Source of the DNA: Escherichia phage vB_EcoM_phAPEC6
DNA length: 64,000 bases
Direction: 5' to 3' (one strand)
Sequence record: MK817115.1
Shown: in pieces, positions 1-64,000 of the stretch
How the letters are laid out: each line of letters opens with the position of its first letter
Position numbering within the stretch: position 1 is the stretch's first letter
The notes under the pieces: generated by a model
The model's database searches: none
What the model was told of the DNA's origin: nothing
What the model saw: the letters and a program-made list of their open reading frames with translations, nothing else
Made by a program: the position numbers and the translations under genes

Positions 1-2
1 CT

Positions 3-2597
3 AAAGTTCAAAGTACTGAAGTTACAGTGTCTGCTCTAAATGCAACAAATGCAGTAGTTTCTGGTGATGTTTCAGCAGCAACAGCTTCAATCTCAGGTGC
101 AATTACTGGTGGGTCAGCAACACTATCTGGTGTTGGAACTGCTCTAAATGTAACTAATAACGCAACTGTTGGTGGTGTACTTACTGTTGGTTCTATTACT
201 TCAGCGGCAGAAAATGTATCCATTACTAAAAATACCGCGATTACTGGTAATTTAGCAGTATCTGGAACACTAACTGCGGGTGTTATTGATCTTAGCACAA
301 CTGATGTGTCTGTGAAGACATTAACTTCTCTAGGTGATGCAACCGTTCAAGGTAACTTAACTGTTGATGGTACTATTAACCTAAGTTCTGCAAACATCGT
401 CGGTGTAACACTAGAAAGTACTGGCTCCACTACCGTAGGTACTGATTTGATACTAACTACTGGTAACATTACAGGTAGTCCATCTATTTCTGGTAACTTA
501 GGTGTAACTGGCACTACAACTTTAACTGGTGCAACAACAGTTTCAAATACATTGAATACTGCTGGTAAACTAACAGTTAATGCTGGTGGAATTCAGGTTG
601 TTGCTGGTGGTATACAAGTTGATTCTGGAACTATTACTGCTTCTAGTGCTAATATTTCTGGTAGCTCAACACTTAATAGTGCTACTGTAACCACTACACT
701 AGGTGTTACTGGTGCAGCAAGTATGAATGGTGGTTTAACTGCTTCTACATTGGATGTAACAGGTGATAGTACAGTACAAAAACTAACTGTTAAGGGTGTA
801 TTTGTTCCTGAAGGTGGTTTGGACTTATCCGGTGCTGATCTTAGTGTGAATAGCGTAACTGCGGCAACCACATTAAGTGTTACTGGTGCTAGTACTCTAA
901 CTGGTGGTGTTTCCACTTCAACTGTTACTGCATCCGGTAAGGTAACCGCACAAGAACTAAGTACTGGTACATTGGATGTAACCACAAATGGAACTGTTGG
1001 TGGAACTTTAGGTGTAACTGGTAAAGCAACTGTTGGATCACTAGATTCAGGTGCAATCTCTGCAACATCTGGTACATTTAGTACTACACTAGATGTGACT
1101 GGTGCAGCAACCTTTGGTAATAATGTTAACATTACTGGTACATTAACCCCAGGTGCATTGGATTTAGCTAGTACTGATGTAGTTGCTAACAGTCTTTCTG
1201 TAGCTACAACTCTACATTCAGATGGCAACGCAACAATTGGTGGCACATTAGGCGTAACTGGTGCAGTATCTGCTCCATCAATCGCTCTTAATGGTGAAGG
1301 TGCTGCGTTAGCAGTTACTAATAACGCAACAATTGGTGGTACATTAGGTGTAACTGGTGCTACAACTTTAGGTTCTCTAACAACCTCTGGTGCAGTTAAA
1401 ACTGGTGCTGATGTTATTATCGGTACTAAAATTGGCGATCAACCAGAGACAGTTCAGATTTTCCCTAATACTTACATTGCTGGCTCCTTGCGTGTAGATG
1501 GTGGTATCAACGCTGATATTGACGTTAGTGGTCAAACAATTGAACCTTATGCAGTTGTTGCGGCGGACACTATTAGTGCAGCGGGTAATATTACTTCTGG
1601 TGCAGAGTTGATTTCCAAATCAGCAACTATTGGTGATGTTGGTTCACAAAACAACAACTTAACAATCAATGGTAACGTAGTTAACAACGGTAACTTTACA
1701 GTAACTGGTCTACTTAACGCAACACTAAACCAAGCAAACTCTGACGTGGCTGTTAAATCATTAACTGCAACCAACAGTGTTGCTGCTGGTACTAGTATTA
1801 CCGCAGGTACAAGTATTACTGCAACTGGTCTACTAAAAGGGAACACCCTTGAAGTAACTACTACTGGTTCATTTGGTGGTGCAGTAACAATGTCAAGTGG
1901 TGCTAACATTACTGGAACCGTTGGAATTACTTCTGGTAACCTAACTGTTGGTGGTGATATTTCTGCAACAGGTACTGCAACCCTAGCAGCAACTTCAGTA
2001 ACTACCATTACTACTTCTGGTGCAGCAACACTTGCTAGTGCATCTGTTACTGGAGCAGCAACAATCGGTGGTACTTTAACTGTTACTGGTTTAATGACTG
2101 CAAATGGTAGTGTTGTTTTAGGTGACGCTGCTGCTGATACATTAACTGTCAATGCAACATCTTCTTTCAAAGAAAATGCAGTATTTGATAAAGATGTAAC
2201 TGTAACTGGTCAATTAACAACTACTAATGCTGACCTAACTACTACAACAGTAACTACTAAAAAATATGATGTTATTCCTAATCAAGTAACTTCTTCTGTT
2301 ATCGCACCAACTGGTACTTGGACCCCAGACGGTACTAGCAACGTATACTTTATCACTCTAGATCAAGATACCACTCTAGCACCAATCACTGGTCTAATCG
2401 GTGGTGGTAAAGCATCTTCAGTATACATTTATGTGAAACAAGATGCAACAGGTAATAGAAACTTTACTACTGATGGTACTTATGCGGTTGTTGATGGCAC
2501 ACTGAACAAAACTGCAAACTCTGTAACTATCTACCAAGTCATTTATGACGGTGTGAGTCCAGTAACAGATATGTTTATTGCACAACGTACTGCTTAA
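3..2597 (+). CDS. Tail fibre-like structural protein, 5' partial (open reading frame continues past window start); Gly/Thr/Val-rich periodic repeats
   Basis: Frame is open from nt 3 (no upstream stop); 856+ aa of degenerate repeats (TxGxxTVGGTLGVTG-like); opposite-strand ORFs inside it are low-complexity artefacts. Confidence 0.6.
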   Translation, partial: KVQSTEVTVSALNATNAVVSGDVSAATASISGAITGGSATLSGVGTALNVTNNATVGGVLTVGSITSAAENVSITKNTAITGNLAVSGTLTAGVIDLSTTDVSVKTLTSLGDATVQGNLTVDGTINLSSANIVGVTLESTGSTTVGTDLILTTGNITGSPSISGNLGVTGTTTLTGATTVSNTLNTAGKLTVNAGGIQVVAGGIQVDSGTITASSANISGSSTLNSATVTTTLGVTGAASMNGGLTASTLDVTGDSTVQKLTVKGVFVPEGGLDLSGADLSVNSVTAATTLSVTGASTLTGGVSTSTVTASGKVTAQELSTGTLDVTTNGTVGGTLGVTGKATVGSLDSGAISATSGTFSTTLDVTGAATFGNNVNITGTLTPGALDLASTDVVANSLSVATTLHSDGNATIGGTLGVTGAVSAPSIALNGEGAALAVTNNATIGGTLGVTGATTLGSLTTSGAVKTGADVIIGTKIGDQPETVQIFPNTYIAGSLRVDGGINADIDVSGQTIEPYAVVAADTISAAGNITSGAELISKSATIGDVGSQNNNLTINGNVVNNGNFTVTGLLNATLNQANSDVAVKSLTATNSVAAGTSITAGTSITATGLLKGNTLEVTTTGSFGGAVTMSSGANITGTVGITSGNLTVGGDISATGTATLAATSVTTITTSGAATLASASVTGAATIGGTLTVTGLMTANGSVVLGDAAADTLTVNATSSFKENAVFDKDVTVTGQLTTTNADLTTTTVTTKKYDVIPNQVTSSVIAPTGTWTPDGTSNVYFITLDQDTTLAPITGLIGGGKASSVYIYVKQDATGNRNFTTDGTYAVVDGTLNKTANSVTIYQVIYDGVSPVTDMFIAQRTA

Positions 2598-2661
2598 TAA
2601 TTATAATAATAAAGGTGTCACTCATTTTGGGTGACACCATCATAACAAGTGAGGTAGTTAT

Positions 2662-3441
2662 ATGTTCACATATGTGAAAGGAAATTCAAAAGAAAATTAT
2701 GAATTGGGAAACATTATTTCCAATCCAATTGGTGTAAAAGGACTTAAAGAACGTCCTGGTGCAACACCAGAAGATCCACAAACCTATCGTTATCTTTATA
2801 GTGATATTAGAACTCTTTATGGTATTTCAAGTAAAGATGGTTCCCCAGTAGAACCTAATGATGCTGTTAGAAAAGAAGAAGGTTTTTGGTGGTTAGTGTA
2901 TAAAAATGTTGGAAATGTTAATGCTATTGAACAACCGTTGGAGTTTATTAAATTAAAAGATGAAAATCAACCTATTGTTGAATTTTTAGAAGACGCTACC
3001 GAAGAATATAAAGCACTAACTGTTCTTAAAACATATCATTATATTGATATGCCAATAGCAGATGTTAAAGTTGATTTAAAAGCAAGAACTATATCAGAAC
3101 GTACAAATCGTATGAATTCTGGTTATATGTTCAATGGTCATCGTTACAGTACTGATATGTCTGGTCGTCAAATGCTTCTTAATTACTATACACAAGTCAC
3201 TTCAGGTTCTGAAAGTGTTTCTATTTTTCTTGATGACGCAATTGTAAAATTATCTGCTACTGAAATGACACAACTATACACTGGAGCCTTTGCTATGATT
3301 GAGCAATTGTTTACAGAATGTGACAATCAGTGTGCAGCAATTGATGCAGTTGATGATTTAGATCCTGATGCAATTTATAAGGCACAACAAGCTGCAACTT
3401 GGGTATATGAAGGTGTTGATATTCCTGAACGTATACGTTAA
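2662..3441 (+). CDS. Hypothetical protein (possible fibre-associated or assembly protein)
   Basis: 259-aa ORF between two fibre-like genes, followed by intrinsic terminator. Confidence 0.5.
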   Translation: MFTYVKGNSKENYELGNIISNPIGVKGLKERPGATPEDPQTYRYLYSDIRTLYGISSKDGSPVEPNDAVRKEEGFWWLVYKNVGNVNAIEQPLEFIKLKDENQPIVEFLEDATEEYKALTVLKTYHYIDMPIADVKVDLKARTISERTNRMNSGYMFNGHRYSTDMSGRQMLLNYYTQVTSGSESVSIFLDDAIVKLSATEMTQLYTGAFAMIEQLFTECDNQCAAIDAVDDLDPDAIYKAQQAATWVYEGVDIPERIR

Positions 3442-3449
3442 TTTTTTAA

Positions 3450-3478
3450 GGTCAAGCCTATGCTTGGCCTTTTCTTTT
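3450..3478 (+). terminator. Intrinsic terminator
   Basis: GGTCAAGC-CTAT-GCTTGGCC stem-loop followed by TTTTCTTTT. Confidence 0.6.
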
Positions 3479-3497
3479 AACTAAAATAAATACATCA

Positions 3498-3505
3498 TAT
3501 AAATC
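3498..3505 (+). promoter_or_regulatory. Late promoter-like TATAAATc box upstream of fibre gene
   Basis: TATAAATC about 20 nt upstream of ATG at 3526. Confidence 0.25.
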
Positions 3506-3525
3506 TATTCTGAGGAAATATTTAA

Positions 3526-5490
3526 ATGAGTATAAATCGAATTAGAGGTGATGGTGGTGTAATTATTGATAGTAAATCTTTTTTAGAGTTACCGAAAGCA
3601 CCATCAAAAGAAACCGCTGATGTAATAAGATCAGGGATGATTAGATACAATAAGGAATGGAAATCATTTGAAGGTGTTCTGGATTTTGAAGATGGTACTA
3701 TGGCATATCGCCGCTTTGCAAACTTAGATGCAAATGGTAAACTTCTTACTTCCCAATTACCAGATTCAGTAACTAGTGGTTTACAGTTTGTTGGTACATA
3801 CAATCCTATCCCAGATGATATTGATCCACCTTTAGCACAAACACCACTACCAGCACCAGCAGCATCACTAAATGGTGATTATTATGTTGTTCGTGGTATT
3901 ATGGATGCAGCACAAGCACACTTTGAAGCAAATAACCCACAAACAAGTCCGGTTACATTTACACCTACGAACCCAACTGGTCAAGGTAATTGGATTGAAA
4001 TTTTATATTATGTTGACTCCAATCCAAATATATCTGGTGCTAAACTTGTAACATACGCTTTTGCAAGAATTATTACTGCATCTATTCCTAGTACTGGTCA
4101 TGATGGTCTTAAAAATTTAGCAACAGATGCTGACTTAACCAAACCATTTGCTTCAGGCGTTCCAATGAACCAAACCGCACTATCAGATGGTGATTGGATC
4201 ATTATAACTGAAGATAAAAACATACGTCTACGCCAGTCAAGAACAAGCATTTCTGCTGCTTCTGTATTATATGACAATACAGTAATGATTGCAAACCATC
4301 GTCAATTTAGAACAAACGCAGGAACCGTACAAACATCCATAGATAACGTTGTGATTGAATGTTTACGTAGAACTGGTGATTCCATGTATAATGATGGAAC
4401 AAGCGGCTCAGGGCGTTTTGGTGTGGTCTATGGTAGTGCAGCAGCACCAGCATTGACATTTAATAACAATCCATTTGATCCAACCAATAACCCAGGTAAT
4501 GATCCTGCAAAATGGTCAGACGCTAATACTGGTATATTTCATCCAGCCGATGACGCAATTGGGTTCAGTACTGCTGGAACTGAACGTATTAGAATTAATA
4601 ATTCAACATTAACATTATACCAAACAACTTCAACCCCAGCATCAACCCCAGTACTAAGATTTGATAATGCAACCAATACTAATGTTGGACTAAGTGCTAG
4701 TAGTAATATTATTTCATTTAGTTCAATGAATAAAGTACAAGTTGAATTTAAAAATGGTGAAAGTGCGTTTCATGGTAATATTGTGGTTGATGGTACAAGT
4801 ACATTGACTGGTGATACATCAGCTAGTAATATCACTGCTAGTGGTAATTTGAACATTCAAGGTAATACTACATTAGGCGATGCTGCATCTGATACAATTA
4901 CAGTTAATGGAGTTAGTACGTTTACAGCAAACACTAATTTCAATGGAACAACTAATAAATTTAAAAATATAAATCTATTAGCTAATGGTATAATTACATT
5001 AGAAAGTACTACTAATCAAAGTACAATCCAATTAGTTAGTTCTGATTTAAAACTATCAATGGGTAATTATGCTGATGTAAGTATCTATGATAATGGAACT
5101 ATAAGAACACGTTTTAATAGATATGGTATCCAATTACCAGTACTAGCTACTATTGATAACTCTGTTGGCGTTGATGGTATGATTGCATACTCCAATACCG
5201 AGCGTACTTCAATGCAAAAAGTTCAAGGTCAATGGGTTCCAATTGGTTCAGGTTCAGTGAGAACCGATGCTTTTACAATTTCATCTTGGGTATTAAGTGG
5301 TAACTACTACACCCTTACTGTAACAGCCTCAAACATCGTCACAGCAGAGATACAGGAACAGGTTAGTCCTGGTGTCTATACTCGTGTTGAGGTCGATAGC
5401 GTTACGTTTAACGGCACTAACGTAGTGTTTAGTATACCTTCAACTCCTGATGTACGTTTCGACGGAAGAACATTGGTAACAATTAGATAA
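3526..5490 (+). CDS. Tail fibre-like structural protein
   Basis: 654 aa; shares motif LGDAASDTITVNGVSTF with LGDAAADTLTVNATSSF of the first ORF; RBS GAGG upstream; followed by strong hairpin terminator. Confidence 0.55.
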   Translation: MSINRIRGDGGVIIDSKSFLELPKAPSKETADVIRSGMIRYNKEWKSFEGVLDFEDGTMAYRRFANLDANGKLLTSQLPDSVTSGLQFVGTYNPIPDDIDPPLAQTPLPAPAASLNGDYYVVRGIMDAAQAHFEANNPQTSPVTFTPTNPTGQGNWIEILYYVDSNPNISGAKLVTYAFARIITASIPSTGHDGLKNLATDADLTKPFASGVPMNQTALSDGDWIIITEDKNIRLRQSRTSISAASVLYDNTVMIANHRQFRTNAGTVQTSIDNVVIECLRRTGDSMYNDGTSGSGRFGVVYGSAAAPALTFNNNPFDPTNNPGNDPAKWSDANTGIFHPADDAIGFSTAGTERIRINNSTLTLYQTTSTPASTPVLRFDNATNTNVGLSASSNIISFSSMNKVQVEFKNGESAFHGNIVVDGTSTLTGDTSASNITASGNLNIQGNTTLGDAASDTITVNGVSTFTANTNFNGTTNKFKNINLLANGIITLESTTNQSTIQLVSSDLKLSMGNYADVSIYDNGTIRTRFNRYGIQLPVLATIDNSVGVDGMIAYSNTERTSMQKVQGQWVPIGSGSVRTDAFTISSWVLSGNYYTLTVTASNIVTAEIQEQVSPGVYTRVEVDSVTFNGTNVVFSIPSTPDVRFDGRTLVTIR

Positions 5491-5491
5491 T

Positions 5492-5523
5492 AAAAAAGGG
5501 AGAACTGATGTTCTCCCTTTTCG
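5492..5523. terminator. Bidirectional intrinsic terminator between convergent genes
   Basis: AAAAAA-GGGAGAAC-TGAT-GTTCTCCC-TTTTT. Confidence 0.7.
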
Positions 5524-5524
5524 T

Positions 5525-6454
5525 TTATACAGCCATAGGTGCTTTAATTGTTGGCATTGGGTTGTAATTCACTAATTTAAAAGAATCCATAGTGAAATCT
5601 TCAATATTAGTAATTGTAGGATCAAGCCACAATTCAGGTAATTCACGAGGTTTTCGCTGTAGTTGTTCTTTTACTTGTTCAACGTGGTTTTTATAAATGT
5701 GACAATCACCACCATTCCAAATAAATTCACCAACATCTAAACCAGTAATTTGTGCAATCATATGAGTTAGTAGTGAGTAACTACTGATATTAAATGGAAC
5801 TCCTAAAAATAGATCAGCGGAGCGTTGATGCAGAATACAGCTTAGTTTTCCTTGCACTACACAAAATTGCACAAAGCTATGACAAGGTGGTAACGTCATA
5901 TCATCAAGCTCACCAACGTTCCATGCACTTAGAATGTGGCGACGGCCATATGGATCGGACTTTATACCTTTGATTAGTTCTTGTAATTGGTCAGTTGTAC
6001 GTTTCATAACAACACCATGTGAACCAGTATAATCGATAACTTTGTATCCTTTATCTTTTAATTCTTGAATTTCTTCAGTACTGGAACTAAATTTATAATC
6101 TTCCCATTCACGCCATTGCTTACCATACACTGGACCTAACTCACCATCAGTATAACCAAGAGCAACGCCTTGATTTAGGTAATTATCTGTCCAAATAGTT
6201 TTCTTTTCTGTATCACGAGTTCCATGCAAAATTTCACAAAGGCGACGCTCATCATGGGAACCTTCAATAAACCATAGTAATTCTGAAGTCATTGCTTTCC
6301 AAGCTAGACGTTTTGTCGTCACTGCTGGGAAACCATCTTTAAGGTCAAAACGCATTTGTTGACCGATAAGTTTGATTGTTCCAACACCAGTACGGTCAAC
6401 GCTTTCTACGCCTTCATCTAGAATTTTTTGATATAGTTCTTGTAGTTGTTTCAT
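5525..6454 (-). CDS. thyA: Thymidylate synthase (ThyA/Td family)
   Basis: N-terminus DRTGVGTIKLIGQQMRFDL...GFPAVTTKRLAW and C-terminal MPTIKAPMAV closely parallel T4 Td and bacterial ThyA. Confidence 0.9.
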   Translation of the reverse strand: MKQLQELYQKILDEGVESVDRTGVGTIKLIGQQMRFDLKDGFPAVTTKRLAWKAMTSELLWFIEGSHDERRLCEILHGTRDTEKKTIWTDNYLNQGVALGYTDGELGPVYGKQWREWEDYKFSSSTEEIQELKDKGYKVIDYTGSHGVVMKRTTDQLQELIKGIKSDPYGRRHILSAWNVGELDDMTLPPCHSFVQFCVVQGKLSCILHQRSADLFLGVPFNISSYSLLTHMIAQITGLDVGEFIWNGGDCHIYKNHVEQVKEQLQRKPRELPELWLDPTITNIEDFTMDSFKLVNYNPMPTIKAPMAV

Positions 6455-7047
6455 TATTCTTCCTTGAAAAATGTAATAAAATGTTCCATATGTTTTTCGG
6501 TGGCATTGCGTGAACCAATACCAGTCCAGTTACCATGTGGTGCTGGAACGACGAATGTTTGTGTGAACTCTTTCAGTACTGTATCGAAATAAAATACTGA
6601 ACGTGAATTCATATCATAACAATAAATTTCAGGATTTTCAACTGAATCCATATACATCTGTACTGCCCATGCAGTACCACCACTTACCTTAGTTGGTGAT
6701 GTGATATTTGCAATACAATATATTCTTTCTGTATTAAGTATCTGATAACTATTCCTTGCAAGTAAGTTGTAAACATAAGAACCAGGCTTTGGTACTTTTC
6801 GCTGCAACGAGTAACATGCAATGTTTAGTTGATTTAATATAGAAATATCAGATAGAATATTGGATGGTATTTCTAATATAGTACTTTCATCTACACTATG
6901 CTCATGACCTTTGAATGAAAAATTAATAACTTCAAATCCATTATTTTTTGCATAGATAGAAAAAAGGCGGTCAGCACCTGCTGCCCCGCCACTAAAACAT
7001 ACATTAGATAAACCTTTAATTGCTTCATCTAATTCATTCTTTTTCAT
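6454..7047 (-). CDS. Rossmann-like protein with SGGAAGAD motif (SLOG/DprA/YpsA-like superfamily candidate), translationally coupled to thyA
   Basis: Motif CFSGGAAGADRLFS near N-terminus; 1-nt stop/start overlap with thyA. Confidence 0.3.
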   Translation of the reverse strand: MKKNELDEAIKGLSNVCFSGGAAGADRLFSIYAKNNGFEVINFSFKGHEHSVDESTILEIPSNILSDISILNQLNIACYSLQRKVPKPGSYVYNLLARNSYQILNTERIYCIANITSPTKVSGGTAWAVQMYMDSVENPEIYCYDMNSRSVFYFDTVLKEFTQTFVVPAPHGNWTGIGSRNATEKHMEHFITFFKEE

Positions 7048-7050
7048 ATT

Positions 7051-7707
7051 TTATTTTGCTTTACGTTCTGCAAATAGTTGTTTTACTTTCTCAATAGCTT
7101 TAGTCTGTGAAATACCTTCTGGAATTTCTAGATAAATTGTTTTACTATCTTTCGGTTGTTCAACAACTTGTGTTTGCGGACGCAAGCTTGGCTCTAAATT
7201 GTATGCACGTTCATAATGTTCTTTAGCCAGTTGTTCATATTTTTGTGCATCAGAGAGAAGTTTTTCTACAATAGTAGCTTCTTCTACTTTAGTGTCTGCT
7301 TCTTGTGGATTGAATGGGTTAAAGTCTTTTACTTTACCATCTTCTTGTACTTTCGCTTGATTTTCATCTAATGCTTTGTTTAGAACATCAAGAGAAATTT
7401 TATTATTACCACCAGTGTGCATATCAATGTCACAAGTACGAACGCGACGTAGATGTTGCATGTTGTGTAGAACATCTAGCATTTTGCGTCCATCGAGATA
7501 ACCAATTTTATGCATTACTTCCCACAAATCAATATTAGATTGACCATGACCCATAACAATATCAGTTACTGCGTGAACATATGCTTCTGGTAGTGAATCA
7601 CGATAAACGATAAGGCAGTGTTCAGGATCATCTGGTAGTGAACGCCAAACAACAAAAACACGAGAACCTGTATTACGCATTACACCAACATGACGAATAG
7701 CTGCCAT
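7051..7707 (-). CDS. Hypothetical protein
   Basis: 218-aa ORF in co-directional array. Confidence 0.5.
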   Translation of the reverse strand: MAAIRHVGVMRNTGSRVFVVWRSLPDDPEHCLIVYRDSLPEAYVHAVTDIVMGHGQSNIDLWEVMHKIGYLDGRKMLDVLHNMQHLRRVRTCDIDMHTGGNNKISLDVLNKALDENQAKVQEDGKVKDFNPFNPQEADTKVEEATIVEKLLSDAQKYEQLAKEHYERAYNLEPSLRPQTQVVEQPKDSKTIYLEIPEGISQTKAIEKVKQLFAERKAK

Positions 7708-7709
7708 AA

Positions 7710-7970
7710 TTATTCTCCTTTATCTTCTTGAGTTTCACTATCTTGTGATTCAGCTTCTTCTTTAGCTGCATCTTCTTGTGCTTTAATATCTTCAAGAGCT
7801 ACATTTGCAAAAGAAACAAATTTAGATACAACTGGAGCAACCTCAACAAGTTCTTCAACTTTAAAGGTGTTTCGTGCAACAGCAGCTTCCATGATTTTTG
7901 CAGCATTGATTAGGTCTAGAAGGGTTAGTTGAATTTGATTATTTTCTTGTTCCATTTTAATACTCTCCAT
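7710..7970 (-). CDS. Hypothetical acidic protein
   Basis: 86-aa ORF, acidic C-terminus. Confidence 0.4.
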   Translation of the reverse strand: MESIKMEQENNQIQLTLLDLINAAKIMEAAVARNTFKVEELVEVAPVVSKFVSFANVALEDIKAQEDAAKEEAESQDSETQEDKGE

Positions 7971-8019
7971 GTATATTGGTACATTAACTATTATATCATA
8001 TTTTTATAAGTTGTCCCAC

Positions 8020-8053
8020 TTATAAAAGAAGAGAACGGAAAATTCCGTTCTCT
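8020..8053 (-). terminator. Intrinsic terminator after VWA gene
   Basis: 9-bp stem AGAGAACGG / CCGTTCTCT with U-rich tail on minus strand. Confidence 0.55.
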
Positions 8054-8064
8054 TTATTTAGTAC

Positions 8065-9489
8065 TTAACTACGTTGACGCTTTTTATCAGCTTCATATTC
8101 GTAGTGTACAGTCTCACCAAATGGTGCAACTTTATTTGGGTTACTGTGAATCACGAACAGTGTTTTACAGTAGTTTGGATCACCCCATGACTGCCACGGT
8201 TCACCATCAGTAAACATTACAAGCTGTTTAGGCTTGTAGTTGTCGTTCTTCATATGAACCCATACTGCTTCAAAGTCAGTACCACCACCACCTTTTACTG
8301 GATATTCCAGAATCTTACGTTCTTCGCCAGTTTTGTAATCCTTTACAGTATAAACTTCAGTATCAAAAGTCATGATACGAATCTTAAACTGTTTGAATTG
8401 TTTAGTGATGCCAAGAACTTCACTAATGAAATCACGAAGCATATCTTCAGAAATAGACCCAGAAGCATCTAGTGCAATCGCAATATCAATATCATCATCT
8501 GGTTTCATCCCTGGGTAAATTGGATTACCATAGAATGAACCATTAGAACCAAAACCAGCACCCCATGAACGACGAGAAGGACTTTGATACGTTGCATCAG
8601 ACTTCAACCAACTACGAAGTGTACGTTGAAGTTTTGAACGCCAGTCAATCTTTGGTTCTTTAAAGTTGTTAATCATACGAGCGATTTCTGCTGGTGTACC
8701 ACCTGCACGTGCAGCATTCATCATTGCTGTTTTGAAATCATCCATATAATCACGTTTTTGCTGTTCACTTGAACCACCTTCTTGACCTTCTTGTGGAACG
8801 TCATGCTGGTCAATGGTAGTACCTTTTGGTTTACCCTTACCATCTTTAATATCACCAAAAGTACCGCGATTTTTACCTTCACCTTCACCGCCGCCACTTT
8901 GTGGTTGACCTTCACCTTCACCATCTTCTTTTTGTTCTTCTTCTTCAAGAAGAATGTAAATCTCTTCTGCGGTCATACCTTCATATTTTTTATCATACAA
9001 CCATGAACTTTGGATTTTTCCAATTTTCTCACGAACGATGATTTGGTTAATGGCATAATCCGCTGCACGGTTATAACGTTGTGGATCACGCATACCACGA
9101 CGAAGGAAGTGATCGTAAGCACAGTGTAGAATTTCATGACAAATTACAGCAATAAGGTTTTCATCAGTCAAACCTTCAGTCATTTCTTTTAATTGTTCGT
9201 CTGTAACTTCAGGATGCTTTTCACGAATAGCTTCTTCATATTCTTTCTTTTTAGATGGGTCTTGAATACCCATTACAAATTCTACGTTGTAGAATAGATG
9301 TTTACCATCAACTGCTAGAGTACGACACCATGTATTATTAGGAACTGGACGTAAACGTGAAGCGAGTACACCAAAGAATGGTGCAGTTAACATCAAAGAT
9401 GTACGAGCCAGAACCAGACGATCTTGACATTCTTTCTGGAGTGCCGGAGATACTTCATTGAATCTGGAAGTAGATTTGTTATCTGACAT
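8065..9489 (-). CDS. VWA domain protein with N-terminal HExxH metallopeptidase-like motif
   Basis: HEILHCAYDH (HExxH) in N-terminal half; MIDAS-like DASGS in C-terminal half; low-complexity G/E-rich linker. Confidence 0.7.
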   Translation of the reverse strand: MSDNKSTSRFNEVSPALQKECQDRLVLARTSLMLTAPFFGVLASRLRPVPNNTWCRTLAVDGKHLFYNVEFVMGIQDPSKKKEYEEAIREKHPEVTDEQLKEMTEGLTDENLIAVICHEILHCAYDHFLRRGMRDPQRYNRAADYAINQIIVREKIGKIQSSWLYDKKYEGMTAEEIYILLEEEEQKEDGEGEGQPQSGGGEGEGKNRGTFGDIKDGKGKPKGTTIDQHDVPQEGQEGGSSEQQKRDYMDDFKTAMMNAARAGGTPAEIARMINNFKEPKIDWRSKLQRTLRSWLKSDATYQSPSRRSWGAGFGSNGSFYGNPIYPGMKPDDDIDIAIALDASGSISEDMLRDFISEVLGITKQFKQFKIRIMTFDTEVYTVKDYKTGEERKILEYPVKGGGGTDFEAVWVHMKNDNYKPKQLVMFTDGEPWQSWGDPNYCKTLFVIHSNPNKVAPFGETVHYEYEADKKRQRS

Positions 9490-9520
9490 GTATATTTCCT
9501 CGTTTAGTTAAGATAAAAGA

Positions 9521-9552
9521 AGGATACCATTAGGCATCCTTCTTGTCAACAA
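9521..9552 (-). terminator. Hairpin with U-tract between MoxR and VWA genes (terminator or attenuator)
   Basis: GAAGGATGCC-UAAU-GGUAUCCUUC followed by UUUUAUC on minus strand. Confidence 0.45.
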
Positions 9553-9563
9553 CTCTTTGTTAA

Positions 9564-10889
9564 TTAGCCAAGAGAGCGTGCTTTACGTACAAGTTCAGAG
9601 TACTTAGCGATGAAATCTTTAAACGCTGGTACATCTTTAATGGAAATCGCAACCTTATGAAGCGTGATGGTACGAATTGCCAGTACTGCCAGTTCTGCTT
9701 GAGTTGCAGAGAAGTTATGGTCTAGGAAGGTGATGAAGTTGTTACACAGTTTACCCCATTCTTCCACTGGTAGACGTTGTTCTTGCTTCTCATTGAACAG
9801 GTCGATAATTTTATAAACCAAGTTCAGAGTGATAAAGTAGTTCGCAGAAATATCCAGCGTTGCGTCGATTTCTTTGATTTCACCAGACAGAATAGACATA
9901 GTATCTGGTAGTTTAGCAACGTTCTCAACGTACTCAATGTATTCAGTTGCAACACCTTCACCAACACGACCAGCAATCATTGCACGGAACACTTCTTTAT
10001 CAATTGTCTTAGTTTTCTTGAGATCTTCGTAGCGTGCTACTGCTTCCCATGAACGTGGAGAAGTACCACCACTGTGAGAAGGATCTTGTGGACTAAGTGT
10101 GTTAAAGTACTTAGAACCAGTGTTGTTGATGAACGCAACAGTTGCTGGGTTCAAACGTTTTGCAATCGCATAATCGTTAATCCAATCTTGATGATAAGGA
10201 ATCATCTCAATGTGAGTCATACGGTCACGCAGTGGTGTAGCAAGAGAGAAAGTTACACCGCCATCAGTTTCACGGTTACCTGCTGCAAGAATCAGTGCAG
10301 TCTTAGGTAGCTTCATCTCACCAACACAACGGTCGAGGATTAGCTGATAAGACGCTGCCTGAACAATAGGCATTGCAGAGTTAATTTCGTCAAACAGAAT
10401 AACACCTTTCCAATCTTCGGACAATTTCAGAACTTTAGGTGCAGCCCATACTACCGCAGTTTCAGCTACATAATCTTTTGCTTCGGCAAGCTCAGATTCT
10501 TTCAGAAGAGAACCGTCAGTTTTACGGAAAAGCTTCTCTGGTACTGGAATACCGCGAAGGTCACTTGGTTCGATTTGAGACAAACGGAAATCGATAAAGT
10601 TAGTATCTTGGTCGATTAGTTTTGCTTCAAATGCAGCCAGTTCACGGCGTAGCTGATCAGCATTTTCAGGGTCAGCTTCGATTTGTTGTTTCATGAACTC
10701 GATTTTAGCTACGTTATCTTTACGCAGTGGGTAATTTTCATCAGCGTATTGACGAGCGATTGCAGACTTACCGATACCTGGGCTACCCCAAATCATCAGG
10801 CTATCTTGAATCATGTCAGCTAGTGCCATTGCTTCTTTAGCTTTCTTTGGAGTCAGTTTAACGTTCAGGATATCGTTTTGAGTAGTCAT
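9564..10889 (-). CDS. MoxR-like AAA+ ATPase
   Basis: Walker A GSPGIGKS; Walker B ILFDEIN; adjacent to VWA partner as in MoxR/VWA pairs. Confidence 0.75.
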   Translation of the reverse strand: MTTQNDILNVKLTPKKAKEAMALADMIQDSLMIWGSPGIGKSAIARQYADENYPLRKDNVAKIEFMKQQIEADPENADQLRRELAAFEAKLIDQDTNFIDFRLSQIEPSDLRGIPVPEKLFRKTDGSLLKESELAEAKDYVAETAVVWAAPKVLKLSEDWKGVILFDEINSAMPIVQAASYQLILDRCVGEMKLPKTALILAAGNRETDGGVTFSLATPLRDRMTHIEMIPYHQDWINDYAIAKRLNPATVAFINNTGSKYFNTLSPQDPSHSGGTSPRSWEAVARYEDLKKTKTIDKEVFRAMIAGRVGEGVATEYIEYVENVAKLPDTMSILSGEIKEIDATLDISANYFITLNLVYKIIDLFNEKQEQRLPVEEWGKLCNNFITFLDHNFSATQAELAVLAIRTITLHKVAISIKDVPAFKDFIAKYSELVRKARSLG

Positions 10890-10957
10890 GTATATATTTC
10901 CTTTTGTTGGATAAAATCGTTTAAGTTTCTATTATAGCCAATCCGTGGGCAAAAGTA

Positions 10958-10996
10958 AAGGAACTGTGTTAAAATAATTTAACTTATCAGTTCCTT
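10958..10996 (-). promoter_or_regulatory. Hairpin in long 5' leader upstream of MoxR gene
   Basis: 9-bp stem AAGGAACTG / CAGTTCCTT with 21-nt loop, U-rich 3' flank on minus strand. Confidence 0.3.
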
Positions 10997-11058
10997 TGTT
11001 ACTTCATGAATCATCCGTGTGTTTAAAAGGTAAATCTCTTTGCTGTCTTGATGTGAAC

Positions 11059-11086
11059 ATTATATCACATCGTTTCAACTTGTCAA
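11059..11086 (-). promoter_or_regulatory. Sigma70-type early promoter P1: TTGACA, 16-nt spacer, TGaTATAAT
   Basis: Read directly on minus strand: TTGACAagttgaaacgatgTGaTATAAT; consensus hexamers plus extended -10 TG. Confidence 0.6.
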
Positions 11087-11152
11087 TCACTTTTTTTCTT
11101 TTTTTTTCAAACTCACATCTTGTGTCGCTTGAAAACTTTATGTCTGATGCTT

Positions 11153-11180
11153 ATTGTATCACATCATTCTATCTTGTCAA
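11153..11180 (-). promoter_or_regulatory. Sigma70-type early promoter P2: TTGACA, 16-nt spacer, TGaTACAAT
   Basis: Minus strand TTGACAagatagaatgatgTGaTACAAT; near-identical architecture to P1, about 95 bp apart. Confidence 0.55.
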
Positions 11181-11204
11181 CATTTATTTTTAATTCATTT
11201 TTTC

Positions 11205-11585
11205 TTACATATGAATAGAAAATAACTGTTTAAAATCGTCACAACACAATGTTAATTCAGTTATTATCATTGCATCTGTCAGATATATGTACTGACCTTC
11301 AACATAATAAGGTGAAGTACATATTCTGTCAAGTGATGTAAACATTATAGAACTTTTAAATTCTCTTTGCAAGGGGATTTTTGTAAATTCATAAAGATTA
11401 TTTTCTTTACAAATTCCATACCCAAACTTGCTAAGACGTAAACCACCGCCAGTTCTGAAATTTTCAAAAATTGACATCAGAAGCATACGGTCTGTTATTT
11501 CTGAATCTGATTCATGTACTTCCCTAACTTTGGAAAGTACATTATTTTGATATTCAGTACTGTTATGTGATGGTTCTGGAAACAT
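11205..11585 (-). CDS. Hypothetical protein
   Basis: 126-aa ORF. Confidence 0.4.
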   Translation of the reverse strand: MFPEPSHNSTEYQNNVLSKVREVHESDSEITDRMLLMSIFENFRTGGGLRLSKFGYGICKENNLYEFTKIPLQREFKSSIMFTSLDRICTSPYYVEGQYIYLTDAMIITELTLCCDDFKQLFSIHM

Positions 11586-11588
11586 ATA

Positions 11589-11984
11589 TTAGTCTCCAAC
11601 AAAACCTTGACGTGCAGCATATGATGGTGCACCAGGCTCATTATAGTGTTGTACGCCTTCTTTGTCAATTGTTGGTCCCATACCTTCAGTTCCAAAACAA
11701 CCTGCAATGGCTTCCAACACTTCTTCATCAGCAACTTCAGTACTTTCATCATTATATCGAATGTCAGACAAAATGTCACAGGCTTTTTGTAGTTTATCTA
11801 CAATTTCTTTTTGGTCTTCACCAGATTTAATCTTATCAACAATATCAATAAGACATTTGGTAATATCCTTAAGAACATCAACTGCTACAACATCGGATTC
11901 AACTTCAACTGAAAAACTTTCGTCTTCATCTCTTCCGGTAATTTCGTCTAACGCTTCAACTAGTTCACGATAATTATATTGCAT
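11589..11984 (-). CDS. Hypothetical acidic protein
   Basis: 131 aa, D/E-rich. Confidence 0.45.
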   Translation of the reverse strand: MQYNYRELVEALDEITGRDEDESFSVEVESDVVAVDVLKDITKCLIDIVDKIKSGEDQKEIVDKLQKACDILSDIRYNDESTEVADEEVLEAIAGCFGTEGMGPTIDKEGVQHYNEPGAPSYAARQGFVGD

Positions 11985-11985
11985 A

Positions 11986-12966
11986 TTATTTGTCTCCTAA
12001 AAATTTCTTGTATTTTTCTTGGAGACTTTCAAAAATATCTTCTACTTCTTCATCAGAATCATCTTCCAAGTCAATGTTACCTTCAGGTGAATCATCTTCT
12101 TCACTTTCATTAACATTTAGTGGGTTATCTCCTAATGCAGTGCCTGGGAATTTTGGTTCAAATTTATGAACACGATTTTCGTTCCCTTCATTATCATAAT
12201 ACTCAGGTTCTGGACGATTGTCAAGATCTTCATCTACAACACGTCTCCAATAAAATTGATTGCCTTTTGCAATTACAACAAAATGGTCACCTTCAACACC
12301 ATTAGTCTTTAGTTGACCATCACGAACGGCATCAGCTTCTGTTTCATATGGACCATAATCAGTACTGTTAGATGGTTCTTCATCTTCAGAGATACTTAGA
12401 TCTGGTAGAAATTGGGTATCTTTCATTTCTTTATCGGTAGCAGGATTACCCTCTACTGAAAAATCTTCGTCTTCTTCTTCGTTAATACCAGCAAGAGATA
12501 GCATACGACTAAAATCGAATTCTTCTTCAATAATTTCTTCTTCTTCCTCATCGTCTTCTTCAACTGATTCTAGTTGAGGTTGACCACTAAGGTCAAGAGA
12601 AAAATCTTCTTCACCTTCTACACCTGGTTCTGAAAATTCAGCATCCATACTAACTTCATCTGTGTCAGCACCAAAATCACCAACATCAGCGGAAAGATCA
12701 TCAACTGCCGCTGCTAGTGGGTCTTCAACTGAAGTTTCAATTCCACCAATTTCTTCTTCAGCACCAATAGAATCGAGATCTAGTGGAGCAATAGGTGGAA
12801 GAGATGGAGTCATAGACCCCATAGATGGTACTGGAGCAGCAACTACTGGGTCTTGGCGTTCAGCTTGACCAGCAAGAGCTAACATACGTGATAGAGTTTC
12901 CAAATCATCAGATTCTAAACCTGCGATATCGATTTTAACTTGTGCTTCATTAATTTTTTTAGCCAT
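11986..12966 (-). CDS. Highly acidic, low-complexity protein (scaffold-like or DNA-mimic-like)
   Basis: 326 aa with long D/E runs (EEDDEEEEEIIEEEFDF). Confidence 0.5.
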   Translation of the reverse strand: MAKKINEAQVKIDIAGLESDDLETLSRMLALAGQAERQDPVVAAPVPSMGSMTPSLPPIAPLDLDSIGAEEEIGGIETSVEDPLAAAVDDLSADVGDFGADTDEVSMDAEFSEPGVEGEEDFSLDLSGQPQLESVEEDDEEEEEIIEEEFDFSRMLSLAGINEEEDEDFSVEGNPATDKEMKDTQFLPDLSISEDEEPSNSTDYGPYETEADAVRDGQLKTNGVEGDHFVVIAKGNQFYWRRVVDEDLDNRPEPEYYDNEGNENRVHKFEPKFPGTALGDNPLNVNESEEDDSPEGNIDLEDDSDEEVEDIFESLQEKYKKFLGDK

Positions 12967-12988
12967 TTTAAATAAATCCTTTTAGTTA

Positions 12989-14506
12989 TCAATCATTATT
13001 ATTTAATGATTTTAAAATTTGCACTGTTTCATCCTTTTTACCTGAAAGTAAAATGTCAGCAGCAAGTAGAGAAACCTCATCACCACGAGTTAGTAGTACT
13101 GTGATTTTTTTAGCATAAGGTGACTCTTTAATTTTAGAAGCTAATGATTGTACATCATCACCAGCAATTGTTTCAGATTTAGTTTCTGGTTCAGAAACTT
13201 CGTCTGGTTTTTGTTCAGATTCTGGTTCTTTCTTAGGTTCTTCTTTTGATTGAATTTGCTCAGTACCAGAGTCTACTTCAGGTGTTTCATCACTTTTAAC
13301 TTCTTTATCTTGTTCATATTTGGCAAGTAATTTAGCAGCAGTTGCTTTTGGTATAAACTTACCATCAGCACTAATGAATCTGTCACCACCAACATACGAA
13401 TATTCTTTGCCTTGTTTGGATTTAACTTTTGTACCGATTTTCATAGCACCGGAATTGTTATGACGGAAAATATCACGCTGTGCTGCTCGTTCAACACTTT
13501 TAGAAGCACTTGTGTTAAGTTGCTTTTTACTTTCGATATCATACCACAAGTTATTTTTCTTAGCGTATGTTTTTCCTTTAGAAGAAGTCATTCTATAACC
13601 GTCAGGAACAGTAATGCTTTCAAATTCTTCAATTTCTTCATCTGCTTCATTAATTGATTCTTTAGTTGCAAATACTGGCTGTTTAGCAGGTTGTGAAGCT
13701 TGTTGTGGCTTTTCACCTGAACCAAAACGTTGCTCACTATGTTCTTGTTCACCCGTTAATGTTGGAAAATCACTTGGGTTATTCTTAACAAATTGCTGAT
13801 ATGCATTAATAATTGCATGTGCATTTTGTTCTGGAATTACTACATTACCATCATTATCACAAAATTCTTTACCATTCCACTCACAACGTGTATTGCCTTG
13901 AACTAAGGTTGATTTGATTGGAATTAGTTTATTTTTAGAAGCTAACTGACGAGCAATACGCATACCTTCATCTGATAGTTTACGGGTCATTGCTGGATCA
14001 ACTGCTCGTCCTGATTTCATATCAACAAAACGGTGATTCTTTGGCACAAATTTAAAACCACTTACTTCCATACCTGCTGGAATTGATATATCATCAGCAT
14101 ATGGTGGAAGAATGTAAAATTTTAATGCATTCCATTCTTTTTGTAGTGTTTCTTTAGAAACATTATATACTCGATGATCATCTGCCATTAATTCAGTGAT
14201 GAATTCACTTTCAGTTAATAGAATTCCATCTTTTGAATTGAAACGGTTTTCACCAATAAATGTACACTCTTTACCTTCAACAATATATTTGTTACCAATC
14301 TTATATTCATTTGAAGCTAGATTGTGCTCGACAATCTGTTGTCGAGCACTTGCGTACATGGATGGGTATTTTCTAGGGTCTACCATTAACATATTATTGT
14401 CATTGAACCAGAATCCTTCAAGAAATACATATTTTGCACCAGTATGTGACGTATATACATATCCATTAGGAACTGTGGTAGTTTCAGTACTGAAAAAATT
14501 ATCCAT
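12989..14506 (-). CDS. Hypothetical protein with internal duplicated segment
   Basis: 505 aa; PNGYVYTSHTGAKYVF and PDGYRMTSSKGKTYAK segments suggest internal repeat. Confidence 0.5.
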   Translation of the reverse strand: MDNFFSTETTTVPNGYVYTSHTGAKYVFLEGFWFNDNNMLMVDPRKYPSMYASARQQIVEHNLASNEYKIGNKYIVEGKECTFIGENRFNSKDGILLTESEFITELMADDHRVYNVSKETLQKEWNALKFYILPPYADDISIPAGMEVSGFKFVPKNHRFVDMKSGRAVDPAMTRKLSDEGMRIARQLASKNKLIPIKSTLVQGNTRCEWNGKEFCDNDGNVVIPEQNAHAIINAYQQFVKNNPSDFPTLTGEQEHSEQRFGSGEKPQQASQPAKQPVFATKESINEADEEIEEFESITVPDGYRMTSSKGKTYAKKNNLWYDIESKKQLNTSASKSVERAAQRDIFRHNNSGAMKIGTKVKSKQGKEYSYVGGDRFISADGKFIPKATAAKLLAKYEQDKEVKSDETPEVDSGTEQIQSKEEPKKEPESEQKPDEVSEPETKSETIAGDDVQSLASKIKESPYAKKITVLLTRGDEVSLLAADILLSGKKDETVQILKSLNNND

Positions 14507-14519
14507 GTGTTGATTCTCC

Positions 14520-15062
14520 TTAAGAAAGCATACGTAACAGTTGGTCGCGTTGCTCTGGACTTAATTTTTGTAGAGCATCAGGGATACTGGAACCTTGTGC
14601 TTTTGGTTGTTCTTGTTGTGCTGGTTGCTCAGTTGAGGTCGATTGTGATGGTTGTGATTCTGAACTTTCTTCGCCACCTTGTTGGTCACGGTAGTCATTC
14701 ATTATATCACGAGCAGCATTTAATAGAGCAGTACCTACATCTTTTGGTGTAAAAGAACGACGAGGATTGTTCCCTAAATGTTTAATATCAAGATTGTTAC
14801 CTTTAAAAAACTGTGCCACATCAGCGTAAGGTACTGATGGTTGAGCTTTACCATATTTACGTCCAACATAACGTTTAAACTCTGCCCATAAGCGGTTGGC
14901 TTCAGCACCAACTTCTTGTGCACCTTGTTCAATCTGTCCACTACCAAAAAAGCCTTTTACTTTTCCTTTTGCACTATCAACTGCACTTTGTGAACGACTA
15001 TAAGGACGAGCTTCATTTAACTCATTGTCTTCATAATCTAACATTTCATTAAGTATACTCAT
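14520..15062 (-). CDS. Hypothetical protein
   Basis: 180-aa ORF in late-gene array. Confidence 0.45.
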   Translation of the reverse strand: MSILNEMLDYEDNELNEARPYSRSQSAVDSAKGKVKGFFGSGQIEQGAQEVGAEANRLWAEFKRYVGRKYGKAQPSVPYADVAQFFKGNNLDIKHLGNNPRRSFTPKDVGTALLNAARDIMNDYRDQQGGEESSESQPSQSTSTEQPAQQEQPKAQGSSIPDALQKLSPEQRDQLLRMLS

Positions 15063-15065
15063 GTG

Positions 15066-15602
15066 TTAATCCTTTTTACCAAAACCAGCACTCATATATT
15101 GAGAGTATTTATTGTCTTTTTTCGATGCTTCAATTGCATCATCAACGGCAGTGTTTGCACGTTGTTGTCCAGCTAAGTCATAACTGTCTTCTGGTTTACC
15201 AAAATCCACTCCAATAACTGGTTCATCAACATCATCAAAATCGATATCATCTTCCAAATCAGTCATTTCAATTTGACGAGGTTCATCTTTACTACGAACA
15301 CGAATCAATGCTTCTGTCATGCTTAGTAAATTGCCAATTTCATACATTAGTACATTTGATTGAACGCCACGATGACATTTAAAGTCAAACATCCAAATTT
15401 CACCACAATCTAATTCATAGAAATCTAATGGTTTTTCCATAAAAATTGTTTTCTTTAGTGCTCCAATTTCAAACGCATCATAGCGATCCATTAGTCGCTG
15501 TGTTACTTTACTAAGTTGCTCAGGTGTTGGTTCAACTGCAAACTTAACTCGGTATTCATAAACTGGTTTCTTTTCAGTTAGGATTTGTTGTAATCTATTC
15601 AT
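15066..15602 (-). CDS. Hypothetical protein
   Basis: 178-aa ORF. Confidence 0.45.
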   Translation of the reverse strand: MNRLQQILTEKKPVYEYRVKFAVEPTPEQLSKVTQRLMDRYDAFEIGALKKTIFMEKPLDFYELDCGEIWMFDFKCHRGVQSNVLMYEIGNLLSMTEALIRVRSKDEPRQIEMTDLEDDIDFDDVDEPVIGVDFGKPEDSYDLAGQQRANTAVDDAIEASKKDNKYSQYMSAGFGKKD

Positions 15603-15629
15603 TTTAATAACTCCATAAGGTCGTTTAAG

Positions 15630-17737
<2,108 letters not shown>

Positions 17738-17748
17738 TCATTATCTCC

Positions 17749-18525
17749 TTAAAATCCTACACTACCAAAAACACGATCAATGATATCTAAACCTTGATTG
17801 ACATTTTCAGGTAAAAGTGAATTAATTCTGGTACTATACATTTCTTCAATATTATCAAATTGTATACAATTATCTGGTTTGATAGTAACTACCATTTCAA
17901 CTGGAGAACTTGAGCTATAATCTAATGAATCGTATGATATGTTTTGAATAACACATCCGGTTAAAACAAAGTATTCCATAACACCAGCACTGTTATATGA
18001 AGAACCACCAATAAATTGATCTACTGCATTTACTAAGCCAGAATTATTTGTTGCAGCAGTTGCAGCATCTACTAGAGTATCTCTTCCTAGATTTCCTAGT
18101 GTATCATCTGAGTTACGTCCACTCAACATCTGTATAACCAAACCAAATTTATAAGAACCATAATCTTGGTCATTTCTGGAAGTTATTCTACGTTGAAAGT
18201 CAAGTTGTTTTTGTAATTGTCGTGATAATGCTTTTGCTGATGCATTACCAACTGAATCACGGATAGATATTGTAATTGGTTCCCAATCATGACTACCTAT
18301 ATAGGAAGTATTAGTAGTAAATTGATATAGTTTATGAGTACTAAATGTTACAGTAGGTCTATCAATTTTATCAACATCTAATGCGATGTGATCACGTTCA
18401 TCTATATCAGTACCGAAATTATACACAATAACACGAAACTTGTATTTTGCTTTCGGTTGTAGCATTGAACGATTACGCCCCGATGGTAAAGGAACGCCAT
18501 ATTTATTAATCATGTTATTTGCCAT
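17749..18525 (-). CDS. Putative tail tube protein, paralog 2
   Basis: Paralogous to 18620-19306 (shared YGVPL, QPKAKYKFRVI, RDSVGNASAKAL); position downstream of sheath. Confidence 0.5.
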   Translation of the reverse strand: MANNMINKYGVPLPSGRNRSMLQPKAKYKFRVIVYNFGTDIDERDHIALDVDKIDRPTVTFSTHKLYQFTTNTSYIGSHDWEPITISIRDSVGNASAKALSRQLQKQLDFQRRITSRNDQDYGSYKFGLVIQMLSGRNSDDTLGNLGRDTLVDAATAATNNSGLVNAVDQFIGGSSYNSAGVMEYFVLTGCVIQNISYDSLDYSSSSPVEMVVTIKPDNCIQFDNIEEMYSTRINSLLPENVNQGLDIIDRVFGSVGF

Positions 18526-18570
18526 AGCAACCTCTTTTTATTTTATAAGGCATTATACTTTATTTAGCAT

Positions 18571-18597
18571 AAAAAAAGCCCCGAATAGATTCGAGGC
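18571..18597 (-). terminator. Intrinsic terminator between the two tube paralogs
   Basis: Minus-strand GCCUCGAA-UCUAU-UCGGGGC followed by UUUUUUU. Confidence 0.6.
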
Positions 18598-18619
18598 TAT
18601 ATATTAAGTTTAAATAAAA

Positions 18620-19306
18620 TTAATTTTCGTAGAAGTTACTATCTGGTAGAGTAGTACTACTAATATTAGTTTGTGCACCAGAAATAGAGGTAGCAGTTGA
18701 TGGATTACCGAAGCCACTAACTTCATCACCGAACGCTTCGCCATTTGGACCCAATTTAGCACAACCATCTGGTTGAACAGTCATTGAAATAACTTGTGCT
18801 TCACTTGAGGAATAATCCCAATCACCAAAGTTGCTGGATTCAATAAAGCAACCTTGACATACCCAAGTACTCAATGTTCCTTCAAACAAGTTTGTTGTAT
18901 TTTCACTATTAGAACCATCAAGCTCTTGAATCCACATTTCAAATTTAAATTGTGAATCTGTCATGCGAGATTCTTGACTGTAGTAGTTGAATTCTTTACG
19001 CATTTGGTTGTATAGTGCTTTAGCAGAAGCATTACCTACTGAGTCACGGAAAGCAACATCAATTGTATCCCAAGTGTACTTACCTTTATAGTGTGCAGAA
19101 CTGTTGTAACTATGAACAGTAACATTTTCATGTGATACAGATACTGCCCCAACTGTATTGGTGTCTAGTGTAATCATATTACCATCATCATTAGTACCAA
19201 AACCAAAGAAAATAACACGAAATTTGTATTTTGCTTTTGGTTGTTTCATAGAGATACGACCACCGCCAGCGAGCGGTACGCCATATCGATCAAGCATTGT
19301 AGCCAT
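18620..19306 (-). CDS. Putative tail tube protein, paralog 1
   Basis: Immediately downstream of tail sheath gene; RBS AGGAG; paralog of 17749-18525. Confidence 0.5.
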   Translation of the reverse strand: MATMLDRYGVPLAGGGRISMKQPKAKYKFRVIFFGFGTNDDGNMITLDTNTVGAVSVSHENVTVHSYNSSAHYKGKYTWDTIDVAFRDSVGNASAKALYNQMRKEFNYYSQESRMTDSQFKFEMWIQELDGSNSENTTNLFEGTLSTWVCQGCFIESSNFGDWDYSSSEAQVISMTVQPDGCAKLGPNGEAFGDEVSGFGNPSTATSISGAQTNISSTTLPDSNFYEN

Positions 19307-19668
19307 TTATATTCTCCTATTATGGAATGACATCTTTATATTATTTATCTATCTGGAAGTATATTTTTAATTAACTAAAGTGTCATCAACAGGGAACCAA
19401 TTAATATTAACACAATATAAGTATCTTTTTCGTTTAGTGTGGTCAATATAGTTTACTGATATAGACCATTTTCCATTTGTGTATACTTCGTATTTTTCAA
19501 TTATACCGACAATCTTCCAAATTTTTTAAAAATATATTTAGTATGTGTACTGATTCCAACTGAGTTAAAACTATTTTACTGACATCTTGTATTGTTTTTT
19601 TTAGTATTTCTTCCATATCCATAATGTTCCTTTATAACATCAATATAAAGGTATTTAATTTTAATCAA

Positions 19669-19693
19669 TAAAAAAGGGAACCAAAAGGTTCCC
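19669..19693 (-). terminator. Intrinsic terminator after tail sheath gene
   Basis: Perfect GGGAACC-AAAA-GGTTCCC hairpin flanked by A-run and T-rich sequence. Confidence 0.6.
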
Positions 19694-19701
19694 TTAGTGT
19701 T

Positions 19702-22365
19702 TTATTGAGTTTTCTCGATACGGATTGGTACGTAAATGAAGTTAATACTCTTAGTTGGTTGAATTGCAATATCCATCCAAAGTTCATTACGGTCAATACG
19801 CTCTGCGGTGTTGTTACTTTCATCACAAACCACTGCGAAGTTATAAAGACCCTGTTGTTGAACAATTTCAGCCAAGAAGCTATTAACTACACCACTAAAT
19901 TCCTGACGAGTACTTGGAGTATTCAAACGGAATAGGAATGGTTCGGAAATAATTTCTAGTTGACGACGAATATAAACAACTAAACGAGCAACGTTAACAC
20001 GACTTAGTGCAGAAGTTTGATTAGCAGATAGAGTTTTATCTCCATAAACAAGCAAACCACGGTTAGGACGCATTGCAATTGGGTTAATGTTGTTAGTATA
20101 CATAACGTCACGTTGACCTTGGTTGTATACTACTGGTTGATATTCACCTTCGCTGTTGATAAAACCAGTACTTGCAGCGTTTGTTACAACACCACGAGTT
20201 GTACCAGCAGGTGGATACCATACATAACTAACACTATCACTGTATGCATATGTACGCATTGCAATAGTACTACCAGGAACTGCAACTTCTTCACCATCAA
20301 CGTTAGTACTTAGACACCAACCCATATACTGAGCAGCATAATCATAAGCAGTTGTACGACCAACTGAACCGTTGCTTGGTGCATTGTTAGCATTAGTAGC
20401 CCATTGTTGTACAGCACTACCGTTTCCGGTTGGATTCAAACGTGCTGGAACGTCAGTAACAATAAATGCAGTTTCTTTACGATCAGTGTTTAAAGTTACA
20501 CATTCATCAAGTGTTTCAACGTAACCAGGTACACAAATTAGGTTAAAATCAATAAATTCAGAACGAATGTCATCATTACCAATAATAACAGCAGCTAGTG
20601 CTTCAACTACTAGTTGACGTTGTGCAGCACGACCAAATAGGCCAGCACCATCAAGACTTACACCACTAACAACTTCCCATTGACCATTAACCATTTTCTT
20701 AACAACACCTTCAGTGTTACCTAGGTCAACTGCAAGCATACCATTTTGATACAATGCCGCAGCAGGAACTTGGCTTGGGAAATTAAAGTCTTGGAAAATC
20801 ATACCATTTAGTGTACTTTGATCAGTACTGTCAAGTTTAACCCATTCACCATCAACGTTACGATAGAAATCATAACCATCAATGCCTTGAGACAAAGGAC
20901 AAACCCAAATTAAACGGTCAGCCGCTGGTTCATCAACTTGTACATATTTGTTTTCTTCTTGTACTAGATCCCATTCATCATTAGCAACATCAGCAACATA
21001 CATAGTTACAGTTAGATTATCGGAGTTCCCGAAATCATACCAGAGAGTTCCTTCTTTTGCTACACTACGTGGTACTGAATAACTAACACGGAAGTTATTA
21101 ACGTTAATTAGAGAGTAGTTGTTACTATCTACAGTTAGTTTTTGTAGTTCAGGTTCAGCAAAAATATCATCACCACTTTGTGTGATTTTGAAACTGTAAC
21201 CTTTTGTATTGGAAACAACTAAACCACCATTAGTTTCACGTTTAAATTTAAAACCATCGTTAATAATTTCAGCATTTGCATTTAGATTATTGATGATAGT
21301 TTGGGTATTAATAACACCGCCTTGTGGAACTGCTAGTACTTTAACTGATTTATTCAAATAAACAAAAGTCATATAACTATCAGCACCTGCTTGTTCAATA
21401 ATAGTTTCACCAAGTGGCAAAGCAGGAGCACTAATTGTTGTTAGTTTTGCACTTTGAATATAGAAAGAGAAACTCTTACTATCTTCATCAAAACGAGATG
21501 CGATATAACTATTGTTTAGTACACCACTTTTCGCTTCAATTTCTTGGAATGAATTACCAGTATATGCTGGTACAATATTCCAAACTTGAGTTAGGGATGC
21601 ATAACGTTTAATAACAAAACGAGTACCAAAATAGTTTGAACCATTTTGGGTGTAACCATCACGAATCCAAATGTTACCTTTTTCTACAGTTGAGCCAACT
21701 GGAACTTTGTTAATTGGTGATAGATAAGTTTCCATTTGCACTAGCCCAGAAGCAGAACGTTTATACATTAGCATCTGACCATTGCTTGGTTTGTAACGTA
21801 GAACTAAATCATCAACATTTAAACCTACTAGACTTACATCTTCAACTTCTTCAGCACTTACAATAGTTACTGGCTTAAGTTGCCAATCATAAAAACTGCT
21901 TGGACTATCTTTCTTCGCTACATACGCTTCTACTTGTGATTGTGCGGTATCAAACCACAAAGTACCATTGGATACTGGGCCAGTTGGTGCTTCAGCACTT
22001 GGTGCTAGTTGTGCTAGATCGATATCAGCACGAATTACATATGCACGGTTAGTAATGCCTAGATAAGAATATACTGCATGTAGGCCATATTCGTTTAGTT
22101 CATCACCTTGAACAACAGAACCGTTATTCATTTGAAAAATTGGTGTACCATAGGTATCAAGTGAGCTTTTTTGTGATGTTAGAAGCTGTAGTTTTCCAGC
22201 GTTTGCTTTAGTAGTTCCCGCAGCTATTGCACTGCTTCCTGGGACAAGTTTGTCTTCAGCAGTAGCGATTACAAATAGTGGTACAGTGCCAGGAGCAGCA
22301 GCGGTACTCATACTTTCATCAGTTACTGAAATGGAAACGCCAGGTGAGAGTAGATCTCCTGCCAT
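19702..22365 (-). CDS. Tail sheath protein
   Basis: 887 aa; N-terminus LLSPGVSISVTDES resembles the conserved LLSPG start of T4 gp18-type sheath proteins; synteny with tube. Confidence 0.75.
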   Translation of the reverse strand: MAGDLLSPGVSISVTDESMSTAAAPGTVPLFVIATAEDKLVPGSSAIAAGTTKANAGKLQLLTSQKSSLDTYGTPIFQMNNGSVVQGDELNEYGLHAVYSYLGITNRAYVIRADIDLAQLAPSAEAPTGPVSNGTLWFDTAQSQVEAYVAKKDSPSSFYDWQLKPVTIVSAEEVEDVSLVGLNVDDLVLRYKPSNGQMLMYKRSASGLVQMETYLSPINKVPVGSTVEKGNIWIRDGYTQNGSNYFGTRFVIKRYASLTQVWNIVPAYTGNSFQEIEAKSGVLNNSYIASRFDEDSKSFSFYIQSAKLTTISAPALPLGETIIEQAGADSYMTFVYLNKSVKVLAVPQGGVINTQTIINNLNANAEIINDGFKFKRETNGGLVVSNTKGYSFKITQSGDDIFAEPELQKLTVDSNNYSLINVNNFRVSYSVPRSVAKEGTLWYDFGNSDNLTVTMYVADVANDEWDLVQEENKYVQVDEPAADRLIWVCPLSQGIDGYDFYRNVDGEWVKLDSTDQSTLNGMIFQDFNFPSQVPAAALYQNGMLAVDLGNTEGVVKKMVNGQWEVVSGVSLDGAGLFGRAAQRQLVVEALAAVIIGNDDIRSEFIDFNLICVPGYVETLDECVTLNTDRKETAFIVTDVPARLNPTGNGSAVQQWATNANNAPSNGSVGRTTAYDYAAQYMGWCLSTNVDGEEVAVPGSTIAMRTYAYSDSVSYVWYPPAGTTRGVVTNAASTGFINSEGEYQPVVYNQGQRDVMYTNNINPIAMRPNRGLLVYGDKTLSANQTSALSRVNVARLVVYIRRQLEIISEPFLFRLNTPSTRQEFSGVVNSFLAEIVQQQGLYNFAVVCDESNNTAERIDRNELWMDIAIQPTKSINFIYVPIRIEKTQ

Positions 22366-22459
22366 ATTAAATCCTCCAAAAATAATTGGTTATTCGAAAT
22401 ATATTCGTATAGTCTTATTTATTGAAGGATTTAATTGTCCAGTCCTTATTGTTTATAAT

Positions 22460-23086
22460 TTATGTATTAGAATAAATAATGTCCATTGCTTTTTTATGTA
22501 AATCATCAATAGTACTGTTATTCTGTACAATTATATCAGGATTGTTTATGCCAATCCAAGCCCACTCAGATTCGTGTACTGATTCTAGTTCAACTGGTTT
22601 AATATTAATATCCCCTTTATTATAAGAGGCCGCCAAACCATACCAATGTGGTAGAACACGTTGAACTTCAATAATAGTCCCATTTTGCGATCTAATCATT
22701 TTTAATTCATTTGGAAAACGGCAATCAGTGATGATGATATTTCCATCTATTTCTTGCATTGATTTTTCTAAACTGAATACCCAAATATCATTATGAAAAT
22801 ACTTACGCAAAATATTAGTACCATAATTCTGCAATACCCATCGAGGGGATACATCACTACGACCTAACTTATCACACCAGTACTGGTCCGGTTCTTCACG
22901 AATCTTACGACTTTCCTTAGTTGAACCTTCAAGCATTTCACGATCCCATCCAAAAATAGCAGCAACGGAATCTTTAAGATTAGTTGCAAATGACATTCTG
23001 GTGTAACCATTATTAATAAAAGTTTCTCCAAAAGTATCTTTACCACTTCCAATAGTACCGTTAATTGCAATTATTTGTCTTTCCAT
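22460..23086 (-). CDS. Deoxynucleoside monophosphate kinase (T4 gp1-like)
   Basis: P-loop NGTIGSGKDT at N-terminus; size and layout as T4 dNMP kinase. Confidence 0.65.
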   Translation of the reverse strand: MERQIIAINGTIGSGKDTFGETFINNGYTRMSFATNLKDSVAAIFGWDREMLEGSTKESRKIREEPDQYWCDKLGRSDVSPRWVLQNYGTNILRKYFHNDIWVFSLEKSMQEIDGNIIITDCRFPNELKMIRSQNGTIIEVQRVLPHWYGLAASYNKGDINIKPVELESVHESEWAWIGINNPDIIVQNNSTIDDLHKKAMDIIYSNT

Positions 23087-23104
23087 AATACTTCTCCATG
23101 TATA

Positions 23105-23374
23105 TTATATAAGTACTACTAAATCCTTTCCTACTAAACATTCAAGTAATTGAACTATAAACTCGCTCCCATAATATATAGTAACATAAGTGATGTAGAA
23201 TGTTTCTCCATTATCATCACGACATATACTCGCCCACGCGTTTATTCGATCTCTACCGAAAACATCAACGATTGATTCTTTTAAAAATTTCCAGAATTTT
23301 TCAGTTGACTCATAATCTAATGTAGGTGCACCACAACTATATTTGTTATACATTGCATCTATGTTGTTATTCAT
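23105..23374 (-). CDS. Hypothetical protein
   Basis: 89-aa ORF. Confidence 0.4.
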   Translation of the reverse strand: MNNNIDAMYNKYSCGAPTLDYESTEKFWKFLKESIVDVFGRDRINAWASICRDDNGETFYITYVTIYYGSEFIVQLLECLVGKDLVVLI

Positions 23375-23420
23375 GTTAGGTTCCTTAAGATTAATATTAT
23401 CATTATATCACATAATGTGA

Positions 23421-23447
23421 AAAAGACTCCATATAGGAGTCTTTTTT
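23421..23447. terminator. Intrinsic terminator hairpin
   Basis: AGACTCC-ATAT-AGGAGTCT flanked by A-run and TTTTTT. Confidence 0.55.
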
Positions 23448-23450
23448 AAT

Positions 23451-24257
23451 TTAACCAATAATCATACCTAGTGGTTCAGCACCATCTTGATAACGTTTCA
23501 AACGCTCTTTAAGCTGTTCCTGAAGTTGTAATCCTTCATTACGTAATGTATCACCATCCATAGAAAACGTTCCCTGTGGACCTGGAAGAGAAGCAAATTT
23601 GGCACGGTTACGACCCAACATAATCATGGCTTCAGACAATGCCCAATCACGTAGCCAAGGATAACTTTGCTGTCTTTGAAACAACAATGGTTCAGGAATA
23701 TTATGATATACGTGTAATAGTACTTCTTCAGTACCGCGAATATCACGATCTATAATTAATTTTTTGGTCATTGGGTTAAATTGAAATATAATATCACGAC
23801 CAAACATACGACCTACCAGTTCTTGGAACTGAAAACTAAAATCATATGTAGTTAGATCATATCCACCTGCATTTCGTGCTGAAGTCAATAAGTAAGTGTT
23901 GGTGAATGCTAGAGAAAACGGATCTACTGAGTTCCCACTACCAGAACTTAAGTAACCATTACCATAACGATAAATCTTTTTAACAATTTCAACTTCAGTT
24001 GGTAGCATATATACAGATTGTGAATCATAAAATTTCATATTTAAAAATGCTTCTTCTTTAGAAGCAGAACTCCACGCTCTGTAATTCGATACCGCATTAT
24101 CAATTGCAATTTCTAATTGACCATCAGTAATTTCTACCTCAACGGCCCCAGCACCCAACATTTGAGTGATAACATCTTTCAGTTTTTCACGATGGTCAAA
24201 GTTAGGAGCATCAGGGTTTCCACCCATATAATCGTAAGACATAAAAAAGCACCTCAT
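23451..24257 (-). CDS. Hypothetical protein
   Basis: 268-aa ORF followed by terminator hairpin. Confidence 0.5.
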   Translation of the reverse strand: MRCFFMSYDYMGGNPDAPNFDHREKLKDVITQMLGAGAVEVEITDGQLEIAIDNAVSNYRAWSSASKEEAFLNMKFYDSQSVYMLPTEVEIVKKIYRYGNGYLSSGSGNSVDPFSLAFTNTYLLTSARNAGGYDLTTYDFSFQFQELVGRMFGRDIIFQFNPMTKKLIIDRDIRGTEEVLLHVYHNIPEPLLFQRQQSYPWLRDWALSEAMIMLGRNRAKFASLPGPQGTFSMDGDTLRNEGLQLQEQLKERLKRYQDGAEPLGMIIG

Positions 24258-24503
24258 TAATGTTTATATACATTATTTAGAGGTGCTAATAGTTATTTTG
24301 AATTATACAAGCAGTACAGGTATACCAATGGAGTAAAATGCTCGGAATCTATTATATATATTAACTGAGTAACATATATTCCATATAGATCTCGTGATTT
24401 ATCTCTGTACATTAACAATGATTTATTTAAGTAAGGATCAACCCAGTACTTAATATCATTGTACTTCAACGTGTTGTTACGGTAACCTGACAGTTTCGAA
24501 TTT

Positions 24504-24881
24504 TTATTCAATTTTCTTACAATTACTCAGTAAGTGAATGATATCATCAGCAGTGAATGGTCCCAATACCAGAACTTCTTCACCATTACCGAAAATGCTC
24601 AATGGTACTGATTGCTGACCAGCTAGATATTCAATTTGTTCCAGTTCGAAAATGTCATCAGCAGCATAAACTACCTGCTCCATTTCATTATCTTTAATCC
24701 ATGACTGCCAATGTTCTTTAAACTTCTTAGCTTCGTATTCTTGAACATAGTTAGGTGATTCAGGGTTGTATTGATGTAACATAGTCATCCCAGCCATTAC
24801 TAATTCTTTAGGGGATGGTGTAGAATCTTTCAGTACTACGATAGCTTGGATAGTTTTTACTTTAACGTCATTAGCAGCCAT
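24504..24881 (-). CDS. Hypothetical protein
   Basis: 125-aa ORF. Confidence 0.45.
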   Translation of the reverse strand: MAANDVKVKTIQAIVVLKDSTPSPKELVMAGMTMLHQYNPESPNYVQEYEAKKFKEHWQSWIKDNEMEQVVYAADDIFELEQIEYLAGQQSVPLSIFGNGEEVLVLGPFTADDIIHLLSNCKKIE

Positions 24882-24893
24882 TATATACCTCTA

Positions 24894-25211
24894 TTATAGA
24901 ATGATTTTATTCTCAGGAACGAAAACTTTTGGAGTGTTTTCGATTGCTTTAATAGCATCAACATAAGCATCAACTAATGCAGGGTTTGCATCACTAACAC
25001 TAATAATGTTGGATTTATAAAAAATAACATTTTTCTCCATACTAACAAACTCTAGATAATCACGAAGAATGATTTCACCATTTTCGTCAGTCCCTAGTTG
25101 TGCTGGGTAGTTAACTACAACAGCTTCAGCAGAATCGGTTTGTAGAACTGCTAGTACTGGGCCAATGTTATTGATGTTTAGTAGTTTAACGGTCATAGTC
25201 ATTTTTGTCAA
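24894..25211 (-). CDS. Hypothetical protein
   Basis: 105-aa ORF. Confidence 0.45.
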   Translation of the reverse strand: MTKMTMTVKLLNINNIGPVLAVLQTDSAEAVVVNYPAQLGTDENGEIILRDYLEFVSMEKNVIFYKSNIISVSDANPALVDAYVDAIKAIENTPKVFVPENKIIL

Positions 25212-25221
25212 GTCCTTTTGT

Positions 25222-25698
25222 TTATTTTAGAATGTATAAGTGTTTTTCTGCATTGACCAGTCGGTGATCAATGATTTCTTTGATAACGTTCCAGTTACCG
25301 CCGCCCAAATCGGCTCCAATTTTCGGGAAGTGTACATGAACATCTCGATCAACTTTACAAAAATAATTTAGATGTTTGAACACATCGTCGATTGCATCAT
25401 AACTGACATATTTAGCACCGTCATTACCGTACATTTTTTGGGTAATACAGTTTGCAATAATCAAATTATCGTTAATTGCTGAATATGCAATTTGTCCAAT
25501 TCTAAGAAATCCCATTTCCTTTTCATATGCTTTATAATCATCATATGCCATTGGGTAACGATTTCTTAGCTCTTTTGCAAAACCTGAACCCATTTTACCC
25601 TGTGCGTTACAACCATGAGCAATTATATGTATTGCTGTTTTATCATCTGTAACAGTACTGAATAATTCAAACAGATTACCTCGGTGTTCATGAATCAT
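25222..25698 (-). CDS. Macro domain-like protein (ADP-ribose binding/processing candidate)
   Basis: AIHIIAHGCNAQGKMGSGFA resembles macro-domain N-A-A-N / G-G-G signature region; 158 aa. Confidence 0.45.
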   Translation of the reverse strand: MIHEHRGNLFELFSTVTDDKTAIHIIAHGCNAQGKMGSGFAKELRNRYPMAYDDYKAYEKEMGFLRIGQIAYSAINDNLIIANCITQKMYGNDGAKYVSYDAIDDVFKHLNYFCKVDRDVHVHFPKIGADLGGGNWNVIKEIIDHRLVNAEKHLYILK

Positions 25699-25710
25699 TA
25701 TATTCTCCGA

Positions 25711-25737
25711 AAAGAAAGGACTCTGTGGTCAGAGTCC
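25711..25737 (-). terminator. Intrinsic terminator
   Basis: GGACTCTG-loop-CAGAGTCC with U-rich tail on minus strand. Confidence 0.5.
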
Positions 25738-25747
25738 TTATTTTAAA

Positions 25748-26005
25748 TTATTCTTCTTCACCGAAACGGATTTTCTTTAATTCTTTTCGATGCTTTCTAG
25801 CTATTGTACTTTTGTGAAGTCTATTACTGCGTTTTGTGTCTTTTGTAATGTACCATGAATCTTCTGGTGCATCATAATCACAAAATCCATCTTCCGTAAT
25901 TGTTCCTAAAAATGCAGATTTTTTAGGAATATTAGTTTGAGCTTTAGTCTGAAATTGACCTTTTGCTAATTGTTCACGAAAACTGAGCATAATAGTATCT
26001 CCCAA
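25748..26005 (-). CDS. Hypothetical basic protein
   Basis: 85-aa ORF followed by terminator. Confidence 0.4.
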   Translation of the reverse strand: MGDTIMLSFREQLAKGQFQTKAQTNIPKKSAFLGTITEDGFCDYDAPEDSWYITKDTKRSNRLHKSTIARKHRKELKKIRFGEEE

Positions 26006-26036
26006 ATTGTTAAGAAGAACTTTTTGTTCTTCACAT

Positions 26037-26288
26037 TTATTTAGGGTTGCCAGAAACCTTCACATATTTGATAAATGCCAAAATATCATCTTTACTAAAA
26101 GATTTTACAATAAATTCGACAGCGGAATCATACTGTTCTTGTTTAGATAGATATTCTTTCATCTTGTTAATTTTAATCTGGGCTTTTTCTTTAGCTATTG
26201 AAATATCAGGAATTTTGAACTCTACTCCCAACGTATCAGCTAGTTGTTTTGCACGAGATGATACTTTTTCAATATCCATTAGTTCCAA
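26037..26288 (-). CDS. Hypothetical protein
   Basis: 83-aa ORF. Confidence 0.4.
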   Translation of the reverse strand: MELMDIEKVSSRAKQLADTLGVEFKIPDISIAKEKAQIKINKMKEYLSKQEQYDSAVEFIVKSFSKDDILAFIKYVKVSGNPK

Positions 26289-26527
26289 CGACCTTCTTTA
26301 AGACCTTCAATAAACCCAGTACAACCACCTGGCACATAAATGTCATTTACGAAAATTTGAGGAACTTGACGAACTGGTTCACCACAAATTTCAGACAGTT
26401 TTGAACCATCGATACCTTCAGCAACAATATCTACAAACTCCATTTCAAATTTATTTTGTTCACATACAGCTTTTGCAGTGTCGCAAAATTTACAACCAGT
26501 CTTGCGACCATAAATTTTAACTTTCAT
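26279..26527 (-). CDS. Glutaredoxin-like protein (T4 NrdC-like)
   Basis: KIYGRKTGCKFCDTAK with CxxC redox motif in glutaredoxin position; 82 aa. Confidence 0.7.
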   Translation of the reverse strand: MKVKIYGRKTGCKFCDTAKAVCEQNKFEMEFVDIVAEGIDGSKLSEICGEPVRQVPQIFVNDIYVPGGCTGFIEGLKEGRWN

Positions 26528-26528
26528 G

Positions 26529-26930
26529 TTATTTCCTTCTATTTCTTTGAAAAGCTTTAACAGCTTTAATAATACTGTTACACATTCGTTCAGTCAAATA
26601 CTTTTGACATTCTCGTACATCAATGTACATGAACTTATCCAATTCTGGATGACTCTTACCATATCTATTAGTGTAAGTACTTTTACAAACTAATTCATCT
26701 GGTATTGGTTTGTCTTTGGCAGTATAAAAGAAAAGTACTAACCTTTTTCCCTTTCTATATGATACATCACCAAGAAACAGAAGATCATCTTCATCGATTT
26801 CGTATCCTGTCTCTTCGAAACATTCACGTACAGCAGCTTCTTTGAAAGTTTCATTACCCTCAGCTTTCCCTTTAGGTAAATCCCAATGATTCTGTCCGTG
26901 TTGTATGTCCGATAAGTATCTGACCATCAC
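26529..26930 (-). CDS. NUDIX hydrolase
   Basis: Nudix box GKAEGNETFKEAAVRECFEETGYE. Confidence 0.8.
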   Translation of the reverse strand: MMVRYLSDIQHGQNHWDLPKGKAEGNETFKEAAVRECFEETGYEIDEDDLLFLGDVSYRKGKRLVLFFYTAKDKPIPDELVCKSTYTNRYGKSHPELDKFMYIDVRECQKYLTERMCNSIIKAVKAFQRNRRK

Positions 26931-27038
26931 GATAAAATATTATACCACAACTATAACGCATATCTTATCTCTTTGTCATCAATCGATGTTCAGATACTAA
27001 TAATTATATCAGTTATTGGTTTTTTGTCCCACTATTTT

Positions 27039-28151
27039 TTAGAACATTTGTTTGATTGCTTCGTAACGAAGTTCACAAACAAAATCACGAATTTCTGACG
27101 TTTCAAGTTCACCATCTTTGACCATTTGCTGAATATCAGGCAATTCAACATCAGTATAACGATCATAAACTTTAATAATTAGATCTTCAAGTTCTAAATC
27201 AATTTCTTTTCGCAAAATGAAGTATTCCAAAACTTTATAAAGGAATTCTTCACCTCCGTTATTTTTAATATTCATATCCAATAAAATATTACCCATTTCA
27301 ATAGGGGTCTTTTTACGGAATGTTTTGATATCATCACGGAAACGTTTGATATAATTACTAAATTTAACATACTTAACTGGAACTTTAATAGCACCGTTAA
27401 GTACTGAATCATTATTTACTTCTTCATTTTCAAGAAGAATAGACCACAGAAAATATGGTTTATATACATCTGTACAGTTCTCTGCAATATAATCAATAAG
27501 GTCTAAATTCTTTTTGGTCAAAGATGTATTAAACACCTTTTCGTAATAACCAAATTTACTTAGCGTCTTAAGGAACTTTGCAGGCTTTTCTTCGGAAAAT
27601 GCTTTTTCGAATTCCACAAACACACGGTCAGGAACAAGATGATTTAGCTCACCACTATTGACCATTCCAATAGCGAGTTCCTCAGTGCTTTCATGGATAG
27701 TAAAGTCAGAATAACGAGTAGCAAATCGAGCAAGACGTAACACACGTAATGGATCTTCTTTAAAATGGTCAGACACATGACGTAGTACCTTGTTCTTGAT
27801 ATCAGCTTTACCACCGTATGGGTCAATGTGAATTTGTAGTACTGGATCATACGAAATTGCATTTATTGTTAGGTCACGGCGATACAAATCTTGTTCGAGT
27901 GTTACGCCTTTTGTATCCACTTCAAAGCCACCATATCCAGTACCAGTTTTACGCTCAGTACGGGCTAATGCGTGTTCATTACCTTCTGGACTTAGATATA
28001 CAGGGAAATCTTTACCTACTTGCTTATAGCCAATACTTTGCAAGTACTTAATATCAGATTCAGTTGCTCCGACAATGACATAATCTTTGTCTTTTGCACG
28101 AAGACCCATTAAACGGTCACGGACGTAGCCACCAACCAAATACTTTTTCAT
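27039..28151 (-). CDS. cca: CCA-adding tRNA nucleotidyltransferase (head domain, no obvious HD domain)
   Basis: MKKYLVGGYVRDRLMGL...ARTERK...RRDLTINA...EDPLRVLRLARFA matches bacterial CCA enzyme motifs. Confidence 0.85.
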   Translation of the reverse strand: MKKYLVGGYVRDRLMGLRAKDKDYVIVGATESDIKYLQSIGYKQVGKDFPVYLSPEGNEHALARTERKTGTGYGGFEVDTKGVTLEQDLYRRDLTINAISYDPVLQIHIDPYGGKADIKNKVLRHVSDHFKEDPLRVLRLARFATRYSDFTIHESTEELAIGMVNSGELNHLVPDRVFVEFEKAFSEEKPAKFLKTLSKFGYYEKVFNTSLTKKNLDLIDYIAENCTDVYKPYFLWSILLENEEVNNDSVLNGAIKVPVKYVKFSNYIKRFRDDIKTFRKKTPIEMGNILLDMNIKNNGGEEFLYKVLEYFILRKEIDLELEDLIIKVYDRYTDVELPDIQQMVKDGELETSEIRDFVCELRYEAIKQMF

Positions 28152-28152
28152 A

Positions 28153-28275
28153 TTATTCCCCCATCAACCAATCACGCAAACGTTCCCAGAAGCCTTTGGG
28201 CTTATATTCTGGGTATTCATATTCATCAGTGCCTTGCTCGGAAACACCCCAATCTTCTTCTAACATAGCAATCAT
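28153..28275 (-). CDS. Small acidic protein (40 aa), not in ORF track
   Basis: Hand-translated MIAMLEEDWGVSEQGTDEYEYPEYKPKGFWERLRDWLMGG; GGAGG RBS upstream; stop overlaps cca start. Confidence 0.4.
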   Translation of the reverse strand: MIAMLEEDWGVSEQGTDEYEYPEYKPKGFWERLRDWLMGE

Positions 28276-28286
28276 AATGCCTCCAA

Positions 28287-28709
28287 TTAAATTAATCTAT
28301 CACGTAGACGGTCGTAATATTTTTCGTGTATAGCTAGTATACACTGATATGCAGAATAGTCAATGCCAAATGTATCATCAATGAACATGTACTGATCAAG
28401 TGTTTCTGGTCCATTATCATCAACTGGTAATGTCCCTTCTTTTTTTGATAGGGTGTGCCACATCAACTCACTTTCAATATGGTGAGTTGCGTATGTCAAT
28501 TCAATCTTACTTTTTCTTAGTAAAATTAACAATTCATCATTGTCGTCGAGTGCATTACGAAATTTAATACGAACAGTACCCTGAAAATTATTAGTGTACA
28601 TAACACGATGTTGATTATATGTAACTAAACCACGTCTTTCAGTACTGATTTCATGTTCAGCAAAGTACTTTAACGTTTCATTAAATTTTGGAATTTTAGT
28701 AACGTCCAA
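28287..28709 (-). CDS. Hypothetical protein, paralog of 28696-29112
   Basis: Shared motif F(I/E)DDTFGID(Y/F)..YQ.I. Confidence 0.5.
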   Translation of the reverse strand: MDVTKIPKFNETLKYFAEHEISTERRGLVTYNQHRVMYTNNFQGTVRIKFRNALDDNDELLILLRKSKIELTYATHHIESELMWHTLSKKEGTLPVDDNGPETLDQYMFIDDTFGIDYSAYQCILAIHEKYYDRLRDRLI

Positions 28710-29112
28710 TCACATAATCCTCATAAAGTTCGTATACCCTCATTATACTCTGATATGTTTCAAAGTCAATGCCAAAGGTATCCTCAATGAACTGATATTG
28801 CATAAACTCTTCCTCTGTAGCAGCAATAGGAAGAGTCCCGTTTCGTTGTTCTGTTGATTGAACATCCTCAATATACATCAACACTATACTTTCATCCAGA
28901 TTTATATCTATCATAAAAACATCTTCACTATAAAATAAGTTATATGTACGGATGAAGAGATTTCCTGTTCTATCATAACTTGACACGTGTGTTTCATAAT
29001 ACATTTTATCTAAACTAAAGAACAAACCTGTACTATCTGGCTTTTTAGTATTTTTTAATTTAATTTCGATAGCATCAATCATAGGTTTAATATCAAACTT
29101 TTTCATATACAA
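28696..29112 (-). CDS. Hypothetical protein, paralog of 28287-28709
   Basis: Shared motif FIEDTFGIDFETYQSI. Confidence 0.5.
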   Translation of the reverse strand: MYMKKFDIKPMIDAIEIKLKNTKKPDSTGLFFSLDKMYYETHVSSYDRTGNLFIRTYNLFYSEDVFMIDINLDESIVLMYIEDVQSTEQRNGTLPIAATEEEFMQYQFIEDTFGIDFETYQSIMRVYELYEDYVIGRY

Positions 29113-29288
29113 ATCACATACTTATTACTATGTGGTTCGTAACAATATGAATCATTTACCTTAATACCAGGCTTAAGTTCAATAGTTGTTCCTGTTTCTG
29201 TACTGGGTTCTGCATCACAATAAATCATCACACCAACCCCGACTAGTAAGGATATGATACATATAACTATACATATTGTATATTCCAT
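29103..29288 (-). CDS. Small membrane protein
   Basis: 61 aa with N-terminal hydrophobic helix ICIVICIISLLVGVGVMIY. Confidence 0.4.
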   Translation of the reverse strand: MEYTICIVICIISLLVGVGVMIYCDAEPSTETGTTIELKPGIKVNDSYCYEPHSNKYVICI

Positions 29289-29301
29289 AAATTTATCTCC
29301 A

Positions 29302-29697
29302 TTATAAAAAGTAATTATACAGTTTATTGTACAATATAAAAAGGTCTTTCACATTATCATAAGTAATATCAGATACATCATGAATTAATGATAACTGAAA
29401 AAATGAAGCTTCGTCTATTTCTGCTGGAATTATAACATCACCATCGTCTTCGTCCATTTTATTGGTGTAGTATTTTATGTGATCTACATTCAACTCAATA
29501 GAAAACGCAATGTTGGTTTTTGTATAATCTTCAATTAATCCAATATATTGAGATTTTTCATTAATAAAAAATCCAATCCCAACACAACGGTTATCTGGAT
29601 ATGGATAGTACCATCTATTAATAACTAAGTGTTCAGGTAAGTCCATATCATGTGTTGATATTAGAGATTTTACAATTTCCATCCAGGAATAATTCAT
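29302..29697 (-). CDS. Hypothetical protein
   Basis: 131-aa ORF. Confidence 0.45.
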   Translation of the reverse strand: MNYSWMEIVKSLISTHDMDLPEHLVINRWYYPYPDNRCVGIGFFINEKSQYIGLIEDYTKTNIAFSIELNVDHIKYYTNKMDEDDGDVIIPAEIDEASFFQLSLIHDVSDITYDNVKDLFILYNKLYNYFL

Positions 29698-29713
29698 AAT
29701 TAAAACTCCATAA

Positions 29714-29740
29714 GAAAAGGGACAGAATTAATCTGTCCCT
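29714..29740 (-). terminator. Intrinsic terminator after HPF-like gene
   Basis: AGGGACAGA / TCTGTCCCT 9-bp stem, U-rich tail on minus strand. Confidence 0.55.
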
Positions 29741-29750
29741 TTAGTATATA

Positions 29751-30083
29751 TTACTCTTCGTTTTCTGTCAAATCATCAAGAACTGGGTGTTCTGGATGGT
29801 TTCGGCGGTGTAATTTAATGCTTTTGTCTTTACTGAATACAGTTTCCATTTTTTCAAATGAATCACCAATTGCTTTGTATAAATCTGCTGCATCGGCAGT
29901 AACTGATTTACTACCTGATGTTAGAGTCACAGAGTATTGAGACTTATGCTCTTTCTTCACATGAACTTCAATATCCATTACAGTTGAAGTACGGAACTTT
30001 TCAAGACATTTAGCACCATCGTAAATTGCATCTTGAATTGCAAGAGTAAAATCAACATTACCTTGAATATTTAATTTTAGCAT
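29751..30083 (-). CDS. hpf: Ribosome hibernation promoting factor (HPF/RaiA/YfiA family) homologue
   Basis: MLKLNIQGNVDFTLAIQDAI...LEKF...DLYKAIGDSFEKME aligns by eye with E. coli HPF MQLNITGNNVEITEALREFV...DMYAAIDGLIDKL; about 110 aa as short-form HPF. Confidence 0.6.
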   Translation of the reverse strand: MLKLNIQGNVDFTLAIQDAIYDGAKCLEKFRTSTVMDIEVHVKKEHKSQYSVTLTSGSKSVTADAADLYKAIGDSFEKMETVFSKDKSIKLHRRNHPEHPVLDDLTENEE

Positions 30084-30099
30084 AATTTACCTACCTTTT

Positions 30100-31059
30100 T
30101 TAGAGTGAACTTAACAACAAATCTGCTCGGTTTGTAACTTGACGATACCATAAGGAATTCATAATTTCTTTTTTAAATTTCTTAGGGTTATCATTTTTCA
30201 CACTTTTCCAAAGTTTATTAAACGTTGCTAATTTATCAACACCCATTGTATAGGACATTTCATAAAGAATACGTTGTTGTTCTTTGGTCAGATTTACTGC
30301 TTCTTTTTTCTGCATCAATAATAAAAAGTCATCATATGTTCTTTTCATATCTTGCATCAAAAGTTTGTTGGCTTGAGCTTTGGTAATACCGTTTCTGTAC
30401 TTAATCGCATCAGATTCTTTTCTACCCAAATAATGCCCATAACCTATTGTATAATTACCTTTCATGTCCTTGTAGGGATGAAATTTAGAATTGTGGAAAG
30501 GAACTCCGACTTTCCCACCAAGTAAACGGCGTTTGTTCTTGGACTGAAATTCAATTGAACCTTCAGCTTCTTTGATGTGATTGACAATTTCTGGATCATT
30601 ATAATCAAACAGTACAGTCACATCTGGTAACAATACGTTCTTCAAATCCTCTTTTGTTGGGATAAAGATACCCTGAGAAGTATGAAGAGTAGCATTTAAA
30701 TTGATATTTTTCAACAAAATAACATACTCTTCAAGTTGTACATTTTTAGGTTTAAACTTTTTAGCAATAGAATAATAACTATCACCAGGTTGAACCGTAT
30801 AATGCTTCTCGCCGCGTGGAACATCCTTTGATATTTCTACCTTTGGTAATTCCTGCTTTTGAATTTGCGTAACTTGTGGTTTTAAATTGTGTACCTGACT
30901 TTCGTCCGATGATGATACACGATCATTTTGAGAAAAACCATAAAATCCAATCGCAGCGACAAGTACTGTGCAAACTAGAACACCATAAGTAGTCTTAGTT
31001 TTCAGTGCTTTTTTCGCTTGTTTCAAAACGCCTCCTTTGTTGATTGTTAAGATGGGCAA
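30100..31059 (-). CDS. Endolysin: N-terminal membrane anchor + LysM + T4-lysozyme-like (GH24) domain
   Basis: TM segment VLVCTVLVAAIGFYGF; LysM YTVQPGDSYYSIAKKF; lysozyme motifs GNYTIGYGH and WYRQVTNRA parallel T4 gpe YTIGIGH and WYNQTPNRA. Confidence 0.75.
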   Translation of the reverse strand: MPILTINKGGVLKQAKKALKTKTTYGVLVCTVLVAAIGFYGFSQNDRVSSSDESQVHNLKPQVTQIQKQELPKVEISKDVPRGEKHYTVQPGDSYYSIAKKFKPKNVQLEEYVILLKNINLNATLHTSQGIFIPTKEDLKNVLLPDVTVLFDYNDPEIVNHIKEAEGSIEFQSKNKRRLLGGKVGVPFHNSKFHPYKDMKGNYTIGYGHYLGRKESDAIKYRNGITKAQANKLLMQDMKRTYDDFLLLMQKKEAVNLTKEQQRILYEMSYTMGVDKLATFNKLWKSVKNDNPKKFKKEIMNSLWYRQVTNRADLLLSSL

Positions 31060-31194
31060 TCACAAAGATGGCAAAGAGGCCATTTGCAAAAGCCTCATCG
31101 GACTTTCTACAGTACAAAAACGTTCTTTTCAAATGTTTAAGTAGTATAGCATATTTTTATTTTATTACAAGACATATTTACTGTAAAAACCACA

Positions 31195-31605
31195 TTAATC
31201 GTAGTAAGTTCTACCTACAGTGATGTGATATTTAAAGTACTTGGTTGGTAGTCCTAGTTCATTTCTAATATGTGTGATGAAATCATCTTCAAATTCAATG
31301 ATAAAGAATGAACCTGGATTCTTTTTATCTTTTACTATCTCAATACAAGGATTGAACTTTATCTTTACTTTCATTCCATCGTACTTTTTCCAGTACTCTG
31401 GATTTGGTGGCACTTCACCACGAACGATACTGACATGTGCTCCCCATTGTGGGTCTTTAATATCAATATGTAAGTCAGTTCTGATGAAGTACTGGTAGTA
31501 TCGAACCAACTGTAATGGAAGTTGTAGTACTAACCAGAAGTCCTTCTTCTTTTTCATAGTGCCACGTTCTGGATCATACACCAGAGTTCCTTCCATTTCA
31601 ATCAT
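31195..31605 (-). CDS. 2H phosphoesterase-like protein (LigT/Acb1-like candidate)
   Basis: Two H-x-[ST]-x motifs (GAHVSIV and YHITVG) about 73 residues apart; 136 aa. Confidence 0.45.
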   Translation of the reverse strand: MIEMEGTLVYDPERGTMKKKKDFWLVLQLPLQLVRYYQYFIRTDLHIDIKDPQWGAHVSIVRGEVPPNPEYWKKYDGMKVKIKFNPCIEIVKDKKNPGSFFIIEFEDDFITHIRNELGLPTKYFKYHITVGRTYYD

Positions 31606-31612
31606 ATGTTAC

Positions 31613-31831
31613 CTATAAAATTACATATATGTTTTTATTTTCAATACGAACATATGTTTCCAAAACATCTTTCGGAATTTTATTACTTGTTTTGAACCAT
31701 GTAGTATTCTCTACTAAAACAAAAGTTTCACCTTCAGTTTCACCAAATGTACTTAGTGCATAAATGAAGTAATTGGGTGATGCACTACAATATATATCAG
31801 CATTAATTTCAATCATACTTTTACACCACAA
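31613..31831 (-). CDS. Hypothetical protein
   Basis: 72-aa ORF. Confidence 0.35.
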   Translation of the reverse strand: MWCKSMIEINADIYCSASPNYFIYALSTFGETEGETFVLVENTTWFKTSNKIPKDVLETYVRIENKNIYVIL

Positions 31832-31952
31832 TAAAACTTAATACAACAAGTGTAATAAACACACCCACAATAGCAGTCATTTCTGGGTTTGCATCATATG
31901 TATAGCGTATACATTTTAGAAAATCTTTACCAAATTTCTTTAGTCCATTCAT
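31821..31952 (-). CDS. Small membrane peptide (43 aa), not in ORF track
   Basis: Hand-translated MNGLKKFGKDFLKCIRYTYDANPEMTAIVGVFITLVVLSFIVV; AAGGA RBS. Confidence 0.35.
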   Translation of the reverse strand: MNGLKKFGKDFLKCIRYTYDANPEMTAIVGVFITLVVLSFIVV

Positions 31953-31963
31953 ATATTTTCCTT

Positions 31964-32320
31964 TTATTTCTTGTGTAAAGGTTCATCACTTTCATAATAA
32001 ATTGTATCATTATTTCGCTCTATAGTAAAGCTCTTTTGACACAACTCTTCAGCTAAACCCTTTGCATAGTTTAATACATCTCGGTTGAGATATACTTCTT
32101 CTTTTGGAAAGCGTGGGTACTGAATAATACGAGCACACATCCCACTTTCAAGACCGCCAGTGTAGATATATTCACAGGGAATTAATTGTACACAAAAGCC
32201 ATGCTTAAACGCAAATTTTCTTGTGTACTCTCTTGCTGTTTGAATATCACCAGCAATATGGATATTCCAGTACTGTGTCTCCACTGTACCTTTATCGATG
32301 TATTTCATACTCATCTCCAA
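31964..32320 (-). CDS. Hypothetical protein
   Basis: 118-aa ORF. Confidence 0.45.
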   Translation of the reverse strand: MEMSMKYIDKGTVETQYWNIHIAGDIQTAREYTRKFAFKHGFCVQLIPCEYIYTGGLESGMCARIIQYPRFPKEEVYLNRDVLNYAKGLAEELCQKSFTIERNNDTIYYESDEPLHKK

Positions 32321-32337
32321 TTATAGCACTAAAAATC

Positions 32338-32727
32338 TCACTTTCCCAACTCTTCTATGATTCTTTTTATTGAATCATGGTTTTCCAGACATAAAGTACT
32401 GTAATTTCTGCCAGTTTTTTCATTGATGTCGTCGATTTCAATCATAAGATATCCATATGTAATATCTTGAACCCTACTTCGTTTTACCCTTGAGTACAGC
32501 TTGATTGGTACTGATACACGAGTATTCAAAAACAATTCAGATAAATCATAACGATACACCTGGTATTCATTCTTGGAACGCTTACGACTGTACGATGCTA
32601 AACACTGCGGATAACGTCTATCAAAAATACTGGTCCTTAGCTGAAGATTCATCGGATCTAACTTATGTGAGTAATATTTTTTAATTATTTTGTCAAAACG
32701 CTTAATGTGACGTTTCTTCCATCTCAT
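32338..32727 (-). CDS. Hypothetical basic protein
   Basis: 129-aa ORF. Confidence 0.45.
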   Translation of the reverse strand: MRWKKRHIKRFDKIIKKYYSHKLDPMNLQLRTSIFDRRYPQCLASYSRKRSKNEYQVYRYDLSELFLNTRVSVPIKLYSRVKRSRVQDITYGYLMIEIDDINEKTGRNYSTLCLENHDSIKRIIEELGK

Positions 32728-33221
32728 GTTCTAACTCCTTTCAATAATACAATAGGAAAATACTGTGTATCTGTATCAGAAATACTATTACAGTACTCAA
32801 TTATTTCTTGATGGAGTGTGTTTATATAAATGCTAGGATATGGAATTGGTGTTTGTATTAGTCCAGAACTATAAACACAATCAGTTCTTTGACAATCAAT
32901 ATAGTGTGTTGTTGGTATACCTTTACCACGTTCCTCAACTACAATTGAGTACGAGTCAGCAATAAAAATGAACGCATTGTTAATTGATACATATTGTAGG
33001 GAATACACATCATCATGAACTTCAATCAAAGGACCATCAAAATACATCAATACCGAACGGCGATAACCTAACACATCACTCATTGCATCGAACTGTTCTT
33101 GTGATGAAAGATAACAAAAACACGTATCACGACATACGTCAATAAAACGCTTAAATGTTGCTGTTTCTATAAGCATATAATTTTCCTTAAAAAAGACCCC
33201 ACATAGTGAGGTCAAATACAT
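32724..33221 (-). CDS. Hypothetical protein
   Basis: 165-aa ORF, ATGA overlap with neighbour. Confidence 0.45.
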   Translation of the reverse strand: MYLTSLCGVFFKENYMLIETATFKRFIDVCRDTCFCYLSSQEQFDAMSDVLGYRRSVLMYFDGPLIEVHDDVYSLQYVSINNAFIFIADSYSIVVEERGKGIPTTHYIDCQRTDCVYSSGLIQTPIPYPSIYINTLHQEIIEYCNSISDTDTQYFPIVLLKGVRT

Positions 33222-33446
33222 TTAATCGTTATCATCATCCAATGCGTCACGGTAAACATAATAAACATGTGCACCTAGCAGAGCAATAAGTACAATAAAG
33301 ATTAACCAGAATGGTACAAAATGCAGTACTAGTGAAAACGCCAGTACTGTAATAACCATTACAACTGAACTGAAAATAAGACTTGCTGCTTTTTCAAATC
33401 CAGATAGTAATTTTTTAAAGATTTTTTTCATAAATGAATCAACCAT
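33222..33446 (-). CDS. Small membrane protein with two predicted TM helices (holin-like candidate)
   Basis: VVMVITVLAFSLVLHFVPFWLIFIVLIALLGAHVYYV. Confidence 0.4.
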   Translation of the reverse strand: MVDSFMKKIFKKLLSGFEKAASLIFSSVVMVITVLAFSLVLHFVPFWLIFIVLIALLGAHVYYVYRDALDDDND

Positions 33447-33789
33447 TTTTAATCCTCAAGAAAGTATGCTTACATTTTAGTTTATTACCATAGAATGAAA
33501 TAGGAACATTAAACATTTCAATCTTATCTTCTTTCAACAAACGTAGAATATCAGGATCGTTTTTTGTTTGAATACAATGAAGACCATTAACCTGAATTTC
33601 TAAACCTTTCTTTAGATATTCATAAATTTTTTGACGACGCATCCCACCATAACTATCATTATGTACCACATCACATAATTCTTTATATTCTTGCTTCAAT
33701 GCTCGGTCTACAAGTGTTCCATCTTTCTTCTTGATCTCTGCAATACATTTATATTGATTTGAACCTCTAAGAGCCATGTTGTACCTCAT
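33439..33789 (-). CDS. Hypothetical protein
   Basis: 116-aa ORF. Confidence 0.45.
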   Translation of the reverse strand: MRYNMALRGSNQYKCIAEIKKKDGTLVDRALKQEYKELCDVVHNDSYGGMRRQKIYEYLKKGLEIQVNGLHCIQTKNDPDILRLLKEDKIEMFNVPISFYGNKLKCKHTFLRIKNG

Positions 33790-34246
33790 TAGGGTATTTT
33801 TTCATCAATTCGTGTAAACGCTGAATCTCTTGTTCTTTTTTTCTATCACTCTCGTATTTTCGAGAAAGTTTCTTTTTTGTATTTGCTTCTTCTAATCTAA
33901 TATCAGTACAGAATTTGTCATTTTTAAAAAAATTGATACGCAATGCATCGAAAACAGACTTGAAATCGTTTCCTAATTCTTTAGACGTGTCAGTGTAATT
34001 ATGAAAATACATGTTATTTGTCATATTTACATGTTCAATAACTGCACCATTATGAGTTACGATAAACATTATATCTCCATACTGTTCACGTGGTTCAGTA
34101 CGATATAGATATATATGTTGACGTAAATAATCTTTTAATTCATGTTCAATGCCACTTTGTTCATAACTTTGATATACTAAAACCTCACCATCAGTTGAAC
34201 TGTTGTCAGATTCATATGGTTCGCGGATAATTATAAGATTATACAT
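33767..34246 (-). CDS. Hypothetical protein
   Basis: 159-aa ORF. Confidence 0.45.
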   Translation of the reverse strand: MYNLIIIREPYESDNSSTDGEVLVYQSYEQSGIEHELKDYLRQHIYLYRTEPREQYGDIMFIVTHNGAVIEHVNMTNNMYFHNYTDTSKELGNDFKSVFDALRINFFKNDKFCTDIRLEEANTKKKLSRKYESDRKKEQEIQRLHELMKKYPNEVQHGS

Positions 34247-34254
34247 ATTACTCC

Positions 34255-34536
34255 TTATACCGGAGATACGGTACTCAACATTAGTAAAGCTGTATTTTCA
34301 TCAATTTCATGATAGTTGTCGCATACAAGTGTTTCCAACAAATCAGGATGATAATAATAATGTTCATAATCAGTATCATTAGGAATATGATGATATACAA
34401 ATACAATATCAAAAACATCATCATCATTTTCACACTTGAAACGCTTTAATTCATCGACACTTTCAACAAAGCCATATTCTTCAAAAGCAGTTGTACCATC
34501 TGGTAGTTTCATCCATGCACTTGCAACAATTTTCAT
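34255..34536 (-). CDS. Hypothetical protein
   Basis: 93-aa ORF. Confidence 0.4.
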   Translation of the reverse strand: MKIVASAWMKLPDGTTAFEEYGFVESVDELKRFKCENDDDVFDIVFVYHHIPNDTDYEHYYYHPDLLETLVCDNYHEIDENTALLMLSTVSPV

Positions 34537-34553
34537 AAATTTGTGAATCCTTA

Positions 34554-35138
34554 TTATTTTGTAATGTTTAGTTTAGAAACGAAGTATTCTTTGGCTTCTT
34601 CATATGTCATTGAAGTATACATAGGATTCCATTTATCGTCAATATCGATAAGTACTTTAACTTCCATTACATCTTCTGGTGTATAGAATTGCCATGTATT
34701 GTGATCTGGCTCATAGTTAGGGTCCAGTACAAAAACCGTACCATCCTGACCATAAACTTCTCCATCCTCTAATAGCTCACGGAAGAAATCTTCTCCAGTA
34801 GTTGGGTCTTCGTATGCATTATAAAAACGAAAAACAACATTCTCAACATCTGTTCGGGTAGTACCATCGTCTTCATCATATTCCACCAAACGGTCCTGAT
34901 GAAATACTAGGTCAATTGCACCAATGCGAGGTTTATTATGTGGAGTTTTGATTTCTTGCTGGGAATTGTAATCAATACGTTCAGTACTGATGAATACTCC
35001 ACTAGGGGTAATTTCAATACCAGACACATTTTCTGGTGAATAGTAAGCGTCACACATGTCATCAATGTGCATGTGCTCATTATACACTTCCATTTCAGGA
35101 TTCTGCAACAACAGTGCTGCTAAGTCTTTTGCTTTCAA
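34554..35138 (-). CDS. Hypothetical protein, paralog of 35874-36521
   Basis: Shared MK..DLA.LLL..P..E.Y, TPSG.F and C-terminal YTP(E/D)D motifs. Confidence 0.5.
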   Translation of the reverse strand: MKAKDLAALLLQNPEMEVYNEHMHIDDMCDAYYSPENVSGIEITPSGVFISTERIDYNSQQEIKTPHNKPRIGAIDLVFHQDRLVEYDEDDGTTRTDVENVVFRFYNAYEDPTTGEDFFRELLEDGEVYGQDGTVFVLDPNYEPDHNTWQFYTPEDVMEVKVLIDIDDKWNPMYTSMTYEEAKEYFVSKLNITK

Positions 35139-35527
35139 TCTACAATCTCCATAGAATTATCATCATCATAATCATCACTGGTGTACTTAGTTTTTACCTC
35201 AATACCATTCTCATGTAGGTATGTGATAAAACCATTACCATAAACGAATTGATTATAATATGTATTTTCTTCTACATGTGCATCATAATCATCTTCATAA
35301 TATGTGGGTATTGTAACATCATGACCTACACTTTGCAAGTACTGGAACAATTCTTTCAGTACTACTTCGATATCACCTTCTTCTGTGCCATAACAATATG
35401 CAGGTTCACCGTGAGTGAATTTGAATCCTTTACAGGAAACTGTATAAATGTCACTCATGTTCATACCACAATCATCACATTCATGTATAGAACAATGCTG
35501 GTGGAATTTAATCTTTTTGATTTGCAT
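35135..35527 (-). CDS. Hypothetical Cys-containing acidic protein
   Basis: 130-aa ORF. Confidence 0.45.
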   Translation of the reverse strand: MQIKKIKFHQHCSIHECDDCGMNMSDIYTVSCKGFKFTHGEPAYCYGTEEGDIEVVLKELFQYLQSVGHDVTIPTYYEDDYDAHVEENTYYNQFVYGNGFITYLHENGIEVKTKYTSDDYDDDNSMEIVD

Positions 35528-35867
35528 TTAGAAAATCCTGTAAAGATGTAGTAGACATTGGACTATCAGCACCATCATACCACAGTGATGTATATGGCTG
35601 AACTGAACTAATATCAATACACAACCCTTCACGCTCACATTTTTGAGCGAATTCTTCAGTAGTTAGTTTGTTACCAAAAGAAATCTCAAATTCATAACTA
35701 GACATATCAATATCAGTACTGTAAATCAATGCACCATCATATGTAATATGGAGTTTAGAATCTGCGTCAAAAAGACGATCTGAAATAGCTTCATAATCAT
35801 CTTCAGGAACTGCTTCAATAAGACGTGCCATTAGTCCAGATGTTACGCGGTAATCACTCATGTTCAA
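35508..35867 (-). CDS. Hypothetical protein
   Basis: 119-aa ORF. Confidence 0.45.
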   Translation of the reverse strand: MNMSDYRVTSGLMARLIEAVPEDDYEAISDRLFDADSKLHITYDGALIYSTDIDMSSYEFEISFGNKLTTEEFAQKCEREGLCIDISSVQPYTSLWYDGADSPMSTTSLQDFLNANQKD

Positions 35868-35873
35868 CCTCTT

Positions 35874-36521
35874 TTATTTTTTAATTTTATCAATCATAGA
35901 AGGTGATACTTTTACATTGAATTCAGAATCAGGAAAATCTTTAGAAAATGAATCAATTTGTTCTTGTGAAAGTTCTTCTTTTTGTGGAAATAACATTTTA
36001 ACTAAATTTTTACCACATTCAATTGCTTCATCATACGACATAGTTTCCCATGTTCCATGCCAAGTACTAGGTTCATATTCTGTCAGTACAGAAATGAAAT
36101 CAATATCATCGGGTGTATACCAAACAGCATTTTGATTCCCTGATGGTGCTGATTGATTTTTACCTAATAAAACAATTGGCTTTTCATAAGGAATGTTAAA
36201 TATCAACCCAGATTCTAAGTTAAGAACAGTTTGAATAGATGAACCCTCCAATTTTGGAGTAATAGTACCATCCTTAAAGAAAATTTGTACATGACCCAAG
36301 AGCGGGGTTTCGTATGGTGTAAGTACATTTTCAGAAACTGATGTGGGTTTTACCGTTGTGAAAATGCCAGATGGGGTGACCATTAATTTATTATCAAAAT
36401 TCTGATAATGCAAGTCACTCTCTGCATCATAATGATAAATTTCTAGATTTGGTTGAGATAGTAGTAATTTTGCTAAATCATGAGATTTCATTTTATTTCT
36501 CCAAAAGAAAAGGAGAGTCAC
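35874..36521 (-). CDS. Hypothetical protein, paralog of 34554-35138
   Basis: See paralog motifs; followed by terminator hairpin. Confidence 0.5.
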   Translation of the reverse strand: MTLLFFWRNKMKSHDLAKLLLSQPNLEIYHYDAESDLHYQNFDNKLMVTPSGIFTTVKPTSVSENVLTPYETPLLGHVQIFFKDGTITPKLEGSSIQTVLNLESGLIFNIPYEKPIVLLGKNQSAPSGNQNAVWYTPDDIDFISVLTEYEPSTWHGTWETMSYDEAIECGKNLVKMLFPQKEELSQEQIDSFSKDFPDSEFNVKVSPSMIDKIKK

Positions 36522-36532
36522 AATGACTCTCC
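36503..36532 (-). terminator. Intrinsic terminator
   Basis: GGAGAGTCA-CAA-TGACTCTCC hairpin, U-rich tail on minus strand. Confidence 0.55.
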
Positions 36533-36539
36533 ATATATT

Positions 36540-36980
36540 TTATTGTAAAACTTTAAGTTTGTAAAGTGTTCCTTCAACAAAACTCATAATATCTTCTAAT
36601 GTGTTTACACTGCCGTAATCACCTGATTCTTCAAGCATATCATGAATTGCTCTACATTGCTCAACATATTCTTCAAGAATTGGTACACAATCTTCAATTG
36701 GTGTAAAACGATAACTATTACCAGTTCCAACTTGTAAAGCACCACGATTATTCATGATACCTTCAACAAATGCGTCTACATATTCTGGTAATTCTTTATA
36801 TAGTTCATCTAATTGTAAATGCTTTGTATAAAAATGACATTGTAAGTGCCAGTTATGTGCAGCAGAACTTAAAAACAAACTATTTTCAATAAAAGTTAAT
36901 AGTACTTCATCATACGAATTATCTTCTTCAGTACTTCCGATAAAGTCCATTACGTGTCGTAAATCATTAATATCTTCCAT
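36540..36980 (-). CDS. Hypothetical protein
   Basis: 146-aa ORF. Confidence 0.45.
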   Translation of the reverse strand: MEDINDLRHVMDFIGSTEEDNSYDEVLLTFIENSLFLSSAAHNWHLQCHFYTKHLQLDELYKELPEYVDAFVEGIMNNRGALQVGTGNSYRFTPIEDCVPILEEYVEQCRAIHDMLEESGDYGSVNTLEDIMSFVEGTLYKLKVLQ

Positions 36981-37012
36981 AATATCTCTCCTTAGAGTTA
37001 TTCTCTTATTAT

Positions 37013-37441
37013 TTAGTTAATAATAAAGGTAATTTCAGGATTCATTTCAGAAACTGCATTGCGTTTACTTCTATCCCATAGTATTCTGTTATTATACAAA
37101 GAAGAATCACATACTACAAGTAAGCAATTTCTTAATCTACTTACAGTACTTTGATTATTTAAATCAGTTTCTGAAATAAAAAATACATTTTCAGGAACTA
37201 CTAAAGGAATAGATTTATCAAAAAACAAAACTACAATAGGTCTTGTTGTATGAACTGATTTAACGAAATCCAAAATACTATTATAAAAATTAGTTTCTTT
37301 AGTAATTACTGACGGATCTTTAATTCTTTTCAAATATTGCTGTGGTAATTGATGTTCGTCTTTTATCTGAAACTCAAAATATTCTTTGAATAACATTTGT
37401 GTTAATTCGGATTTATCGGATATTTTCGTTGTGTTACTCAT
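37013..37441 (-). CDS. Hypothetical protein
   Basis: 142-aa ORF; first gene downstream of the non-coding island. Confidence 0.45.
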   Translation of the reverse strand: MSNTTKISDKSELTQMLFKEYFEFQIKDEHQLPQQYLKRIKDPSVITKETNFYNSILDFVKSVHTTRPIVVLFFDKSIPLVVPENVFFISETDLNNQSTVSRLRNCLLVVCDSSLYNNRILWDRSKRNAVSEMNPEITFIIN

Positions 37442-38131
37442 TCACTTCGTTCTCTCGTAACTCAAGAAGTCACTGCGTTTACTTCGTAAACTAGTTCCTT
37501 CTGAAAATGATAATGTACTTTAAAAACTTGACGGGATTTGTTGAGGACTATTACATCCCCCCGCAGGGGAATGAAGGTAATAAAAAAGAGACAATTAAGT
37601 CTCTCTTGACGATGATGGCATCGGATATTATCGAATTGCGAATTTCTCAAATTTTGGACGGATCTTTCTTGTACCAAAATTTAGAGAGCGAAAGCGGGTT
37701 GCTCGGTTTCTCTCTATCGCAGTCATATGCAACGGTCGCTGGTCTTTTCATCAACAGCACTCAGTACTAACTCTATTCGATCAAAGTAGTACTTGTTCTC
37801 AAATTTTGGACGCAACTTTCTTGTAAAAATTGCGTCCGCTATCCTTGAACTCCCTTAGCAAATCTGGTAAGGTGCGAACCTTATACATCTATCTAGGAAC
37901 TCTCTGTATGCTTATCGGAGTTCTTTATACAGCCGTGTCGCCGTGATTCGTGGTCTTACATCGTGTTTGTTTGAATGCCAGTACTCTAACAGGTTTCTTC
38001 TGCTGTTCGCTACAACGGTAAAGCTCATCTATCCTTTACATTTTCAAGAGAAGTAGGTTCTCAGTGTCCATTTTTCAATGTCCGTTGTCATTTTCTATAT
38101 ACATTATATCATTGGAACATATAATGTCCCA
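37442..38131 (-). ncRNA. Candidate structured non-coding RNA locus (ORF-poor, GC-enriched, repeated hairpin modules)
   Basis: About 690 bp without a credible ORF in an otherwise gap-free gene array; direct repeat TTCTCAAATTTTGGACG...CTTTCTTGTA at 37644-37673 and 37796-37825, each forming a hairpin; additional hairpins; locally elevated GC. Confidence 0.4.
38103..38130 (-). promoter_or_regulatory. Weak sigma70-like promoter candidate facing into the non-coding island
   Basis: Minus strand GGGACA, 16 nt, TGaTATAAT; -35 matches 4 of 6. Confidence 0.25.
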
Positions 38132-38530
38132 TTACATGTATACTTTTTTAAAATCCTTAGAACAACGATCAAAAATTGTGTTTATGAATTCAACATCTTC
38201 GATAATATTCGAATCGTTAGCAACATTTTCATTTCTTGTCGTGTTCCTATATGTGTGTTCAGGATGATTGTATACCACCTTGACTACATTATTTAGGTCT
38301 ATAAAATTTGACGTTTTTTGCGTATATGAAGCCTGAAGCTTGATGAGTTTACCATCATTCTCAAGATTGGTTTTATGAATTAGTTCTTCAATACCAGTTA
38401 AATGGCTATAGCTATCTTTTTCTTTTACAAAAGTAATAGTAACAAGAACTGCTTTCTCATCTCCCATATCGGAAATGTTTTTTACAGCACTGATAATTTC
38501 TAAGTTTGAAAAATCTAATTCTTTAAGCAT
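38132..38530 (-). CDS. Hypothetical protein
   Basis: 132-aa ORF. Confidence 0.45.
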   Translation of the reverse strand: MLKELDFSNLEIISAVKNISDMGDEKAVLVTITFVKEKDSYSHLTGIEELIHKTNLENDGKLIKLQASYTQKTSNFIDLNNVVKVVYNHPEHTYRNTTRNENVANDSNIIEDVEFINTIFDRCSKDFKKVYM

Positions 38531-38531
38531 T

Positions 38532-38888
38532 TTACAAATATTTCCACAAAGTTCGATAAGTGATAATTTCTTCTCTGGTTACAGAAACTTCATTGCACTT
38601 AACACCATCAGTTTCATTACTGAATGGTTGTACTGGTCTATCTTCTGTTAAACCTCGTTCATAAGTACAATGATAAAACTTATTTGTACTCATGTCAAGA
38701 AATACGAGATCAAATTCTTCAGTCCATCTTCTGTGCCCTTTGCTTTCATTGCAGATGATTTTATATTTTACATCTGGTTTAAAAGTTTCAGTACTGTCAT
38801 CCCATGCACCATAGTCAGTATATTCATCATTTTCATCTAACTCTGCTAGATGCCACATTAATTGTGGTAAAAAGATTTTAGATTTCAT
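38532..38888 (-). CDS. Hypothetical protein
   Basis: 118-aa ORF. Confidence 0.45.
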   Translation of the reverse strand: MKSKIFLPQLMWHLAELDENDEYTDYGAWDDSTETFKPDVKYKIICNESKGHRRWTEEFDLVFLDMSTNKFYHCTYERGLTEDRPVQPFSNETDGVKCNEVSVTREEIITYRTLWKYL

Positions 38889-38900
38889 TTATTTTCTCCA

Positions 38901-38927
38901 AAAAAAAGGACTTGAATACTCAAGTCC
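38901..38927 (-). terminator. Intrinsic terminator after HNH gene
   Basis: GGACTTGA-ATAC-TCAAGTCC with UUUUUUU on minus strand. Confidence 0.55.
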
Positions 38928-38940
38928 TTATAATATCATA

Positions 38941-39552
38941 TCAATCATGTTTATTCAATTTCTTCTGTTCTTTTTTCAAAGCTTTCATATGACGACCAAA
39001 CTCTCGAACATGCCATAGATGATCAGTTTCCCATAATTCTTGACGTAACCTACGTTCTTCTAGTAGTTTCGACTTGTCAATGTTATTTTTCTTTTTTTGT
39101 ACATTAAAGAAATTATTCATATGTTCTTGGAGAAGATTACGACCTTTAACTTTCTCAAGAAACTCATCAACTGTTTCAGTTTTATTCGAACGTAGTTGAT
39201 TACATCTGGAGCACATAGTATTAAAGTTTGACTCTAAATCAGGTCCACCCTTAGATGCCAGATGATTATGGTCAACTGTCATTAAAACTTCATAAAGACC
39301 ACATACAGCATATACATTTAAATGTGGTTTACCATATACTGGATCAGAACATAATGAACGTTCAATGCGTACTTCAGTAGCTTCAATCCCACATGCCACG
39401 CATTTTGGATTCTTAACAAAAGTAAGAACTTTTTGTGGGAAATATCGAAAAGTAATACCATTTAAAGTGTAGCGTTTCATCTTAGTACTTCGTTGATTTA
39501 ATTCTTCAAGAAGTGATAATTTTGTCGTATAGTAAACATGATATTTGTTCAT
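38941..39552 (-). CDS. HNH endonuclease (free-standing homing-endonuclease-like)
   Basis: HNH motif VDHNHLASKGGPDLESNFNTMCSRCNQ; start moved to internal Met (MNKYHVYY) to remove overlap with upstream gene. Confidence 0.7.
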   Translation of the reverse strand: MNKYHVYYTTKLSLLEELNQRSTKMKRYTLNGITFRYFPQKVLTFVKNPKCVACGIEATEVRIERSLCSDPVYGKPHLNVYAVCGLYEVLMTVDHNHLASKGGPDLESNFNTMCSRCNQLRSNKTETVDEFLEKVKGRNLLQEHMNNFFNVQKKKNNIDKSKLLEERRLRQELWETDHLWHVREFGRHMKALKKEQKKLNKHD

Positions 39553-39553
39553 T

Positions 39554-39862
39554 TTATTCCTTGATATTGATTTTAATATCTTTACCTTGTAAATCACGAA
39601 TAGTTTTAATCAATGCGTCGTGTTTTAAAGCACATTCATTGTAGACTGCATCCCAACGAGTAAGTACTTTAAGAATTTCTGCACCATCATAACCTTTAAA
39701 ACCATTTTTGTCAATCATAATTTTTTGTGGTAGAGGTGTATCATCATCACATCTTTCTAACAGAATTTCTTGTTTAATTGGTGCGGGGGATTGTAGTTTT
39801 ACTTGCTCGGCACACCCACTTATAATTAAAAAAGAAATCATTGGAACTAATAATTTTTTCAT
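39554..39862 (-). CDS. Lipoprotein, candidate o-spanin
   Basis: Signal peptide with lipobox IISGC; ATGA overlap with upstream membrane/coiled-coil gene. Confidence 0.45.
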   Translation of the reverse strand: MKKLLVPMISFLIISGCAEQVKLQSPAPIKQEILLERCDDDTPLPQKIMIDKNGFKGYDGAEILKVLTRWDAVYNECALKHDALIKTIRDLQGKDIKINIKE

Positions 39863-40233
39863 TTGAATTTATTCCTCGCTGCTTGAGAATTTTGTTTTAG
39901 TTCATTCAGTACTTTTACACCATCTTCATCTAAACATACATTCTTATAAACTTCACGTTCTACAATAAAAGGAACCTTTGTTTCAATAACTTTAGCATTA
40001 TCTTCCATGATTTTTTTAGTTTCAAGGTAATTTTTTGCATTTTCTTGTTGCATTTTATCCAAGGCGGTATCAACTTTTTTAGCTATTTGTTGCTCTATGC
40101 TTTGTTGATATCCACTGTAATAAGTATTAGCTTCCCAACCAGCATAAGCTGAACCGCCAATTAATAATACAAAAGAAATTGGTTTCCAAAATGGAATAAG
40201 AATTTTTGAAACAATTATTTCTAACATACTCAT
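39859..40233 (-). CDS. Membrane-anchored coiled-coil protein, candidate i-spanin
   Basis: N-terminal TM ISFVLLIGGSAYAGW followed by charged helical region; precedes lipoprotein. Confidence 0.45.
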   Translation of the reverse strand: MSMLEIIVSKILIPFWKPISFVLLIGGSAYAGWEANTYYSGYQQSIEQQIAKKVDTALDKMQQENAKNYLETKKIMEDNAKVIETKVPFIVEREVYKNVCLDEDGVKVLNELKQNSQAARNKFK

Positions 40234-40286
40234 AATAATATCTCCTATAGTTGATGATATTATTTAGAGTATACAATTGTATAGTT

Positions 40287-40706
40287 TTACAACATTTTTT
40301 GAATATGTTCTACTAGTTCATACAGCTTAGTTTCATTATTCTCGAACTTTTCATCAACTTCAACATTGAATTTTTCTTCTAGTTCCATTACCATTTCAAT
40401 CCAATCAAGCCAATCAAAATGGAATTTTTCTTCGACTTCCAATTTAGTAAGATTGAAGTTCGCTGATACATCATTCTCTGATGTATCACAATAACGAGTA
40501 GTGATGAATTTGACAATTTCTTTTTCAACATCGTTTAATTCACGAGTTTGATATTCGGGCTGAAGATACCACCACTCTCCCTTATTAATAGATTCCAATT
40601 CTTGTTTGATTTCATGCATTACTTTATAACGGTCAGTACTTTTATGAATAGAATTGACTTCTTGGTTCAATACATGTAGTGCATTTTTAATACGTTCATT
40701 TAACAT
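40287..40706 (-). CDS. Hypothetical protein
   Basis: 139-aa ORF. Confidence 0.45.
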   Translation of the reverse strand: MLNERIKNALHVLNQEVNSIHKSTDRYKVMHEIKQELESINKGEWWYLQPEYQTRELNDVEKEIVKFITTRYCDTSENDVSANFNLTKLEVEEKFHFDWLDWIEMVMELEEKFNVEVDEKFENNETKLYELVEHIQKML

Positions 40707-40781
40707 TTTATCACCTTATAAAAAAAAGAGAACTCCATATGAAGTTCTCTGATTATACATAATTACTTTTTCTATGTCAAG

Positions 40782-43571
40782 TTATAAATCACGGAAACGA
40801 TTTGGTGTGTTTAAGCGGTACATTGAGTATAATCCCAATCCACGCATAATCTCACCTGCCCAGAAACCAAAAAACATACCATTATCAGTACCTTCTCTAA
40901 CTGCTGGACTCCATGAACCATTCATTGGTGAACCTGGATTTACAATAACATAATTCTTTTGAAGTTCGAGAACTAAGTTATCAGCGAGTGTTGTTAGACC
41001 TTCTATTTTACATCCAGCCAATCCAGCAGCACAAGCCCCAGCTAACCACAACCCACACATATGACCTGTAAAGTCCCAATCTGGACCTTCAACTGTGCCA
41101 TCTTTATTGAAGATTGTTGGTGAACGACCATCATTATCTTTTTGAAATTGAATTAAAAAGTGAATCCAATTCTCACAAAATTCAACAAGATCTGCTGGTG
41201 GTTCAATTCCTCTCTCTGCGAGTTCTTGCCATGCTCTGGCAGCCCCAAAGAACGCACGTGGTTCATACCCACTCCATGCTTGATCACCCCAATGTAGCAT
41301 AGTAAATGTATCTGGTTCACCATATTTTAAGTTATCCCAGCGGTTCCAAACATATGCTTGTGCACACGGACCAACAGTACCGAATTGTTGAGTAAACCAT
41401 GTTTGGGAATCTTTCATAAAGCTTAACATGTTTCCTAAGCGTGTGTTATCTACTGGCTGGTCTTTAAAACAATATATCACAGGATATTGATAACCTGGAT
41501 ACGGTAAACCACGCCATCCTGAATACTGGTTCGCATACGGGTCAGTGATGTTAGAAAATGGTATTGTTCCTGGTGTGTAATGCAATGAGTTTAACAAATA
41601 ATCCTTGATTACACAATCCCCTAACTGTGCAGTATATGGTGATTCACCTGCAATTGTTATTGAAAATGTCATAGTATAGTCATCACCGTCAGCATCCGTG
41701 TATAATTCTGGAATGTCATTAATACAATACCAATCAATTATTGCAGCAACACCATCTACTGGGGTTGTATCAGGTAAAATAGTAATATCTTCTAGTTCAC
41801 TATAAACTGGTGCATCTGGTCTTGGGTCAGAACTTGGATGATTTGGCTGATACCCAGATAAACGTAATGTATCGGAACTTAGTGTGATTGTAGTCCATTC
41901 CCCGTGTGTTGCAGGAATCATCCACCACCATCTCCAACCATTATCATCTACAATTCTTATATTGTAATCATCTTCATATGAACGATAGGTAAAAGATTTA
42001 ACTTCAGACTTATTTGTTGCTAATAGCCAAAATCCAATAACAGCACCATCATCTTCACCACAAACTAACTGATTAATGGTATCGCGGCGTGTAACTAATA
42101 TATCAGTACTATATATCATTTCGGACGTTGCTGCACCATAAGGAACAACAATTCTATTATCAGCAATTATATAAGGGGAACCATCTGCTTTCTTTTCTCT
42201 AACAAATGCACTTAAAGGTGTTAATGAATGTGTGATATTTTGGTCTTTACTTTCCGGTAAGCCACAACGATAACGAACAACATCATGGTCATTTTTTGTT
42301 TTTGACAATTCCAGTACTGGTTTAAATGATAACGGCTTACCATCATCACATACACCACCATAGTCTACAAGTAATTTAGAATCAGCATTGACCCTGAACC
42401 AAATAGCTTGTTGTTCCATAGTACTTTGTGCACTTTGGTCTTGCCTGATAGTAATATATCCTAGAGAATTTCTACCAAACTTAGCAATAGCATCACTAGG
42501 ATAAAAATATTCATAGGAAATACCATCAGTGAATGGTGTGGTTACAATTGTACTTTGTCTGAAAAATTTATCTCTGGAGTCAATATCACCATAAGCATAA
42601 CACGTTAGTAGTGAACATTTCCAACCCAAATAATGTTTTCTTTCTTTTGTTATTTTATATAACAAATAAGAAGCATCACTAAACCATAATTCTGCATCTG
42701 ATGCGTTATCAGCAAATTCCAAATCAATTGGAACATGAAGAGGGCGGTTGTGTTGCATTTCATTTCGTTGAATTATCACACCACCATATTCTACTGGTTG
42801 ACGATTTGCAAAATTTAATTTATATACACCATTAATTGTTGTATTCTTTAATTGAACAGTTCCTTTTTCAGATTCGTCAAAACCTTCTGCTAAAATATTA
42901 CCATCCCAGTCGATTTTTCTACCCATGAAATCGATAATCCAGTCAACATCATATTGTTCACCTGGTGTATCCCAATCAACACTACCATCTGGTAATAATG
43001 CTTTTACTGAAGCATTTATTTGGTTCCATGCTAACGCACCTTTGAATGCAAATGTCACTTTATCCAAGAACTGACCATAATATGGTGCACCATGTGGTAT
43101 TTTACATTGACCATTAGTAAATGTAAATTCTACTCCCTTGAAACCACCATGTGTGGGCCAGCCATCATCAGCTAAAGGCCAGTTAGCCAATATAGGTTCT
43201 TTGGCATTAACTATCCAGTTACATTGTAGTGGTGTAGGTGGATCTGGTAATTCACGTCCAGCATAAAAGTACTGATGATATGCGTCCCAATACCACTTTG
43301 CCTTATCTAAAAACATTGGATCATTTGTTGCCAGATACGCATAAATGTATCCTAAAATTAATAGACTTTGACCTTCTGTTGTCCCGTCACCGTTTGGTTG
43401 ACCTTCCATTGCAGAATAGTTAATAAAATGACGGTTGTTCGCCAAAACACCCTGATTATTCACCACATAATGTTGTACTGTTGGGTCTATTGTATCACCA
43501 GTATTTCTTTCAATAAATTTGTGATGCCCATAAAGAAGTTGTACAATATTATCAATATTATTGTTTAACAT
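40782..43571 (-). CDS. Large aromatic-rich protein (possible carbohydrate-active or virion-associated enzyme)
   Basis: 929 aa, Trp/Tyr-rich (WRWWWMIPATHGEW); no definitive motif. Confidence 0.5.
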   Translation of the reverse strand: MLNNNIDNIVQLLYGHHKFIERNTGDTIDPTVQHYVVNNQGVLANNRHFINYSAMEGQPNGDGTTEGQSLLILGYIYAYLATNDPMFLDKAKWYWDAYHQYFYAGRELPDPPTPLQCNWIVNAKEPILANWPLADDGWPTHGGFKGVEFTFTNGQCKIPHGAPYYGQFLDKVTFAFKGALAWNQINASVKALLPDGSVDWDTPGEQYDVDWIIDFMGRKIDWDGNILAEGFDESEKGTVQLKNTTINGVYKLNFANRQPVEYGGVIIQRNEMQHNRPLHVPIDLEFADNASDAELWFSDASYLLYKITKERKHYLGWKCSLLTCYAYGDIDSRDKFFRQSTIVTTPFTDGISYEYFYPSDAIAKFGRNSLGYITIRQDQSAQSTMEQQAIWFRVNADSKLLVDYGGVCDDGKPLSFKPVLELSKTKNDHDVVRYRCGLPESKDQNITHSLTPLSAFVREKKADGSPYIIADNRIVVPYGAATSEMIYSTDILVTRRDTINQLVCGEDDGAVIGFWLLATNKSEVKSFTYRSYEDDYNIRIVDDNGWRWWWMIPATHGEWTTITLSSDTLRLSGYQPNHPSSDPRPDAPVYSELEDITILPDTTPVDGVAAIIDWYCINDIPELYTDADGDDYTMTFSITIAGESPYTAQLGDCVIKDYLLNSLHYTPGTIPFSNITDPYANQYSGWRGLPYPGYQYPVIYCFKDQPVDNTRLGNMLSFMKDSQTWFTQQFGTVGPCAQAYVWNRWDNLKYGEPDTFTMLHWGDQAWSGYEPRAFFGAARAWQELAERGIEPPADLVEFCENWIHFLIQFQKDNDGRSPTIFNKDGTVEGPDWDFTGHMCGLWLAGACAAGLAGCKIEGLTTLADNLVLELQKNYVIVNPGSPMNGSWSPAVREGTDNGMFFGFWAGEIMRGLGLYSMYRLNTPNRFRDL

Positions 43572-43572
43572 A

Positions 43573-44109
43573 TCATACTCCTGCTCTAATTAATGCACCG
43601 TACCATGTAACTCCTTTATCATATGTTTCTAATGAAATAATATCTTTTTCACCAATTTCATAAGAAAGAACAACTGGTCTGTTATATGACCATTTAACAT
43701 TAGAACCCCAATTAACTAGGTTTGAACCTGTTTGTTGTGTTAATAGGATGGTAATTGAATAAACTTCAGTAGGAGCCGTACCAATCGAAATAGTAGTATT
43801 TCTATCAGATAAATTAATATTAAAAACAGAATTGCCCGACAGTGGATTAATTAAAATATTATTAGAACTTAATACATTATATAACTTATTACTTGCACTA
43901 TCATATAATGTTACCCATTCTGTTTCATGATTCTCGTTAGTAGCTTTAGCTTTTATCTTAACATTATTTTCAGAATCAGTCATTCCAGTCCATCCAGATA
44001 TAATAAAAGAACTGTTTTTATTAGTTCCGAATGATGCAATCACAGAATCACTAAGAGAACTATCTTCACCATCAATAGATCCGAGTACTGACAATGTTAA
44101 AACCATCAT
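43573..44109 (-). CDS. Hypothetical protein (possible structural)
   Basis: 178-aa ORF; its 5' end overlaps 63-aa ORF 44072-44263 in another frame. Confidence 0.4.
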   Translation of the reverse strand: MMVLTLSVLGSIDGEDSSLSDSVIASFGTNKNSSFIISGWTGMTDSENNVKIKAKATNENHETEWVTLYDSASNKLYNVLSSNNILINPLSGNSVFNINLSDRNTTISIGTAPTEVYSITILLTQQTGSNLVNWGSNVKWSYNRPVVLSYEIGEKDIISLETYDKGVTWYGALIRAGV

Positions 44110-44277
44110 TTTTAATGTCTACACCAGTAGCACCAGAAAAATTATTTTGAAATTTAATAACTCCGGTAGTGTGGATATCTGTGAAAATTTGTTGTGCCAT
44201 ACTTAATCCTTGTGTTAATTTATATTGAGTATTTATTGAGTGTAATGGCATTTTTAGTACCATTACACTTGTATATG

Positions 44278-45510
44278 TTACTTATACCATTGCATTTCTC
44301 TAATATCAATGATAATTTTTGATGCTAACTTGATGTTTGGTTTTTTAGGAAGTACTGATTTCTTATATAGAACATCACGAATGTATTGTACTTTATCATC
44401 GAAATATTCTAATACTTCTTCATACTTCCATTTACCATTACGAATATCCATCAACATTTGTGCATCTGGTCGTTTAACTTGAATAATTCCACTTTGTAAC
44501 GCTTCTTCTGCACTATTCAAAAGTCGGATTGTGTGCATAGCATGTTTACAATCGTATCCGTGTTGTGATTCTAAAATAGCACGTTTGGCATTACGATTTT
44601 CTTTCCATTTATGATAACTTTTCCTATTCTCACTATTTTCCTGATATTCTTTTTCGTTAAATTTGACAATTAGTTCTGGTTTGGTTTTCAACTCTTCAGT
44701 ACTACGTTCTTTTGAAAAATAACGCAATGAACCATCATGGTTAATAGTGCTTTCATTAGGATTCTTAACAATCGCAAAAATGTTTTCTCCGTAATGAATT
44801 AGTTCATAACCATTATTAAAATTCAATAAATTGAAATCACGATCAAGAATTTTTTCAGTAGTGTAGTTATGCACTAATCTTACGAAATGATATTGCTTTA
44901 ATGGATTTTTCGAAACTAACTGCAATGATGTATCACGCATATATTTTTCAAAATCAATCTTTTTAGCATTAAATGGATGTAAGTTGGATGTATCTAAACG
45001 TTCAACAAGATACTGTGGGAATGAATCATACATCCACGCAAGAACCTCATCGACAGGGTGTTCTTCTAAAATCTCATTTAATCGTTTTTCAGCAATACGC
45101 TCTTTATCCATCCAACCGTGATGATTTGTCATACGCTTAATCTGATTATATGCATATCCAGTGTATGAAAATGCAATCTTGGAACTAAGAAGTTTTTGGT
45201 TAAATGAACGAAGATAGTCATAAATTTCAGTACTTTCCACAATGTGTTCAGGTTCAACCCAAAGTGATTCAAGAATATTAGGGTTAGCTTCAGTGTATAA
45301 TTTTAAATACTGATTCAACTCATAGAATTTAGTATCTTCTTCGCTTTTGTCAGCTACCTCGTTGACCTTATAGAAGGGTGTAAGAATAAATTCTTTATTA
45401 GCAAGAAAAATACCACGATAATCAGTATCACTTTCCGGTGTACTGGTTCCGTAGGCTTGTGACCCAGCCAAGTGTTTCACTATTGTTTGTTCAATATATT
45501 GGTTATTCAT
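44278..45510 (-). CDS. Pol-beta superfamily nucleotidyltransferase
   Basis: N-terminal GSQAYGTSTPESDTDYRG (G[SG]...D.D nucleotidyltransferase signature); 410 aa. Confidence 0.55.
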   Translation of the reverse strand: MNNQYIEQTIVKHLAGSQAYGTSTPESDTDYRGIFLANKEFILTPFYKVNEVADKSEEDTKFYELNQYLKLYTEANPNILESLWVEPEHIVESTEIYDYLRSFNQKLLSSKIAFSYTGYAYNQIKRMTNHHGWMDKERIAEKRLNEILEEHPVDEVLAWMYDSFPQYLVERLDTSNLHPFNAKKIDFEKYMRDTSLQLVSKNPLKQYHFVRLVHNYTTEKILDRDFNLLNFNNGYELIHYGENIFAIVKNPNESTINHDGSLRYFSKERSTEELKTKPELIVKFNEKEYQENSENRKSYHKWKENRNAKRAILESQHGYDCKHAMHTIRLLNSAEEALQSGIIQVKRPDAQMLMDIRNGKWKYEEVLEYFDDKVQYIRDVLYKKSVLPKKPNIKLASKIIIDIREMQWYK

Positions 45511-45908
45511 AGATAAATTGTTAACTCCTTTAAGAAACCATTATAATAACGATTAAAGTCATGTTCTAATGTTTTATAATCATCAAAACTAAAACCTAAA
45601 TTGATAATTGTATCTTCTTGAAAGAAAGTTTCTTCATTCATACATTCAATAGGTTCGTAATTAATTCCACCTTTGAAAACTTTTGTAAAAAACATTCCAT
45701 CATTATTAATTTCAACATACATAAAATTATTTTCTGGGTCACGAGGACAGACGATATTCAGTGAACTATTTCCACTTGTATTGTACTCATAAGAAATTAT
45801 ATCAAAAGAATCAATACCATAACACTTAGATTTTTCTTTATCGCCAAATACTTTTCTATCTGTACTCATATTGCGTATAGTGCTATAGATATCATCAACT
45901 GTAGTCAT
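45507..45908 (-). CDS. Hypothetical protein
   Basis: 133-aa ORF. Confidence 0.45.
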   Translation of the reverse strand: MTTVDDIYSTIRNMSTDRKVFGDKEKSKCYGIDSFDIISYEYNTSGNSSLNIVCPRDPENNFMYVEINNDGMFFTKVFKGGINYEPIECMNEETFFQEDTIINLGFSFDDYKTLEHDFNRYYNGFLKELTIYL

Positions 45909-45910
45909 AG

Positions 45911-46420
45911 TTAACCACCATACTTTGACTTGTATGTTTCAAGTGATAAAGATATACGATTTTGCTTTTTAATTCTTTCATCAATATCCTTTGAATTCTT
46001 CACACTTCGGTATACGTCAGCTAATAAATTATAATCTTCTTTATTTGAGCTATGCTGTGTCCAACCTATGTCTGTTTTAATACGAACATTTGCTTTATTT
46101 GACGAGTAAAAGAAACTGAAACCATTTGACCCATCAAAAATATCAAAAGTATCTACCCAATCACCATAAGGAAAACTCATCGGGACTGACTCGTGGTCGA
46201 TTGTGATATCCGATAAATTTTTTGAACAGTACTTCGCAAAGTGATAAACAATTGGATCACATTTAGATAATTCATATTTGTATTCAATGATAGTTTTTCT
46301 ATTAGCATCATTGATAGCATATTCTTTCATCAATGGGCTTTTTTTGATGATAAGAGTCCACAGAAACGATTCTAATCCGGTTTCATCAACTTTTTGTTTC
46401 TTTTTGAAAAATGAAATCAT
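45911..46420 (-). CDS. Hypothetical protein, tandem paralog family member 3
   Basis: Shares D.RK.(I/L)IEYKYELSK-type motif with the two upstream genes. Confidence 0.5.
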   Translation of the reverse strand: MISFFKKKQKVDETGLESFLWTLIIKKSPLMKEYAINDANRKTIIEYKYELSKCDPIVYHFAKYCSKNLSDITIDHESVPMSFPYGDWVDTFDIFDGSNGFSFFYSSNKANVRIKTDIGWTQHSSNKEDYNLLADVYRSVKNSKDIDERIKKQNRISLSLETYKSKYGG

Positions 46421-46938
46421 TTATATAAACCCTTAATTTTCTGTCTATTATGTATATCATTTTGCTGGATTTTCAATTTAGTAAGGTTGTTTCTTACACC
46501 TTCAACTCCACGCATTATTTGTAACATAATTAGTGATTCGTCATATGTTAGTACATTGCTATTATTATCGATATATACTTTCACTCCACTTTCAAGATAA
46601 TCATTTTCTTTGGAGTTAAAGTTTCTAATAGCAAACTTAACGCCATTTGATGTATCACTGAAAACATATCGTTCCGCACCGTAGAATGTTTTTCCACGAA
46701 ATAAACCGCCGTCTTCCCACTTCCAACGACTAGATTCATAATCATTAACGTAATCAATGATTAAAGAAAGTAAAGGGTGTTTGCTCAATTTATATTTTGC
46801 ATCTAACAGGATACGTCTATCATTATCTGTGGTGATAATATCCTTTAGTGAGTAGCTTTTAGATATAATTTTAAAGATAATTTCATGCCAAATTAAAGTA
46901 CTGTTTTGTTTTCCAACTGATCCAAAAAACATATCCAT
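46417..46938 (-). CDS. Hypothetical protein, tandem paralog family member 2
   Basis: DNDRRILLDAKYKLSK motif. Confidence 0.5.
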   Translation of the reverse strand: MDMFFGSVGKQNSTLIWHEIIFKIISKSYSLKDIITTDNDRRILLDAKYKLSKHPLLSLIIDYVNDYESSRWKWEDGGLFRGKTFYGAERYVFSDTSNGVKFAIRNFNSKENDYLESGVKVYIDNNSNVLTYDESLIMLQIMRGVEGVRNNLTKLKIQQNDIHNRQKIKGLYK

Positions 46939-46944
46939 TCCTCA

Positions 46945-47511
46945 TTAGTATAAATCAGTAATGTCTTTGTATGCATTAATCTGTTTTTGTTGTAATGAAA
47001 GTTCATTGAGTTTAGTTACCATTTTATCTACACCAACACGTGTATAGAAAATAATAAATGAATCTAAATTGCCTAGAGTAATTCTTGAACTGTAATTTGA
47101 AAGTTTTCTTGCATAAACATAAATTTCTTCTTCACTTGGTAAACGTTTCTCAATCGGCCAGCTTTCCACACCATTCGGCTCATAATCGATTTCAAATTCA
47201 ACTCCCATCACTGTGTCTTGAATGAGATCCGTATATGAACCACCGTAAAAATACTCTCTTGGTTTGGCTCTCCAACGAGGACTAAATGGGTCAGATGCGT
47301 ATTCTTTTACAAATTTGTAAAAGGACATTTTACTGAGCATATACTTCATCTCAATTAGTGCTTTGCGGTCATCATCAGTTTTAAACTCTGCTTTGAGCGA
47401 TGGACTTTTACACAGTAACTTAACTAAATTGATGTACATCTTTAATGTACGTTGTTCTTTCATTTCTTTGATTTTGTGACGTTTTGGTGGCGGTAATAAA
47501 GATTTGACCAT
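46945..47511 (-). CDS. Hypothetical protein, tandem paralog family member 1
   Basis: DDDRKALIEMKYMLSK motif. Confidence 0.5.
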   Translation of the reverse strand: MVKSLLPPPKRHKIKEMKEQRTLKMYINLVKLLCKSPSLKAEFKTDDDRKALIEMKYMLSKMSFYKFVKEYASDPFSPRWRAKPREYFYGGSYTDLIQDTVMGVEFEIDYEPNGVESWPIEKRLPSEEEIYVYARKLSNYSSRITLGNLDSFIIFYTRVGVDKMVTKLNELSLQQKQINAYKDITDLY

Positions 47512-47544
47512 AATTTCCTCCTATTTTTATTCAATTATACACAT

Positions 47545-47572
47545 AAAAGAAAAGCCCGTCAATAGACGAGCT
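47545..47572 (-). terminator. Intrinsic terminator
   Basis: AGCUCGUC-UAUU-GACGGGCU (one G-U pair) followed by UUUCUUUU on minus strand. Confidence 0.5.
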
Positions 47573-47578
47573 TTAAAT

Positions 47579-50308
47579 TTATTTCCAACGTGTACCTGGA
47601 CCTGATGGTACACCAGTACTGGCAGGTATCGCTGAACCACGTTTCGTTGTACTTGGACGATATGTCAAAAAACGAGTTACTTTTTCTGTATCAATTGAAG
47701 TTATTCCTGAAGTTCCAGTAACTATCTTACCAATGTAAGTGCTAGTTAAAGATTCATCAATTGTTTCAGTACTAATAACATATGACGCTTTCTTAGTATT
47801 CCTGTTCATTTGTATATACAAATAGAACGTAGTATTAGCTGGGTTACTTTTTACAGTACTTAAATCAACACTTTGTATAGGTAGTCTGTCGAAAATTCCA
47901 CCTAAAAACACCGGAACTTCACGTGTAAAGTACACTGAGAATCCTTGTGCAACGTCTTGTGATACTACCACAATCTTTTCTTTAACGCTACCATTTCCAC
48001 TAATTAAACCATCCATTTCAGCAGATGTTGTACCAAAAACGCTGAATACAGATTTGGTTTGATAGTCAGAATCTTGAAAATTGTAATATCCAAAACCAAC
48101 ACCAGGAATAACACCATGTTGATATGCTGCACCAAGTTGGATGTAACTAGATGATAAAAAACGATTTGATGTTATGACACCATCTACTGTTTTAGCTATC
48201 ATCATCTTAAATTGTGCATTACCTGGTTGTGAAAATTGATGAACAGCATCAACACCAATGTAACCAAATCCTGAATATTTTGCAACTGTTAGACCAGTAC
48301 AACGTTTCATATATGCTTCAGTAATAATTCCTGTAACAGAACTAAGTGTCTCATATCTAGTACTCACCAATGTAGCTGAAGTTATGTTAGTTCCAGATAA
48401 TACAACATCAACTTCGGCATAGATTGCATAACCTTGGTTATTGTTAAGATTATATGCTGAAACTACTGCGATGGATTTAGAAAAAGTATTATCAGGTACA
48501 TAATATAATACAATTTGTCCAGATAGTGTGCCAACAATGCCAGAGTTTCCTATATTAGCAAAAATATCTTGTTTTAATGATTCTAATACCGTTGGTTCTA
48601 TTGTATATGTTTCATCAAATTCTAAAGTATCTGGGTTTAATAATCCACCACTTGTTTTATATACACCTTCAATGAATGATGTTCCATAGCATCTAACACT
48701 ACCATCGGTATCAACAAGAGAAATCATAGCAGTGTATGTAAAATCATCGCCTATTTGTTTACGATTAGATTGTGGTGCAAAACCATTTAATGTAGTATTA
48801 TTTTGAACTGAGTTATATTGATATGTTGGTTGTGAACCTATTTCAGAAAAAACAGTATTATTATAATTATATGTTACATCATCATACGTACCAGAACATG
48901 CTAATAATATTTTTCTATTATCGATGAAACGTACACCTAAAAGGTTTGCACCAACAGCACTACCAAAAACTGGTAAAACGTTTGCATTTATAACGTTACT
49001 TGCGGTTCTAGTACTGGCAACCCATGAATCAAACGGTGTACCACTAACCTTATATCGTTGTAGACCATAAAATTCAGTTGAACTCCATCTAAATTTAGAT
49101 GCAAATACCAAACCATCTTTAGTTTGACATAAACCACCTGCGTTTCCTAATACACCAGCAGCAGTTGTCCCTGTGAAGTTGACCATATTAATTTCAAATG
49201 GGTTAGAAACTTGAAATCCATTATTATATGAAACAGTTGCAGGTGCACGAGCACTACCATCTAGTGACATAGATTTTGAGTTTATATTATAAACAAAACT
49301 TATTCCAGTACCATAAACTGTTGAAATATACAAAGGTGTAACCATTCGATGTGTTGGATATAAAGTTACACGTATTTTTGATAAATCAGTACTAACGTTG
49401 GCTTGAATGTTAAAGTCTGTATAGTCTGAAAATTCTACACGTGATACTGGTGATGTAACTTCGAATAATGAATCCGAGCTAGTACCAACACTATATAATT
49501 TATCGAACACTCTTATGTTATTAGATGCAGAATAACTTGTGTTTCGAACAGTTTGACCTGATAACCCAGTAACTTTTGTTAATGATGCCATTGAGCTTGC
49601 TTTCACATCACTTAGCTCTACTGTATAAATTGAAAGTGCTAATCCTAAATTAGAAACACTTTTATCTTTACACCAAATATAAACCTTTGTCCCAACAATA
49701 TGTGTATATATTGGCATATCATTACCAAAAGAAGTACTTGGCACTTTAGCATGAATATGTGATATTTCGTTAAATGTGCCATTGGTTATAGTAAAAATAT
49801 AATTATCTTCAGTACTTAAACATCCAAGCATCTCATAACCATTAGAGCCAATAAAATACTTAATATTTTCAGTACTACTCATAATTGAAGGTTTATACAT
49901 TGAATTGGTTGAAATAACACTTTCTTGTGAAATCATAGTTATATTTCGGAGTTCTCGTATAAATGAATAATAAAAACCTTTAGTACTACCATTGGTTCCG
50001 CTACGCAGAACAACGGCGGTTCCATCATCTTCAATAATTGTTGGCTGAACTACTTGGTCACTTGACATAGGTGTAGCACCTTCATACGACCCACTTACGT
50101 TTAATGGTAAGTAATCCATTTCTCCTACACGTGATATAGGCAACATATCTAAAATACTTTGAACTTCTGAACGCTTATATATTGGATATTGAACAATTCC
50201 AGTATTGGCATTCGGTGAGGTTCCATTAAAAGTACGCATAGCGTACCTTTGTCCAATTGCCAAGTTCCCAAGGATCTCGGCACTTCCTATAATTCGTTTT
50301 GATGACAT
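47579..50308 (-). CDS. Tail fibre or receptor-binding-like protein, paralog A
   Basis: About 909 aa from internal start MSSKRIIG (RBS AAGGAAAAG); N- and C-terminal blocks shared with 50924-53620 (KSNPANTTFY; TGTSGIT...RPS). Confidence 0.55.
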   Translation of the reverse strand: MSSKRIIGSAEILGNLAIGQRYAMRTFNGTSPNANTGIVQYPIYKRSEVQSILDMLPISRVGEMDYLPLNVSGSYEGATPMSSDQVVQPTIIEDDGTAVVLRSGTNGSTKGFYYSFIRELRNITMISQESVISTNSMYKPSIMSSTENIKYFIGSNGYEMLGCLSTEDNYIFTITNGTFNEISHIHAKVPSTSFGNDMPIYTHIVGTKVYIWCKDKSVSNLGLALSIYTVELSDVKASSMASLTKVTGLSGQTVRNTSYSASNNIRVFDKLYSVGTSSDSLFEVTSPVSRVEFSDYTDFNIQANVSTDLSKIRVTLYPTHRMVTPLYISTVYGTGISFVYNINSKSMSLDGSARAPATVSYNNGFQVSNPFEINMVNFTGTTAAGVLGNAGGLCQTKDGLVFASKFRWSSTEFYGLQRYKVSGTPFDSWVASTRTASNVINANVLPVFGSAVGANLLGVRFIDNRKILLACSGTYDDVTYNYNNTVFSEIGSQPTYQYNSVQNNTTLNGFAPQSNRKQIGDDFTYTAMISLVDTDGSVRCYGTSFIEGVYKTSGGLLNPDTLEFDETYTIEPTVLESLKQDIFANIGNSGIVGTLSGQIVLYYVPDNTFSKSIAVVSAYNLNNNQGYAIYAEVDVVLSGTNITSATLVSTRYETLSSVTGIITEAYMKRCTGLTVAKYSGFGYIGVDAVHQFSQPGNAQFKMMIAKTVDGVITSNRFLSSSYIQLGAAYQHGVIPGVGFGYYNFQDSDYQTKSVFSVFGTTSAEMDGLISGNGSVKEKIVVVSQDVAQGFSVYFTREVPVFLGGIFDRLPIQSVDLSTVKSNPANTTFYLYIQMNRNTKKASYVISTETIDESLTSTYIGKIVTGTSGITSIDTEKVTRFLTYRPSTTKRGSAIPASTGVPSGPGTRWK

Positions 50309-50324
50309 CTTTCTTTTCCTTAAT

Positions 50325-50912
50325 TTACCAACCAATTGTACCAGTTTCTGATGGTTTTCCAGTACTGACTGGGAATGAAGAACCTTTTTGTGTAACACTA
50401 GGTCTATATGTACTAAATCTGGATACTTTATTAATGTTTATATTTGTAATACCACTTGTACCAACGGTCAGTGTTCCAATAAACATTATAATTTCAGATT
50501 CTTGTATTTGTGTTGGTGATATTTTATAAATTGGTTCACCGAGAACTAACGTTGCATATACGTATTGTGTTTGTGTTCCAGATGAAACAGTTGAAGCAAA
50601 AATAGAAACTGCTGGAAATTTATAAAGATAACCACCAATAAATGATGGTATCTGTCTATTAAATGTAAGACTATAGCCTGATGAAGTAATATTTAGACTA
50701 GCGTCATCATACAATTCTCCGTATTGTGTAAGTGGTAATCCATTGACAATAAAGTTAACTTCATCTTTGGTAATAGAGGGGAATGTACATTCCCCATTTG
50801 AATTTGTTGGGTAATAAGTCATATTATTACCTAATACACCAAGACCAGTACTTTTACCCTGAACTGTAACTTGTTGCATTGCCTTAAGGTCTGCTCTTAT
50901 TTTATATGCCAT
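50325..50912 (-). CDS. Short fibre-related protein carrying only the shared C-terminal module
   Basis: 195 aa; C-terminus GTLTVGTSGITNININKVSRFSTYRPSVTQKGSSFPVSTGKPSETGTIGW parallels C-termini of both flanking large genes. Confidence 0.5.
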   Translation of the reverse strand: MAYKIRADLKAMQQVTVQGKSTGLGVLGNNMTYYPTNSNGECTFPSITKDEVNFIVNGLPLTQYGELYDDASLNITSSGYSLTFNRQIPSFIGGYLYKFPAVSIFASTVSSGTQTQYVYATLVLGEPIYKISPTQIQESEIIMFIGTLTVGTSGITNININKVSRFSTYRPSVTQKGSSFPVSTGKPSETGTIGW

Positions 50913-50923
50913 TATGTAATCCT

Positions 50924-53620
50924 TTACCAGTTTATGGTTCCTGTTTGTGATGGTAGACCGTAGCTAACTGGGAACGATGAACCTGCTGATTCAAGTGAAG
51001 CACCAAATATATCTAAACGGGAACGTTTTTGTATATTAATTGTTTCGATTTGAATTGCATTAGTTTGAATTGTACCTATCCAAAAAATATTATATGCAGT
51101 TGTCCCTGTTTCAGAAATAACATCAGTAGTTATGTAATAGTTTGCCAATCCTTGTTCCAATTTAACATATACATAAAATGTTGTATTTGCTGGATTAGAC
51201 TTAATAGTTCTCAAATCAATATTTGAAACTGGTAGTGAAAATGACTTACCTGAAAGAATAACTGGTGTTTCCTCTGTAAAATATACAATAAACCCTTGAG
51301 CAACGTCCTGGGATACTACGTTAATTGGGCTACCTTGTGCAGTCCAGTTATTATAGTCTGCAATCGTTGTTCCATATTTTTTGAATGTCATTTTATTTGA
51401 GTAATCCATTGGTTCAAAAATTCCAAAACCAATACCAGGTAATGCTGCTGGTTGACTTCCTTGTTCATAACTGGCATGAGATCCAGTAATTATAAAACTT
51501 GTAAATTGTGCAGTTGATTTAGTTACATATGCTCTAAATTGATGAGTTGCAGTATTACCTATTGTTGGATGTGATAATGGGTCAGAACCACCAATGAAGT
51601 AGAATGAACCACCATCATATATGGTCAAACCAACAGAAGAAGATGCAATCGAACCATTCCCAGTTGGTGTAAAGTTATCACCATACGTATTCTCAAGTAC
51701 TAAACGCTTAAATGTAATAGATGTAATATTACCAACTCTAGTATTGACATTAACTTCAGCAATTCTAATATAGTTTCTATAATCATTAGTAATTGTACTC
51801 AACATAACAAAAGCTGGAATGTCTGTTTGTTGTGGAACAAATAGTGTCATATCACGGTATGCTTGTGCTGATAAATTCCAATCACTTAGAACTTTGGCAT
51901 ATTCAGTATTTCTAAAATTGTCCAGTACTGATTGTGTAACGCTTATAATTCCTGTGCCATTTAAGTTTTTATCATAGGATAATGATTGTGAATAACGTTG
52001 CCCAACCATAAAAATACCACCATTGGTTGTGACAGTTGACCCAGAAATACTACTAATAAAAATTCTATTATTTGCATTATCATCAACATTAGCACGTTCA
52101 ACTGTAGGTTCATAACCTTGTATTGTTCCTAAAGATAATGATTTAAATGTAAAATTAGGAGTACTTTTATGAACTGCATATGATGGTCTAAATCCACCAC
52201 TACCTGATGCACGTGAATATTGTTTAGTACTGTTATCTGGTAGTAATTCTACACCATTAATAAATGAACCAACCGCTGAACCAAAAGACGGGCGAACTAT
52301 ACCACCTTTGAAGTCAGTAGAAAGTACAGCACGGACATTCAGCATACTATAAACTATTTGAATAGGAAACTTAGCTTTTTGCATAAGTAATGGTTCTGCT
52401 AAGTTTGGACATGTAGTACAAAAAGCTTCACCAGAATTCAAATAAAAATATGAACTATAAATGTTTCTTGCATTTGCATGGTTATACAATGGATCGTTAT
52501 TTAAAACGTTACCAGTAGGAACTAATGCCGAACCAGTATTAGTTATAACTAATGGTGCTTGATATGAACCAATATCGTTACCCGCATCTAATGTACATTG
52601 TTTAGTACTCATATTGAACACAAAACTGTAACTATGCTGTGGACGTGTATTATATGTTGCCATTGTAAACCAAGCGTCCCCGTTCATTCTAAAGCGGAAA
52701 TTCTGCGTTCCTGGCTGCTGTGCAACATATAAATCAATTGATGTCATGTAAATCCCAATACCACGTAGATTTTGTGGAACATACACATAAGGTTTATCAG
52801 CAATATTTGTTGATGTTACCTGATTAGTAATAACCATATTATTTTGTGCAGAATATGTCGTGTTATAAAATGTTTTAGTAGTCCATCCAGTAATTCGAGT
52901 TGCAGTATAAGTACCATTGCTTATATTATAAACAACTTTTACAACAACTAATTGTAGTTGGTTATTTTCATTAAGTACGTTAAAAACATATATAGAACCA
53001 TCTTCTGCCATCATAGCATATTCAATACCACCTTCAGGTGATATATCTGCTTGGTTAACGAAAAAACCAGTATGCAATTTATCATCTAATGTACCATTGG
53101 TAATTGATATGAACAAACCATTAGTACTGTTAGAAGTATCAATATATCTACCGAGTAAAATATTTGGATCAGTATTGTATAAACCAATCGCAACTCTATT
53201 TGAACCAAAAAACCCAGGCTTGTATTGACGACTAGTGTTAATTGTACGGCTCATGTCATCAACTGATAATGCGTTAGCCAAATATGAATAAAATAATCCC
53301 TCAACACTACCGTTTGTCCCACTACGTAAAAGTACTAGTGTACCATCGTTTTCTAATAAAATTTTATTTCTACGTTGTGACTGGTTTTCTGATGCACCAT
53401 TGAAATCCCCAGAAACACCCGCAGGTAGATAGTTTTGTGAACCATAATGGGAGATTGGCATCATACTTACTATATCTAGTACTTCATCTCTGGAATAAGT
53501 ATCTAATTCCAAGTTACCGTTGGAATCAAAAACTTGTTCATTTATTCCTTGAATTGTTCTTTTACCATTAACTGTCACATTATGTGTGACATCTAAGCCA
53601 CCATATATTTTCTTTGACAT
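50924..53620 (-). CDS. Tail fibre or receptor-binding-like protein, paralog B
   Basis: 898 aa; shares N-terminal (YLP.GVSG, LLRSGTNGS) and C-terminal blocks with paralog A. Confidence 0.55.
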   Translation of the reverse strand: MSKKIYGGLDVTHNVTVNGKRTIQGINEQVFDSNGNLELDTYSRDEVLDIVSMMPISHYGSQNYLPAGVSGDFNGASENQSQRRNKILLENDGTLVLLRSGTNGSVEGLFYSYLANALSVDDMSRTINTSRQYKPGFFGSNRVAIGLYNTDPNILLGRYIDTSNSTNGLFISITNGTLDDKLHTGFFVNQADISPEGGIEYAMMAEDGSIYVFNVLNENNQLQLVVVKVVYNISNGTYTATRITGWTTKTFYNTTYSAQNNMVITNQVTSTNIADKPYVYVPQNLRGIGIYMTSIDLYVAQQPGTQNFRFRMNGDAWFTMATYNTRPQHSYSFVFNMSTKQCTLDAGNDIGSYQAPLVITNTGSALVPTGNVLNNDPLYNHANARNIYSSYFYLNSGEAFCTTCPNLAEPLLMQKAKFPIQIVYSMLNVRAVLSTDFKGGIVRPSFGSAVGSFINGVELLPDNSTKQYSRASGSGGFRPSYAVHKSTPNFTFKSLSLGTIQGYEPTVERANVDDNANNRIFISSISGSTVTTNGGIFMVGQRYSQSLSYDKNLNGTGIISVTQSVLDNFRNTEYAKVLSDWNLSAQAYRDMTLFVPQQTDIPAFVMLSTITNDYRNYIRIAEVNVNTRVGNITSITFKRLVLENTYGDNFTPTGNGSIASSSVGLTIYDGGSFYFIGGSDPLSHPTIGNTATHQFRAYVTKSTAQFTSFIITGSHASYEQGSQPAALPGIGFGIFEPMDYSNKMTFKKYGTTIADYNNWTAQGSPINVVSQDVAQGFIVYFTEETPVILSGKSFSLPVSNIDLRTIKSNPANTTFYVYVKLEQGLANYYITTDVISETGTTAYNIFWIGTIQTNAIQIETINIQKRSRLDIFGASLESAGSSFPVSYGLPSQTGTINW

Positions 53621-53654
53621 TATATATCCCTTATAAATTAGATATTAGTTAATG

Positions 53655-53662
53655 TATTTATA
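53655..53662 (-). promoter_or_regulatory. T4-type late promoter-like TATAAATA box upstream of fibre paralog B
   Basis: Exact TATAAATA on minus strand about 34 nt upstream of ATG. Confidence 0.35.
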
Positions 53663-53669
53663 TACATAA

Positions 53670-53692
53670 TAAAAAAGCACCCAACGGGTGCT
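53670..53692 (-). terminator. Intrinsic terminator after nrdG
   Basis: GCACCC-loop-GGGTGC with U-run on minus strand. Confidence 0.5.
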
Positions 53693-53696
53693 TATG

Positions 53697-54167
53697 CTAA
53701 AAATCTTTATTTTTATATAGTATTCTTTGATTATTTGAACCACGGAAAGGTAATTTTAAATTCTTTTCGGACTCAATAAACTTACCATCAACTAATACAT
53801 CTAAGTACTGAAGTATATCTTTAGCATGATTTTTCATAATCTCATCTAAAGTATACCCACTCCAGCACCAAATAGTTTTACTAGGATAAGTTTCTTTAAC
53901 TACTTTGCATAGATTTAAAACTTCATCTATATTCTTTTTCATTAATGGATCGCCGCCTAGAAGTGACAAACCACTAACATATGGTTTTTTTAGTTCCTGT
54001 AGTATAATCTCAACTGTTTCAGTACTGAACAATTGACCACTTCTGTAATCCCATGCTTCTTCATTGAAGCAACCATCACATCCGTGCGAACACCCACTAA
54101 CAAATAAAGAGCAGCGAACGCCCTCTCCATTTACTAAATCATCCTTGATTATCGTCTGGTAATTCAT
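53697..54167 (-). CDS. nrdG: Anaerobic ribonucleotide reductase activating protein (radical SAM)
   Basis: CSHGCDGC cysteine cluster near N-terminus; adjacent to nrdD. Confidence 0.8.
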   Translation of the reverse strand: MNYQTIIKDDLVNGEGVRCSLFVSGCSHGCDGCFNEEAWDYRSGQLFSTETVEIILQELKKPYVSGLSLLGGDPLMKKNIDEVLNLCKVVKETYPSKTIWCWSGYTLDEIMKNHAKDILQYLDVLVDGKFIESEKNLKLPFRGSNNQRILYKNKDF

Positions 54168-54471
54168 CTAATATTGCACTCACTATTTCGACAAGAACAT
54201 CGCCGTGACATGATTTTGGTTTACAGAAACAACCAAGGCGTTTCCCTGCGAGTTCAAGTAATTCATCAATCTTAACTTCTCCACAAGAAATACGTTCAAT
54301 AATGTATTCTCTGAATTTTTCAATTGATTCTTCTCTTGTACTAACAATGAACTCGGCTTTGGTTTGTTTATCTTTAATATGGGTAAATGGGTTTCCCCAT
54401 TTAGACCCACGTCCAATATACACATCATACGGTTCTTTGTATTTGTTAACCACAATTGGCTTTAAATCCAT
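54139..54471 (-). CDS. Conserved hypothetical protein (KWGNPF motif)
   Basis: 110-aa ORF between nrdD and nrdG. Confidence 0.45.
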   Translation of the reverse strand: MDLKPIVVNKYKEPYDVYIGRGSKWGNPFTHIKDKQTKAEFIVSTREESIEKFREYIIERISCGEVKIDELLELAGKRLGCFCKPKSCHGDVLVEIVSAILDELPDDNQG

Positions 54472-54479
54472 AATTTACC

Positions 54480-56285
54480 TTATTTGTGCTGAATACGCTC
54501 ACAACACTCTTGTTGCTTGCCTTTATTGAAGCCACGCGAAGAAGGATTACCCAAGTACCCAGAAACACGACGAATCACTGAGATTGTCTTCTCATTACGA
54601 TTATCACATACAGGACAGTGGAAACCATGTTTATCTACACTGAACTCACCCTGGAAGCCACATTCATAACAATGGTCAACTGGTTGGTTAATACCAAAAT
54701 ATGGTATCTTAGTGTACGCATAGTTAACTAATGTTTCAAGTGCTTGAATGTTGTTTGCTAAGTTTGGAGATTCAACATAACTGATGTTTCCACCGTTACT
54801 TAGGTAAGCAAACCCTTCTTCATAACTCCATTTATCAAATGGAGAACTTTCTACCCATACTGGTTGATGGAAGGAATTTGTGATGTAATCACGTTTTAGT
54901 ACTGAAGGATATTTTGCTTCAATGCAACGTGCAAATTTATAACAAAGCGACTCTGCTGGAGTTCCATATAGACTAAAAGCAATATTACTTTCTTTTTTGA
55001 ACTCATCACATTTTACTTTCATATAATTCAGTACTGACATACAAAACTCCTTACTGATAGAACCAGTGAGGATTTCTGAACATTCAACAAGACCAACATA
55101 ACCAATACTAATACTAGCATAACCATTGTAAAATAGCTTGTCAATAGTTTCTTCTGCACCTAAACGTGCTAATGCACCTTCCATGAACAAAATTGGATTC
55201 TGCTTCGCTTTAGTGCCTTTTAAACGCTCCACACGGTTCATCTGAGCACGATATGCAATATTCATATGCTCGTCTATCTTATCAAAAAACTCTCCATCAG
55301 AATCACTCTCAAGAGCAATTAGAGGTAAATTGATAGAAACCACACCTAAATTGAAACGACCGTTGTATTGTTCATTTCCATTTGAATCTTCCCATTTTCC
55401 TAAGAATGAACGACATCCCATCGGTGTTACAGCAGTACTACTACTTCCCGTCACTTTGTGATTTAATGGAACTGAAACAAAGTCTGGGTAGATTCGTTTT
55501 GATGCACAACGCATAGCTAACTGTTTAAGGTCATAATTACTATCATTGGTATTCATGTTTATACCATCTTGTAAAAAGAAAATTACTTTAGGAAACACTG
55601 GAGTAATCTTATCTTTACCTAAACCATTCTCATGAACTTTTAAGTACTGTTCAGTGATTAATTTACCAAATTTAGAAGTATTAAGCCCTAAACTAAGAGA
55701 AATGAATGCAGCTTGTCCATTAGTGCTAATCATTGAATTAGTCTGGTAAAGTAATGTTTGACATCCATCGTATACTTCTTTTCGTAATTCTTCTTCAATG
55801 AACTCATCACTTAGATTATATTTCTTTTGTTTTTCTAACAGCTTATCCCATGACTTTTGAACGTAAGGTTCTAAACCGACATCAATGTGAGCCAACGATT
55901 GACCGCCGTATTGGGAACTAGCTACAGCTTGTACAATCTGTGTCAGTACTGTACATGCTACACTAAAACTCTTTGGTTCTTCAATTTTGGCACAACCAAT
56001 GGTAAATCCATTTTTTAGCATATCTGGGTAGTTAACTAAGCAACAGTTGGTTAATGGGCTGATATAGTAGTCTAAATCATGAATATGACCATAACCATCA
56101 TTATGCCACTGCATTAGCTCATTTGGAATAACATCTTGTGAATAATGCTTAGATAGGATACCTGCAAGTAAATCCCTGTGTGTATTGACGCATTTCGCAT
56201 CTTTGTTCGCATTTTCGTTGGTAAGATCAGTATTGCTCTGATTGAGGAAATTCGTTACGTCAGTATATAATTTATCTAATTGCAT
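54480..56285 (-). CDS. nrdD: Anaerobic ribonucleoside-triphosphate reductase
   Basis: NENANKD...RDLLAGI N-terminal block and C-terminal Cys cluster parallel T4 NrdD; start set at internal Met MQLDKLY with AAGGAA RBS (track ORF begins 21 codons earlier). Confidence 0.85.
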   Translation of the reverse strand: MQLDKLYTDVTNFLNQSNTDLTNENANKDAKCVNTHRDLLAGILSKHYSQDVIPNELMQWHNDGYGHIHDLDYYISPLTNCCLVNYPDMLKNGFTIGCAKIEEPKSFSVACTVLTQIVQAVASSQYGGQSLAHIDVGLEPYVQKSWDKLLEKQKKYNLSDEFIEEELRKEVYDGCQTLLYQTNSMISTNGQAAFISLSLGLNTSKFGKLITEQYLKVHENGLGKDKITPVFPKVIFFLQDGINMNTNDSNYDLKQLAMRCASKRIYPDFVSVPLNHKVTGSSSTAVTPMGCRSFLGKWEDSNGNEQYNGRFNLGVVSINLPLIALESDSDGEFFDKIDEHMNIAYRAQMNRVERLKGTKAKQNPILFMEGALARLGAEETIDKLFYNGYASISIGYVGLVECSEILTGSISKEFCMSVLNYMKVKCDEFKKESNIAFSLYGTPAESLCYKFARCIEAKYPSVLKRDYITNSFHQPVWVESSPFDKWSYEEGFAYLSNGGNISYVESPNLANNIQALETLVNYAYTKIPYFGINQPVDHCYECGFQGEFSVDKHGFHCPVCDNRNEKTISVIRRVSGYLGNPSSRGFNKGKQQECCERIQHK

Positions 56286-56421
56286 TGTACATTCCTTGTA
56301 TTTTGAAATCATCTGGGGGTGAAGATATTTAATATCACCAGACAACATTATAGCGTCAGAACAGGTTATTTCTCTTGACCTATATCAAGGAAAAGTCACA
56401 TTGGTTTTTATTTGCACAAAT

Positions 56422-56444
56422 AGAAAAAGCACCACTAGGGTGCT
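56422..56444 (-). terminator. Intrinsic terminator after small hydrophobic ORF
   Basis: AGCACC-ACTAG-GGTGCT with U-run on minus strand. Confidence 0.5.
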
Positions 56445-56561
56445 TTAAAGTACTGCTAATATAACAACTGCCCAAATTAACAGTAATACATTGGTTGGTG
56501 CGGAAAAAAGCATATATGCAGCAAGTGCACTACAACCTATGACAAGTTTAGCTAGTCTCAT
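56445..56561 (-). CDS. Small hydrophobic peptide (38 aa), not in ORF track
   Basis: Hand-translated MRLAKLVIGCSALAAYMLFSAPTNVLLLIWAVVILAVL; GGAG RBS; stop directly followed by terminator hairpin. Confidence 0.4.
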   Translation of the reverse strand: MRLAKLVIGCSALAAYMLFSAPTNVLLLIWAVVILAVL

Positions 56562-56733
56562 CTGGACTCCATGTAATAGTCACTGTGAAAGTGCCTTCCT
56601 GAAAACCAAACTCATCTTGTGGGATTTGTTCAGCTAATGGGTTAAATCTTGAATCGAAGGCTTCATGTACGTCTCTTTGAATATCATAGAGACTTTCACC
56701 ATCGTATTCTTTTTTGAAGATTTCATTCTGCAT
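56548..56733 (-). CDS. Hypothetical protein
   Basis: 61-aa ORF. Confidence 0.35.
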   Translation of the reverse strand: MQNEIFKKEYDGESLYDIQRDVHEAFDSRFNPLAEQIPQDEFGFQEGTFTVTITWSPDETS

Positions 56734-57133
56734 TTAAACGTAACGACCCTCGGATTGTATATGGATAATTATCTAATAGATCGATTAGTCTATTAAATGT
56801 ATGAGTACTGATGAATGGATGTTTCTTAGCTAGTTCAATGCGTTTTTCAAAATCCATTATTGTAATCTCGGTTCTATTGAAACTACCTTTACGTCTGTAC
56901 GTTAGTAAACGCTCTTTATGTCCATCAAGCTGGAAATCAAAATATGTTGTTGCATTATAATCACTATCATCACTGATAGGCTTTGAAAGATCCAGATTAT
57001 ACGTAGTTCCAATCGCAAAAAAGTATCCACCATCTTCCAATGGAATATCTTTGTCGCTTAGATTGAAATCTGTTTCATCACCTAGTATATCAAATATCTT
57101 GATACTTAGTGACATAAATTCATCAGCTAACAT
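56723..57133 (-). CDS. Hypothetical protein
   Basis: 136-aa ORF. Confidence 0.45.
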   Translation of the reverse strand: MLADEFMSLSIKIFDILGDETDFNLSDKDIPLEDGGYFFAIGTTYNLDLSKPISDDSDYNATTYFDFQLDGHKERLLTYRRKGSFNRTEITIMDFEKRIELAKKHPFISTHTFNRLIDLLDNYPYTIRGSLRLNAE

Positions 57134-57144
57134 TTCTTTTTACC

Positions 57145-57363
57145 TTATTTGATAACTCTACAGTAGTACTGAATAATGTAAGGAAATAAAGGATTATTTA
57201 CGTATGTTGCAAAATTAGCTATTGTAACTTTTTTATAGTACGAATTATGAATTGTTATAAGAGTGTGGGGGTCTATTGATTCTCTATTAGAGAGTTCAAC
57301 ATAACGCCCACACTTCATATAAGCCTTACCATAATAATCGTAAATTATCTCGTATTTTTCCAT
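57145..57363 (-). CDS. Hypothetical protein
   Basis: 72-aa ORF. Confidence 0.4.
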   Translation of the reverse strand: MEKYEIIYDYYGKAYMKCGRYVELSNRESIDPHTLITIHNSYYKKVTIANFATYVNNPLFPYIIQYYCRVIK

Positions 57364-57768
57364 TTATTCAGGATCTTTATTTTTATCAACTGTGTTGTTT
57401 TTATTCAAATCAATTTGCAAAGCCATTGCAGCTTCAGCATTTTCTTCATGTGTGCCATTGAATTTATACCCATTCTTGATGAGATTCACGGTGTAGTACT
57501 TATTATAAAGAAATGCCCATACAACCATTGCAATTGTACCCACAATCCAAAATGACACTGCGTTGAGGATGAAGTAAATTACGAATGCACCGATGAACGT
57601 AATAAAGTCACCACGAAACAATGCAGGGAACGGTCCAAAGAATAATGTTGTCCAAGAAAAACCAAAGAAACCATCTTTGCGTTGTCCTACATTTTCATTT
57701 TTTAAAGAAATTGTTTTAGCCATTTTTAATCTCCTACTTTTTATTTGGGTTTGGTATACAGTACACAA
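57364..57768 (-). CDS. Membrane protein
   Basis: 134 aa with hydrophobic segments FFGPFPALF and FVIYFILNAVSFWIVGTIAMVVWAFL. Confidence 0.45.
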   Translation of the reverse strand: MCTVYQTQIKSRRLKMAKTISLKNENVGQRKDGFFGFSWTTLFFGPFPALFRGDFITFIGAFVIYFILNAVSFWIVGTIAMVVWAFLYNKYYTVNLIKNGYKFNGTHEENAEAAMALQIDLNKNNTVDKNKDPE

Positions 57769-58003
57769 ATACTAAATGATTAAAATGTTCTGTATTCGCA
57801 TACTTTGCTAAGTCGGTTATGAGGAAGTTTGTATCTTTAAATCTGCCATCATTGTATGTTGTGATTTGAAAACGTAGTTCCGGTGCAAAAATATAATAAT
57901 AGAATATATCATTTACACACCCAACAGTATGCTTAGCATATCTTTCAATTTTCATGTGTGGATAATCTCTTTCACCCCATATTCTTTTATTGCTAATGAG
58001 CAA
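57734..58003 (-). CDS. Hypothetical protein
   Basis: 89-aa ORF; true start may be internal Met, removing overlap. Confidence 0.35.
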   Translation of the reverse strand: MLISNKRIWGERDYPHMKIERYAKHTVGCVNDIFYYYIFAPELRFQITTYNDGRFKDTNFLITDLAKYANTEHFNHLVFVYCIPNPNKK

Positions 58004-58320
58004 ATTTCACATGGTTTAGCCGGAACAGGAATTCCATCTTTACTTATCCGTGCAATCAGTAAAGTATGAACATCAGCACGAGCAGCCAGTAAACATGAAA
58101 TTTCAGCATGAAGAAACTCACCTTGCGGTCGCCCAGCACGAATGGCGAAACCCTTCTGTACTGGGTGAGTCTGTGTATAAGAATTTGTGCGAGTTGCCAG
58201 TACTCTACCTTTTTTATCAAGTGCACGAGCAATAACACGATACCGTTTGTAATTTCCTACTTGTTCAATAGGTGGCATCTGGCGTAATTCTTCGATTAGT
58301 TTCTCCAATTTACTATTCAT
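57952..58320 (-). CDS. Small CDA-fold zinc-dependent deaminase
   Basis: HAE...PCxxC signature: HAEISCLLAA and PCEICSLAI; 122 aa. Confidence 0.55.
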   Translation of the reverse strand: MNSKLEKLIEELRQMPPIEQVGNYKRYRVIARALDKKGRVLATRTNSYTQTHPVQKGFAIRAGRPQGEFLHAEISCLLAARADVHTLLIARISKDGIPVPAKPCEICSLAIKEYGVKEIIHT

Positions 58321-58943
58321 AAGTCTAAGTCTATACCCTTTTCAATAGATTTCTCTAGAACCCAAAGTTTACATTCTTCACTCTCCAAATGTATCTTTGC
58401 CTCTTTCTGTTGTTCTATTGTACAAGACATTATGAATTCACGCAAGGCTTCTATCGTATTTTTTAAATTTTTTATATCATCGATGATTTTTTCTTTGGTT
58501 TCTTCATCGATTACACATGAACTCCAACTGTGTCGTTCCTCCCAAACAGTTTTAGTAGGATTAAAAATTGATGGAGTAGATTTGAATGCATGGATCTTAT
58601 TAAATGTGTTATCTGCTTCTTGTTGGGTGTAATCACCATATGTGTTTAGCACATTTTTGTATAATTTATCAATCGCCTCTTCATACGTATCACCACCACA
58701 ATCCAATTGATAATCATGTGCTTGTACCCATTCGTCGTCTTGCTCAATATACATTGGTGAAAGAAATTCTACCCAAAATTGAGTCTTTGTATTCAATGCT
58801 TTGAAATCTTCAATTCGATTTGTCATTGGACACACATCATGAGGTTCTATATCAATCCTAGCTGGAACCATATCTTTGTTTATGAATTTAGGATGAGCCA
58901 AAATCCACCAGTACTTTTCAGATGTAGTCATAGTAATCTCCAA
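58317..58943 (-). CDS. Hypothetical protein
   Basis: 208-aa ORF. Confidence 0.45.
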   Translation of the reverse strand: MEITMTTSEKYWWILAHPKFINKDMVPARIDIEPHDVCPMTNRIEDFKALNTKTQFWVEFLSPMYIEQDDEWVQAHDYQLDCGGDTYEEAIDKLYKNVLNTYGDYTQQEADNTFNKIHAFKSTPSIFNPTKTVWEERHSWSSCVIDEETKEKIIDDIKNLKNTIEALREFIMSCTIEQQKEAKIHLESEECKLWVLEKSIEKGIDLDL

Positions 58944-58977
58944 TTAAAAAGTACTGCCCACTGTGGTAGTACTGATA

Positions 58978-59337
58978 TTAAATGTAACGTTTCTTTTTAT
59001 AATCATACCCTACTGCTTTGTAAAAATCAAACAAAGAAGCATGTTCAAATGTAGGTAATAAGTCATATGGGTGCTGATAGTTCGCAATACCAACAATAGC
59101 CAGCATTGATTCAGCAGTTCTTACGTTCTCACTATCCCATTCATCCAAACGCCACAGTGAGCAAAGTACCTCTCGTTCATGTTGCTTACCCAGAAAGAAT
59201 CCAGCTTCACGGTCACGAAATGCACCTACACTTATAGTACTTTTGTACCAGTCTTTTTCACCATATAATGGCATACGGATAATATGTTTTTCTTTAGCTT
59301 CTCCAAAGCGATGAAGAAATGCTACATAATCACTCAT
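58978..59337 (-). CDS. Hypothetical protein
   Basis: 119-aa ORF. Confidence 0.45.
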   Translation of the reverse strand: MSDYVAFLHRFGEAKEKHIIRMPLYGEKDWYKSTISVGAFRDREAGFFLGKQHEREVLCSLWRLDEWDSENVRTAESMLAIVGIANYQHPYDLLPTFEHASLFDFYKAVGYDYKKKRYI

Positions 59338-59504
59338 AATTTATAACCCATTACAGGTTTGGTATGTTCCGGTTCGTAAGACTTTTCAGTACTGAACCCG
59401 CTGAAATTACCACGATCTGGATTCGGGCAAGCCATCCCTTGTACTGAATGCTTACCCTTATCTTTGCCACAATTTTTACATTTGTAGTCAATTACTTCTT
59501 TCAT
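59334..59504 (-). CDS. Small Cys-containing protein (56 aa), not in ORF track
   Basis: Hand-translated MKEVIDYKCKNCGKDKGKHSVQGMACPNPDRG...; ATGA overlaps at both ends. Confidence 0.4.
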   Translation of the reverse strand: MKEVIDYKCKNCGKDKGKHSVQGMACPNPDRGNFSGFSTEKSYEPEHTKPVMGYKL

Positions 59505-59734
59505 TGTGCATCCTTCGGAACAGTATTAAGACGTTTGCGATTCACAATCTTCCTGCACATGAGATTAAGATCTTGCCCATGACGCATAGTATGACATGCG
59601 TATAGTGTTCCTTGGTGATTTAGTTTTGTTAAACCTTGACGGATGATTTCAGCATCCATCTCATCAACTTTAGGAGCACAACCACAGAGAATAATGGATA
59701 CAAATATTGTTAATGTAATGAATATATTTTTCAT
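59501..59734 (-). CDS. Small lipoprotein
   Basis: Signal peptide plus lipobox ILCGC. Confidence 0.45.
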   Translation of the reverse strand: MKNIFITLTIFVSIILCGCAPKVDEMDAEIIRQGLTKLNHQGTLYACHTMRHGQDLNLMCRKIVNRKRLNTVPKDAQ

Positions 59735-59746
59735 GATATTTTTTTC

Positions 59747-60127
59747 TCATTTAGTAAAACACGAATTATTACTGATAAGTTCATCAAGTACGTTTTGTAC
59801 TTCGATAGAATTAATATCAACTTTGTAATAATTATAGTTTTTAACTCTAAAATGTTCTTTTGATATATCAACTTTAAATTCAATAATATCAAGATTACCA
59901 ATAAAATCAGACTTATCAGTTCTTAAATCCAAAATACCTAATTCCGGTTTTTGTGGTTTACATAAAATCAAACCAAATTTATTTTCTTCAAATGCCTGAT
60001 TAAACATATCATAATAATCACTAATAACAAATCTAATATTATCAGTGCTTAACTTTCCTGATTTTCCTTTTTTATAAACAGAAACAATGTTTAGTTCAAA
60101 GGTTTTACCAAAGCGTGTGATTTTCAT
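59747..60127 (-). CDS. Hypothetical protein
   Basis: 126-aa ORF. Confidence 0.45.
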   Translation of the reverse strand: MKITRFGKTFELNIVSVYKKGKSGKLSTDNIRFVISDYYDMFNQAFEENKFGLILCKPQKPELGILDLRTDKSDFIGNLDIIEFKVDISKEHFRVKNYNYYKVDINSIEVQNVLDELISNNSCFTK

Positions 60128-61095
60128 TTTGGGCTATAACCACTTTTAATTTTGGAAATTACTTTCTTCTCGAAGAACTTACGTGCTTCTTCAATAGTTT
60201 CGAATTCTTCACCATCAGTAGTACTGGTTTTACCAATAGCACCGTACTCAATAATTACTTCACACACTGGAGCATTCAATTCAATATTATAGAATTTGTT
60301 TGAAGAACCGTGAACATATTCCAAATGAACATTATCAGGAATGTTCTGTACATAATCATAGTTCTTGAAGATAATATCAATCATATTTTCTTCGCCGCGA
60401 TCAGGAAATAGTTCAGTATTATTCAGTACTAAACGCTGTGCAGCACGGAACATATCAAAATATTGTTCGCCTTTTTTCAGTTCTTTTGTATCAGAACAGA
60501 AATGACCATAATATTCTACATAATCATTCCAAGGATAAATTCCTTCATCAGCAGTTTCAAAAACGTAAGTTTCATCTTGTGGAACTTTAAAACCACGAGT
60601 TTTTGGATGAGAAATTAAGCACAGTGAAATATTATGACCGATATCTGAATCATCAGTAATACTACCACCAACCATATGAACAACATTTTTAATACGTTCA
60701 AAATCTACATCTTCAATTTCATGATACATTAAATGTTCTTCAATATTACTTACTAGTAATGAATTACCATTTCCGGCATCGAATTCAAAAATGAAAAGTT
60801 CTACACAATCTTCTTCTTTCATTTCAATAGTATCACTGAGTTTAATATACTCATTTTTTAATTGTTCAATATTTTCATGAGAACCAAAACTATAACGTGA
60901 ACTGATATAACTACTACCGTCCAACCATCCCATATCCCAAGGTTCTTCTGACATGTATTCTGAGCTATAGAAATGAGTCAAATCATCTCTCTGAGTACAA
61001 ACCGTAAGAGAGCGAACATTATTAAGACCTTGAACTTCAAGATTCAGTACTGTAGTATTGCCAATTTTTTGTTCAGAAATAATTTTAGTTTTCAT
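60124..61095 (-). CDS. Hypothetical protein with C-terminal WGR-like segment
   Basis: C-terminus KFYNIELN...EYGAIGKTSTTDGEEFETIEEARKFFEKKVISKIKSGY resembles WGR-domain pattern (Y.I.L...WGRIG...F...A...F...K...GY). Confidence 0.4.
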   Translation of the reverse strand: MKTKIISEQKIGNTTVLNLEVQGLNNVRSLTVCTQRDDLTHFYSSEYMSEEPWDMGWLDGSSYISSRYSFGSHENIEQLKNEYIKLSDTIEMKEEDCVELFIFEFDAGNGNSLLVSNIEEHLMYHEIEDVDFERIKNVVHMVGGSITDDSDIGHNISLCLISHPKTRGFKVPQDETYVFETADEGIYPWNDYVEYYGHFCSDTKELKKGEQYFDMFRAAQRLVLNNTELFPDRGEENMIDIIFKNYDYVQNIPDNVHLEYVHGSSNKFYNIELNAPVCEVIIEYGAIGKTSTTDGEEFETIEEARKFFEKKVISKIKSGYSPK

Positions 61096-61108
61096 TTAAA
61101 ATACCTAT

Positions 61109-61190
61109 TGAATTGATTTACGCCATTTGGCTAGTTTAACATTCATGTAAGTAAGGAACTCACGTTCCATCTCTTCTGAACTCATATTAT
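61109..61190 (-). pseudogene. Truncated duplicate of the 3' end of gene 61227-61877
   Basis: Minus-strand mini-ORF MSSEEMEREFLTYMNVKLAKWRKSIQ parallels upstream C-terminus SAEEVEREFITRVQIALFQSKK; DNA repeat GAACTCACG(T/C)TC...TCTTC. Confidence 0.35.
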
Positions 61191-61226
61191 CGCATTGCAA
61201 AGCGAACATGTCAAGTGTACATCATC

Positions 61227-61877
61227 CTACTTTTTCGATTGGAACAATGCAATCTGTACGCGTGTAATGAACTCACGCTCTACTTCTTCAGCACTGTGTC
61301 CTTCATATTGTGTCTTGAAAAGTTCCATTGCTTTTAGTGCCATCTGTACAGAAATGTCTGTAATACTTTCAGTACTGGTACTTTCAAATACATTTTTGAG
61401 GCTTAGTTCATCATCACTAACAACATTAACTTCAACTGGGGTGTTGTTTTGTTCATCAATGTAACGTAAAGCTTTGTACTCTGCTTTTGTTAGATTTTCA
61501 TACCAACGTGGGTGGTGGAACAAATCATGCATTGTAACTTTTGCTGCTTCCATGAGAAGTAATAGCTCTTCATTTCGGCGAATATGTTTTTCTTCACCTT
61601 TATGATTTTTGTAAGTATATGCACAACGCATAATGGCTAATCGAACTTCACCTGCTTTGGTGATAGTGTATGAATGTATTGCATTATCATAATCACTTTC
61701 CCATTTCTGACCAGCATATTCGTACCAAAGTTCATTAGTTTCCCATTTAATGAAATCAAATTCTAACAAACTGTCAATCAACTTAGCCAAATTACCACTG
61801 TACTCACGGCTAATGATATTGAAACCACCATTGTACTTTGCAAGGTACAGAATCTTTTCTTGAGTTACATTTTTCAT
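61227..61877 (-). CDS. Hypothetical protein
   Basis: 216-aa ORF; a duplicated fragment of its 3' end lies just downstream. Confidence 0.45.
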   Translation of the reverse strand: MKNVTQEKILYLAKYNGGFNIISREYSGNLAKLIDSLLEFDFIKWETNELWYEYAGQKWESDYDNAIHSYTITKAGEVRLAIMRCAYTYKNHKGEEKHIRRNEELLLLMEAAKVTMHDLFHHPRWYENLTKAEYKALRYIDEQNNTPVEVNVVSDDELSLKNVFESTSTESITDISVQMALKAMELFKTQYEGHSAEEVEREFITRVQIALFQSKK

Positions 61878-62215
61878 TACATGTAATCCTTGATGTATTT
61901 TAGCAGTTTAGATTTCTCTTCGGTACTTAATGATTTCTTGTTCATTAAGTGTTTCATTTCTTGACGTTCAATTTCTTCACATCTTTTAGATTCAGCTTCA
62001 ATTCGTGTATTATATTCTTCGTCAGTTTCTTCTCTGGTCCAAATTACATTGTATCCATGAAAACCGCCGTAACCACCGTCGGGGGAAAGACTAATGGGAC
62101 CGTTATATTCAGCACGATACTTATTAAGAGTGTCAATAAAGGTATCAATGCCACACGGTTCAATTTCAATATAACCAATCACTACAGTAACGTCAATTTT
62201 GTTCATAAAGTTCAC
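61877..62215 (-). CDS. Hypothetical protein
   Basis: 112-aa ORF. Confidence 0.45.
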   Translation of the reverse strand: MNFMNKIDVTVVIGYIEIEPCGIDTFIDTLNKYRAEYNGPISLSPDGGYGGFHGYNVIWTREETDEEYNTRIEAESKRCEEIERQEMKHLMNKKSLSTEEKSKLLKYIKDYM

Positions 62216-62233
62216 CTATAAAATTAGGGAGCA

Positions 62234-62791
62234 TTAGCTCCCTTTGTATTGATGTTTACGTTTAGTACTGTATTTCCAGCCAGTACTGTGTCTTGTTCTG
62301 ATATCGTCCCAATACGATGGTAATGAACGCATCTTACGTCTTCCACGTATTTCAGGTTCCCCCTCATCCTTCAGTACTGCACAAGCCATACGACGCTCTT
62401 GCTGAGTCTTAGGACGCTTGTATCGGGAGTGGTTATGTTTGTACATATACGAACGCTTATGTCGCCATTCCTTATCACGAGCTTTACGTTTATGTTCCCA
62501 GTACTCATTATAGAGTATCATGTATTCACCCATAAGTAAATCAGGAGATACAAGTAATCCTTTTTCAGTACAAAGATAATAACCCACAAACTTTTCTGGA
62601 AACATTTCGTAATAGAAACGGTTCTTCCAAAATGTTTCACGATTCTTTTTGTTGAATTCAGCTAAATCGAATTTCATCTTACTGTGGAAACGGTCTATAC
62701 CGTCATGTTCCGCAATGTACTCTAACAGATTATCAATAATCTCAACTTTACCAGAATCGTGATACAACGTAAATGTTTGGTCAAAAAACAT
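62234..62791 (-). CDS. Hypothetical basic protein
   Basis: 185 aa, Arg/Lys-rich C-terminus. Confidence 0.45.
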   Translation of the reverse strand: MFFDQTFTLYHDSGKVEIIDNLLEYIAEHDGIDRFHSKMKFDLAEFNKKNRETFWKNRFYYEMFPEKFVGYYLCTEKGLLVSPDLLMGEYMILYNEYWEHKRKARDKEWRHKRSYMYKHNHSRYKRPKTQQERRMACAVLKDEGEPEIRGRRKMRSLPSYWDDIRTRHSTGWKYSTKRKHQYKGS

Positions 62792-62884
62792 ATGAAATCT
62801 CCTTTAAGTTAAAATAACCTAATGGAAAGTCATTCTTCCTTTAATACATGTTCTCATGATTTGTTCCTTTTGTCAAGATATAGA

Positions 62885-62913
62885 TATAAAAAATCCCTGC
62901 CAAAAGACAGGGA
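62885..62913 (-). terminator. Intrinsic terminator
   Basis: TCCCTG-loop-CAGGGA with UUUUUU on minus strand. Confidence 0.45.
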
Positions 62914-63017
62914 CGAAAAACTGAAATAACACATGGAGTTCTTTTTAATTTAATAAAAAGTATTATTATTCTTATAAAAGTATTTATTAAGAACTCCACA
63001 ATATGGCTTCAAATGAA

Positions 63018-63206
63018 TCAAAAACCTTTCTGAGCTACTAGTTCACGGTACTGTGCACGAGTTAGTACACCTTGTTTGCGTAGAGCTTGTAGACCGGATA
63101 GGGTTTCACTCTTACGTTGTTCGTACATACGTTGTTCTTTAGATTGAATAACTTTCTCTTTCTTAACTTTTGCTACTGGTTCTTTTTTCTTAGGTTGTTT
63201 AGCCAT
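63018..63206 (-). CDS. Small basic protein
   Basis: 62-aa Lys-rich ORF. Confidence 0.35.
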   Translation of the reverse strand: MAKQPKKKEPVAKVKKEKVIQSKEQRMYEQRKSETLSGLQALRKQGVLTRAQYRELVAQKGF

Positions 63207-63274
63207 TTTATATCTCCTTCTGTATTATGATAACAACATTATATCATGTATGGGACATTATGTCCCATACAATA

Positions 63275-64000
63275 TTACATATTTTCTTCAGCAAATTCTG
63301 CAAGTGGTGAACGAACAACACCTTCTAGTTCGATGACACGACAACCTGCCCAATCTTTAAACTTCTCAGTTACATATGTCAAACCACTGTTAACAGGACT
63401 AATAAACTTACTGTCAATCTGACTCAAGTTACCCATAATTACTACTTTACAGTTTAATCCTGCTCGTGTCAAGATTGTTTTGGCTTGTGCAGGTGTAATG
63501 TTTTGGAATTCATCAACTACTAGAATAGTGTTGGTGAATGAACGTCCACGTACAAAGTTTAGTGCTTTAAATTGAATAACATTACGTTTCATAATCTCTT
63601 CAATACTACCTTGAGGGTTAGCATCATCTTTATGAAGAAACTCTAACGCGTCAATTGCGGCTCCACAGAATGGAATCACTTTTTCTGCTTCTGAACCTGG
63701 CAAGAAACCAATATCTTCAAACTGTGAGTCTTGAGTTTTAGAGAAGATGATTCGGTCGTATTTACGTTTTTCCAGTACTAATTCTAATGCAGTAGCAATC
63801 GTAATTAGTGTTTTACCAGTACCAGCAGAACCTAGCAGTACTGTTAGATGTACATCAGGATCGAGAATACTGTTGATGGCGAGTGCTTGTTGGATATTCT
63901 TTGCTTTAATATCCCATACTTTAGCACGTAAAGCTACTGATTGTCCAATATCTTGGAATACCAAAATATCTTCTGGTGTTAGTGTTCCATCATCTTCCTC
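63275..64000 (-). CDS. phoH: PhoH-like ATPase, 5' partial (frame open to window end)
   Basis: Walker A LGSAGTGKT, Walker B VVDEFQN; reading frame continues upstream past nt 64000. Confidence 0.8.
   Translation of the reverse strand, partial: EEDDGTLTPEDILVFQDIGQSVALRAKVWDIKAKNIQQALAINSILDPDVHLTVLLGSAGTGKTLITIATALELVLEKRKYDRIIFSKTQDSQFEDIGFLPGSEAEKVIPFCGAAIDALEFLHKDDANPQGSIEEIMKRNVIQFKALNFVRGRSFTNTILVVDEFQNITPAQAKTILTRAGLNCKVVIMGNLSQIDSKFISPVNSGLTYVTEKFKDWAGCRVIELEGVVRSPLAEFAEENM

What the first reader, a model, noticed from the sequence alone, without database searches (positions are those of the whole stretch)
29751..30083. Phage-encoded ribosome hibernation factor (HPF/RaiA) homologue
The 110-aa product aligns along its length with short-form HPF/YfiA (LNI.GN.V..T.A, LEKF, DLYKAI, K.E motifs in the same order and spacing as E. 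coli HPF). HPF binds the 30S decoding region and silences translation; a phage copy could modulate host ribosomes during takeover or protect ribosomes in stressed cells. It has its own terminator and sits beside the endolysin.
Basis: partly seen in the sequence, partly recalled or inferred. Interest (0 to 1): 0.65.

Follow-up and report, generated by a model that had tools for sequence, protein, structure and literature searches.

The report
Jumbo-phage HPF/RaiA ribosome-factor homologue
The gene is a real but unusually divergent copy of the bacterial ribosome-hibernation factor HPF/RaiA carried by a 121Q-like jumbo coliphage; it is already annotated as such in public databases, phage HPF genes were described in 2019, and what it does to the host ribosome is still untested.

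Summary
Window 29751..30083 (minus strand) encodes a 110-aa protein. It passes Pfam's curated threshold for Ribosomal_S30AE, and its predicted fold (beta-alpha-beta-beta-beta-alpha) matches only solved HPF/RaiA/pY structures among the top 34 hits.

It is not new. The window is a 121Q/PBECO4-like Asteriusvirus jumbo phage. RefSeq names the 99%-identical 121Q gp533 'HPF/RaiA family ribosome-associated protein', and UniProt calls the PBECO4 copy 'ribosomal subunit interface protein'. Mizuno et al. 2019 described phage HPFs, including the GAP32 gene, which I show to be the positional orthologue.

What this analysis adds:
- It is the second cistron of a LysM-lysozyme->HPF operon conserved across Rak2-like jumbo phages. 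A structurally conserved terminator ends the operon.
- A sigma70 promoter for the next gene has its -35 written in the HPF tail codons.
- The gene is under purifying selection (dN/dS 0.12-0.27). Its core has been swapped by recombination between near-identical phages.
- It is the most derived of the syntenic phage copies. All three helix-alpha1 basic residues that contact 16S h44 in cellular homologues are lost, new lysines appear on the sheet, and a RaiA-like basic-then-acidic tail is kept.

Ribosome binding is plausible but unproven. The only phage HPF tested, from rV5, did not co-purify with ribosomes. Interest is modest.

The parts
29751..30083 (-). CDS, 110 aa. Divergent HPF/RaiA-family (Ribosomal_S30AE) protein: core residues 1-94 (beta-alpha-beta-beta-beta-alpha) plus a disordered basic-then-acidic tail, residues 95-110.
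   Evidence: Pairwise dN/dS is 0.12-0.27 in all but the near-identical window/121Q pair, which has only 3 differences.
30084..30099 (-). 16-nt intercistronic spacer with the HPF Shine-Dalgarno sequence (AAGGTAGG). The same 16-nt spacing is found in six Asteriusvirus relatives.
30100..31026 (-). Upstream cistron: membrane-anchored LysM + phage-lysozyme protein, 308 aa from the annotated TTG start. The ORF listing extends it to 31059.
   Evidence: It is orthologous in XaC1 (43% identity, E=9e-81) and is found in 70 jumbo-phage records.
31143..31170 (-). Candidate operon promoter P1: sigma70-type with an extended -10 (TTGTAA, 16 nt, TGcTATACT). It is conserved among the Asteriusvirus loci.
   Evidence: This is inference; no transcript data exist.
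31027..31111 (-). Operon leader. It holds an invariant imperfect inverted repeat (TGTAGAAAGTCC-loop-GGCTTTTGCA, 31085..31111), followed by a predicted helix that pairs GCCATCTTTGT with the lysozyme Shine-Dalgarno sequence.
   Evidence: No Rfam match.
29716..29742 (-). Intrinsic-terminator hairpin (11 bp) followed by a U-tract. It ends the lysozyme-HPF operon.
   Evidence: Stem sequences differ while the structure is kept in EJP2, Hallingskeid, Munch and XaC1. The Munch record annotates a terminator at the same place.
29743..29771 (-). Promoter P2 for the downstream gene: -35 TTGACA (the codons for Leu105-Thr106 of HPF), a 17-nt spacer, and -10 TATACT directly after the stop codon.
   Evidence: Use of TTG-ACA in at least 5 of 6 diverged lineages has p~5e-6 given this phage's codon usage.
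29850..30093 (-). Recombination patch, running from the HPF ribosome-binding site to codon 78. It has 51 differences in 244 bp against slurp01-type phages, while the flanks differ by about 4 per kb.

Best explanation
The gene encodes a divergent, RaiA-like short member of the HPF/RaiA ribosome-hibernation family. It is inherited vertically in Rak2-like jumbo phages as the second cistron of a lysozyme-HPF operon.

Most likely mechanism (inferred, not shown): the folded core (residues 1-94) inserts into the cleft between head and body of the host 30S subunit in vacant 70S ribosomes. There it overlaps the A- and P-site tRNA and mRNA positions. Binding would be mainly through the retained basic stripe on helix alpha2 (K78, K85, K87, K90, R93, R94) and a lineage-specific lysine patch on the sheet (K43, K44, K47, K59, K70). 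The 16-residue basic-then-acidic tail would then run toward the platform, as the RaiA tail does, and hinder RMF-dependent 100S dimer formation.

The net effect would be to park idle host ribosomes as protected 70S monomers under phage control.

What is shown: family membership, fold, purifying selection, operon structure and conservation across phage genera. What is inferred: ribosome binding, the binding site, the role of the tail, and the benefit to the phage.
For: Family and fold:
- PF02482 scores above its curated cut-off.
- Fold topology and Foldseek hits are exclusively HPF/RaiA/pY.
- Family hallmark residues are kept: I6, G8, T13, A15, I16, D67, Y69, A71, I72, K78.
- Five of the ten positions that are mostly basic in cellular-type homologues are kept (29, 78, 85, 87, 94), most of them on alpha2.

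Selection and inheritance:
- dN/dS is 0.12-0.27 in all informative pairwise comparisons.
- The gene occupies the same syntenic slot (lysozyme - HPF - CCA-adding enzyme - NUDIX - glutaredoxin) in Asteriusvirus, Hallingskeid, Munch, GAP32 and XaC1.
- Pfam scores form a graded series from 78.6 bits (XaC1) to 35.7 bits (window), which fits descent from a canonical HPF.

Tail:
- The protein is 110 aa against 113 aa for RaiA.
- It has a conserved KLHRRNHP...DLTEDEE motif.
- Acidic C-termini are present in every jumbo-phage orthologue, including XaC1 and GAP32, where no promoter overlaps the coding sequence.
- RaiA's extended tail is thought to block RMF and 100S formation (review PMC10502375).

Context: related phages also encode IF3 and the CCA-adding enzyme, so the lineage invests in translation factors.
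Against: - No experiment exists for this protein or for any close relative.
- The rV5 phage HPF did not co-purify with 70S or 100S ribosomes, although that preparation used a high-salt wash.
- The alpha1 basic triad (positions 17, 23, 26) is R/K in 72-81% of the cellular-type homologues compared. In RafH the alpha1 basic residues (K21, R24, R28) contact h44 phosphates. The triad is entirely lost here, and the exposed face of alpha1 is the most variable part of the phage family.
- The counterparts of E. coli HPF R33 and K93, which touch E-site tRNA, are S33 and L91.
- Two alpha2 basic positions (81, 89) are also lost.
- The protein fails the NCBIfam equivalog cut-offs.
- Part of the tail's conservation (Asp-Leu-Thr) is explained by an embedded -35 hexamer rather than by protein function.
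- RaK2 lacks the gene in the syntenic slot, so it is dispensable for the clade.
Confidence: 0.5

Rival explanations
1. Neo-functionalised HPF fold. The protein no longer occupies the ribosomal decoding cleft. It uses its remodelled surface (lysine patch on the sheet, neutral or acidic alpha1, conserved tail) to bind a different partner, for example another RNA or a phage or host protein.
For: - The alpha1 basic triad and both E-tRNA-contact equivalents are lost.
- It has the lowest Pfam score of all the syntenic orthologues.
- Invariant lysines K44, K59 and K70 are new to this lineage.
- The rV5 HPF was not ribosome-associated.
- The fold resembles double-stranded-RNA-binding domains at lower Foldseek ranks, such as Dicer and Drosha partners.
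Against: - The alpha2 basic stripe and all fold hallmarks are retained.
- Divergence from a canonical HPF at the same locus is gradual, not abrupt.
- No alternative partner is suggested by any search.
- The net charge (pI 5.7) is similar to HPF (6.5) and RaiA (5.95).
Confidence: 0.25
2. It acts as a true HPF in the E. coli sense. It cooperates with host RMF to convert 70S ribosomes into 100S dimers, driving the host translation apparatus into hibernation.
For: In sequence, the core is slightly closer to E. coli HPF than to RaiA:
- BLASTP gives 29.6 against 24.6 bits.
- The phage-family profile against PDB gives HPF E=7e-6 to 4e-5 and RaiA E=6e-3.
Against: - E. coli HPF is 95 aa and ends at His95, which stacks on G693. 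This protein carries a further tail of about 16 residues, like RaiA, whose tail is thought to exclude RMF.
- NF007780, the HPF equivalog, scores 16.8 bits against a cut-off of 125.
- Expression of the rV5 HPF had no discernible effect on 100S formation.
Confidence: 0.12
3. The protein has no function. The ORF persists only because its 3' end carries the -35 element of promoter P2 and because it links the lysozyme gene to the terminator.
For: - TTGACA is embedded in codons 105-106 with nucleotide-level conservation.
- RaK2 lacks the gene.
Against: - dN/dS is 0.12-0.27 over the whole ORF, with saturated dS between lineages.
- Fifty-one invariant residues are spread along the chain.
- The reading frame is intact in all well-assembled genomes across several genera.
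- The ribosome-binding site is conserved.
Confidence: 0.03

Closest known systems
121Q gp533 (YP_009102120) and PBECO4 protein (UniProt L7TII8): the same gene in the reference Asteriusvirus genomes
   Same: They are 99.1% and 98.2% identical over all 110 residues, with the same neighbours. A 100% identical protein is named 'HPF/RaiA family ribosome-associated protein' by NCBI.
   Different: Nothing of substance differs. The window's phage is nearest to vB_EcoM_CRJP21 (99.5% DNA identity over 2.2 kb). None of these proteins has been studied experimentally.
E. coli RaiA (YfiA, protein Y), 113 aa
   Same: - Same fold (4v8i and 4y4o among the Foldseek hits).
- Similar length.
- A C-terminal extension beyond alpha2 that is first basic and then acidic...HKGEARRA...FVEEVEEE in RaiA...KLHRRNHPEHP..DLTENEE here.
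- Similar net charge.
   Different: - Only 23% identity over 79 residues.
- No RaiA-specific NCBIfam model hits at E<=1.
- RaiA has R17, R23 and K26 on alpha1; the phage protein has Q17, G23 and C26.
E. coli HPF (YhbH), 95 aa
   Same: - It is among the best solved-structure matches: 6h4n_x with TM 0.82 and rmsd 1.7 A, and the best single-sequence PDB hit, 4v8h_AX.
- 26% identity.
- Shared motifs: LNI.GN, T.A, DxYxAI and K at position 78.
   Different: - HPF has no tail and ends at His95, which stacks on G693.
- HPF R17, K23, K26, R33, R83, K91 and K93 have no basic counterpart at the aligned positions.
- HPF works with RMF to form 100S. The tail here argues against that.
Cronobacter phage GAP32 gp183, the jumbo-phage HPF reported by Mizuno et al. 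2019 (Nat Commun 10:752)
   Same: - Same syntenic slot: lysozyme - (two HNH genes inserted) - HPF - CCA-adding enzyme - NUDIX - glutaredoxin.
- A GAP32-like metagenomic contig has lysozyme and HPF adjacent.
- Structural match E=8.9e-8, TM 0.75.
- Acidic C-terminus.
- The same invariant leader motif lies upstream of the lysozyme.
   Different: - Pairwise sequence similarity is essentially gone (16.9 bits, E=0.054).
- GAP32's copy is more canonical (Pfam 53.6 bits against 35.7).
- Its downstream promoter lies after the stop codon rather than inside the ORF.
rV5-type (Vequintavirinae) phage HPF, the only phage HPF tested experimentally
   Same: It is a phage-encoded short PF02482 protein in coliphages (56.7 bits). 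Such genes are widespread: 130 phage-collection records match E. coli HPF by tblastn, most of them about 135-kb Escherichia phages.
   Different: - It is a different lineage in a different genomic context.
- It is 44% identical to E. coli HPF.
- It keeps K23 and K26 on alpha1 and has a Gly/Lys-rich basic tail instead of an acidic one.
- It was not found in ribosome fractions.

Membership tests
HPF/RaiA family (Pfam PF02482 Ribosomal_S30AE) | Significant match to the family profile above the curated gathering score | tested here: met
   35.7 bits against a cut-off of 23.7, E=1.5e-8, covering profile positions 2-84 of 88. All ten database relatives carry PF02482 except one truncated copy.
HPF/RaiA family (Pfam PF02482 Ribosomal_S30AE) | beta-alpha-beta-beta-beta-alpha fold with two helices packed on one face of a four-stranded sheet | tested here: met
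   The AF2 model has topology E-H-E-E-E-H. The top 34 Foldseek PDB hits are all HPF/RaiA/pY chains, with TM up to 0.82.
HPF/RaiA family (Pfam PF02482 Ribosomal_S30AE) | Conserved sequence hallmarks: G at the end of beta1, T/A at the alpha1 N-cap, D-x-Y-x-A-I at the start of alpha2, and a Lys in alpha2 | tested here: met
   G8, T13, A15, D67, Y69, A71, I72 and K78 are invariant in the phage family. They match columns that are 62-100% conserved in the 32 cellular-type sequences compared.
HPF/RaiA family (Pfam PF02482 Ribosomal_S30AE) | Basic residues on the exposed face of helix alpha1 that contact the 16S rRNA h44 backbone | tested here: not met
   Positions 17, 23 and 26 are K/R in 72%, 81% and 81% of the compared homologues. 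In the phage family they are N/Q/H, E/G/D and A/C/V/S/T. The contact role is taken from the RafH structure paper.
HPF/RaiA family (Pfam PF02482 Ribosomal_S30AE) | Basic stripe on helix alpha2 | tested here: inconclusive
   K78, K85, K87 and R94 are kept. Positions 81 and 89 are lost (T and I/V), but K90 and R93 lie adjacent.
HPF/RaiA family (Pfam PF02482 Ribosomal_S30AE) | Binds the 30S decoding cleft and inhibits translation | not testable with these tools
   This needs biochemistry or cryo-EM. The only phage HPF assayed (rV5) was negative under high-salt conditions.
NCBIfam TIGR00741 (yfiA equivalog, HPF/YfiA family) | Score above the equivalog cut-off | tested here: not met
   28.4 bits against a cut-off of 40.9.
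E. coli-type short HPF (NF007780; RMF-dependent 100S promoter) | About 95 aa with no C-terminal extension, and a score above the equivalog cut-off | tested here: not met
   The protein is 110 aa with a conserved tail of about 16 residues. NF007780 scores 16.8 bits against a cut-off of 125.
RaiA / YfiA / protein Y | C-terminal extension beyond alpha2, thought to occlude the RMF site | tested here: met
   Residues 95-110 extend beyond alpha2, are predicted disordered, run basic then acidic as in RaiA, and are conserved. Only presence and composition were tested, not the effect on RMF.
RaiA / YfiA / protein Y | Specific sequence relationship to RaiA rather than to HPF | tested here: not met
   No RaiA model appears among the NCBIfam hits at E<=1. 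RaiA chains score lower than HPF chains with the phage-family profile (E=6e-3 against 7e-6).
Long HPF (Gram-positive type, self-dimerising C-terminal domain) | Roughly 180-190 aa with a C-terminal dimerisation domain | tested here: not met
   The protein is 110 aa with a single Pfam domain. Matches to long HPFs cover only their N-terminal domains.
Dodecin (PF07311) | Score above the gathering threshold, and a dodecin fold | tested here: not met
   20.5 bits against a cut-off of 22.5. No dodecin appears among the Foldseek hits listed.

The most novel reading that the evidence does not exclude
The Asteriusvirus protein may be an HPF that has been turned against hibernation. It has lost the h44-clamping residues of helix alpha1 but kept a RaiA-like tail. 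On this reading it would bind vacant host ribosomes loosely enough to be displaced when phage mRNA and the phage-encoded IF3 arrive. While bound, it would exclude host RMF, HPF and RaiA, and possibly ribonucleases. This would keep the ribosomes of starved or stationary-phase gut E. coli out of 100S hibernation and available for a slow-growing jumbo phage. The exchange of the core allele between otherwise near-identical phages would then reflect adaptation to different host ribosome or hibernation-factor backgrounds.
Probability: 0.15. Interest if true: 0.7.

Novelty: already known. Interest (0 to 1): 0.3.

Why it matters
Phage-encoded hibernation factors have been catalogued since 2019, but none has a demonstrated function. 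It is unknown whether they silence, protect or re-awaken host ribosomes. That question bears on how phages replicate in non-growing bacteria, which is the normal state in the gut and a known weakness of phage therapy.

This gene is a usable test case:
- It is vertically conserved in a whole clade of jumbo phages.
- It is under purifying selection.
- It comes in naturally swapped alleles.
- It shows a clear gradient of surface remodelling from a canonical HPF (XaC1) to this highly derived form.

As a discovery it adds little, because the annotation already exists.

Tried and rejected
1. Dodecin. The Pfam hit (E=5.9e-4) is below threshold and has no structural support, so it was rejected.

2. 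Poxvirus OPG117/D5 and designed-protein hits in the PDB sequence search (E 0.05-0.25). These are chance-level.

3. Positive selection as the cause of the local divergence hot spot (83.6% protein identity inside ~97% identical DNA). Rejected: dS in HPF is 0.58 against 0.016-0.08 in the flanking genes, and omega is 0.14. It is a recombination patch.

4. Natural knockouts. Four Salmonella phages (SD-1, SD-2, SD-6, SD-15) show partial HPF deletions. The gaps have ragged, differing ends and coincide with the divergent patch and another variable region, and the lysozyme is also broken in three of the four genomes. They are most likely assembly artefacts, so they were not used as evidence of dispensability.

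5. The leader 12-mer as a general phage regulatory motif. It occurs once in the window. Of 10 IMG/VR loci, only the three jumbo-phage ones have lysozyme, HPF and the CCA enzyme downstream. The other seven share nothing beyond the 18 specified bases, which I read as chance matches in a very large collection. There was no Rfam or tRNA match at those sites.

6. Rfam on the operon region and a tRNA scan of the whole window: nothing found.

7. P0011, a 1605-aa protein with 29 repeats, was the second-best hit of the representative search. It is a tandem-repeat oddity, not a relative.

8. Transcriptomic or proteomic timing data for this clade. None was found. The genome papers only list the gene.

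9. Polikanov et al. 2012 could not be read. The role of the RaiA tail is cited from a review instead.
Full report
**1. What is at the coordinates**

Window 29751..30083 holds a 110-aa ATG-initiated ORF on the minus strand. A Shine-Dalgarno sequence (AAGGTAGG) precedes it. It begins 16 nt after the stop of a 308-aa gene (30100..31026).

Evidence for HPF-family membership:
- Its product matches Pfam PF02482 (Ribosomal_S30AE, 'sigma-54 modulation protein') at E=1.5e-8 and 35.7 bits. This is above the curated cut-off of 23.7 and spans almost the whole profile.
- It fails NCBI's stricter equivalog models: TIGR00741 scores 28.4 against 40.9 bits, and the E. coli HPF model scores 16.8 against 125.
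- PHROGs files it in an 'unknown function' family, phrog_34864.
- An AlphaFold2 model built on nine family members (pLDDT 77.8) has the topology beta1-alpha1-beta2-beta3-beta4-alpha2 followed by a disordered tail.
- The first 34 Foldseek hits in the PDB are all HPF, RaiA/pY or long-HPF N-terminal domains. Examples are E. coli HPF in the 100S ribosome (6h4n_x, TM 0.82, rmsd 1.7 A) and Listeria HPF (E=2.3e-7).

**2. Where it comes from, and whether it is new**

The window is a 121Q/PBECO4-like jumbo myovirus of the genus Asteriusvirus:
- 99.5% DNA identity to vB_EcoM_CRJP21 and 98.5% to 121Q over 2.2 kb.
- The protein is 99.1% identical to 121Q gp533. RefSeq calls gp533 'HPF/RaiA family ribosome-associated protein', and the original submitters called it 'putative sigma 54'.
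- A 100% identical sequence carries the same NCBI name.
- The PBECO4 copy is UniProt L7TII8, 'Ribosomal subunit interface protein'.

Mizuno et al. 2019 already reported HPF genes in cultivated phages, namely six rV5-like coliphages and the jumbo phage GAP32, and in viromes. They found that the rV5 protein was expressed in E. coli but absent from 70S and 100S fractions and without effect on 100S formation.

A tblastn search with E. coli HPF finds 130 records in the phage collection. Most are about 135-kb Escherichia phages, many annotated 'ribosome hibernation factor'.

Genome papers on Sharanji and XaC1 simply list the gene among translation factors. I found no experimental work after 2019. 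The finding is therefore already known as an annotation and as a phenomenon. The function remains open.

**3. Evolutionary setting**

In the 5.8-billion-protein collection the protein has only ten 90%-identity clusters, almost all seen on jumbo-phage-sized contigs of up to about 370 kb.

An exhaustive profile search of 1.84 billion representatives shows an isolated family. After its own cluster and a truncated copy, the next full-length relatives (E about 1e-9 to 1e-6) are the 'ribosome-associated inhibitor' proteins of Salmonella phage Munch/7t3 and Klebsiella phage fENko-Kae01. Ordinary short HPF/RaiA proteins follow at E about 1e-5 to 1e-3.

The gene order lysozyme - HPF - (small ORFs) - CCA-adding enzyme - NUDIX - glutaredoxin/thioredoxin is kept in these phages:
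- six Asteriusvirus genomes
- Erwinia phage Hallingskeid
- Munch
- Xanthomonas phage XaC1, whose lysozyme is 43% identical (E=9e-81)
- GAP32, where two HNH genes are inserted. A GAP32-like contig lacks them.

The GAP32 gene of Mizuno et al. is thus the positional orthologue of this one. Pairwise similarity has nonetheless decayed to noise (16.9 bits), and only structure links them (TM 0.75).

RaK2 has an unrelated 150-aa ORF in the slot.

| Syntenic copy | Pfam PF02482 score (bits) |
|---|---|
| XaC1 | 78.6 |
| Munch | 62.3 |
| Hallingskeid | 54.4 |
| GAP32 | 53.6 |
| EJP2 | 48.5 |
| Window | 35.7 |

The window's version is the most derived of these.

**4. Selection and mosaicism**

Pairwise dN/dS for the gene is 0.12-0.27 in every comparison except the near-identical window/121Q pair, which has only three differences. 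The protein is therefore functional.

Many relatives are about 97% identical in DNA around the gene yet only 83.6% identical in this protein. This is not positive selection:
- Against slurp01, dS is 0.58 in HPF but 0.016-0.08 in the flanking genes.
- The differences form a sharp patch at 29850..30093, with 51 differences in 244 bp. It runs from the ribosome-binding site to codon 78.
- The last 32 codons and both flanks are nearly identical.

The core of the protein has been exchanged by homologous recombination between otherwise near-clonal phages.

**5. Operon anatomy**

- **Promoter P1.** Upstream of the lysozyme lies a sigma70-type promoter with an extended -10 (31170..31143), conserved in Asteriusvirus.
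- **Leader.** The leader contains an imperfect inverted repeat, TGTAGAAAGTCC-loop-GGCTTT(G)TGCA. It is invariant in Asteriusvirus, Hallingskeid, Munch and GAP32, and the loop varies. A predicted helix then pairs with the lysozyme Shine-Dalgarno sequence. HPF has its own Shine-Dalgarno sequence, so it could be translated even if the lysozyme is masked. This last point is inference.
- **Terminator.** The operon ends in an 11-bp hairpin plus U-tract (29716..29742; -17.8 kcal/mol, z=-4.3). The stem sequence differs but the structure persists in EJP2, Hallingskeid, Munch and XaC1.
- **Promoter P2.** Overlapping the end of the ORF is a near-consensus sigma70 promoter for the next gene: TTGACA, 17 nt, TATACT (29771..29743). 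Its -35 is the codon pair TTG-ACA for Leu105-Thr106. That exact pair is used in at least five of six diverged lineages, although codon usage predicts it only 6% of the time (p about 5e-6).

Part of the striking 'DLT' conservation in the tail is therefore a DNA-level constraint. The acidic character of the tail is also present in GAP32 and XaC1, where the promoter does not overlap the ORF.

**6. Does it look like a working ribosome binder?**

I aligned nine family members, four Munch-type proteins and 32 other homologues, including E. coli HPF and RaiA. That set comes from hits to the phage profile, so it is biased toward similarity with the phage protein.

*Retained:*
- All fold hallmarks are kept.
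- Ten positions are K/R in at least half of the non-phage set. The phage family keeps five: 29, 78, 85, 87 and 94.

*Lost:*
- The other five are 17, 23, 26, 81 and 89.
- Positions 17, 23 and 26 are the exposed basic triad of helix alpha1. In the ribosome-bound mycobacterial homologue RafH, the alpha1 basic residues contact the h44 phosphate backbone, the alpha2 arginines contact the decoding-centre strand, and a sheet patch contacts h31.
- The residues aligned with E. coli HPF R33 and K93, which touch E-site tRNA, are S33 and L91.

| Protein | Residues at positions 17 / 23 / 26 |
|---|---|
| E. coli HPF | R / K / K |
| E. coli RaiA | R / R / K |
| XaC1 | K / Q / K |
| Munch | R / C / K |
| Hallingskeid | E / H / K |
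| EJP2 | H / E / H |
| Window | Q / G / C |

The triad erodes stepwise along the phage lineage.

*Gained:* the family has invariant lysines at 44, 59 and 70, plus K43 and K47. The exposed face of alpha1 is its most variable region.

The constraint has moved from alpha1 to the sheet, alpha2 and the tail.

The tail (KSIKLHRRNHPEHP..DLTEDEE) makes the protein 110 aa long. Its basic-then-acidic extension resembles that of RaiA (113 aa...FVEEVEEE) rather than tail-less HPF (95 aa). RaiA's tail is thought to block RMF and hence 100S formation. In sequence, the core is marginally nearer HPF than RaiA.

**7. Interpretation**

Family membership is secure. The most likely mechanism (confidence about 0.5) is RaiA-like occupation of the 30S cleft of idle 70S ribosomes, using alpha2, the new lysine patch and the tail. 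The ribosomes would then be held as monomers rather than as 100S dimers.

Rival readings:
- The fold has been redeployed to another target (0.25).
- It promotes 100S with host RMF, as E. coli HPF does (0.12).
- It is kept only for its embedded regulatory DNA (0.03, contradicted by dN/dS).

None of these can be separated without biochemistry.

The neighbouring lysozyme is plausibly the endolysin. In the related phage phAPEC6, only the 96-kDa lysozyme of the two predicted was found in virions. I could not map gene numbers between the two genomes, so this is only suggestive.

**8. Verdict**

This is a real, correctly recognised, already annotated phage HPF/RaiA homologue. It would not surprise a specialist.

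Its value is as a well-defined test case for the unresolved question of what phage hibernation factors do. The useful details added here are the loss of the alpha1 triad, the RaiA-like tail, the conserved operon with overlapping promoter and terminator, and the allele swapping. Interest is 0.3.

Noticed in passing
window 31027..31111 (minus strand); also L001-L008, L015, L017, L022: The leader of the lysozyme-HPF operon contains an imperfect inverted repeat, TGTAGAAAGTCC-loop-GGCTTT(G)TGCA. It is invariant across four jumbo-phage genera while the loop and surroundings vary. A predicted helix follows that sequesters the lysozyme Shine-Dalgarno sequence. There is no Rfam family. The arrangement resembles the ribosome-binding-site masking of early T4 lysozyme transcripts (from my own knowledge). 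It is absent from XaC1 and RaK2.
   Followed up: partly
window 29743..29771 (minus strand): A consensus sigma70 promoter (TTGACA, 17 nt, TATACT) for the downstream gene overlaps the last seven HPF codons. Its -35 hexamer is the Leu-Thr codon pair, and it is conserved at synonymous sites in Escherichia, Erwinia and Salmonella jumbo phages. The -10 abuts the terminator hairpin, so transcripts from this promoter would begin at or within the hairpin.
   Followed up: yes
window 29850..30093: A sharp recombination patch: 51 differences in 244 bp against slurp01-type phages, inside DNA that is otherwise about 99% identical. It replaces HPF residues 1-78 and the ribosome-binding site but not the tail. 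At least two HPF core alleles circulate within the 121Q/PBECO4-like group of phages.
   Followed up: yes
L009-L012 (Salmonella phages SD-15_S21, SD-2_S15, SD-1_S14, SD-6_S16): These deposited genomes (310-326 kb) show ragged deletions of 108-180 bp inside HPF and of 702-815 bp in the paralogue region 28346..29160. The lysozyme is also interrupted in three of the four. The gaps sit on the most divergent segments, so they look like assembly artefacts rather than biology.
   Followed up: partly
window 36540..36980 (minus strand): A 146-aa protein matches DUF5856 (99.8 bits), with a weak ferritin-like hit. In 121Q the syntenic gene appears to be gp518, annotated 'starvation-inducible DNA-binding protein'. 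This mapping rests on position and similar size only. It would be a second stationary-phase-type host function carried near the HPF gene.
   Followed up: no
window 28287..28709, 28696..29112 and 29302..29697 (minus strand): The overlapping ORFs of 140 and 138 aa share a C-terminal motif (GTLP...QY.FI.DTFGID..Y...Y) and look like tandem paralogues. The 131-aa gene just after the HPF terminator gives weak PHROG hits to several unknown-function families. This block is the most variable part of the locus between relatives.
   Followed up: no
window 27039..28151 and 31195..31605 (minus strand): RNA-related genes flank the operon. One is a CCA-adding enzyme (PolyA_pol head domain, 66.8 bits). The other is a 136-aa protein with a sub-threshold 2H-phosphoesterase match (25.8 bits against 27). 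Relatives continue with NUDIX, glutaredoxin and macro-domain genes. There are no tRNA genes in the 64-kb window.
   Followed up: partly
L016 (Klebsiella phage RaK2), locus 4438..4890: RaK2 has a 150-aa ORF with no Pfam match in the slot between the lysozyme and the CCA-adding enzyme, where its relatives carry HPF. The gene has therefore been lost or replaced in Alcyoneusvirus.
   Followed up: partly
P0011 (protein from the representative library): A 1605-aa protein made of about 29 near-identical 54-residue repeats (…KAARKAIHQVEAKLYETVEDSYTKLAG…) scored 144 bits against the phage HPF profile through its alpha2-like segment. It is probably an assembly or tandem-repeat oddity.
   Followed up: no

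Follow-up and report, generated by a model that had tools for sequence, protein, structure and literature searches.

What does the small open reading frame (ORF) that combines two H-x-[ST]-x motifs contribute to Escherichia phage vB_EcoM_phAPEC6: the destruction of cyclic immune signals, the healing of RNA ends, or the processing of another cyclic phosphate? The first-pass annotation of the window, i.e. the whole stretch of 64,000 nucleotides analysed here, had proposed a compact 2H phosphoesterase, possibly an Acb1-like nuclease, in a T4-like phage. The last of these terms has to be replaced, as the region is 98.5-99.3% identical to the Escherichia phages SP27, ECO103 4-12-1, and 121Q (Asteriusvirus, genomes of ~350 kb), and the genome is consequently that of a Rak2-like jumbo phage of the 121Q/SP27 group. 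The RefSeq annotation of 121Q gives "hypothetical protein" for most of the genes read, including gp531, the orthologue of the ORF under study. No experimental work on any member of the compact 2H family to which it belongs was found in the literature.

A compact and standalone 2H phosphoesterase

The 2H gene (Table 1) lies within a long co-directional array of minus-strand genes, in which the stop codon of the upstream ORF is found 7 nt before its ATG, and a 135-nt spacer separates it from the LysM lysozyme gene located downstream. Promoter-like sites are no commoner in the window than in shuffled sequence. Read on the reverse complement, the first motif is encoded by CAT GTC AGT ATC and the second by CAC ATC ACT GTA, which places the two histidines at residues 57 and 127, within one to two residues of the approximate positions (56 and 129) previously given to them. 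Among the 202 ORFs of the window (six-frame translation, at least 50 aa), this is the only one to contain two H-[hydrophobic]-[ST]-[hydrophobic] motifs, and the pair is therefore no chance pattern.

Table 1. Coordinates of the features discussed in the text (window positions, unless another sequence is named)
Feature	Position	Strand	Basis or remark
Compact standalone 2H phosphoesterase ORF	31195..31605	-	136 aa, ATG start, stop codon included
First motif, H57-V-S-I (residues 57-60)	31426..31437	-	Direct sequence reading
Second motif, H127-I-T-V (residues 127-130)	31216..31227	-	Direct sequence reading
HPF/RaiA ribosome-associated factor	29751..30083	-	RefSeq 121Q gp533; cluster HMM 3.9e-34; cluster representative matches Pfam Ribosomal_S30AE
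Palindromic hairpin	29716-29742		11 bp, strong
CCA-adding tRNA nucleotidyltransferase, 370 aa	27039..28151	-	Pfam PolyA_pol head and RNA-binding domains only
Nudix hydrolase	26529..26930	-	Pfam NUDIX, E 1.1e-12
Macro-domain protein, DarG-like	25222..25698	-	NCBIfam DarG macro, E 3.9e-8; 121Q gp544, "macro domain-containing protein"
RlaP, 410 aa	44278..45510	-	Pfam PF10127, E 8.4e-16
ORF, 939 aa	47579-50398	-	121Q gp501, "hypothetical"
ORF, 898 aa	50924-53620	-	121Q gp499, "hypothetical"
Pnkp/PseT homologue (L070)	ECO103 4-12-1 249077-250009	-	~1.1 kb from the Rnl1 homologue
Rnl1/RnlA homologue (L070)	ECO103 4-12-1 251106-252248	-	~1.1 kb from the Pnkp homologue
107-aa ORF (L071)	ECO103 4-12-1 313596-313919	-	HVSV at 36, HCTV at 95
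T4 gene 57B, Acb1	L007 5953-6411		
Thg1-like 3'-5' polymerase beside P0256	L055 7196-7999	+	PF04446; 424-kb contig
RNA ligase and DUF2828/DUF7788 genes of BF-like and Klebsiella Rak2-like phages	L008 6305-9513; loci L011-L024		1.7-3.5 kb upstream of the 2H gene

The two motifs are strongly conserved. An alignment of 20 close homologues shows no variation at H57, H127, or T129, and S59 is retained in 90% or more of them; in homologue alignments, G131 reaches, like T129, at least 90%, and four residues of the N-terminal loop (Y10, D11, R14, and W24) are invariant as well. When the comparison is widened to 47 homologues, the most distant at 25% identity, no column other than those of H57 and H127 is invariant, and both motifs are present in 145 of 148 representatives of a deep search, with obvious fragments among the other three. 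In terms of structure, the predicted model displays an internally duplicated alpha+beta fold in which each motif sits on a central beta-strand, HVSI on strand 57-62 with R62-G63 behind it, and HITV on strand 126-132, followed by G131-R132. The 2H identity proposed by the first-pass annotation is thus upheld by the motifs, by the invariance of the histidines, by the predicted 2H fold, and by the matches to the 2H-SAK profile described below, and the gene is, as judged from sequence and model, that of a genuine 2H phosphoesterase. Because the two histidines alone are kept throughout the family, the protein is almost certainly catalytically active. A reverse-acting 2'-5' RNA ligase or a non-catalytic protein binding nucleotides or RNA would account for the weak matches of some members to "2'-5' RNA ligase" superfamily models and for a fold that is the generic LigT fold, but the strict invariance of both histidines favours catalysis over mere binding, and the ligase reaction of LigT-type proteins is generally taken as a non-physiological reversal, which counts against the ligase, so that this explanation appears very improbable.

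Relationship to Acb1, LigT, and 2H-SAK

While the 2H part of the earlier interpretation stands, the proposed membership in the Acb1 family does not. The Acb1 profile PF23474, on which T4 Acb1 (gp57B) scores 202.7 bits, does not match the window protein even at E<=10, nor any of the 47 family members at E<=1, and the comparison of the family profile with T4 Acb1 yields an hhalign probability of 0.8%. Sequence and profile searches of PDB chains with the 2H protein returned noise only, with no Acb1 chain, and an NCBIfam search gave no match. In Acb1, a U-shaped pocket is shut by a C-terminal lid formed by residues 145-152, including W147, while Y12, W74, and F107 stack on the bases and E141 reads the adenine (Hobbs et al., PMC9117128). 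In T4 Acb1, the second catalytic histidine (H113) is followed by 39 residues, as against nine in the window protein, in which the lid segment is therefore nonexistent; equivalents of the lid and of E141 and W147 of Acb1 (PDB 7t27, 9q2y) are accordingly lacking. Rather than a relative of Acb1, the predicted structure would suggest a compact clade situated at about the same distance from each known 2H clade. The two families also differ in their range: Acb1 is found in ~1,486 phage records, those listed being of 51-180 kb and mostly T4-like phages of 160-180 kb, whereas the compact 2H family is found in 76 records, almost all of jumbo phages, and in bacterial chromosomes. As a side remark, T4 gene 57B, although it is Acb1, still carries the name "RNA ligase" in RefSeq and in many records of T4-like phages.

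The profile check against the LigT families was likewise negative for the window protein, which matches neither PF02834 nor PF13563, and these LigT-type profiles are matched by only three to four of the 47 relatives, marginally (E 2e-3 to 1e-2). Compared to LigT/ThpR (PDB 1vgj, 4qak, 5ldi, 5h7f), the window protein is ~40 residues shorter, and it has an arginine (R62) after the first motif too, which makes for a more symmetric site.

On sequence grounds, the nearest curated family is the Pfam family 2H-SAK (PF22547), an RNA-repair 2H domain. The window protein aligns with this profile over residues 89-136 only, with 25.8 bits for a gathering threshold of 27 (E 1.4e-5), and 44 of the 47 diverse family members match it at E<=1, the best at 1e-8. 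Besides, a precomputed PF22547 domain is present on most close homologues, and one of them bears the UniRef name [quoted passage not shown]. The 2H-SAK domain, reportedly described by Burroughs and Aravind in 2016, is said to be the 2H phosphoesterase domain of the "Swiss Army Knife" RNA-repair proteins. Its compactness is similar (model length 124), but it occurs within multidomain SAK proteins, in contrast to the standalone window protein. Neither a SAK-type HAD phosphatase neighbour in the window nor a 2H-HAD fusion in the family was seen; a HAD hydrolase gene lies near the family member P0222, and a His_Phos_1 gene adjoins P0217.

The presence of 2H domains in jumbo phages is itself already known. 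Apart from the 2H identity reflected in Pfam and in UniRef naming, Iyer, Anantharaman, Krishnan, Burroughs and Aravind (Viruses 2021, 2022) reported such domains in jumbo-phage groups 2.2 and 3 and predicted that they resolve 2',3'-cyclic phosphates on RNA as well as ADPr>P, in partnership with RNA ligases, KptA or sirtuin, Macro, and Nudix proteins (PMC7824862, PMC9503650). The compact 2H family, to which their exemplar QDH83605.1 may belong, shares with these domains the phage groups and the predicted role. The sirtuin-2H-Nudix-cREC-PIN neighbourhood of Serratia phage BF was considered as a possible counterpart and set aside, its 2H protein being probably not the BF_0183 homologue; by accession numbering, the sirtuin AQW88637 is ~70 genes away from BF_0183.

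Distribution in jumbo phages and bacteria

By tblastn, the 2H protein is found in 76 phage records, nearly all of jumbo phages, which comprise enterobacterial Rak2-like phages, Vibrio phage 2.275.O, Bacillus phage G, Agrobacterium phage Atu_ph07, Ralstonia phage RsoM2USA, and a 595-kb metagenomic phage. Among the tblastn matches listed, the genes are labelled hypothetical or are unannotated, except for one "viral L protein" and "gp116" of phage G. In the same line, 42 IMG/VR loci contain the gene, mostly on contigs of 200-608 kb, and a profile search of 1.84 billion cluster representatives (50% identity) retrieved 1,104 proteins at E<=0.001, most of them standalone and of 130-170 aa.

The family also reaches bacterial genomes, in which a profile search of genome contigs, run with a tighter alignment of the 2H family, detected 18 loci. 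The carriers are several Lysobacter and Tahibacter species, Paenibacillus, Parabeggiatoa, Planctomycetota, cyanobacteria, and a Saccharibacteria MAG. There, the 2H gene stands alone, and these bacterial loci share no neighbourhood from one genus to another. A solitary gene in bacterial chromosomes fits a general function on RNA ends or nucleotides.

Repair genes of the phage and the question of an Acb1 analogue

In the window, the 2H gene is followed downstream by the genes for the LysM lysozyme and HPF/RaiA, three small ORFs, the genes for the CCA enzyme, the Nudix hydrolase, and a glutaredoxin, two further small ORFs, and the gene for the DarG-like Macro protein, whose relatives are named "Appr-1-p processing". 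HPF/RaiA is a phage-encoded homologue of the ribosome-hibernation-factor type, and a strong palindromic hairpin stands directly 3' of its stop codon. On the upstream side, RlaP is the orthologue of 121Q gp506, annotated there as "nucleotidyltransferase", and belongs to the RNA-ligase-associated Pol-beta nucleotidyltransferases (NTases) of RNA repair pathways; the ORFs that flank it have no Pfam match.

The CCA enzyme deserves closer attention. It covers only model positions 1-207 of 409 of NF008137, the NCBIfam "multifunctional CCA addition/repair protein", and it has no histidine at all after residue 207, so that the HD phosphohydrolase active site is absent, having been either lost or never present. 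This state is shared, as the HD dipeptide is missing from the C-terminal half of all 17 CCA enzymes linked to a 2H gene, over five lineages. In E. coli, the HD domain of the CCA enzyme reportedly provides 2',3'-cyclic phosphodiesterase, 2'-nucleotidase, and phosphatase activities, as Yakunin et al. are said to have found in 2004.

Searches at the whole-genome scale were carried out with ECO103 4-12-1 (352 kb), the closest complete genome. It contains exactly one member of the compact 2H family, one Macro, one CCA enzyme, one HPF, and two Nudix genes, and none was found for YqeY, NADAR, the BF-type RNA ligase, or the DUF2828 protein. Homologues of T4 Pnkp (PseT, E 6e-42) and T4 Rnl1 (RnlA, E 1e-58) were detected beyond the limits of the window, ~47-50 kb from the 2H gene. 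The T4-type anticodon-nuclease repair pair is thus encoded by this jumbo phage, in whose genome no homologue of RnlB was seen.

No Acb1 homologue was found in ECO103 4-12-1 either, nor any other candidate for this function, and the 2H protein is thus the sole 2H family member of a genome devoid of Acb1, a situation newly described here. This bears on the idea that the protein might be a functional analogue of Acb1 outside the Acb1 family, which would degrade cyclic (oligo)nucleotide immune signals, be they those of CBASS, those of type III CRISPR, or 2'-5'-linked ones as for coronavirus ns2. In line with it, the small viral signal-degrading 2H enzymes, Acb1 and ns2, seem to be the nearest to the predicted structure, and T4 Acb1 itself adjoins a tRNA cluster (1.5 kb) while being labelled as an RNA ligase in RefSeq. 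Nevertheless, we regard such an analogue as rather unlikely. It is similarly doubtful that the compact 2H proteins constitute, next to Acb1, an independent second family of phage nucleases that act on immune signals, near Acb1 and ns2 in structure and unrelated to them in sequence, whose targets could be cyclic oligonucleotides or 2'-5'-linked or NAD-derived cyclic signals, and not RNA ends. Such a role would be of greater importance, because these phages lack Acb1.

Recurrent neighbours in divergent huge phages

The genomic context was compared in 46 loci (window, IMG/VR, and GenBank), in which ORFs were called over 10 kb on each side of the 2H gene, overlaps were resolved by homology support, proteins were clustered, and the resulting cluster HMMs were identified with a check against Pfam. 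These loci were grouped into 20 lineages at 60% identity of the 2H protein, and 11 further metagenomic or genomic neighbourhoods of distant members, annotated with Pfam, complete the sample. The neighbours that recur in these divergent huge phages relate to tRNA, to translation, and to NAD/ADP-ribose. At least one of the partner families counted here and in the paragraph on NAD lies within 10 kb in 12 of the 20 lineages, and none does in the other eight. Within this distance, a CCA-adding enzyme is found in five lineages (also in Vibrio phage 2.275.O), YqeY, HPF, and a Pol-beta NTase in four lineages each, and both an RNA ligase (PF09414 with the PHA02142 OB domain) and a DUF2828/DUF7788 protein in three. 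In BF-like and Klebsiella Rak2-like phages, the genes for the latter two precede the 2H gene at a short distance (Table 1); Escherichia Asteriusvirus lacks both of them, at the locus as well as genome-wide.

The most specific recurrent partner is YqeY, which was experimentally shown to be a tRNA affinity enhancer in cis (PMC1865053). It is encoded in six independent neighbourhoods, always within 5 kb of the 2H gene (among them ~400 nt downstream for P0237 and 1.7 kb upstream for P0184), and occurs once as a fusion; a rough binomial estimate for YqeY lying within 5 kb in at least five cases of 31 gives P = 0.002. Serratia phage BF is among the phages with both genes, BF_0183 for the 2H protein and BF_0191 for YqeY. 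The fusion concerns P0035, a metagenomic protein of 335 aa and the one such representative among the top 150, in which the 2H domain (~1-155) is joined to a YqeY/GatB-like tRNA-binding domain (219-334, PF09424, E 4e-17). In addition, the gene of a Thg1-like polymerase stands directly upstream of the P0256 2H gene, with a single base between them, an arrangement suggestive of the pairing, in a huge phage, of the 2H enzyme with one that repairs tRNA 5' ends. In locus L037, the distance between the 2H gene and a Pnkp homologue is 1.1 kb; in L051, an RlaP homologue is found 5.4 kb away. Other distant members are surrounded by translation-related genes, namely EF-Ts and ribosomal protein L12 for P0218, EF-Ts near P0217, fragments of aminoacyl-tRNA synthetases for P0249, and S21 and peptide deformylase near P0260, whose gene has a DHH phosphoesterase gene directly upstream. 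To the best of this comparison, what is new is the link to YqeY by fusion and by neighbourhood, the proximity of Thg1 and Pnkp genes, and the absence of HD from the linked CCA enzymes, together with the explicit rejection of Acb1 membership.

A second group of neighbours points to NAD and ADP-ribose. A Macro gene lies 3-6 kb from the 2H gene in five of the 20 lineages, which are as distant from one another as 121Q, Bacillus phage G, and Atu_ph07 (~30% identity); NADAR is found within 10 kb in four lineages and Nudix or NadM-Nudix in five. Similarly, a faint Macro match is present near P0237, SIR2 1.7 kb upstream of P0194, NAMPT near P0184, Nudix near P0219, and NadM-Nudix near P0217, itself flanked by DUF4326 and His_Phos_1 genes. 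In the window, the 2H, Nudix, and Macro genes are all part of one co-directional array of 6.4 kb. One might thus consider that the 2H protein processes Appr>p (ADPr>P, ADP-ribose 1'',2''-cyclic phosphate) or a related NAD-derived cyclic phosphate in a route from 2H to Macro to Nudix, thereby clearing a by-product of NAD-dependent 2'-phosphate removal of the KptA or sirtuin type, or destroying NAD-derived host signals or toxins. The chemistry by which ADPr>P passes from 2H to Macro is established, and jumbo phages have been proposed to use it, but Macro, Nudix, and NADAR are also common phage auxiliaries that co-occur anyway (PMC9503650). KptA/Tpt1 has so far not been identified in this phage, and the most specific partners, YqeY (fused or neighbouring) and the adjacent Thg1, are directed to tRNA. 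We therefore consider an NAD-centred function improbable as the main role, while noting that it does not exclude an action on RNA ends, since RNA>p and Appr>p are both substrates of classical 2H cyclic phosphodiesterases.

A tentative role in RNA end healing

Of the functions considered, a 2',3'-cyclic phosphodiesterase of RNA or tRNA is the most likely for the 2H protein, albeit still with a little less than an even chance. In such a metal-independent enzyme, H57 and H127 would face each other across a pseudo-twofold cleft and would attack the strained cyclic phosphodiester by general acid/base catalysis. The substrate would be the 2',3'-cyclic phosphate carried by RNA ends, above all by tRNA ends, that are generated by metal-independent RNases of the host, for instance anticodon nucleases or toxin RNases. 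Opening of the cyclic phosphate would leave a phosphomonoester end, which could then be dephosphorylated and rebuilt by the tRNA-maintenance enzymes of the phage, the candidate partners being the HD-less CCA enzyme encoded 3 kb downstream, RlaP encoded 13 kb upstream, and Pnkp and Rnl1 encoded elsewhere in the genome. The 2H enzyme would thereby supply in trans a step beyond the reach of the HD-less CCA enzyme, with which it presumably cooperates.

This RNA-end function is suggested by the conservation of the active site, the proximity to 2H-SAK, the tRNA and RNA-repair neighbours, the HD-less CCA enzymes, and the presence of Pnkp and Rnl1. Several observations nevertheless weigh against it. 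The genetic linkage is loose, extending over kilobases and not operon-tight, and for eight of the 20 viral lineages the 10 kb on either side lack every partner listed. Since huge phages group their auxiliary genes in any event, part of the enrichment may be non-specific. Besides, the Pnkp homologue could itself heal 2',3'-cyclic ends, in keeping with the annotation of T4 pseT, which could make the 2H enzyme partly redundant; Pnkp and Rnl1 are encoded far from the 2H gene, and YqeY and the RNA ligase of the sister clades are absent from the genome. Finally, T4 Acb1 provides a cautionary analogy, being encoded close to tRNA genes and yet an anti-CBASS nuclease (PMC9117128), so that RNA-repair assignments of phage 2H proteins made from context are fallible.

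If the RNA-end function is true, the 2H enzyme would be another piece of the large toolkit that Rak2-like jumbo phages devote to tRNA and translation maintenance, and it would bring in trans the cyclic phosphodiesterase step that the HD domain performs in the E. coli CCA enzyme. Since the family is large, extending from jumbo phages of Escherichia, Klebsiella, Vibrio, Bacillus, and Agrobacterium to some bacteria, one biochemical assay would annotate many genes.

Additional observations

No Rfam family and no tRNA gene were found in the 64-kb window, and Pfam gave no match for the 10 small ORFs flanking the 2H gene or for several larger ORFs of the window. Two of the long ORFs, of 939 and 898 aa, correspond to 121Q proteins annotated as hypothetical (Table 1), and neither has a Pfam match at E<=0.001. 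Beyond the window, a 107-aa ORF of ECO103 4-12-1 that is not matched by the HMM of the 2H family displays two 2H-like motifs; it may be either a coincidence or a very reduced 2H-like protein.

Follow-up and report, generated by a model that had tools for sequence, protein, structure and literature searches.

Escherichia phage vB_EcoM_phAPEC6 probably encodes, within a 64,000-nucleotide stretch of its genome (MK817115.1, hereafter the window), a structured non-coding RNA of about 550 nucleotides (predicted length approximately 515–570 nt) that is expressed from its own minus-strand promoter, acts in trans and belongs to a family outside Rfam 15 and the literature searched. An nhmmer family profile and the minus-strand fold support the predicted RNA at positions 37527..38096 on the minus strand. 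The RNA folds into two domains with at least 17 covarying helices, including a pseudoknot, and recurs as diverged copies across a group of jumbo phages.

The locus lies between minus-strand genes at 37013–37441 and 38132–38530, and the gene products flanking it are DUF7325, an unknown and HNH. A preliminary description had singled out 37442–38131 as a GC-rich interval with no credible reading frame, and both properties stand. All ORFs inside the interval are short (30–87 aa); the frame of the 87-aa plus-strand ORF is kept without early stops in 0 of 57 relatives and that of the 71-aa minus-strand ORF in 0 of 56, and GC content is 0.38–0.42 over 37500–38100 compared with 0.24–0.33 in the flanks. 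The extent first proposed holds for approximately 37527–38130, the conserved unit, but not for 37442–37526, which falls outside conservation; the family profile matches the window over 37482–38134. Indels among relatives are located in hairpins, with lengths that are not multiples of three. Small ‘hypothetical proteins’ are annotated at the locus in some GenBank records. The downstream neighbour is a 142-aa gene, and the unit, co-directional with the flanking genes, ends approximately 85 nt ahead of its start codon.

The family profile together with pattern scans recovers 58 distinct relatives (<97% identity), only on jumbo-phage-sized or phage-like contigs. The carriers are RaK2-like jumbo phages of Asterius-, Mimas-, Eneladus- and Alcyoneusvirus and their metagenomic kin. 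Every RaK2-like jumbo phage examined contains 2–4 diverged copies (three in 121Q, four in one metagenomic genome, two in RaK2 and two in BF); copies that share a genome never differ in strand and are spaced 55–80 kb apart. In distant phages, blastn matches are confined to the intergenic core, and the flanking genes are unconserved at the DNA level. The contexts of the paralogues are unrelated: one copy is convergent with its neighbouring genes, one adjoins recombination and replication genes (EndoVII and a gp46/47-like nuclease), and the HNH endonuclease gene found approximately 800 nt upstream in the window is missing from the other copies. No neighbouring protein is conserved across the copies examined, the neighbouring genes point to no partner protein, ligand or activity, and a plasmid search returned no copy.

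Starting from the upstream edge of the unit, the top promoter-like site of the region in a promoter scan is an extended −10 element, TGATATAAT (38103..38111, minus strand), with a −35-like element, GGGACA (38125..38130, minus strand), 16 nt upstream of the −10. This TGn-extended −10, already noted as pointing into the island, is retained as T[GC]nTA[TC]A[AC]T in 58/58 relatives, with the TGn form in 48 of the 58. The family −35 consensus is TGRRAC (for example TGAAACG or TGGGACA), and a TGRRAY-like motif is present at the matching distance in 47/58. It is the conservation of the −10 in all 58 relatives that carries weight as promoter evidence, not the number of promoter-like sites in the region, which is within shuffled expectation (6 versus 4.2 ± 2.2). 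In the CBB copy, the promoter consists of ATGAAACG, an 18-nt spacer and TGGTATAAT. CBB and GAP32 use a second, ‘divergent RpoD-like’ promoter class with a TGAAACG −35 and a TATA-type −10, which is phage-specific and found mostly upstream of DNA-synthesis genes (PMC5259590). The family promoter fits the definition of this class. Synthesis of the RNA probably falls in the middle phase of infection. A plus-strand promoter at the conserved CTTGACG motifs was also considered and rejected, as the associated −10 elements are poor and unconserved in Mimasvirus.

The 5′ end is predicted near 38096 from the position of the −10 element. For the 3′ end there are two candidates, a U-run at approximately 37582 and a site past the conserved 3′ module at approximately 37527. 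The first belongs to a terminator-like hairpin (GAGAC/GUCUC followed by U6; 37582..37605, minus strand) in which 4/5 pairs covary; a scan reports minus-strand terminators at the corresponding positions of the CBB and EJP2 copies and passes over the window's own site. Because the hairpin with its U-run is found in only 30/56 relatives, and approximately 55 nt beyond it are conserved, either site may be the 3′ end.

The minus strand is fixed by the promoter in 58/58 members and by the wobble pairs at covarying positions, where G·U outnumbers A·C by 194 to 28 overall (3′ domain, 155 versus 23; 5′ domain, 39 versus 5); the 23 + 5 A·C cells, at some helix-end positions, would suit the plus strand. 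The fold z-score of the predicted RNA, −4.16, likewise favours the minus strand (plus strand, −2.44). Whole-molecule and windowed minimum free energies across 22 members give no consistent answer, and in the windowed energies the favoured strand differs between segments; these energies were rejected as a guide to the strand.

Helices of both domains were scored on MAFFT alignments, which are not structure-aware and therefore under-count the hairpins that vary (Px, the 5′ leader hairpins and the outer stem of Hb). Together, the two domains comprise 85 pairs in 17 helices, one of them the 7-bp pseudoknot, and 49 pairs show compensatory double changes. The 30 pairs of the 5′ domain are 96.1% paired, compared with 35–44% in slid controls, and 19 of them have double changes; the 55 pairs of the 3′ domain are 95.5% paired, compared with 41–50%, and 30 have double changes. 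In each domain, 0/500 shuffles score as high. Blocks of invariant unpaired nucleotides separate the helices.

All structural elements are given on the minus strand. In the 5′ domain, hairpin P2 (38032..38051) presents the conserved loop GAAAAUGUA; all 5 of its 5 pairs show double compensatory changes and 96% of cells are paired. Hairpin P3 (38009..38024) follows a conserved GAUGAG and is 100% paired, with 2/3 pairs covarying. Helix P4 (ACAGC/GCUGU; 37929..38006; 100% paired, 3/5 pairs covarying) closes around a variable insert and helix P5 (CUGU/ACGG; 37992–37941; 99% paired). Hairpin P6 (GAACUC/GAGUUC; 37897..37923) has double changes at 6/6 pairs, and hairpin P7 (UAAG/CUUA; 37868..37883), after an invariant GAUAGA, is 97% paired with 2/4 pairs covarying. 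The junction that follows, GCUAAGGGAG (37846..37859), contains an AAGGGA that is invariant in the alignments, and its remainder is nearly so. The GGG within it (37854–37852) has two possible partners, CCU at 38057–38055 or CCC at 37535–37533; since the GGG never varies, neither pairing could show covariation.

In the 3′ domain, hairpin Hb (AGTACTA/TAGTACT; 37763..37793) has an inner stem that is 99% paired, with 4/5 pairs covarying, and its loop AUCGAAU (37781–37775) pairs over 7 bp with AUUCGAU (37630..37636) to form an H-type pseudoknot. This pseudoknot is 99.5% paired with double changes in 6/7 pairs, and within one genome every paralogue combines its own two complementary strands. Hairpin Hc (UGCUG/CAGCG; 37737..37759), followed by an invariant GACCGUUGC, covaries at 4/5 pairs and undergoes a U·G to C-G exchange compatible with the minus sense only. 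Helix H3 (UGCGA/UCGCA; 37637..37721; 100% paired), which covaries and displaces the helix GUUGC/GYGAU proposed by RNAalifold, encloses He and H4. He (GAGAG/CUUUC; 37714–37690) is 100% paired, with G·U as the middle pair in 21 sequences, replaced by A-U in 5, and its loop of 15 nt (window sequence, AAACCGAGCAACCCG) hardly varies; H4 (CUCUC/GAGAA; 37688–37644) is 94% paired. GUUGC (37731–37727) and GCAAC of the He loop may form a second pseudoknot, a candidate whose two strands never vary among the sequences compared.

The preliminary description had pointed to a direct repeat embedded in two hairpins. The repeat is real (37644–37681 versus 37796–37831; 89% identity over 38 nt, E ~1e-7 within the window) and resolves into a hairpin module that is optional and has two insertion sites; the ATTTTGG/CCAAAAT and GGACGCAA/TTGCGTCC hairpins are part of it. 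Module copy 1, GGACGCAA...UUGCGUCC (37808..37837), carries one arm of the direct repeat, lies within helix Px (37850–37847 with 37798–37795) and varies in presence among relatives; copy 2, AAAUUUUGG...CCAAAAUUU (37649..37682), carries the other arm and sits inside H4.

Towards the 3′ end, hairpin Hg (37605..37622; 89% paired) closes in a first direct motif, CGUCAAG (37611–37605). The C4/G4 hairpin, UUCAUUCCCC-UGCG-GGGGGAUGUA (37552..37575), is present in 56/58 relatives and 91% paired, again with a U·G to C-G exchange compatible with the minus sense only. The conserved 3′ module terminates in a second CGUCAAG (37527..37533). The two motifs change in parallel, reading CGUCAG twice, CGUCAAG twice, CUUCAAG twice (RaK2) or ACGAAG twice (a divergent subfamily), with L062 and L133 as exceptions. 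Alternate pairing of both motifs with the 5′ strand of Hg was considered and rejected, as it breaks down in the window's own sequence. In the divergent subfamily, the whole 5′ domain is replaced and the fold of the 3′ domain is kept.

Every hairpin named in the preliminary description is found in the sequence, and for three of them (AGAGAC/GTCTCT at 37588–37605, C4/G4 and AGTACTA/TAGTACT) relatives show both conservation and compensatory changes. Its central proposal, a structured minus-strand ncRNA of a non-tRNA class transcribed from the TGn −10 element, is borne out by the promoter, the covariation, the wobble asymmetry and the lack of a conserved frame; a conserved protein frame and an absence of covariation were both looked for in relatives, and neither was found. 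Among the classes it had suggested, a retron-like RNA finds no support in the surroundings, as the PBECO4 annotation lists no reverse transcriptase over 6 kb on either side of the locus, and an sRNA does not agree with the dimensions, as approximately 550 nt and 17 helices are far above the size typical of base-pairing sRNAs.

By Rfam 15 and the literature searched, this is a new RNA family. Rfam 15 returns no family at the gathering threshold for the 64-kb window, none at E up to 10 for a 1-kb region and none at E up to 1 for 7 other members, and literature searches found no description of the RNA. In agreement with the earlier failure to find a tRNA cloverleaf, ARAGORN reports 0 tRNA or tmRNA genes in the whole window, and no tRNA in 18 copy-bearing loci. 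Three local resemblances, none with Rfam support, were rejected: an 11-nt identity to E. coli tmRNA and an RNase P CR-I-like string both lie on the plus strand, the wrong one, and a likeness to the hammerhead core (GAUGAG-helix-GAA) has key positions that vary and the wrong spacing.

Bacterial contigs carry four further copies, of which at least two lie on islands that encode an integrase; the E. coli LR-29-1 ffs-ybaA island is one of the carriers. In E. coli and Silvania, the island copies are intact, fill cargo slots of variable content and retain the fold, with 80/85 pairs kept in E. coli and 72/79 in Silvania. The islands, which are rare, otherwise carry defence-type genes, and in a sister island the matching cargo slot is taken up by a gene for a ResIII/DEAD-like ‘type III restriction R subunit’.

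The most likely reading of function is a folded RNA acting in trans, which would either serve as a scaffold or ligand for a partner or, as ROOL and GOLLD do, self-assemble. Neither an antisense regulator nor a cis leader seems likely; a cis-regulatory role is disfavoured by the paralogues, which lie in unrelated contexts, one of them convergent. Because intact copies sit in variable cargo slots of defence-type islands, the activity of the RNA probably bears on phage–host or phage–satellite conflict. A bolder proposal, offered tentatively, is that the RNA represents a new class of large ornate RNA and is itself a component of a conflict system. The 2–4 paralogues of a genome, with mutually orthogonal 7-bp loop contacts that may be intermolecular, might then form paralogue-specific assemblies as in ROOL and GOLLD. 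The island copy, which retains a phage-type promoter, might be switched on by the infecting phage and act either in defence, as an RNA-only decoy or competitor, or as a satellite's hijack of the phage function that the RNA serves.

The main rival, which we consider unlikely, is that each copy is an RNA-primed replication origin, at which the structured transcript forms a persistent RNA–DNA hybrid near the 3′ module and primes the leading strand, and that islands carry a copy so that an infecting jumbo phage replicates them. ColE1 RNA II and T4 oriF and oriG provide precedents as promoter-driven, non-coding origin transcripts of approximately 500 nt, the T4 origins using a middle-class promoter with an AT-rich unwinding element downstream. 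Satellites commonly take over cis-acting sites of their helper phage, and the presence of the unit on islands would be in keeping with such borrowing. The spacing of 2–4 copies in one orientation, 55–80 kb apart, would suit origins, as would the paralogue next to the EndoVII and gp46/47-like nuclease genes and the direct motifs around the hairpin and U-run region, which co-change as iteron-like protein sites would. The promoter, too, is of a class located mostly upstream of DNA-synthesis genes (PMC5259590), a further likeness to those ~500-nt promoter-driven transcripts. However, the region is GC-enriched, with no AT-rich unwinding element identified, no conserved antisense partner analogous to RNA I was identified, and no initiator gene accompanies the unit. 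Structural conservation is much greater than in the ColE1 and T4 transcripts: over approximately 500 nt, the 17 covarying helices together with a pseudoknot and extended invariant loops go far beyond the needs of known origin transcripts, and exchange of the 5′ domain with retention of the 3′ fold is typical of modular functional RNAs.

We regard as highly improbable an element that acts as DNA instead of RNA, for example a set of protein-binding repeats, a site for packaging or recombination, or a signal in structured single-stranded DNA. The co-varying direct motifs, which read CTTGACG on the plus strand, could be such sites and, because single-stranded DNA, too, tolerates G·T wobble, the wobble asymmetry alone is no proof of RNA; yet duplex sites would exert no selection for 85 compensatory pairs or a pseudoknot, all 58 members have a promoter pointing inward, and about half have a hairpin and U-run terminator on the same strand. 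Similarly improbable is a mobile ribozyme or intron remnant (an ORF-less intron of group I or II, or the like) spread to several sites. Such a remnant would accommodate a large, pseudoknotted, multi-copy RNA, the transfer of full units between phages and bacterial islands and the nearby HNH gene of the window, but Rfam searches up to E = 10 match no intron or ribozyme model, the other copies lack HNH, and the copies, each with its own promoter, lie between complete, unrelated genes with no split gene or flanking exons. We give almost no credence to a leader or attenuator of the 142-aa gene, despite the shared direction and the ~85-nt distance to its start codon, as the downstream gene differs at every paralogous and orthologous site and is convergent at one, or to a decayed or overlooked protein gene, despite the annotated ‘hypothetical proteins’, as neither ORF survives in any of 57 and 56 relatives and the indels are not in multiples of three.

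Large, highly structured RNA classes are rare in bacteria and phages, with OLE, GOLLD, ROOL, HEARO and raiA the usual list, and earlier classes of this kind opened up new biochemistry. The carriers of this family are culturable jumbo phages of E. coli, Klebsiella, Salmonella, Erwinia and Serratia, already candidates for therapy or biocontrol, so the RNA is genetically testable at once. Copy number, promoter class, pseudoknot and the intact cassette in island slots suggest a strongly selected function in phage–host or phage–satellite conflict, where RNA-only players are barely known. The family also corrects the annotation of dozens of GenBank records, in which the locus is a 700–900-bp gap or is filled with spurious ‘hypothetical proteins’.

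Among known systems, the pRNA of phi29-like packaging motors (approximately 170 nt, single-copy) is likewise a structured phage RNA, in which covarying loop–loop complementarity mediates assembly; it has no sequence or structural similarity to the jumbo-phage RNA, which is not linked to packaging genes. In the related Pseudomonas jumbo phage PA5oct, RNA-seq defined four ORF-free transcribed regions of 236–619 nt, ncRNA001–004 (PMC7318152); the one compared, ncRNA004, has no detectable homology to the family.

GOLLD and ROOL come closest among known RNAs. GOLLD is also a phage-encoded, highly structured and pseudoknotted ncRNA of more than 500 nt. ROOL (Rumen-Originating, Ornate, Large), at approximately 580 nt, is of similar size to the phAPEC6-type RNA and shares with it a phage or prophage source, multiple helices, a covarying loop interaction and the lack of a known protein partner. 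Neither Rfam model matches the family, and the same holds for that of OLE. The sequence and helix layout of GOLLD are unrelated, and the phAPEC6-type RNA differs from it in being multi-copy, away from tRNA genes and in enterobacterial jumbo myoviruses; ROOL differs in its fold and its association with tRNA islands. GOLLD and ROOL form RNA-only homo-oligomeric nanocages, and the sole hint of such an assembly here is the paralogue-specific 7-bp loop interaction. In GOLLD the 3′ domain is universally conserved and the 5′ domain replaceable (bioRxiv 10.1101/2024.12.08.627333), as seen here in the divergent subfamily. In ROOL a covarying kissing loop previously classed as ‘tertiary’ proved to be intermolecular (bioRxiv 10.1101/2024.12.08.627333), and by analogy the 7-bp pseudoknot could likewise be a contact between molecules.

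At about 99.9% identity, the window matches Escherichia phage PBECO4 and related phages of the genus Asteriusvirus (jumbo myoviruses of ~350 kb); each NC_027364 coordinate equals the window coordinate plus 445. The interval 37442-38131, flagged earlier as an ORF-free island enriched in GC, contains short ORFs only, lies between minus-strand genes at 37013-37441 and 38132-38530, and has a GC content of 0.38-0.42 against 0.24-0.33 on both flanks. The hairpins listed in the preliminary description are all present in the sequence; its direct repeat has 89% identity over 38 nt (37644-37681 versus 37796-37831), and the promoter-like element that it placed pointing into the island is the top such site of the region (GGGACA, 16 nt, TGATATAAT; minus strand, 38130-38103). 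ARAGORN over the whole window gave 0 tRNA and 0 tmRNA genes, consistent with the earlier assignment to some other RNA class, and a scan against Rfam 15 gave no match at gathering thresholds and noise alone at E up to 10. A conserved protein-coding gene, the alternative raised at the outset, is absent at this position in relatives: the 87-aa plus-strand ORF is kept in 0 of 57 and the 71-aa minus-strand ORF in 0 of 56, with the first stop after a median of 7 codons when these two longest ORFs of the window are followed. JP4, SHEFM2K, SD-2_S15, WPEC3 and other GenBank records have 2-6 small ‘hypothetical proteins’ annotated over the RNA gene, which are probably over-predictions because none of their frames is conserved.

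Directly upstream of the RNA, 38132-38530 (minus strand) encodes a DUF7325 protein; farther upstream, ~800 nt from the RNA promoter, is a free-standing HNH endonuclease gene of 218 aa (38941-39597, minus strand) that is absent at the other RNA copies. The product of 36540-36980 (minus strand), labelled ‘starvation-inducible transcriptional regulator’ in PBECO4, has a match to DUF5856 and a weak one to a ferritin-like domain. Adjacent hypothetical proteins of 194 and 215 aa (34554-35138 and 35874-36521, minus strand) have the motifs DLAxLLL, TPSG(V/I)F, YTP(E/D)D and MxYxEA in common and, from their translations only, look like tandem paralogues. Dense imperfect direct repeats of 27-58 nt at the window's left end (1-2100, plus strand), with GGTGTAACTGGTGC-type units and spacing in multiples of 3, suggest a gene for a repeat-rich, fibre-like protein. 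Direct-repeat pairs of 70-75 nt with 73-79% identity, at 18399-18468/19183-19252 (784 nt apart) and 28312-28386/28718-28792 (406 nt apart), are probably adjacent paralogous genes.

A sensitive blastn search of 50,697 phage records with 37300-38300 as query matched distant jumbo phages at 66-72% identity, among them GAP32, CBB, XbC2, fHe-Yen9-03/04, Serratia BF, Erwinia pEa_SNUABM phages, Hallingskeid, Kaldavass, Munch, SE_PL, EJP2 and Kae01. Coverage was confined to query positions ~214-762, the ORF-free core, and the flanking genes were unmatched; such survival of a non-coding stretch beyond its coding neighbours usually marks an RNA or DNA element with a function. The homologous stretch in these genomes lies in a 700-900-bp gap in the annotation or beneath tiny, doubtful CDSs. 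Searching IMG/VR and JGI/ENA metagenomes, first with an invariant 16-mer and next with a gapped pattern of 23 positions, and confirming hits with an nhmmer profile, yielded 71 unique near-full-length members, or 58 after collapse at 97% identity. Confirmed members lie on contigs of 350-370 kb or on smaller ones whose sampled genes are phage-like. The nhmmer profile also suggests a tandem pair of copies ~600 nt apart on contig OGVK01004308 (locus L138:139-1580) and a shortened second copy without the middle of the profile in RaK2 (locus L065:4318-4944).

Alignment, in the minus sense, treated the family as two domains, a 3′ domain (A2, 26 sequences) with 10 hand-specified helices and 55 pairs, including one pseudoknot, and a 5′ domain (A3, 31 sequences) with the 7 helices and 30 pairs of the RNAalifold consensus. 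Standard pairs fill 95.5% of cells in the 3′ domain and 96.1% in the 5′ domain, against 41-50% and 35-44%, respectively, with 3′ partners slid by 1-3 columns in the former and in the slid controls of the latter, a comparison that is somewhat flattering because the 3′ helices were chosen from, and the 5′ ones computed on, the alignments scored. Counts of double changes are independent of this bias, and the compensatory changes by which the locus was originally to be judged are plentiful, with both sides changed at 30 pairs of the 3′ domain (184 cells) and at 19 pairs of the 5′ domain. None of 500 column shuffles matches any observed measure in the 3′ domain, and the values of the 5′ domain are likewise reached by 0 of 500, a control that overstates significance because the sequences are phylogenetically related; the slid-partner control and the count of distinct compensatory pair types are free of that weakness. 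Variable hairpins are under-counted, because the MAFFT alignments are not structure-aware.

The most striking structural element is the pseudoknot, in which the loop AUCGAAU (37781-37775) pairs with AUUCGAU (37636-37630), ~140 nt downstream. This helix is 99.5% paired, with both-side changes at 6 of its 7 pairs and the variants GUCGAAU/AUUCGAC, AUUGUAU/AUACAAU, CUUGAAU/AUUCAAG, UUCGAAU/AUUCGAA and UUCAUGU/ACAUGAA. Paralogues in the same genome each carry their own matched pair, complementary at 6-7 of 7 positions within a copy and, save for one combination, at 4-6 of 7 across copies. Between the helices lie invariant or near-invariant blocks, namely GAUAGA, AAGGGA inside GCUAAGGGAG, GACCGUUGC and CGGCAAUG, as well as a similarly constant 15-nt loop, AAAC(A/C)G(A/G)GCAACCCG. 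Several long-range contacts, namely the partner of the invariant GGG and a candidate second pseudoknot, GUUGC/GCAAC, are beyond the covariation test because they involve invariant bases. The direct repeat is an optional hairpin module (consensus ...ACAAUAUAG(A/U)UCCGUCCAAAAUU...) inserted in two helices, Px around its first copy and H4 (37688-37644) around its second, and occupies one, both or neither site depending on the member. In a divergent subfamily of 6 metagenomic loci (L080, L083, L085, L101, L106 and L119), the entire 3′ domain is kept beside an unrelated 5′ domain and a promoter of the same kind; both loci checked (2 of the 6) are phage-like in appearance. Because this subfamily keeps the 3′ domain alone, that domain is the universal core, as has been described for GOLLD (bioRxiv 10.1101/2024.12.08.627333). 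A Thg1-like tRNA-His guanylyltransferase is encoded on one of these contigs.

Folding energies alone do not decide between the strands. The promoter, the wobble pairs and the fold z-score all point to the minus strand. A leftward-reading -10 element of the form T[GC]nTA[TC]A[AC]T is present at the right-hand end in 58/58 members (TGn in 48), with a TGRRAY-like -35 element (TGGGACA, TGAAACG, TGGAAC and the like) at the correct distance in 47 of the 58. On covariation-supported pairs, G·U cells outnumber A·C cells by 155 to 23 in the 3′ domain and 39 to 5 in the 5′ domain, canonical pairing is 95.5% in the minus versus 85.9% in the plus sense (3′ domain) and 96.1% versus 92.4% (5′ domain), and several columns swap G·U for A-U or G-C, which is compatible with the minus sense only. 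The minus-strand transcript of the window sequence, whose folding had been proposed as a check, has z = -4.16 with 0 of 100 shuffles as good, against z = -2.44 for the plus sense. A second promoter class has been described for CBB and GAP32, in which a classic -10 follows a -35 TGAAACG; most of its 18 sites precede DNA-synthesis genes (PMC5259590). The predicted family promoter matches this class exactly, which suggests that the RNA would be expressed alongside DNA-synthesis genes. In the Mimasvirus copies, the terminator of the upstream gene lies just ahead of the RNA promoter.

The -10 element puts the predicted 5′ end at ~38096. Near the 3′ end, U6 comes after a covarying hairpin (37605-37588), and 30 of 56 members have a hairpin plus U-run of this kind. 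A terminator on the minus strand is called at the equivalent site in both CBB and EJP2; the window site goes unflagged by a simple scan, perhaps since its stem can extend into the U-run. Conservation runs ~55 nt beyond, through a near-universal hairpin, UUCAUUCCCC-UGCG-GGGGGAUGUA (the C4/G4 hairpin, 37575-37552), to CGUCAAG (37533-37527), so that the mature RNA is predicted at ~515 nt or ~570 nt. CGUCAAG also occurs at 37611-37605, and the two occurrences thus stand either side of the hairpin with its U-run and the C4/G4 hairpin. These paired motifs shift in parallel by lineage (CGUCAG, CGUCAAG, CUUCAAG in RaK2 and ACGAAG in the divergent subfamily, each twice; 2 exceptions), and could be two binding sites of one lineage-specific factor or two processing sites.

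Genomes carry 2-4 copies: 3 in 121Q (near 192.7, 247.4 and 326.6 kb), 2 each in Serratia BF and RaK2, 4 in one metagenomic genome of 366 kb and 3 in another; the window holds 1. All pattern matches inside any given genome lie on one strand. The paralogous sites have unrelated neighbours, some being amid co-directional hypothetical genes and one between the baseplate hub and EndoVII genes, opposite in direction to both; a sigma-factor gene precedes one RaK2 copy, and the downstream genes of the window and GAP32 copies show no similarity to each other. An ADP-ribosylglycohydrolase gene lies two genes downstream of the RNA in XbC2 (L007) and Kaldavass (L004).

The occurrence of this phage RNA in bacteria was not expected. 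A sensitive search found the unit in 2 chromosomes of 5,426 complete E. coli genomes (75.8% identity, 79% of query), and a scan of 100,044 species-representative genomes gave 3 further copies; a plasmid search found no RNA copy. In E. coli LR-29-1 (NZ_AP027515.1), a ~10.7-kb island (L139:7800-18500) separates ffs from ybaA and holds a complete copy (L139:11835-12544) with promoter, hairpin plus U-run and C4/G4 hairpin. The island also contains an IS3-split tyrosine integrase, several hypothetical genes, a serine invertase and an mSLOG-DUF4326/DUF488/DuOB trio; DuOB gives a match to the PADLOC candidate defence family PDC-M45A. Of the 5,426 genomes, 91 have related islands but only 2 have the RNA; in S1-ESP-03-A (L144) its slot is taken by a ResIII/DEAD-like protein of 499 aa that bears the annotation type III restriction R subunit. 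Just downstream of the LR-29-1 copy, a conserved AT-rich non-coding stretch of repeated ATCGATCG(TT) units (L139:12860-12980), common to RNA-less sister islands, could be an island origin or operator. One of the 3 further copies, that of Silvania hatchlandensis (NZ_JAMGZK010000045, L140:7674-8406), is flanked by a CI-like S24 repressor on one side and a large serine recombinase on the other, with a UvrD-like helicase, DarT, an ADP-ribosylglycohydrolase and an invertase/resolvase similar to that of the E. coli island within 6 kb. The E. coli copy keeps 80 of the 85 pairs of the fold and the Silvania copy 72 of 79, and the nearest phage relative of the E. coli copy is the Eneladusvirus paralogue at the baseplate-hub locus (80.6%). 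Both island proteins tested, of 303 aa and 257 aa, are without homologues in jumbo phages, and thus the RNA cassette alone appears to be shared with phages.

Compensatory changes, the promoter in 58/58 members, the wobble bias and the lack of a kept frame bear out the proposal of a structured minus-strand ncRNA. Judged by comparative sequence analysis, the locus is firmly established as a gene that has its own promoter and encodes a large pseudoknotted ncRNA under strong purifying selection on its structure. Its many helices and long invariant loops, as in RNP scaffolds, ribozymes, ROOL and GOLLD, lead us to infer that it would act in trans as a folded molecule, and its occurrence, in intact form, in variable cargo slots of islands with defence-type genes suggests that it matters in phage-host or phage-satellite conflict, as something to mimic, hijack or deploy. 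The main rival, that every copy is an RNA-primed replication origin, draws on the several copies, which are dispersed yet uniformly oriented, on a promoter class whose reported sites mostly precede DNA-synthesis genes, on the pairing of lineage-specific motifs and on the satellite-like island with a copy, but we consider it improbable, given GC enrichment where an unwinding element is expected and structural conservation beyond any precedent among origin transcripts. The proposed trans-acting folded RNA also differs from a cis-regulatory leader, against which the unrelated gene contexts of the paralogues argue, and from antisense sRNAs and leaders in general, which are without its multi-helix, long-invariant-loop architecture. 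The defining tests failed for tRNA or tmRNA (ARAGORN, 0 genes in the window), introns and ribozymes (no Rfam match; copies between complete genes) and retron ncRNA (no reverse transcriptase annotated within 6 kb on each side in PBECO4).

Four unexplained ncRNAs have been defined by RNA-seq in PA5oct, a related Pseudomonas jumbo phage (PMC7318152); the 619-nt one shows no homology to this family. This RNA is not described in the literature searched, although a subscription journal may contain a report of it. GOLLD and ROOL are frequently associated with tRNA genes, whereas ARAGORN finds none near this RNA, either in the whole window or in 18 loci with copies, which is not matched by their covariance models and has a different fold; they are its closest analogues, by likeness of kind and not by membership.
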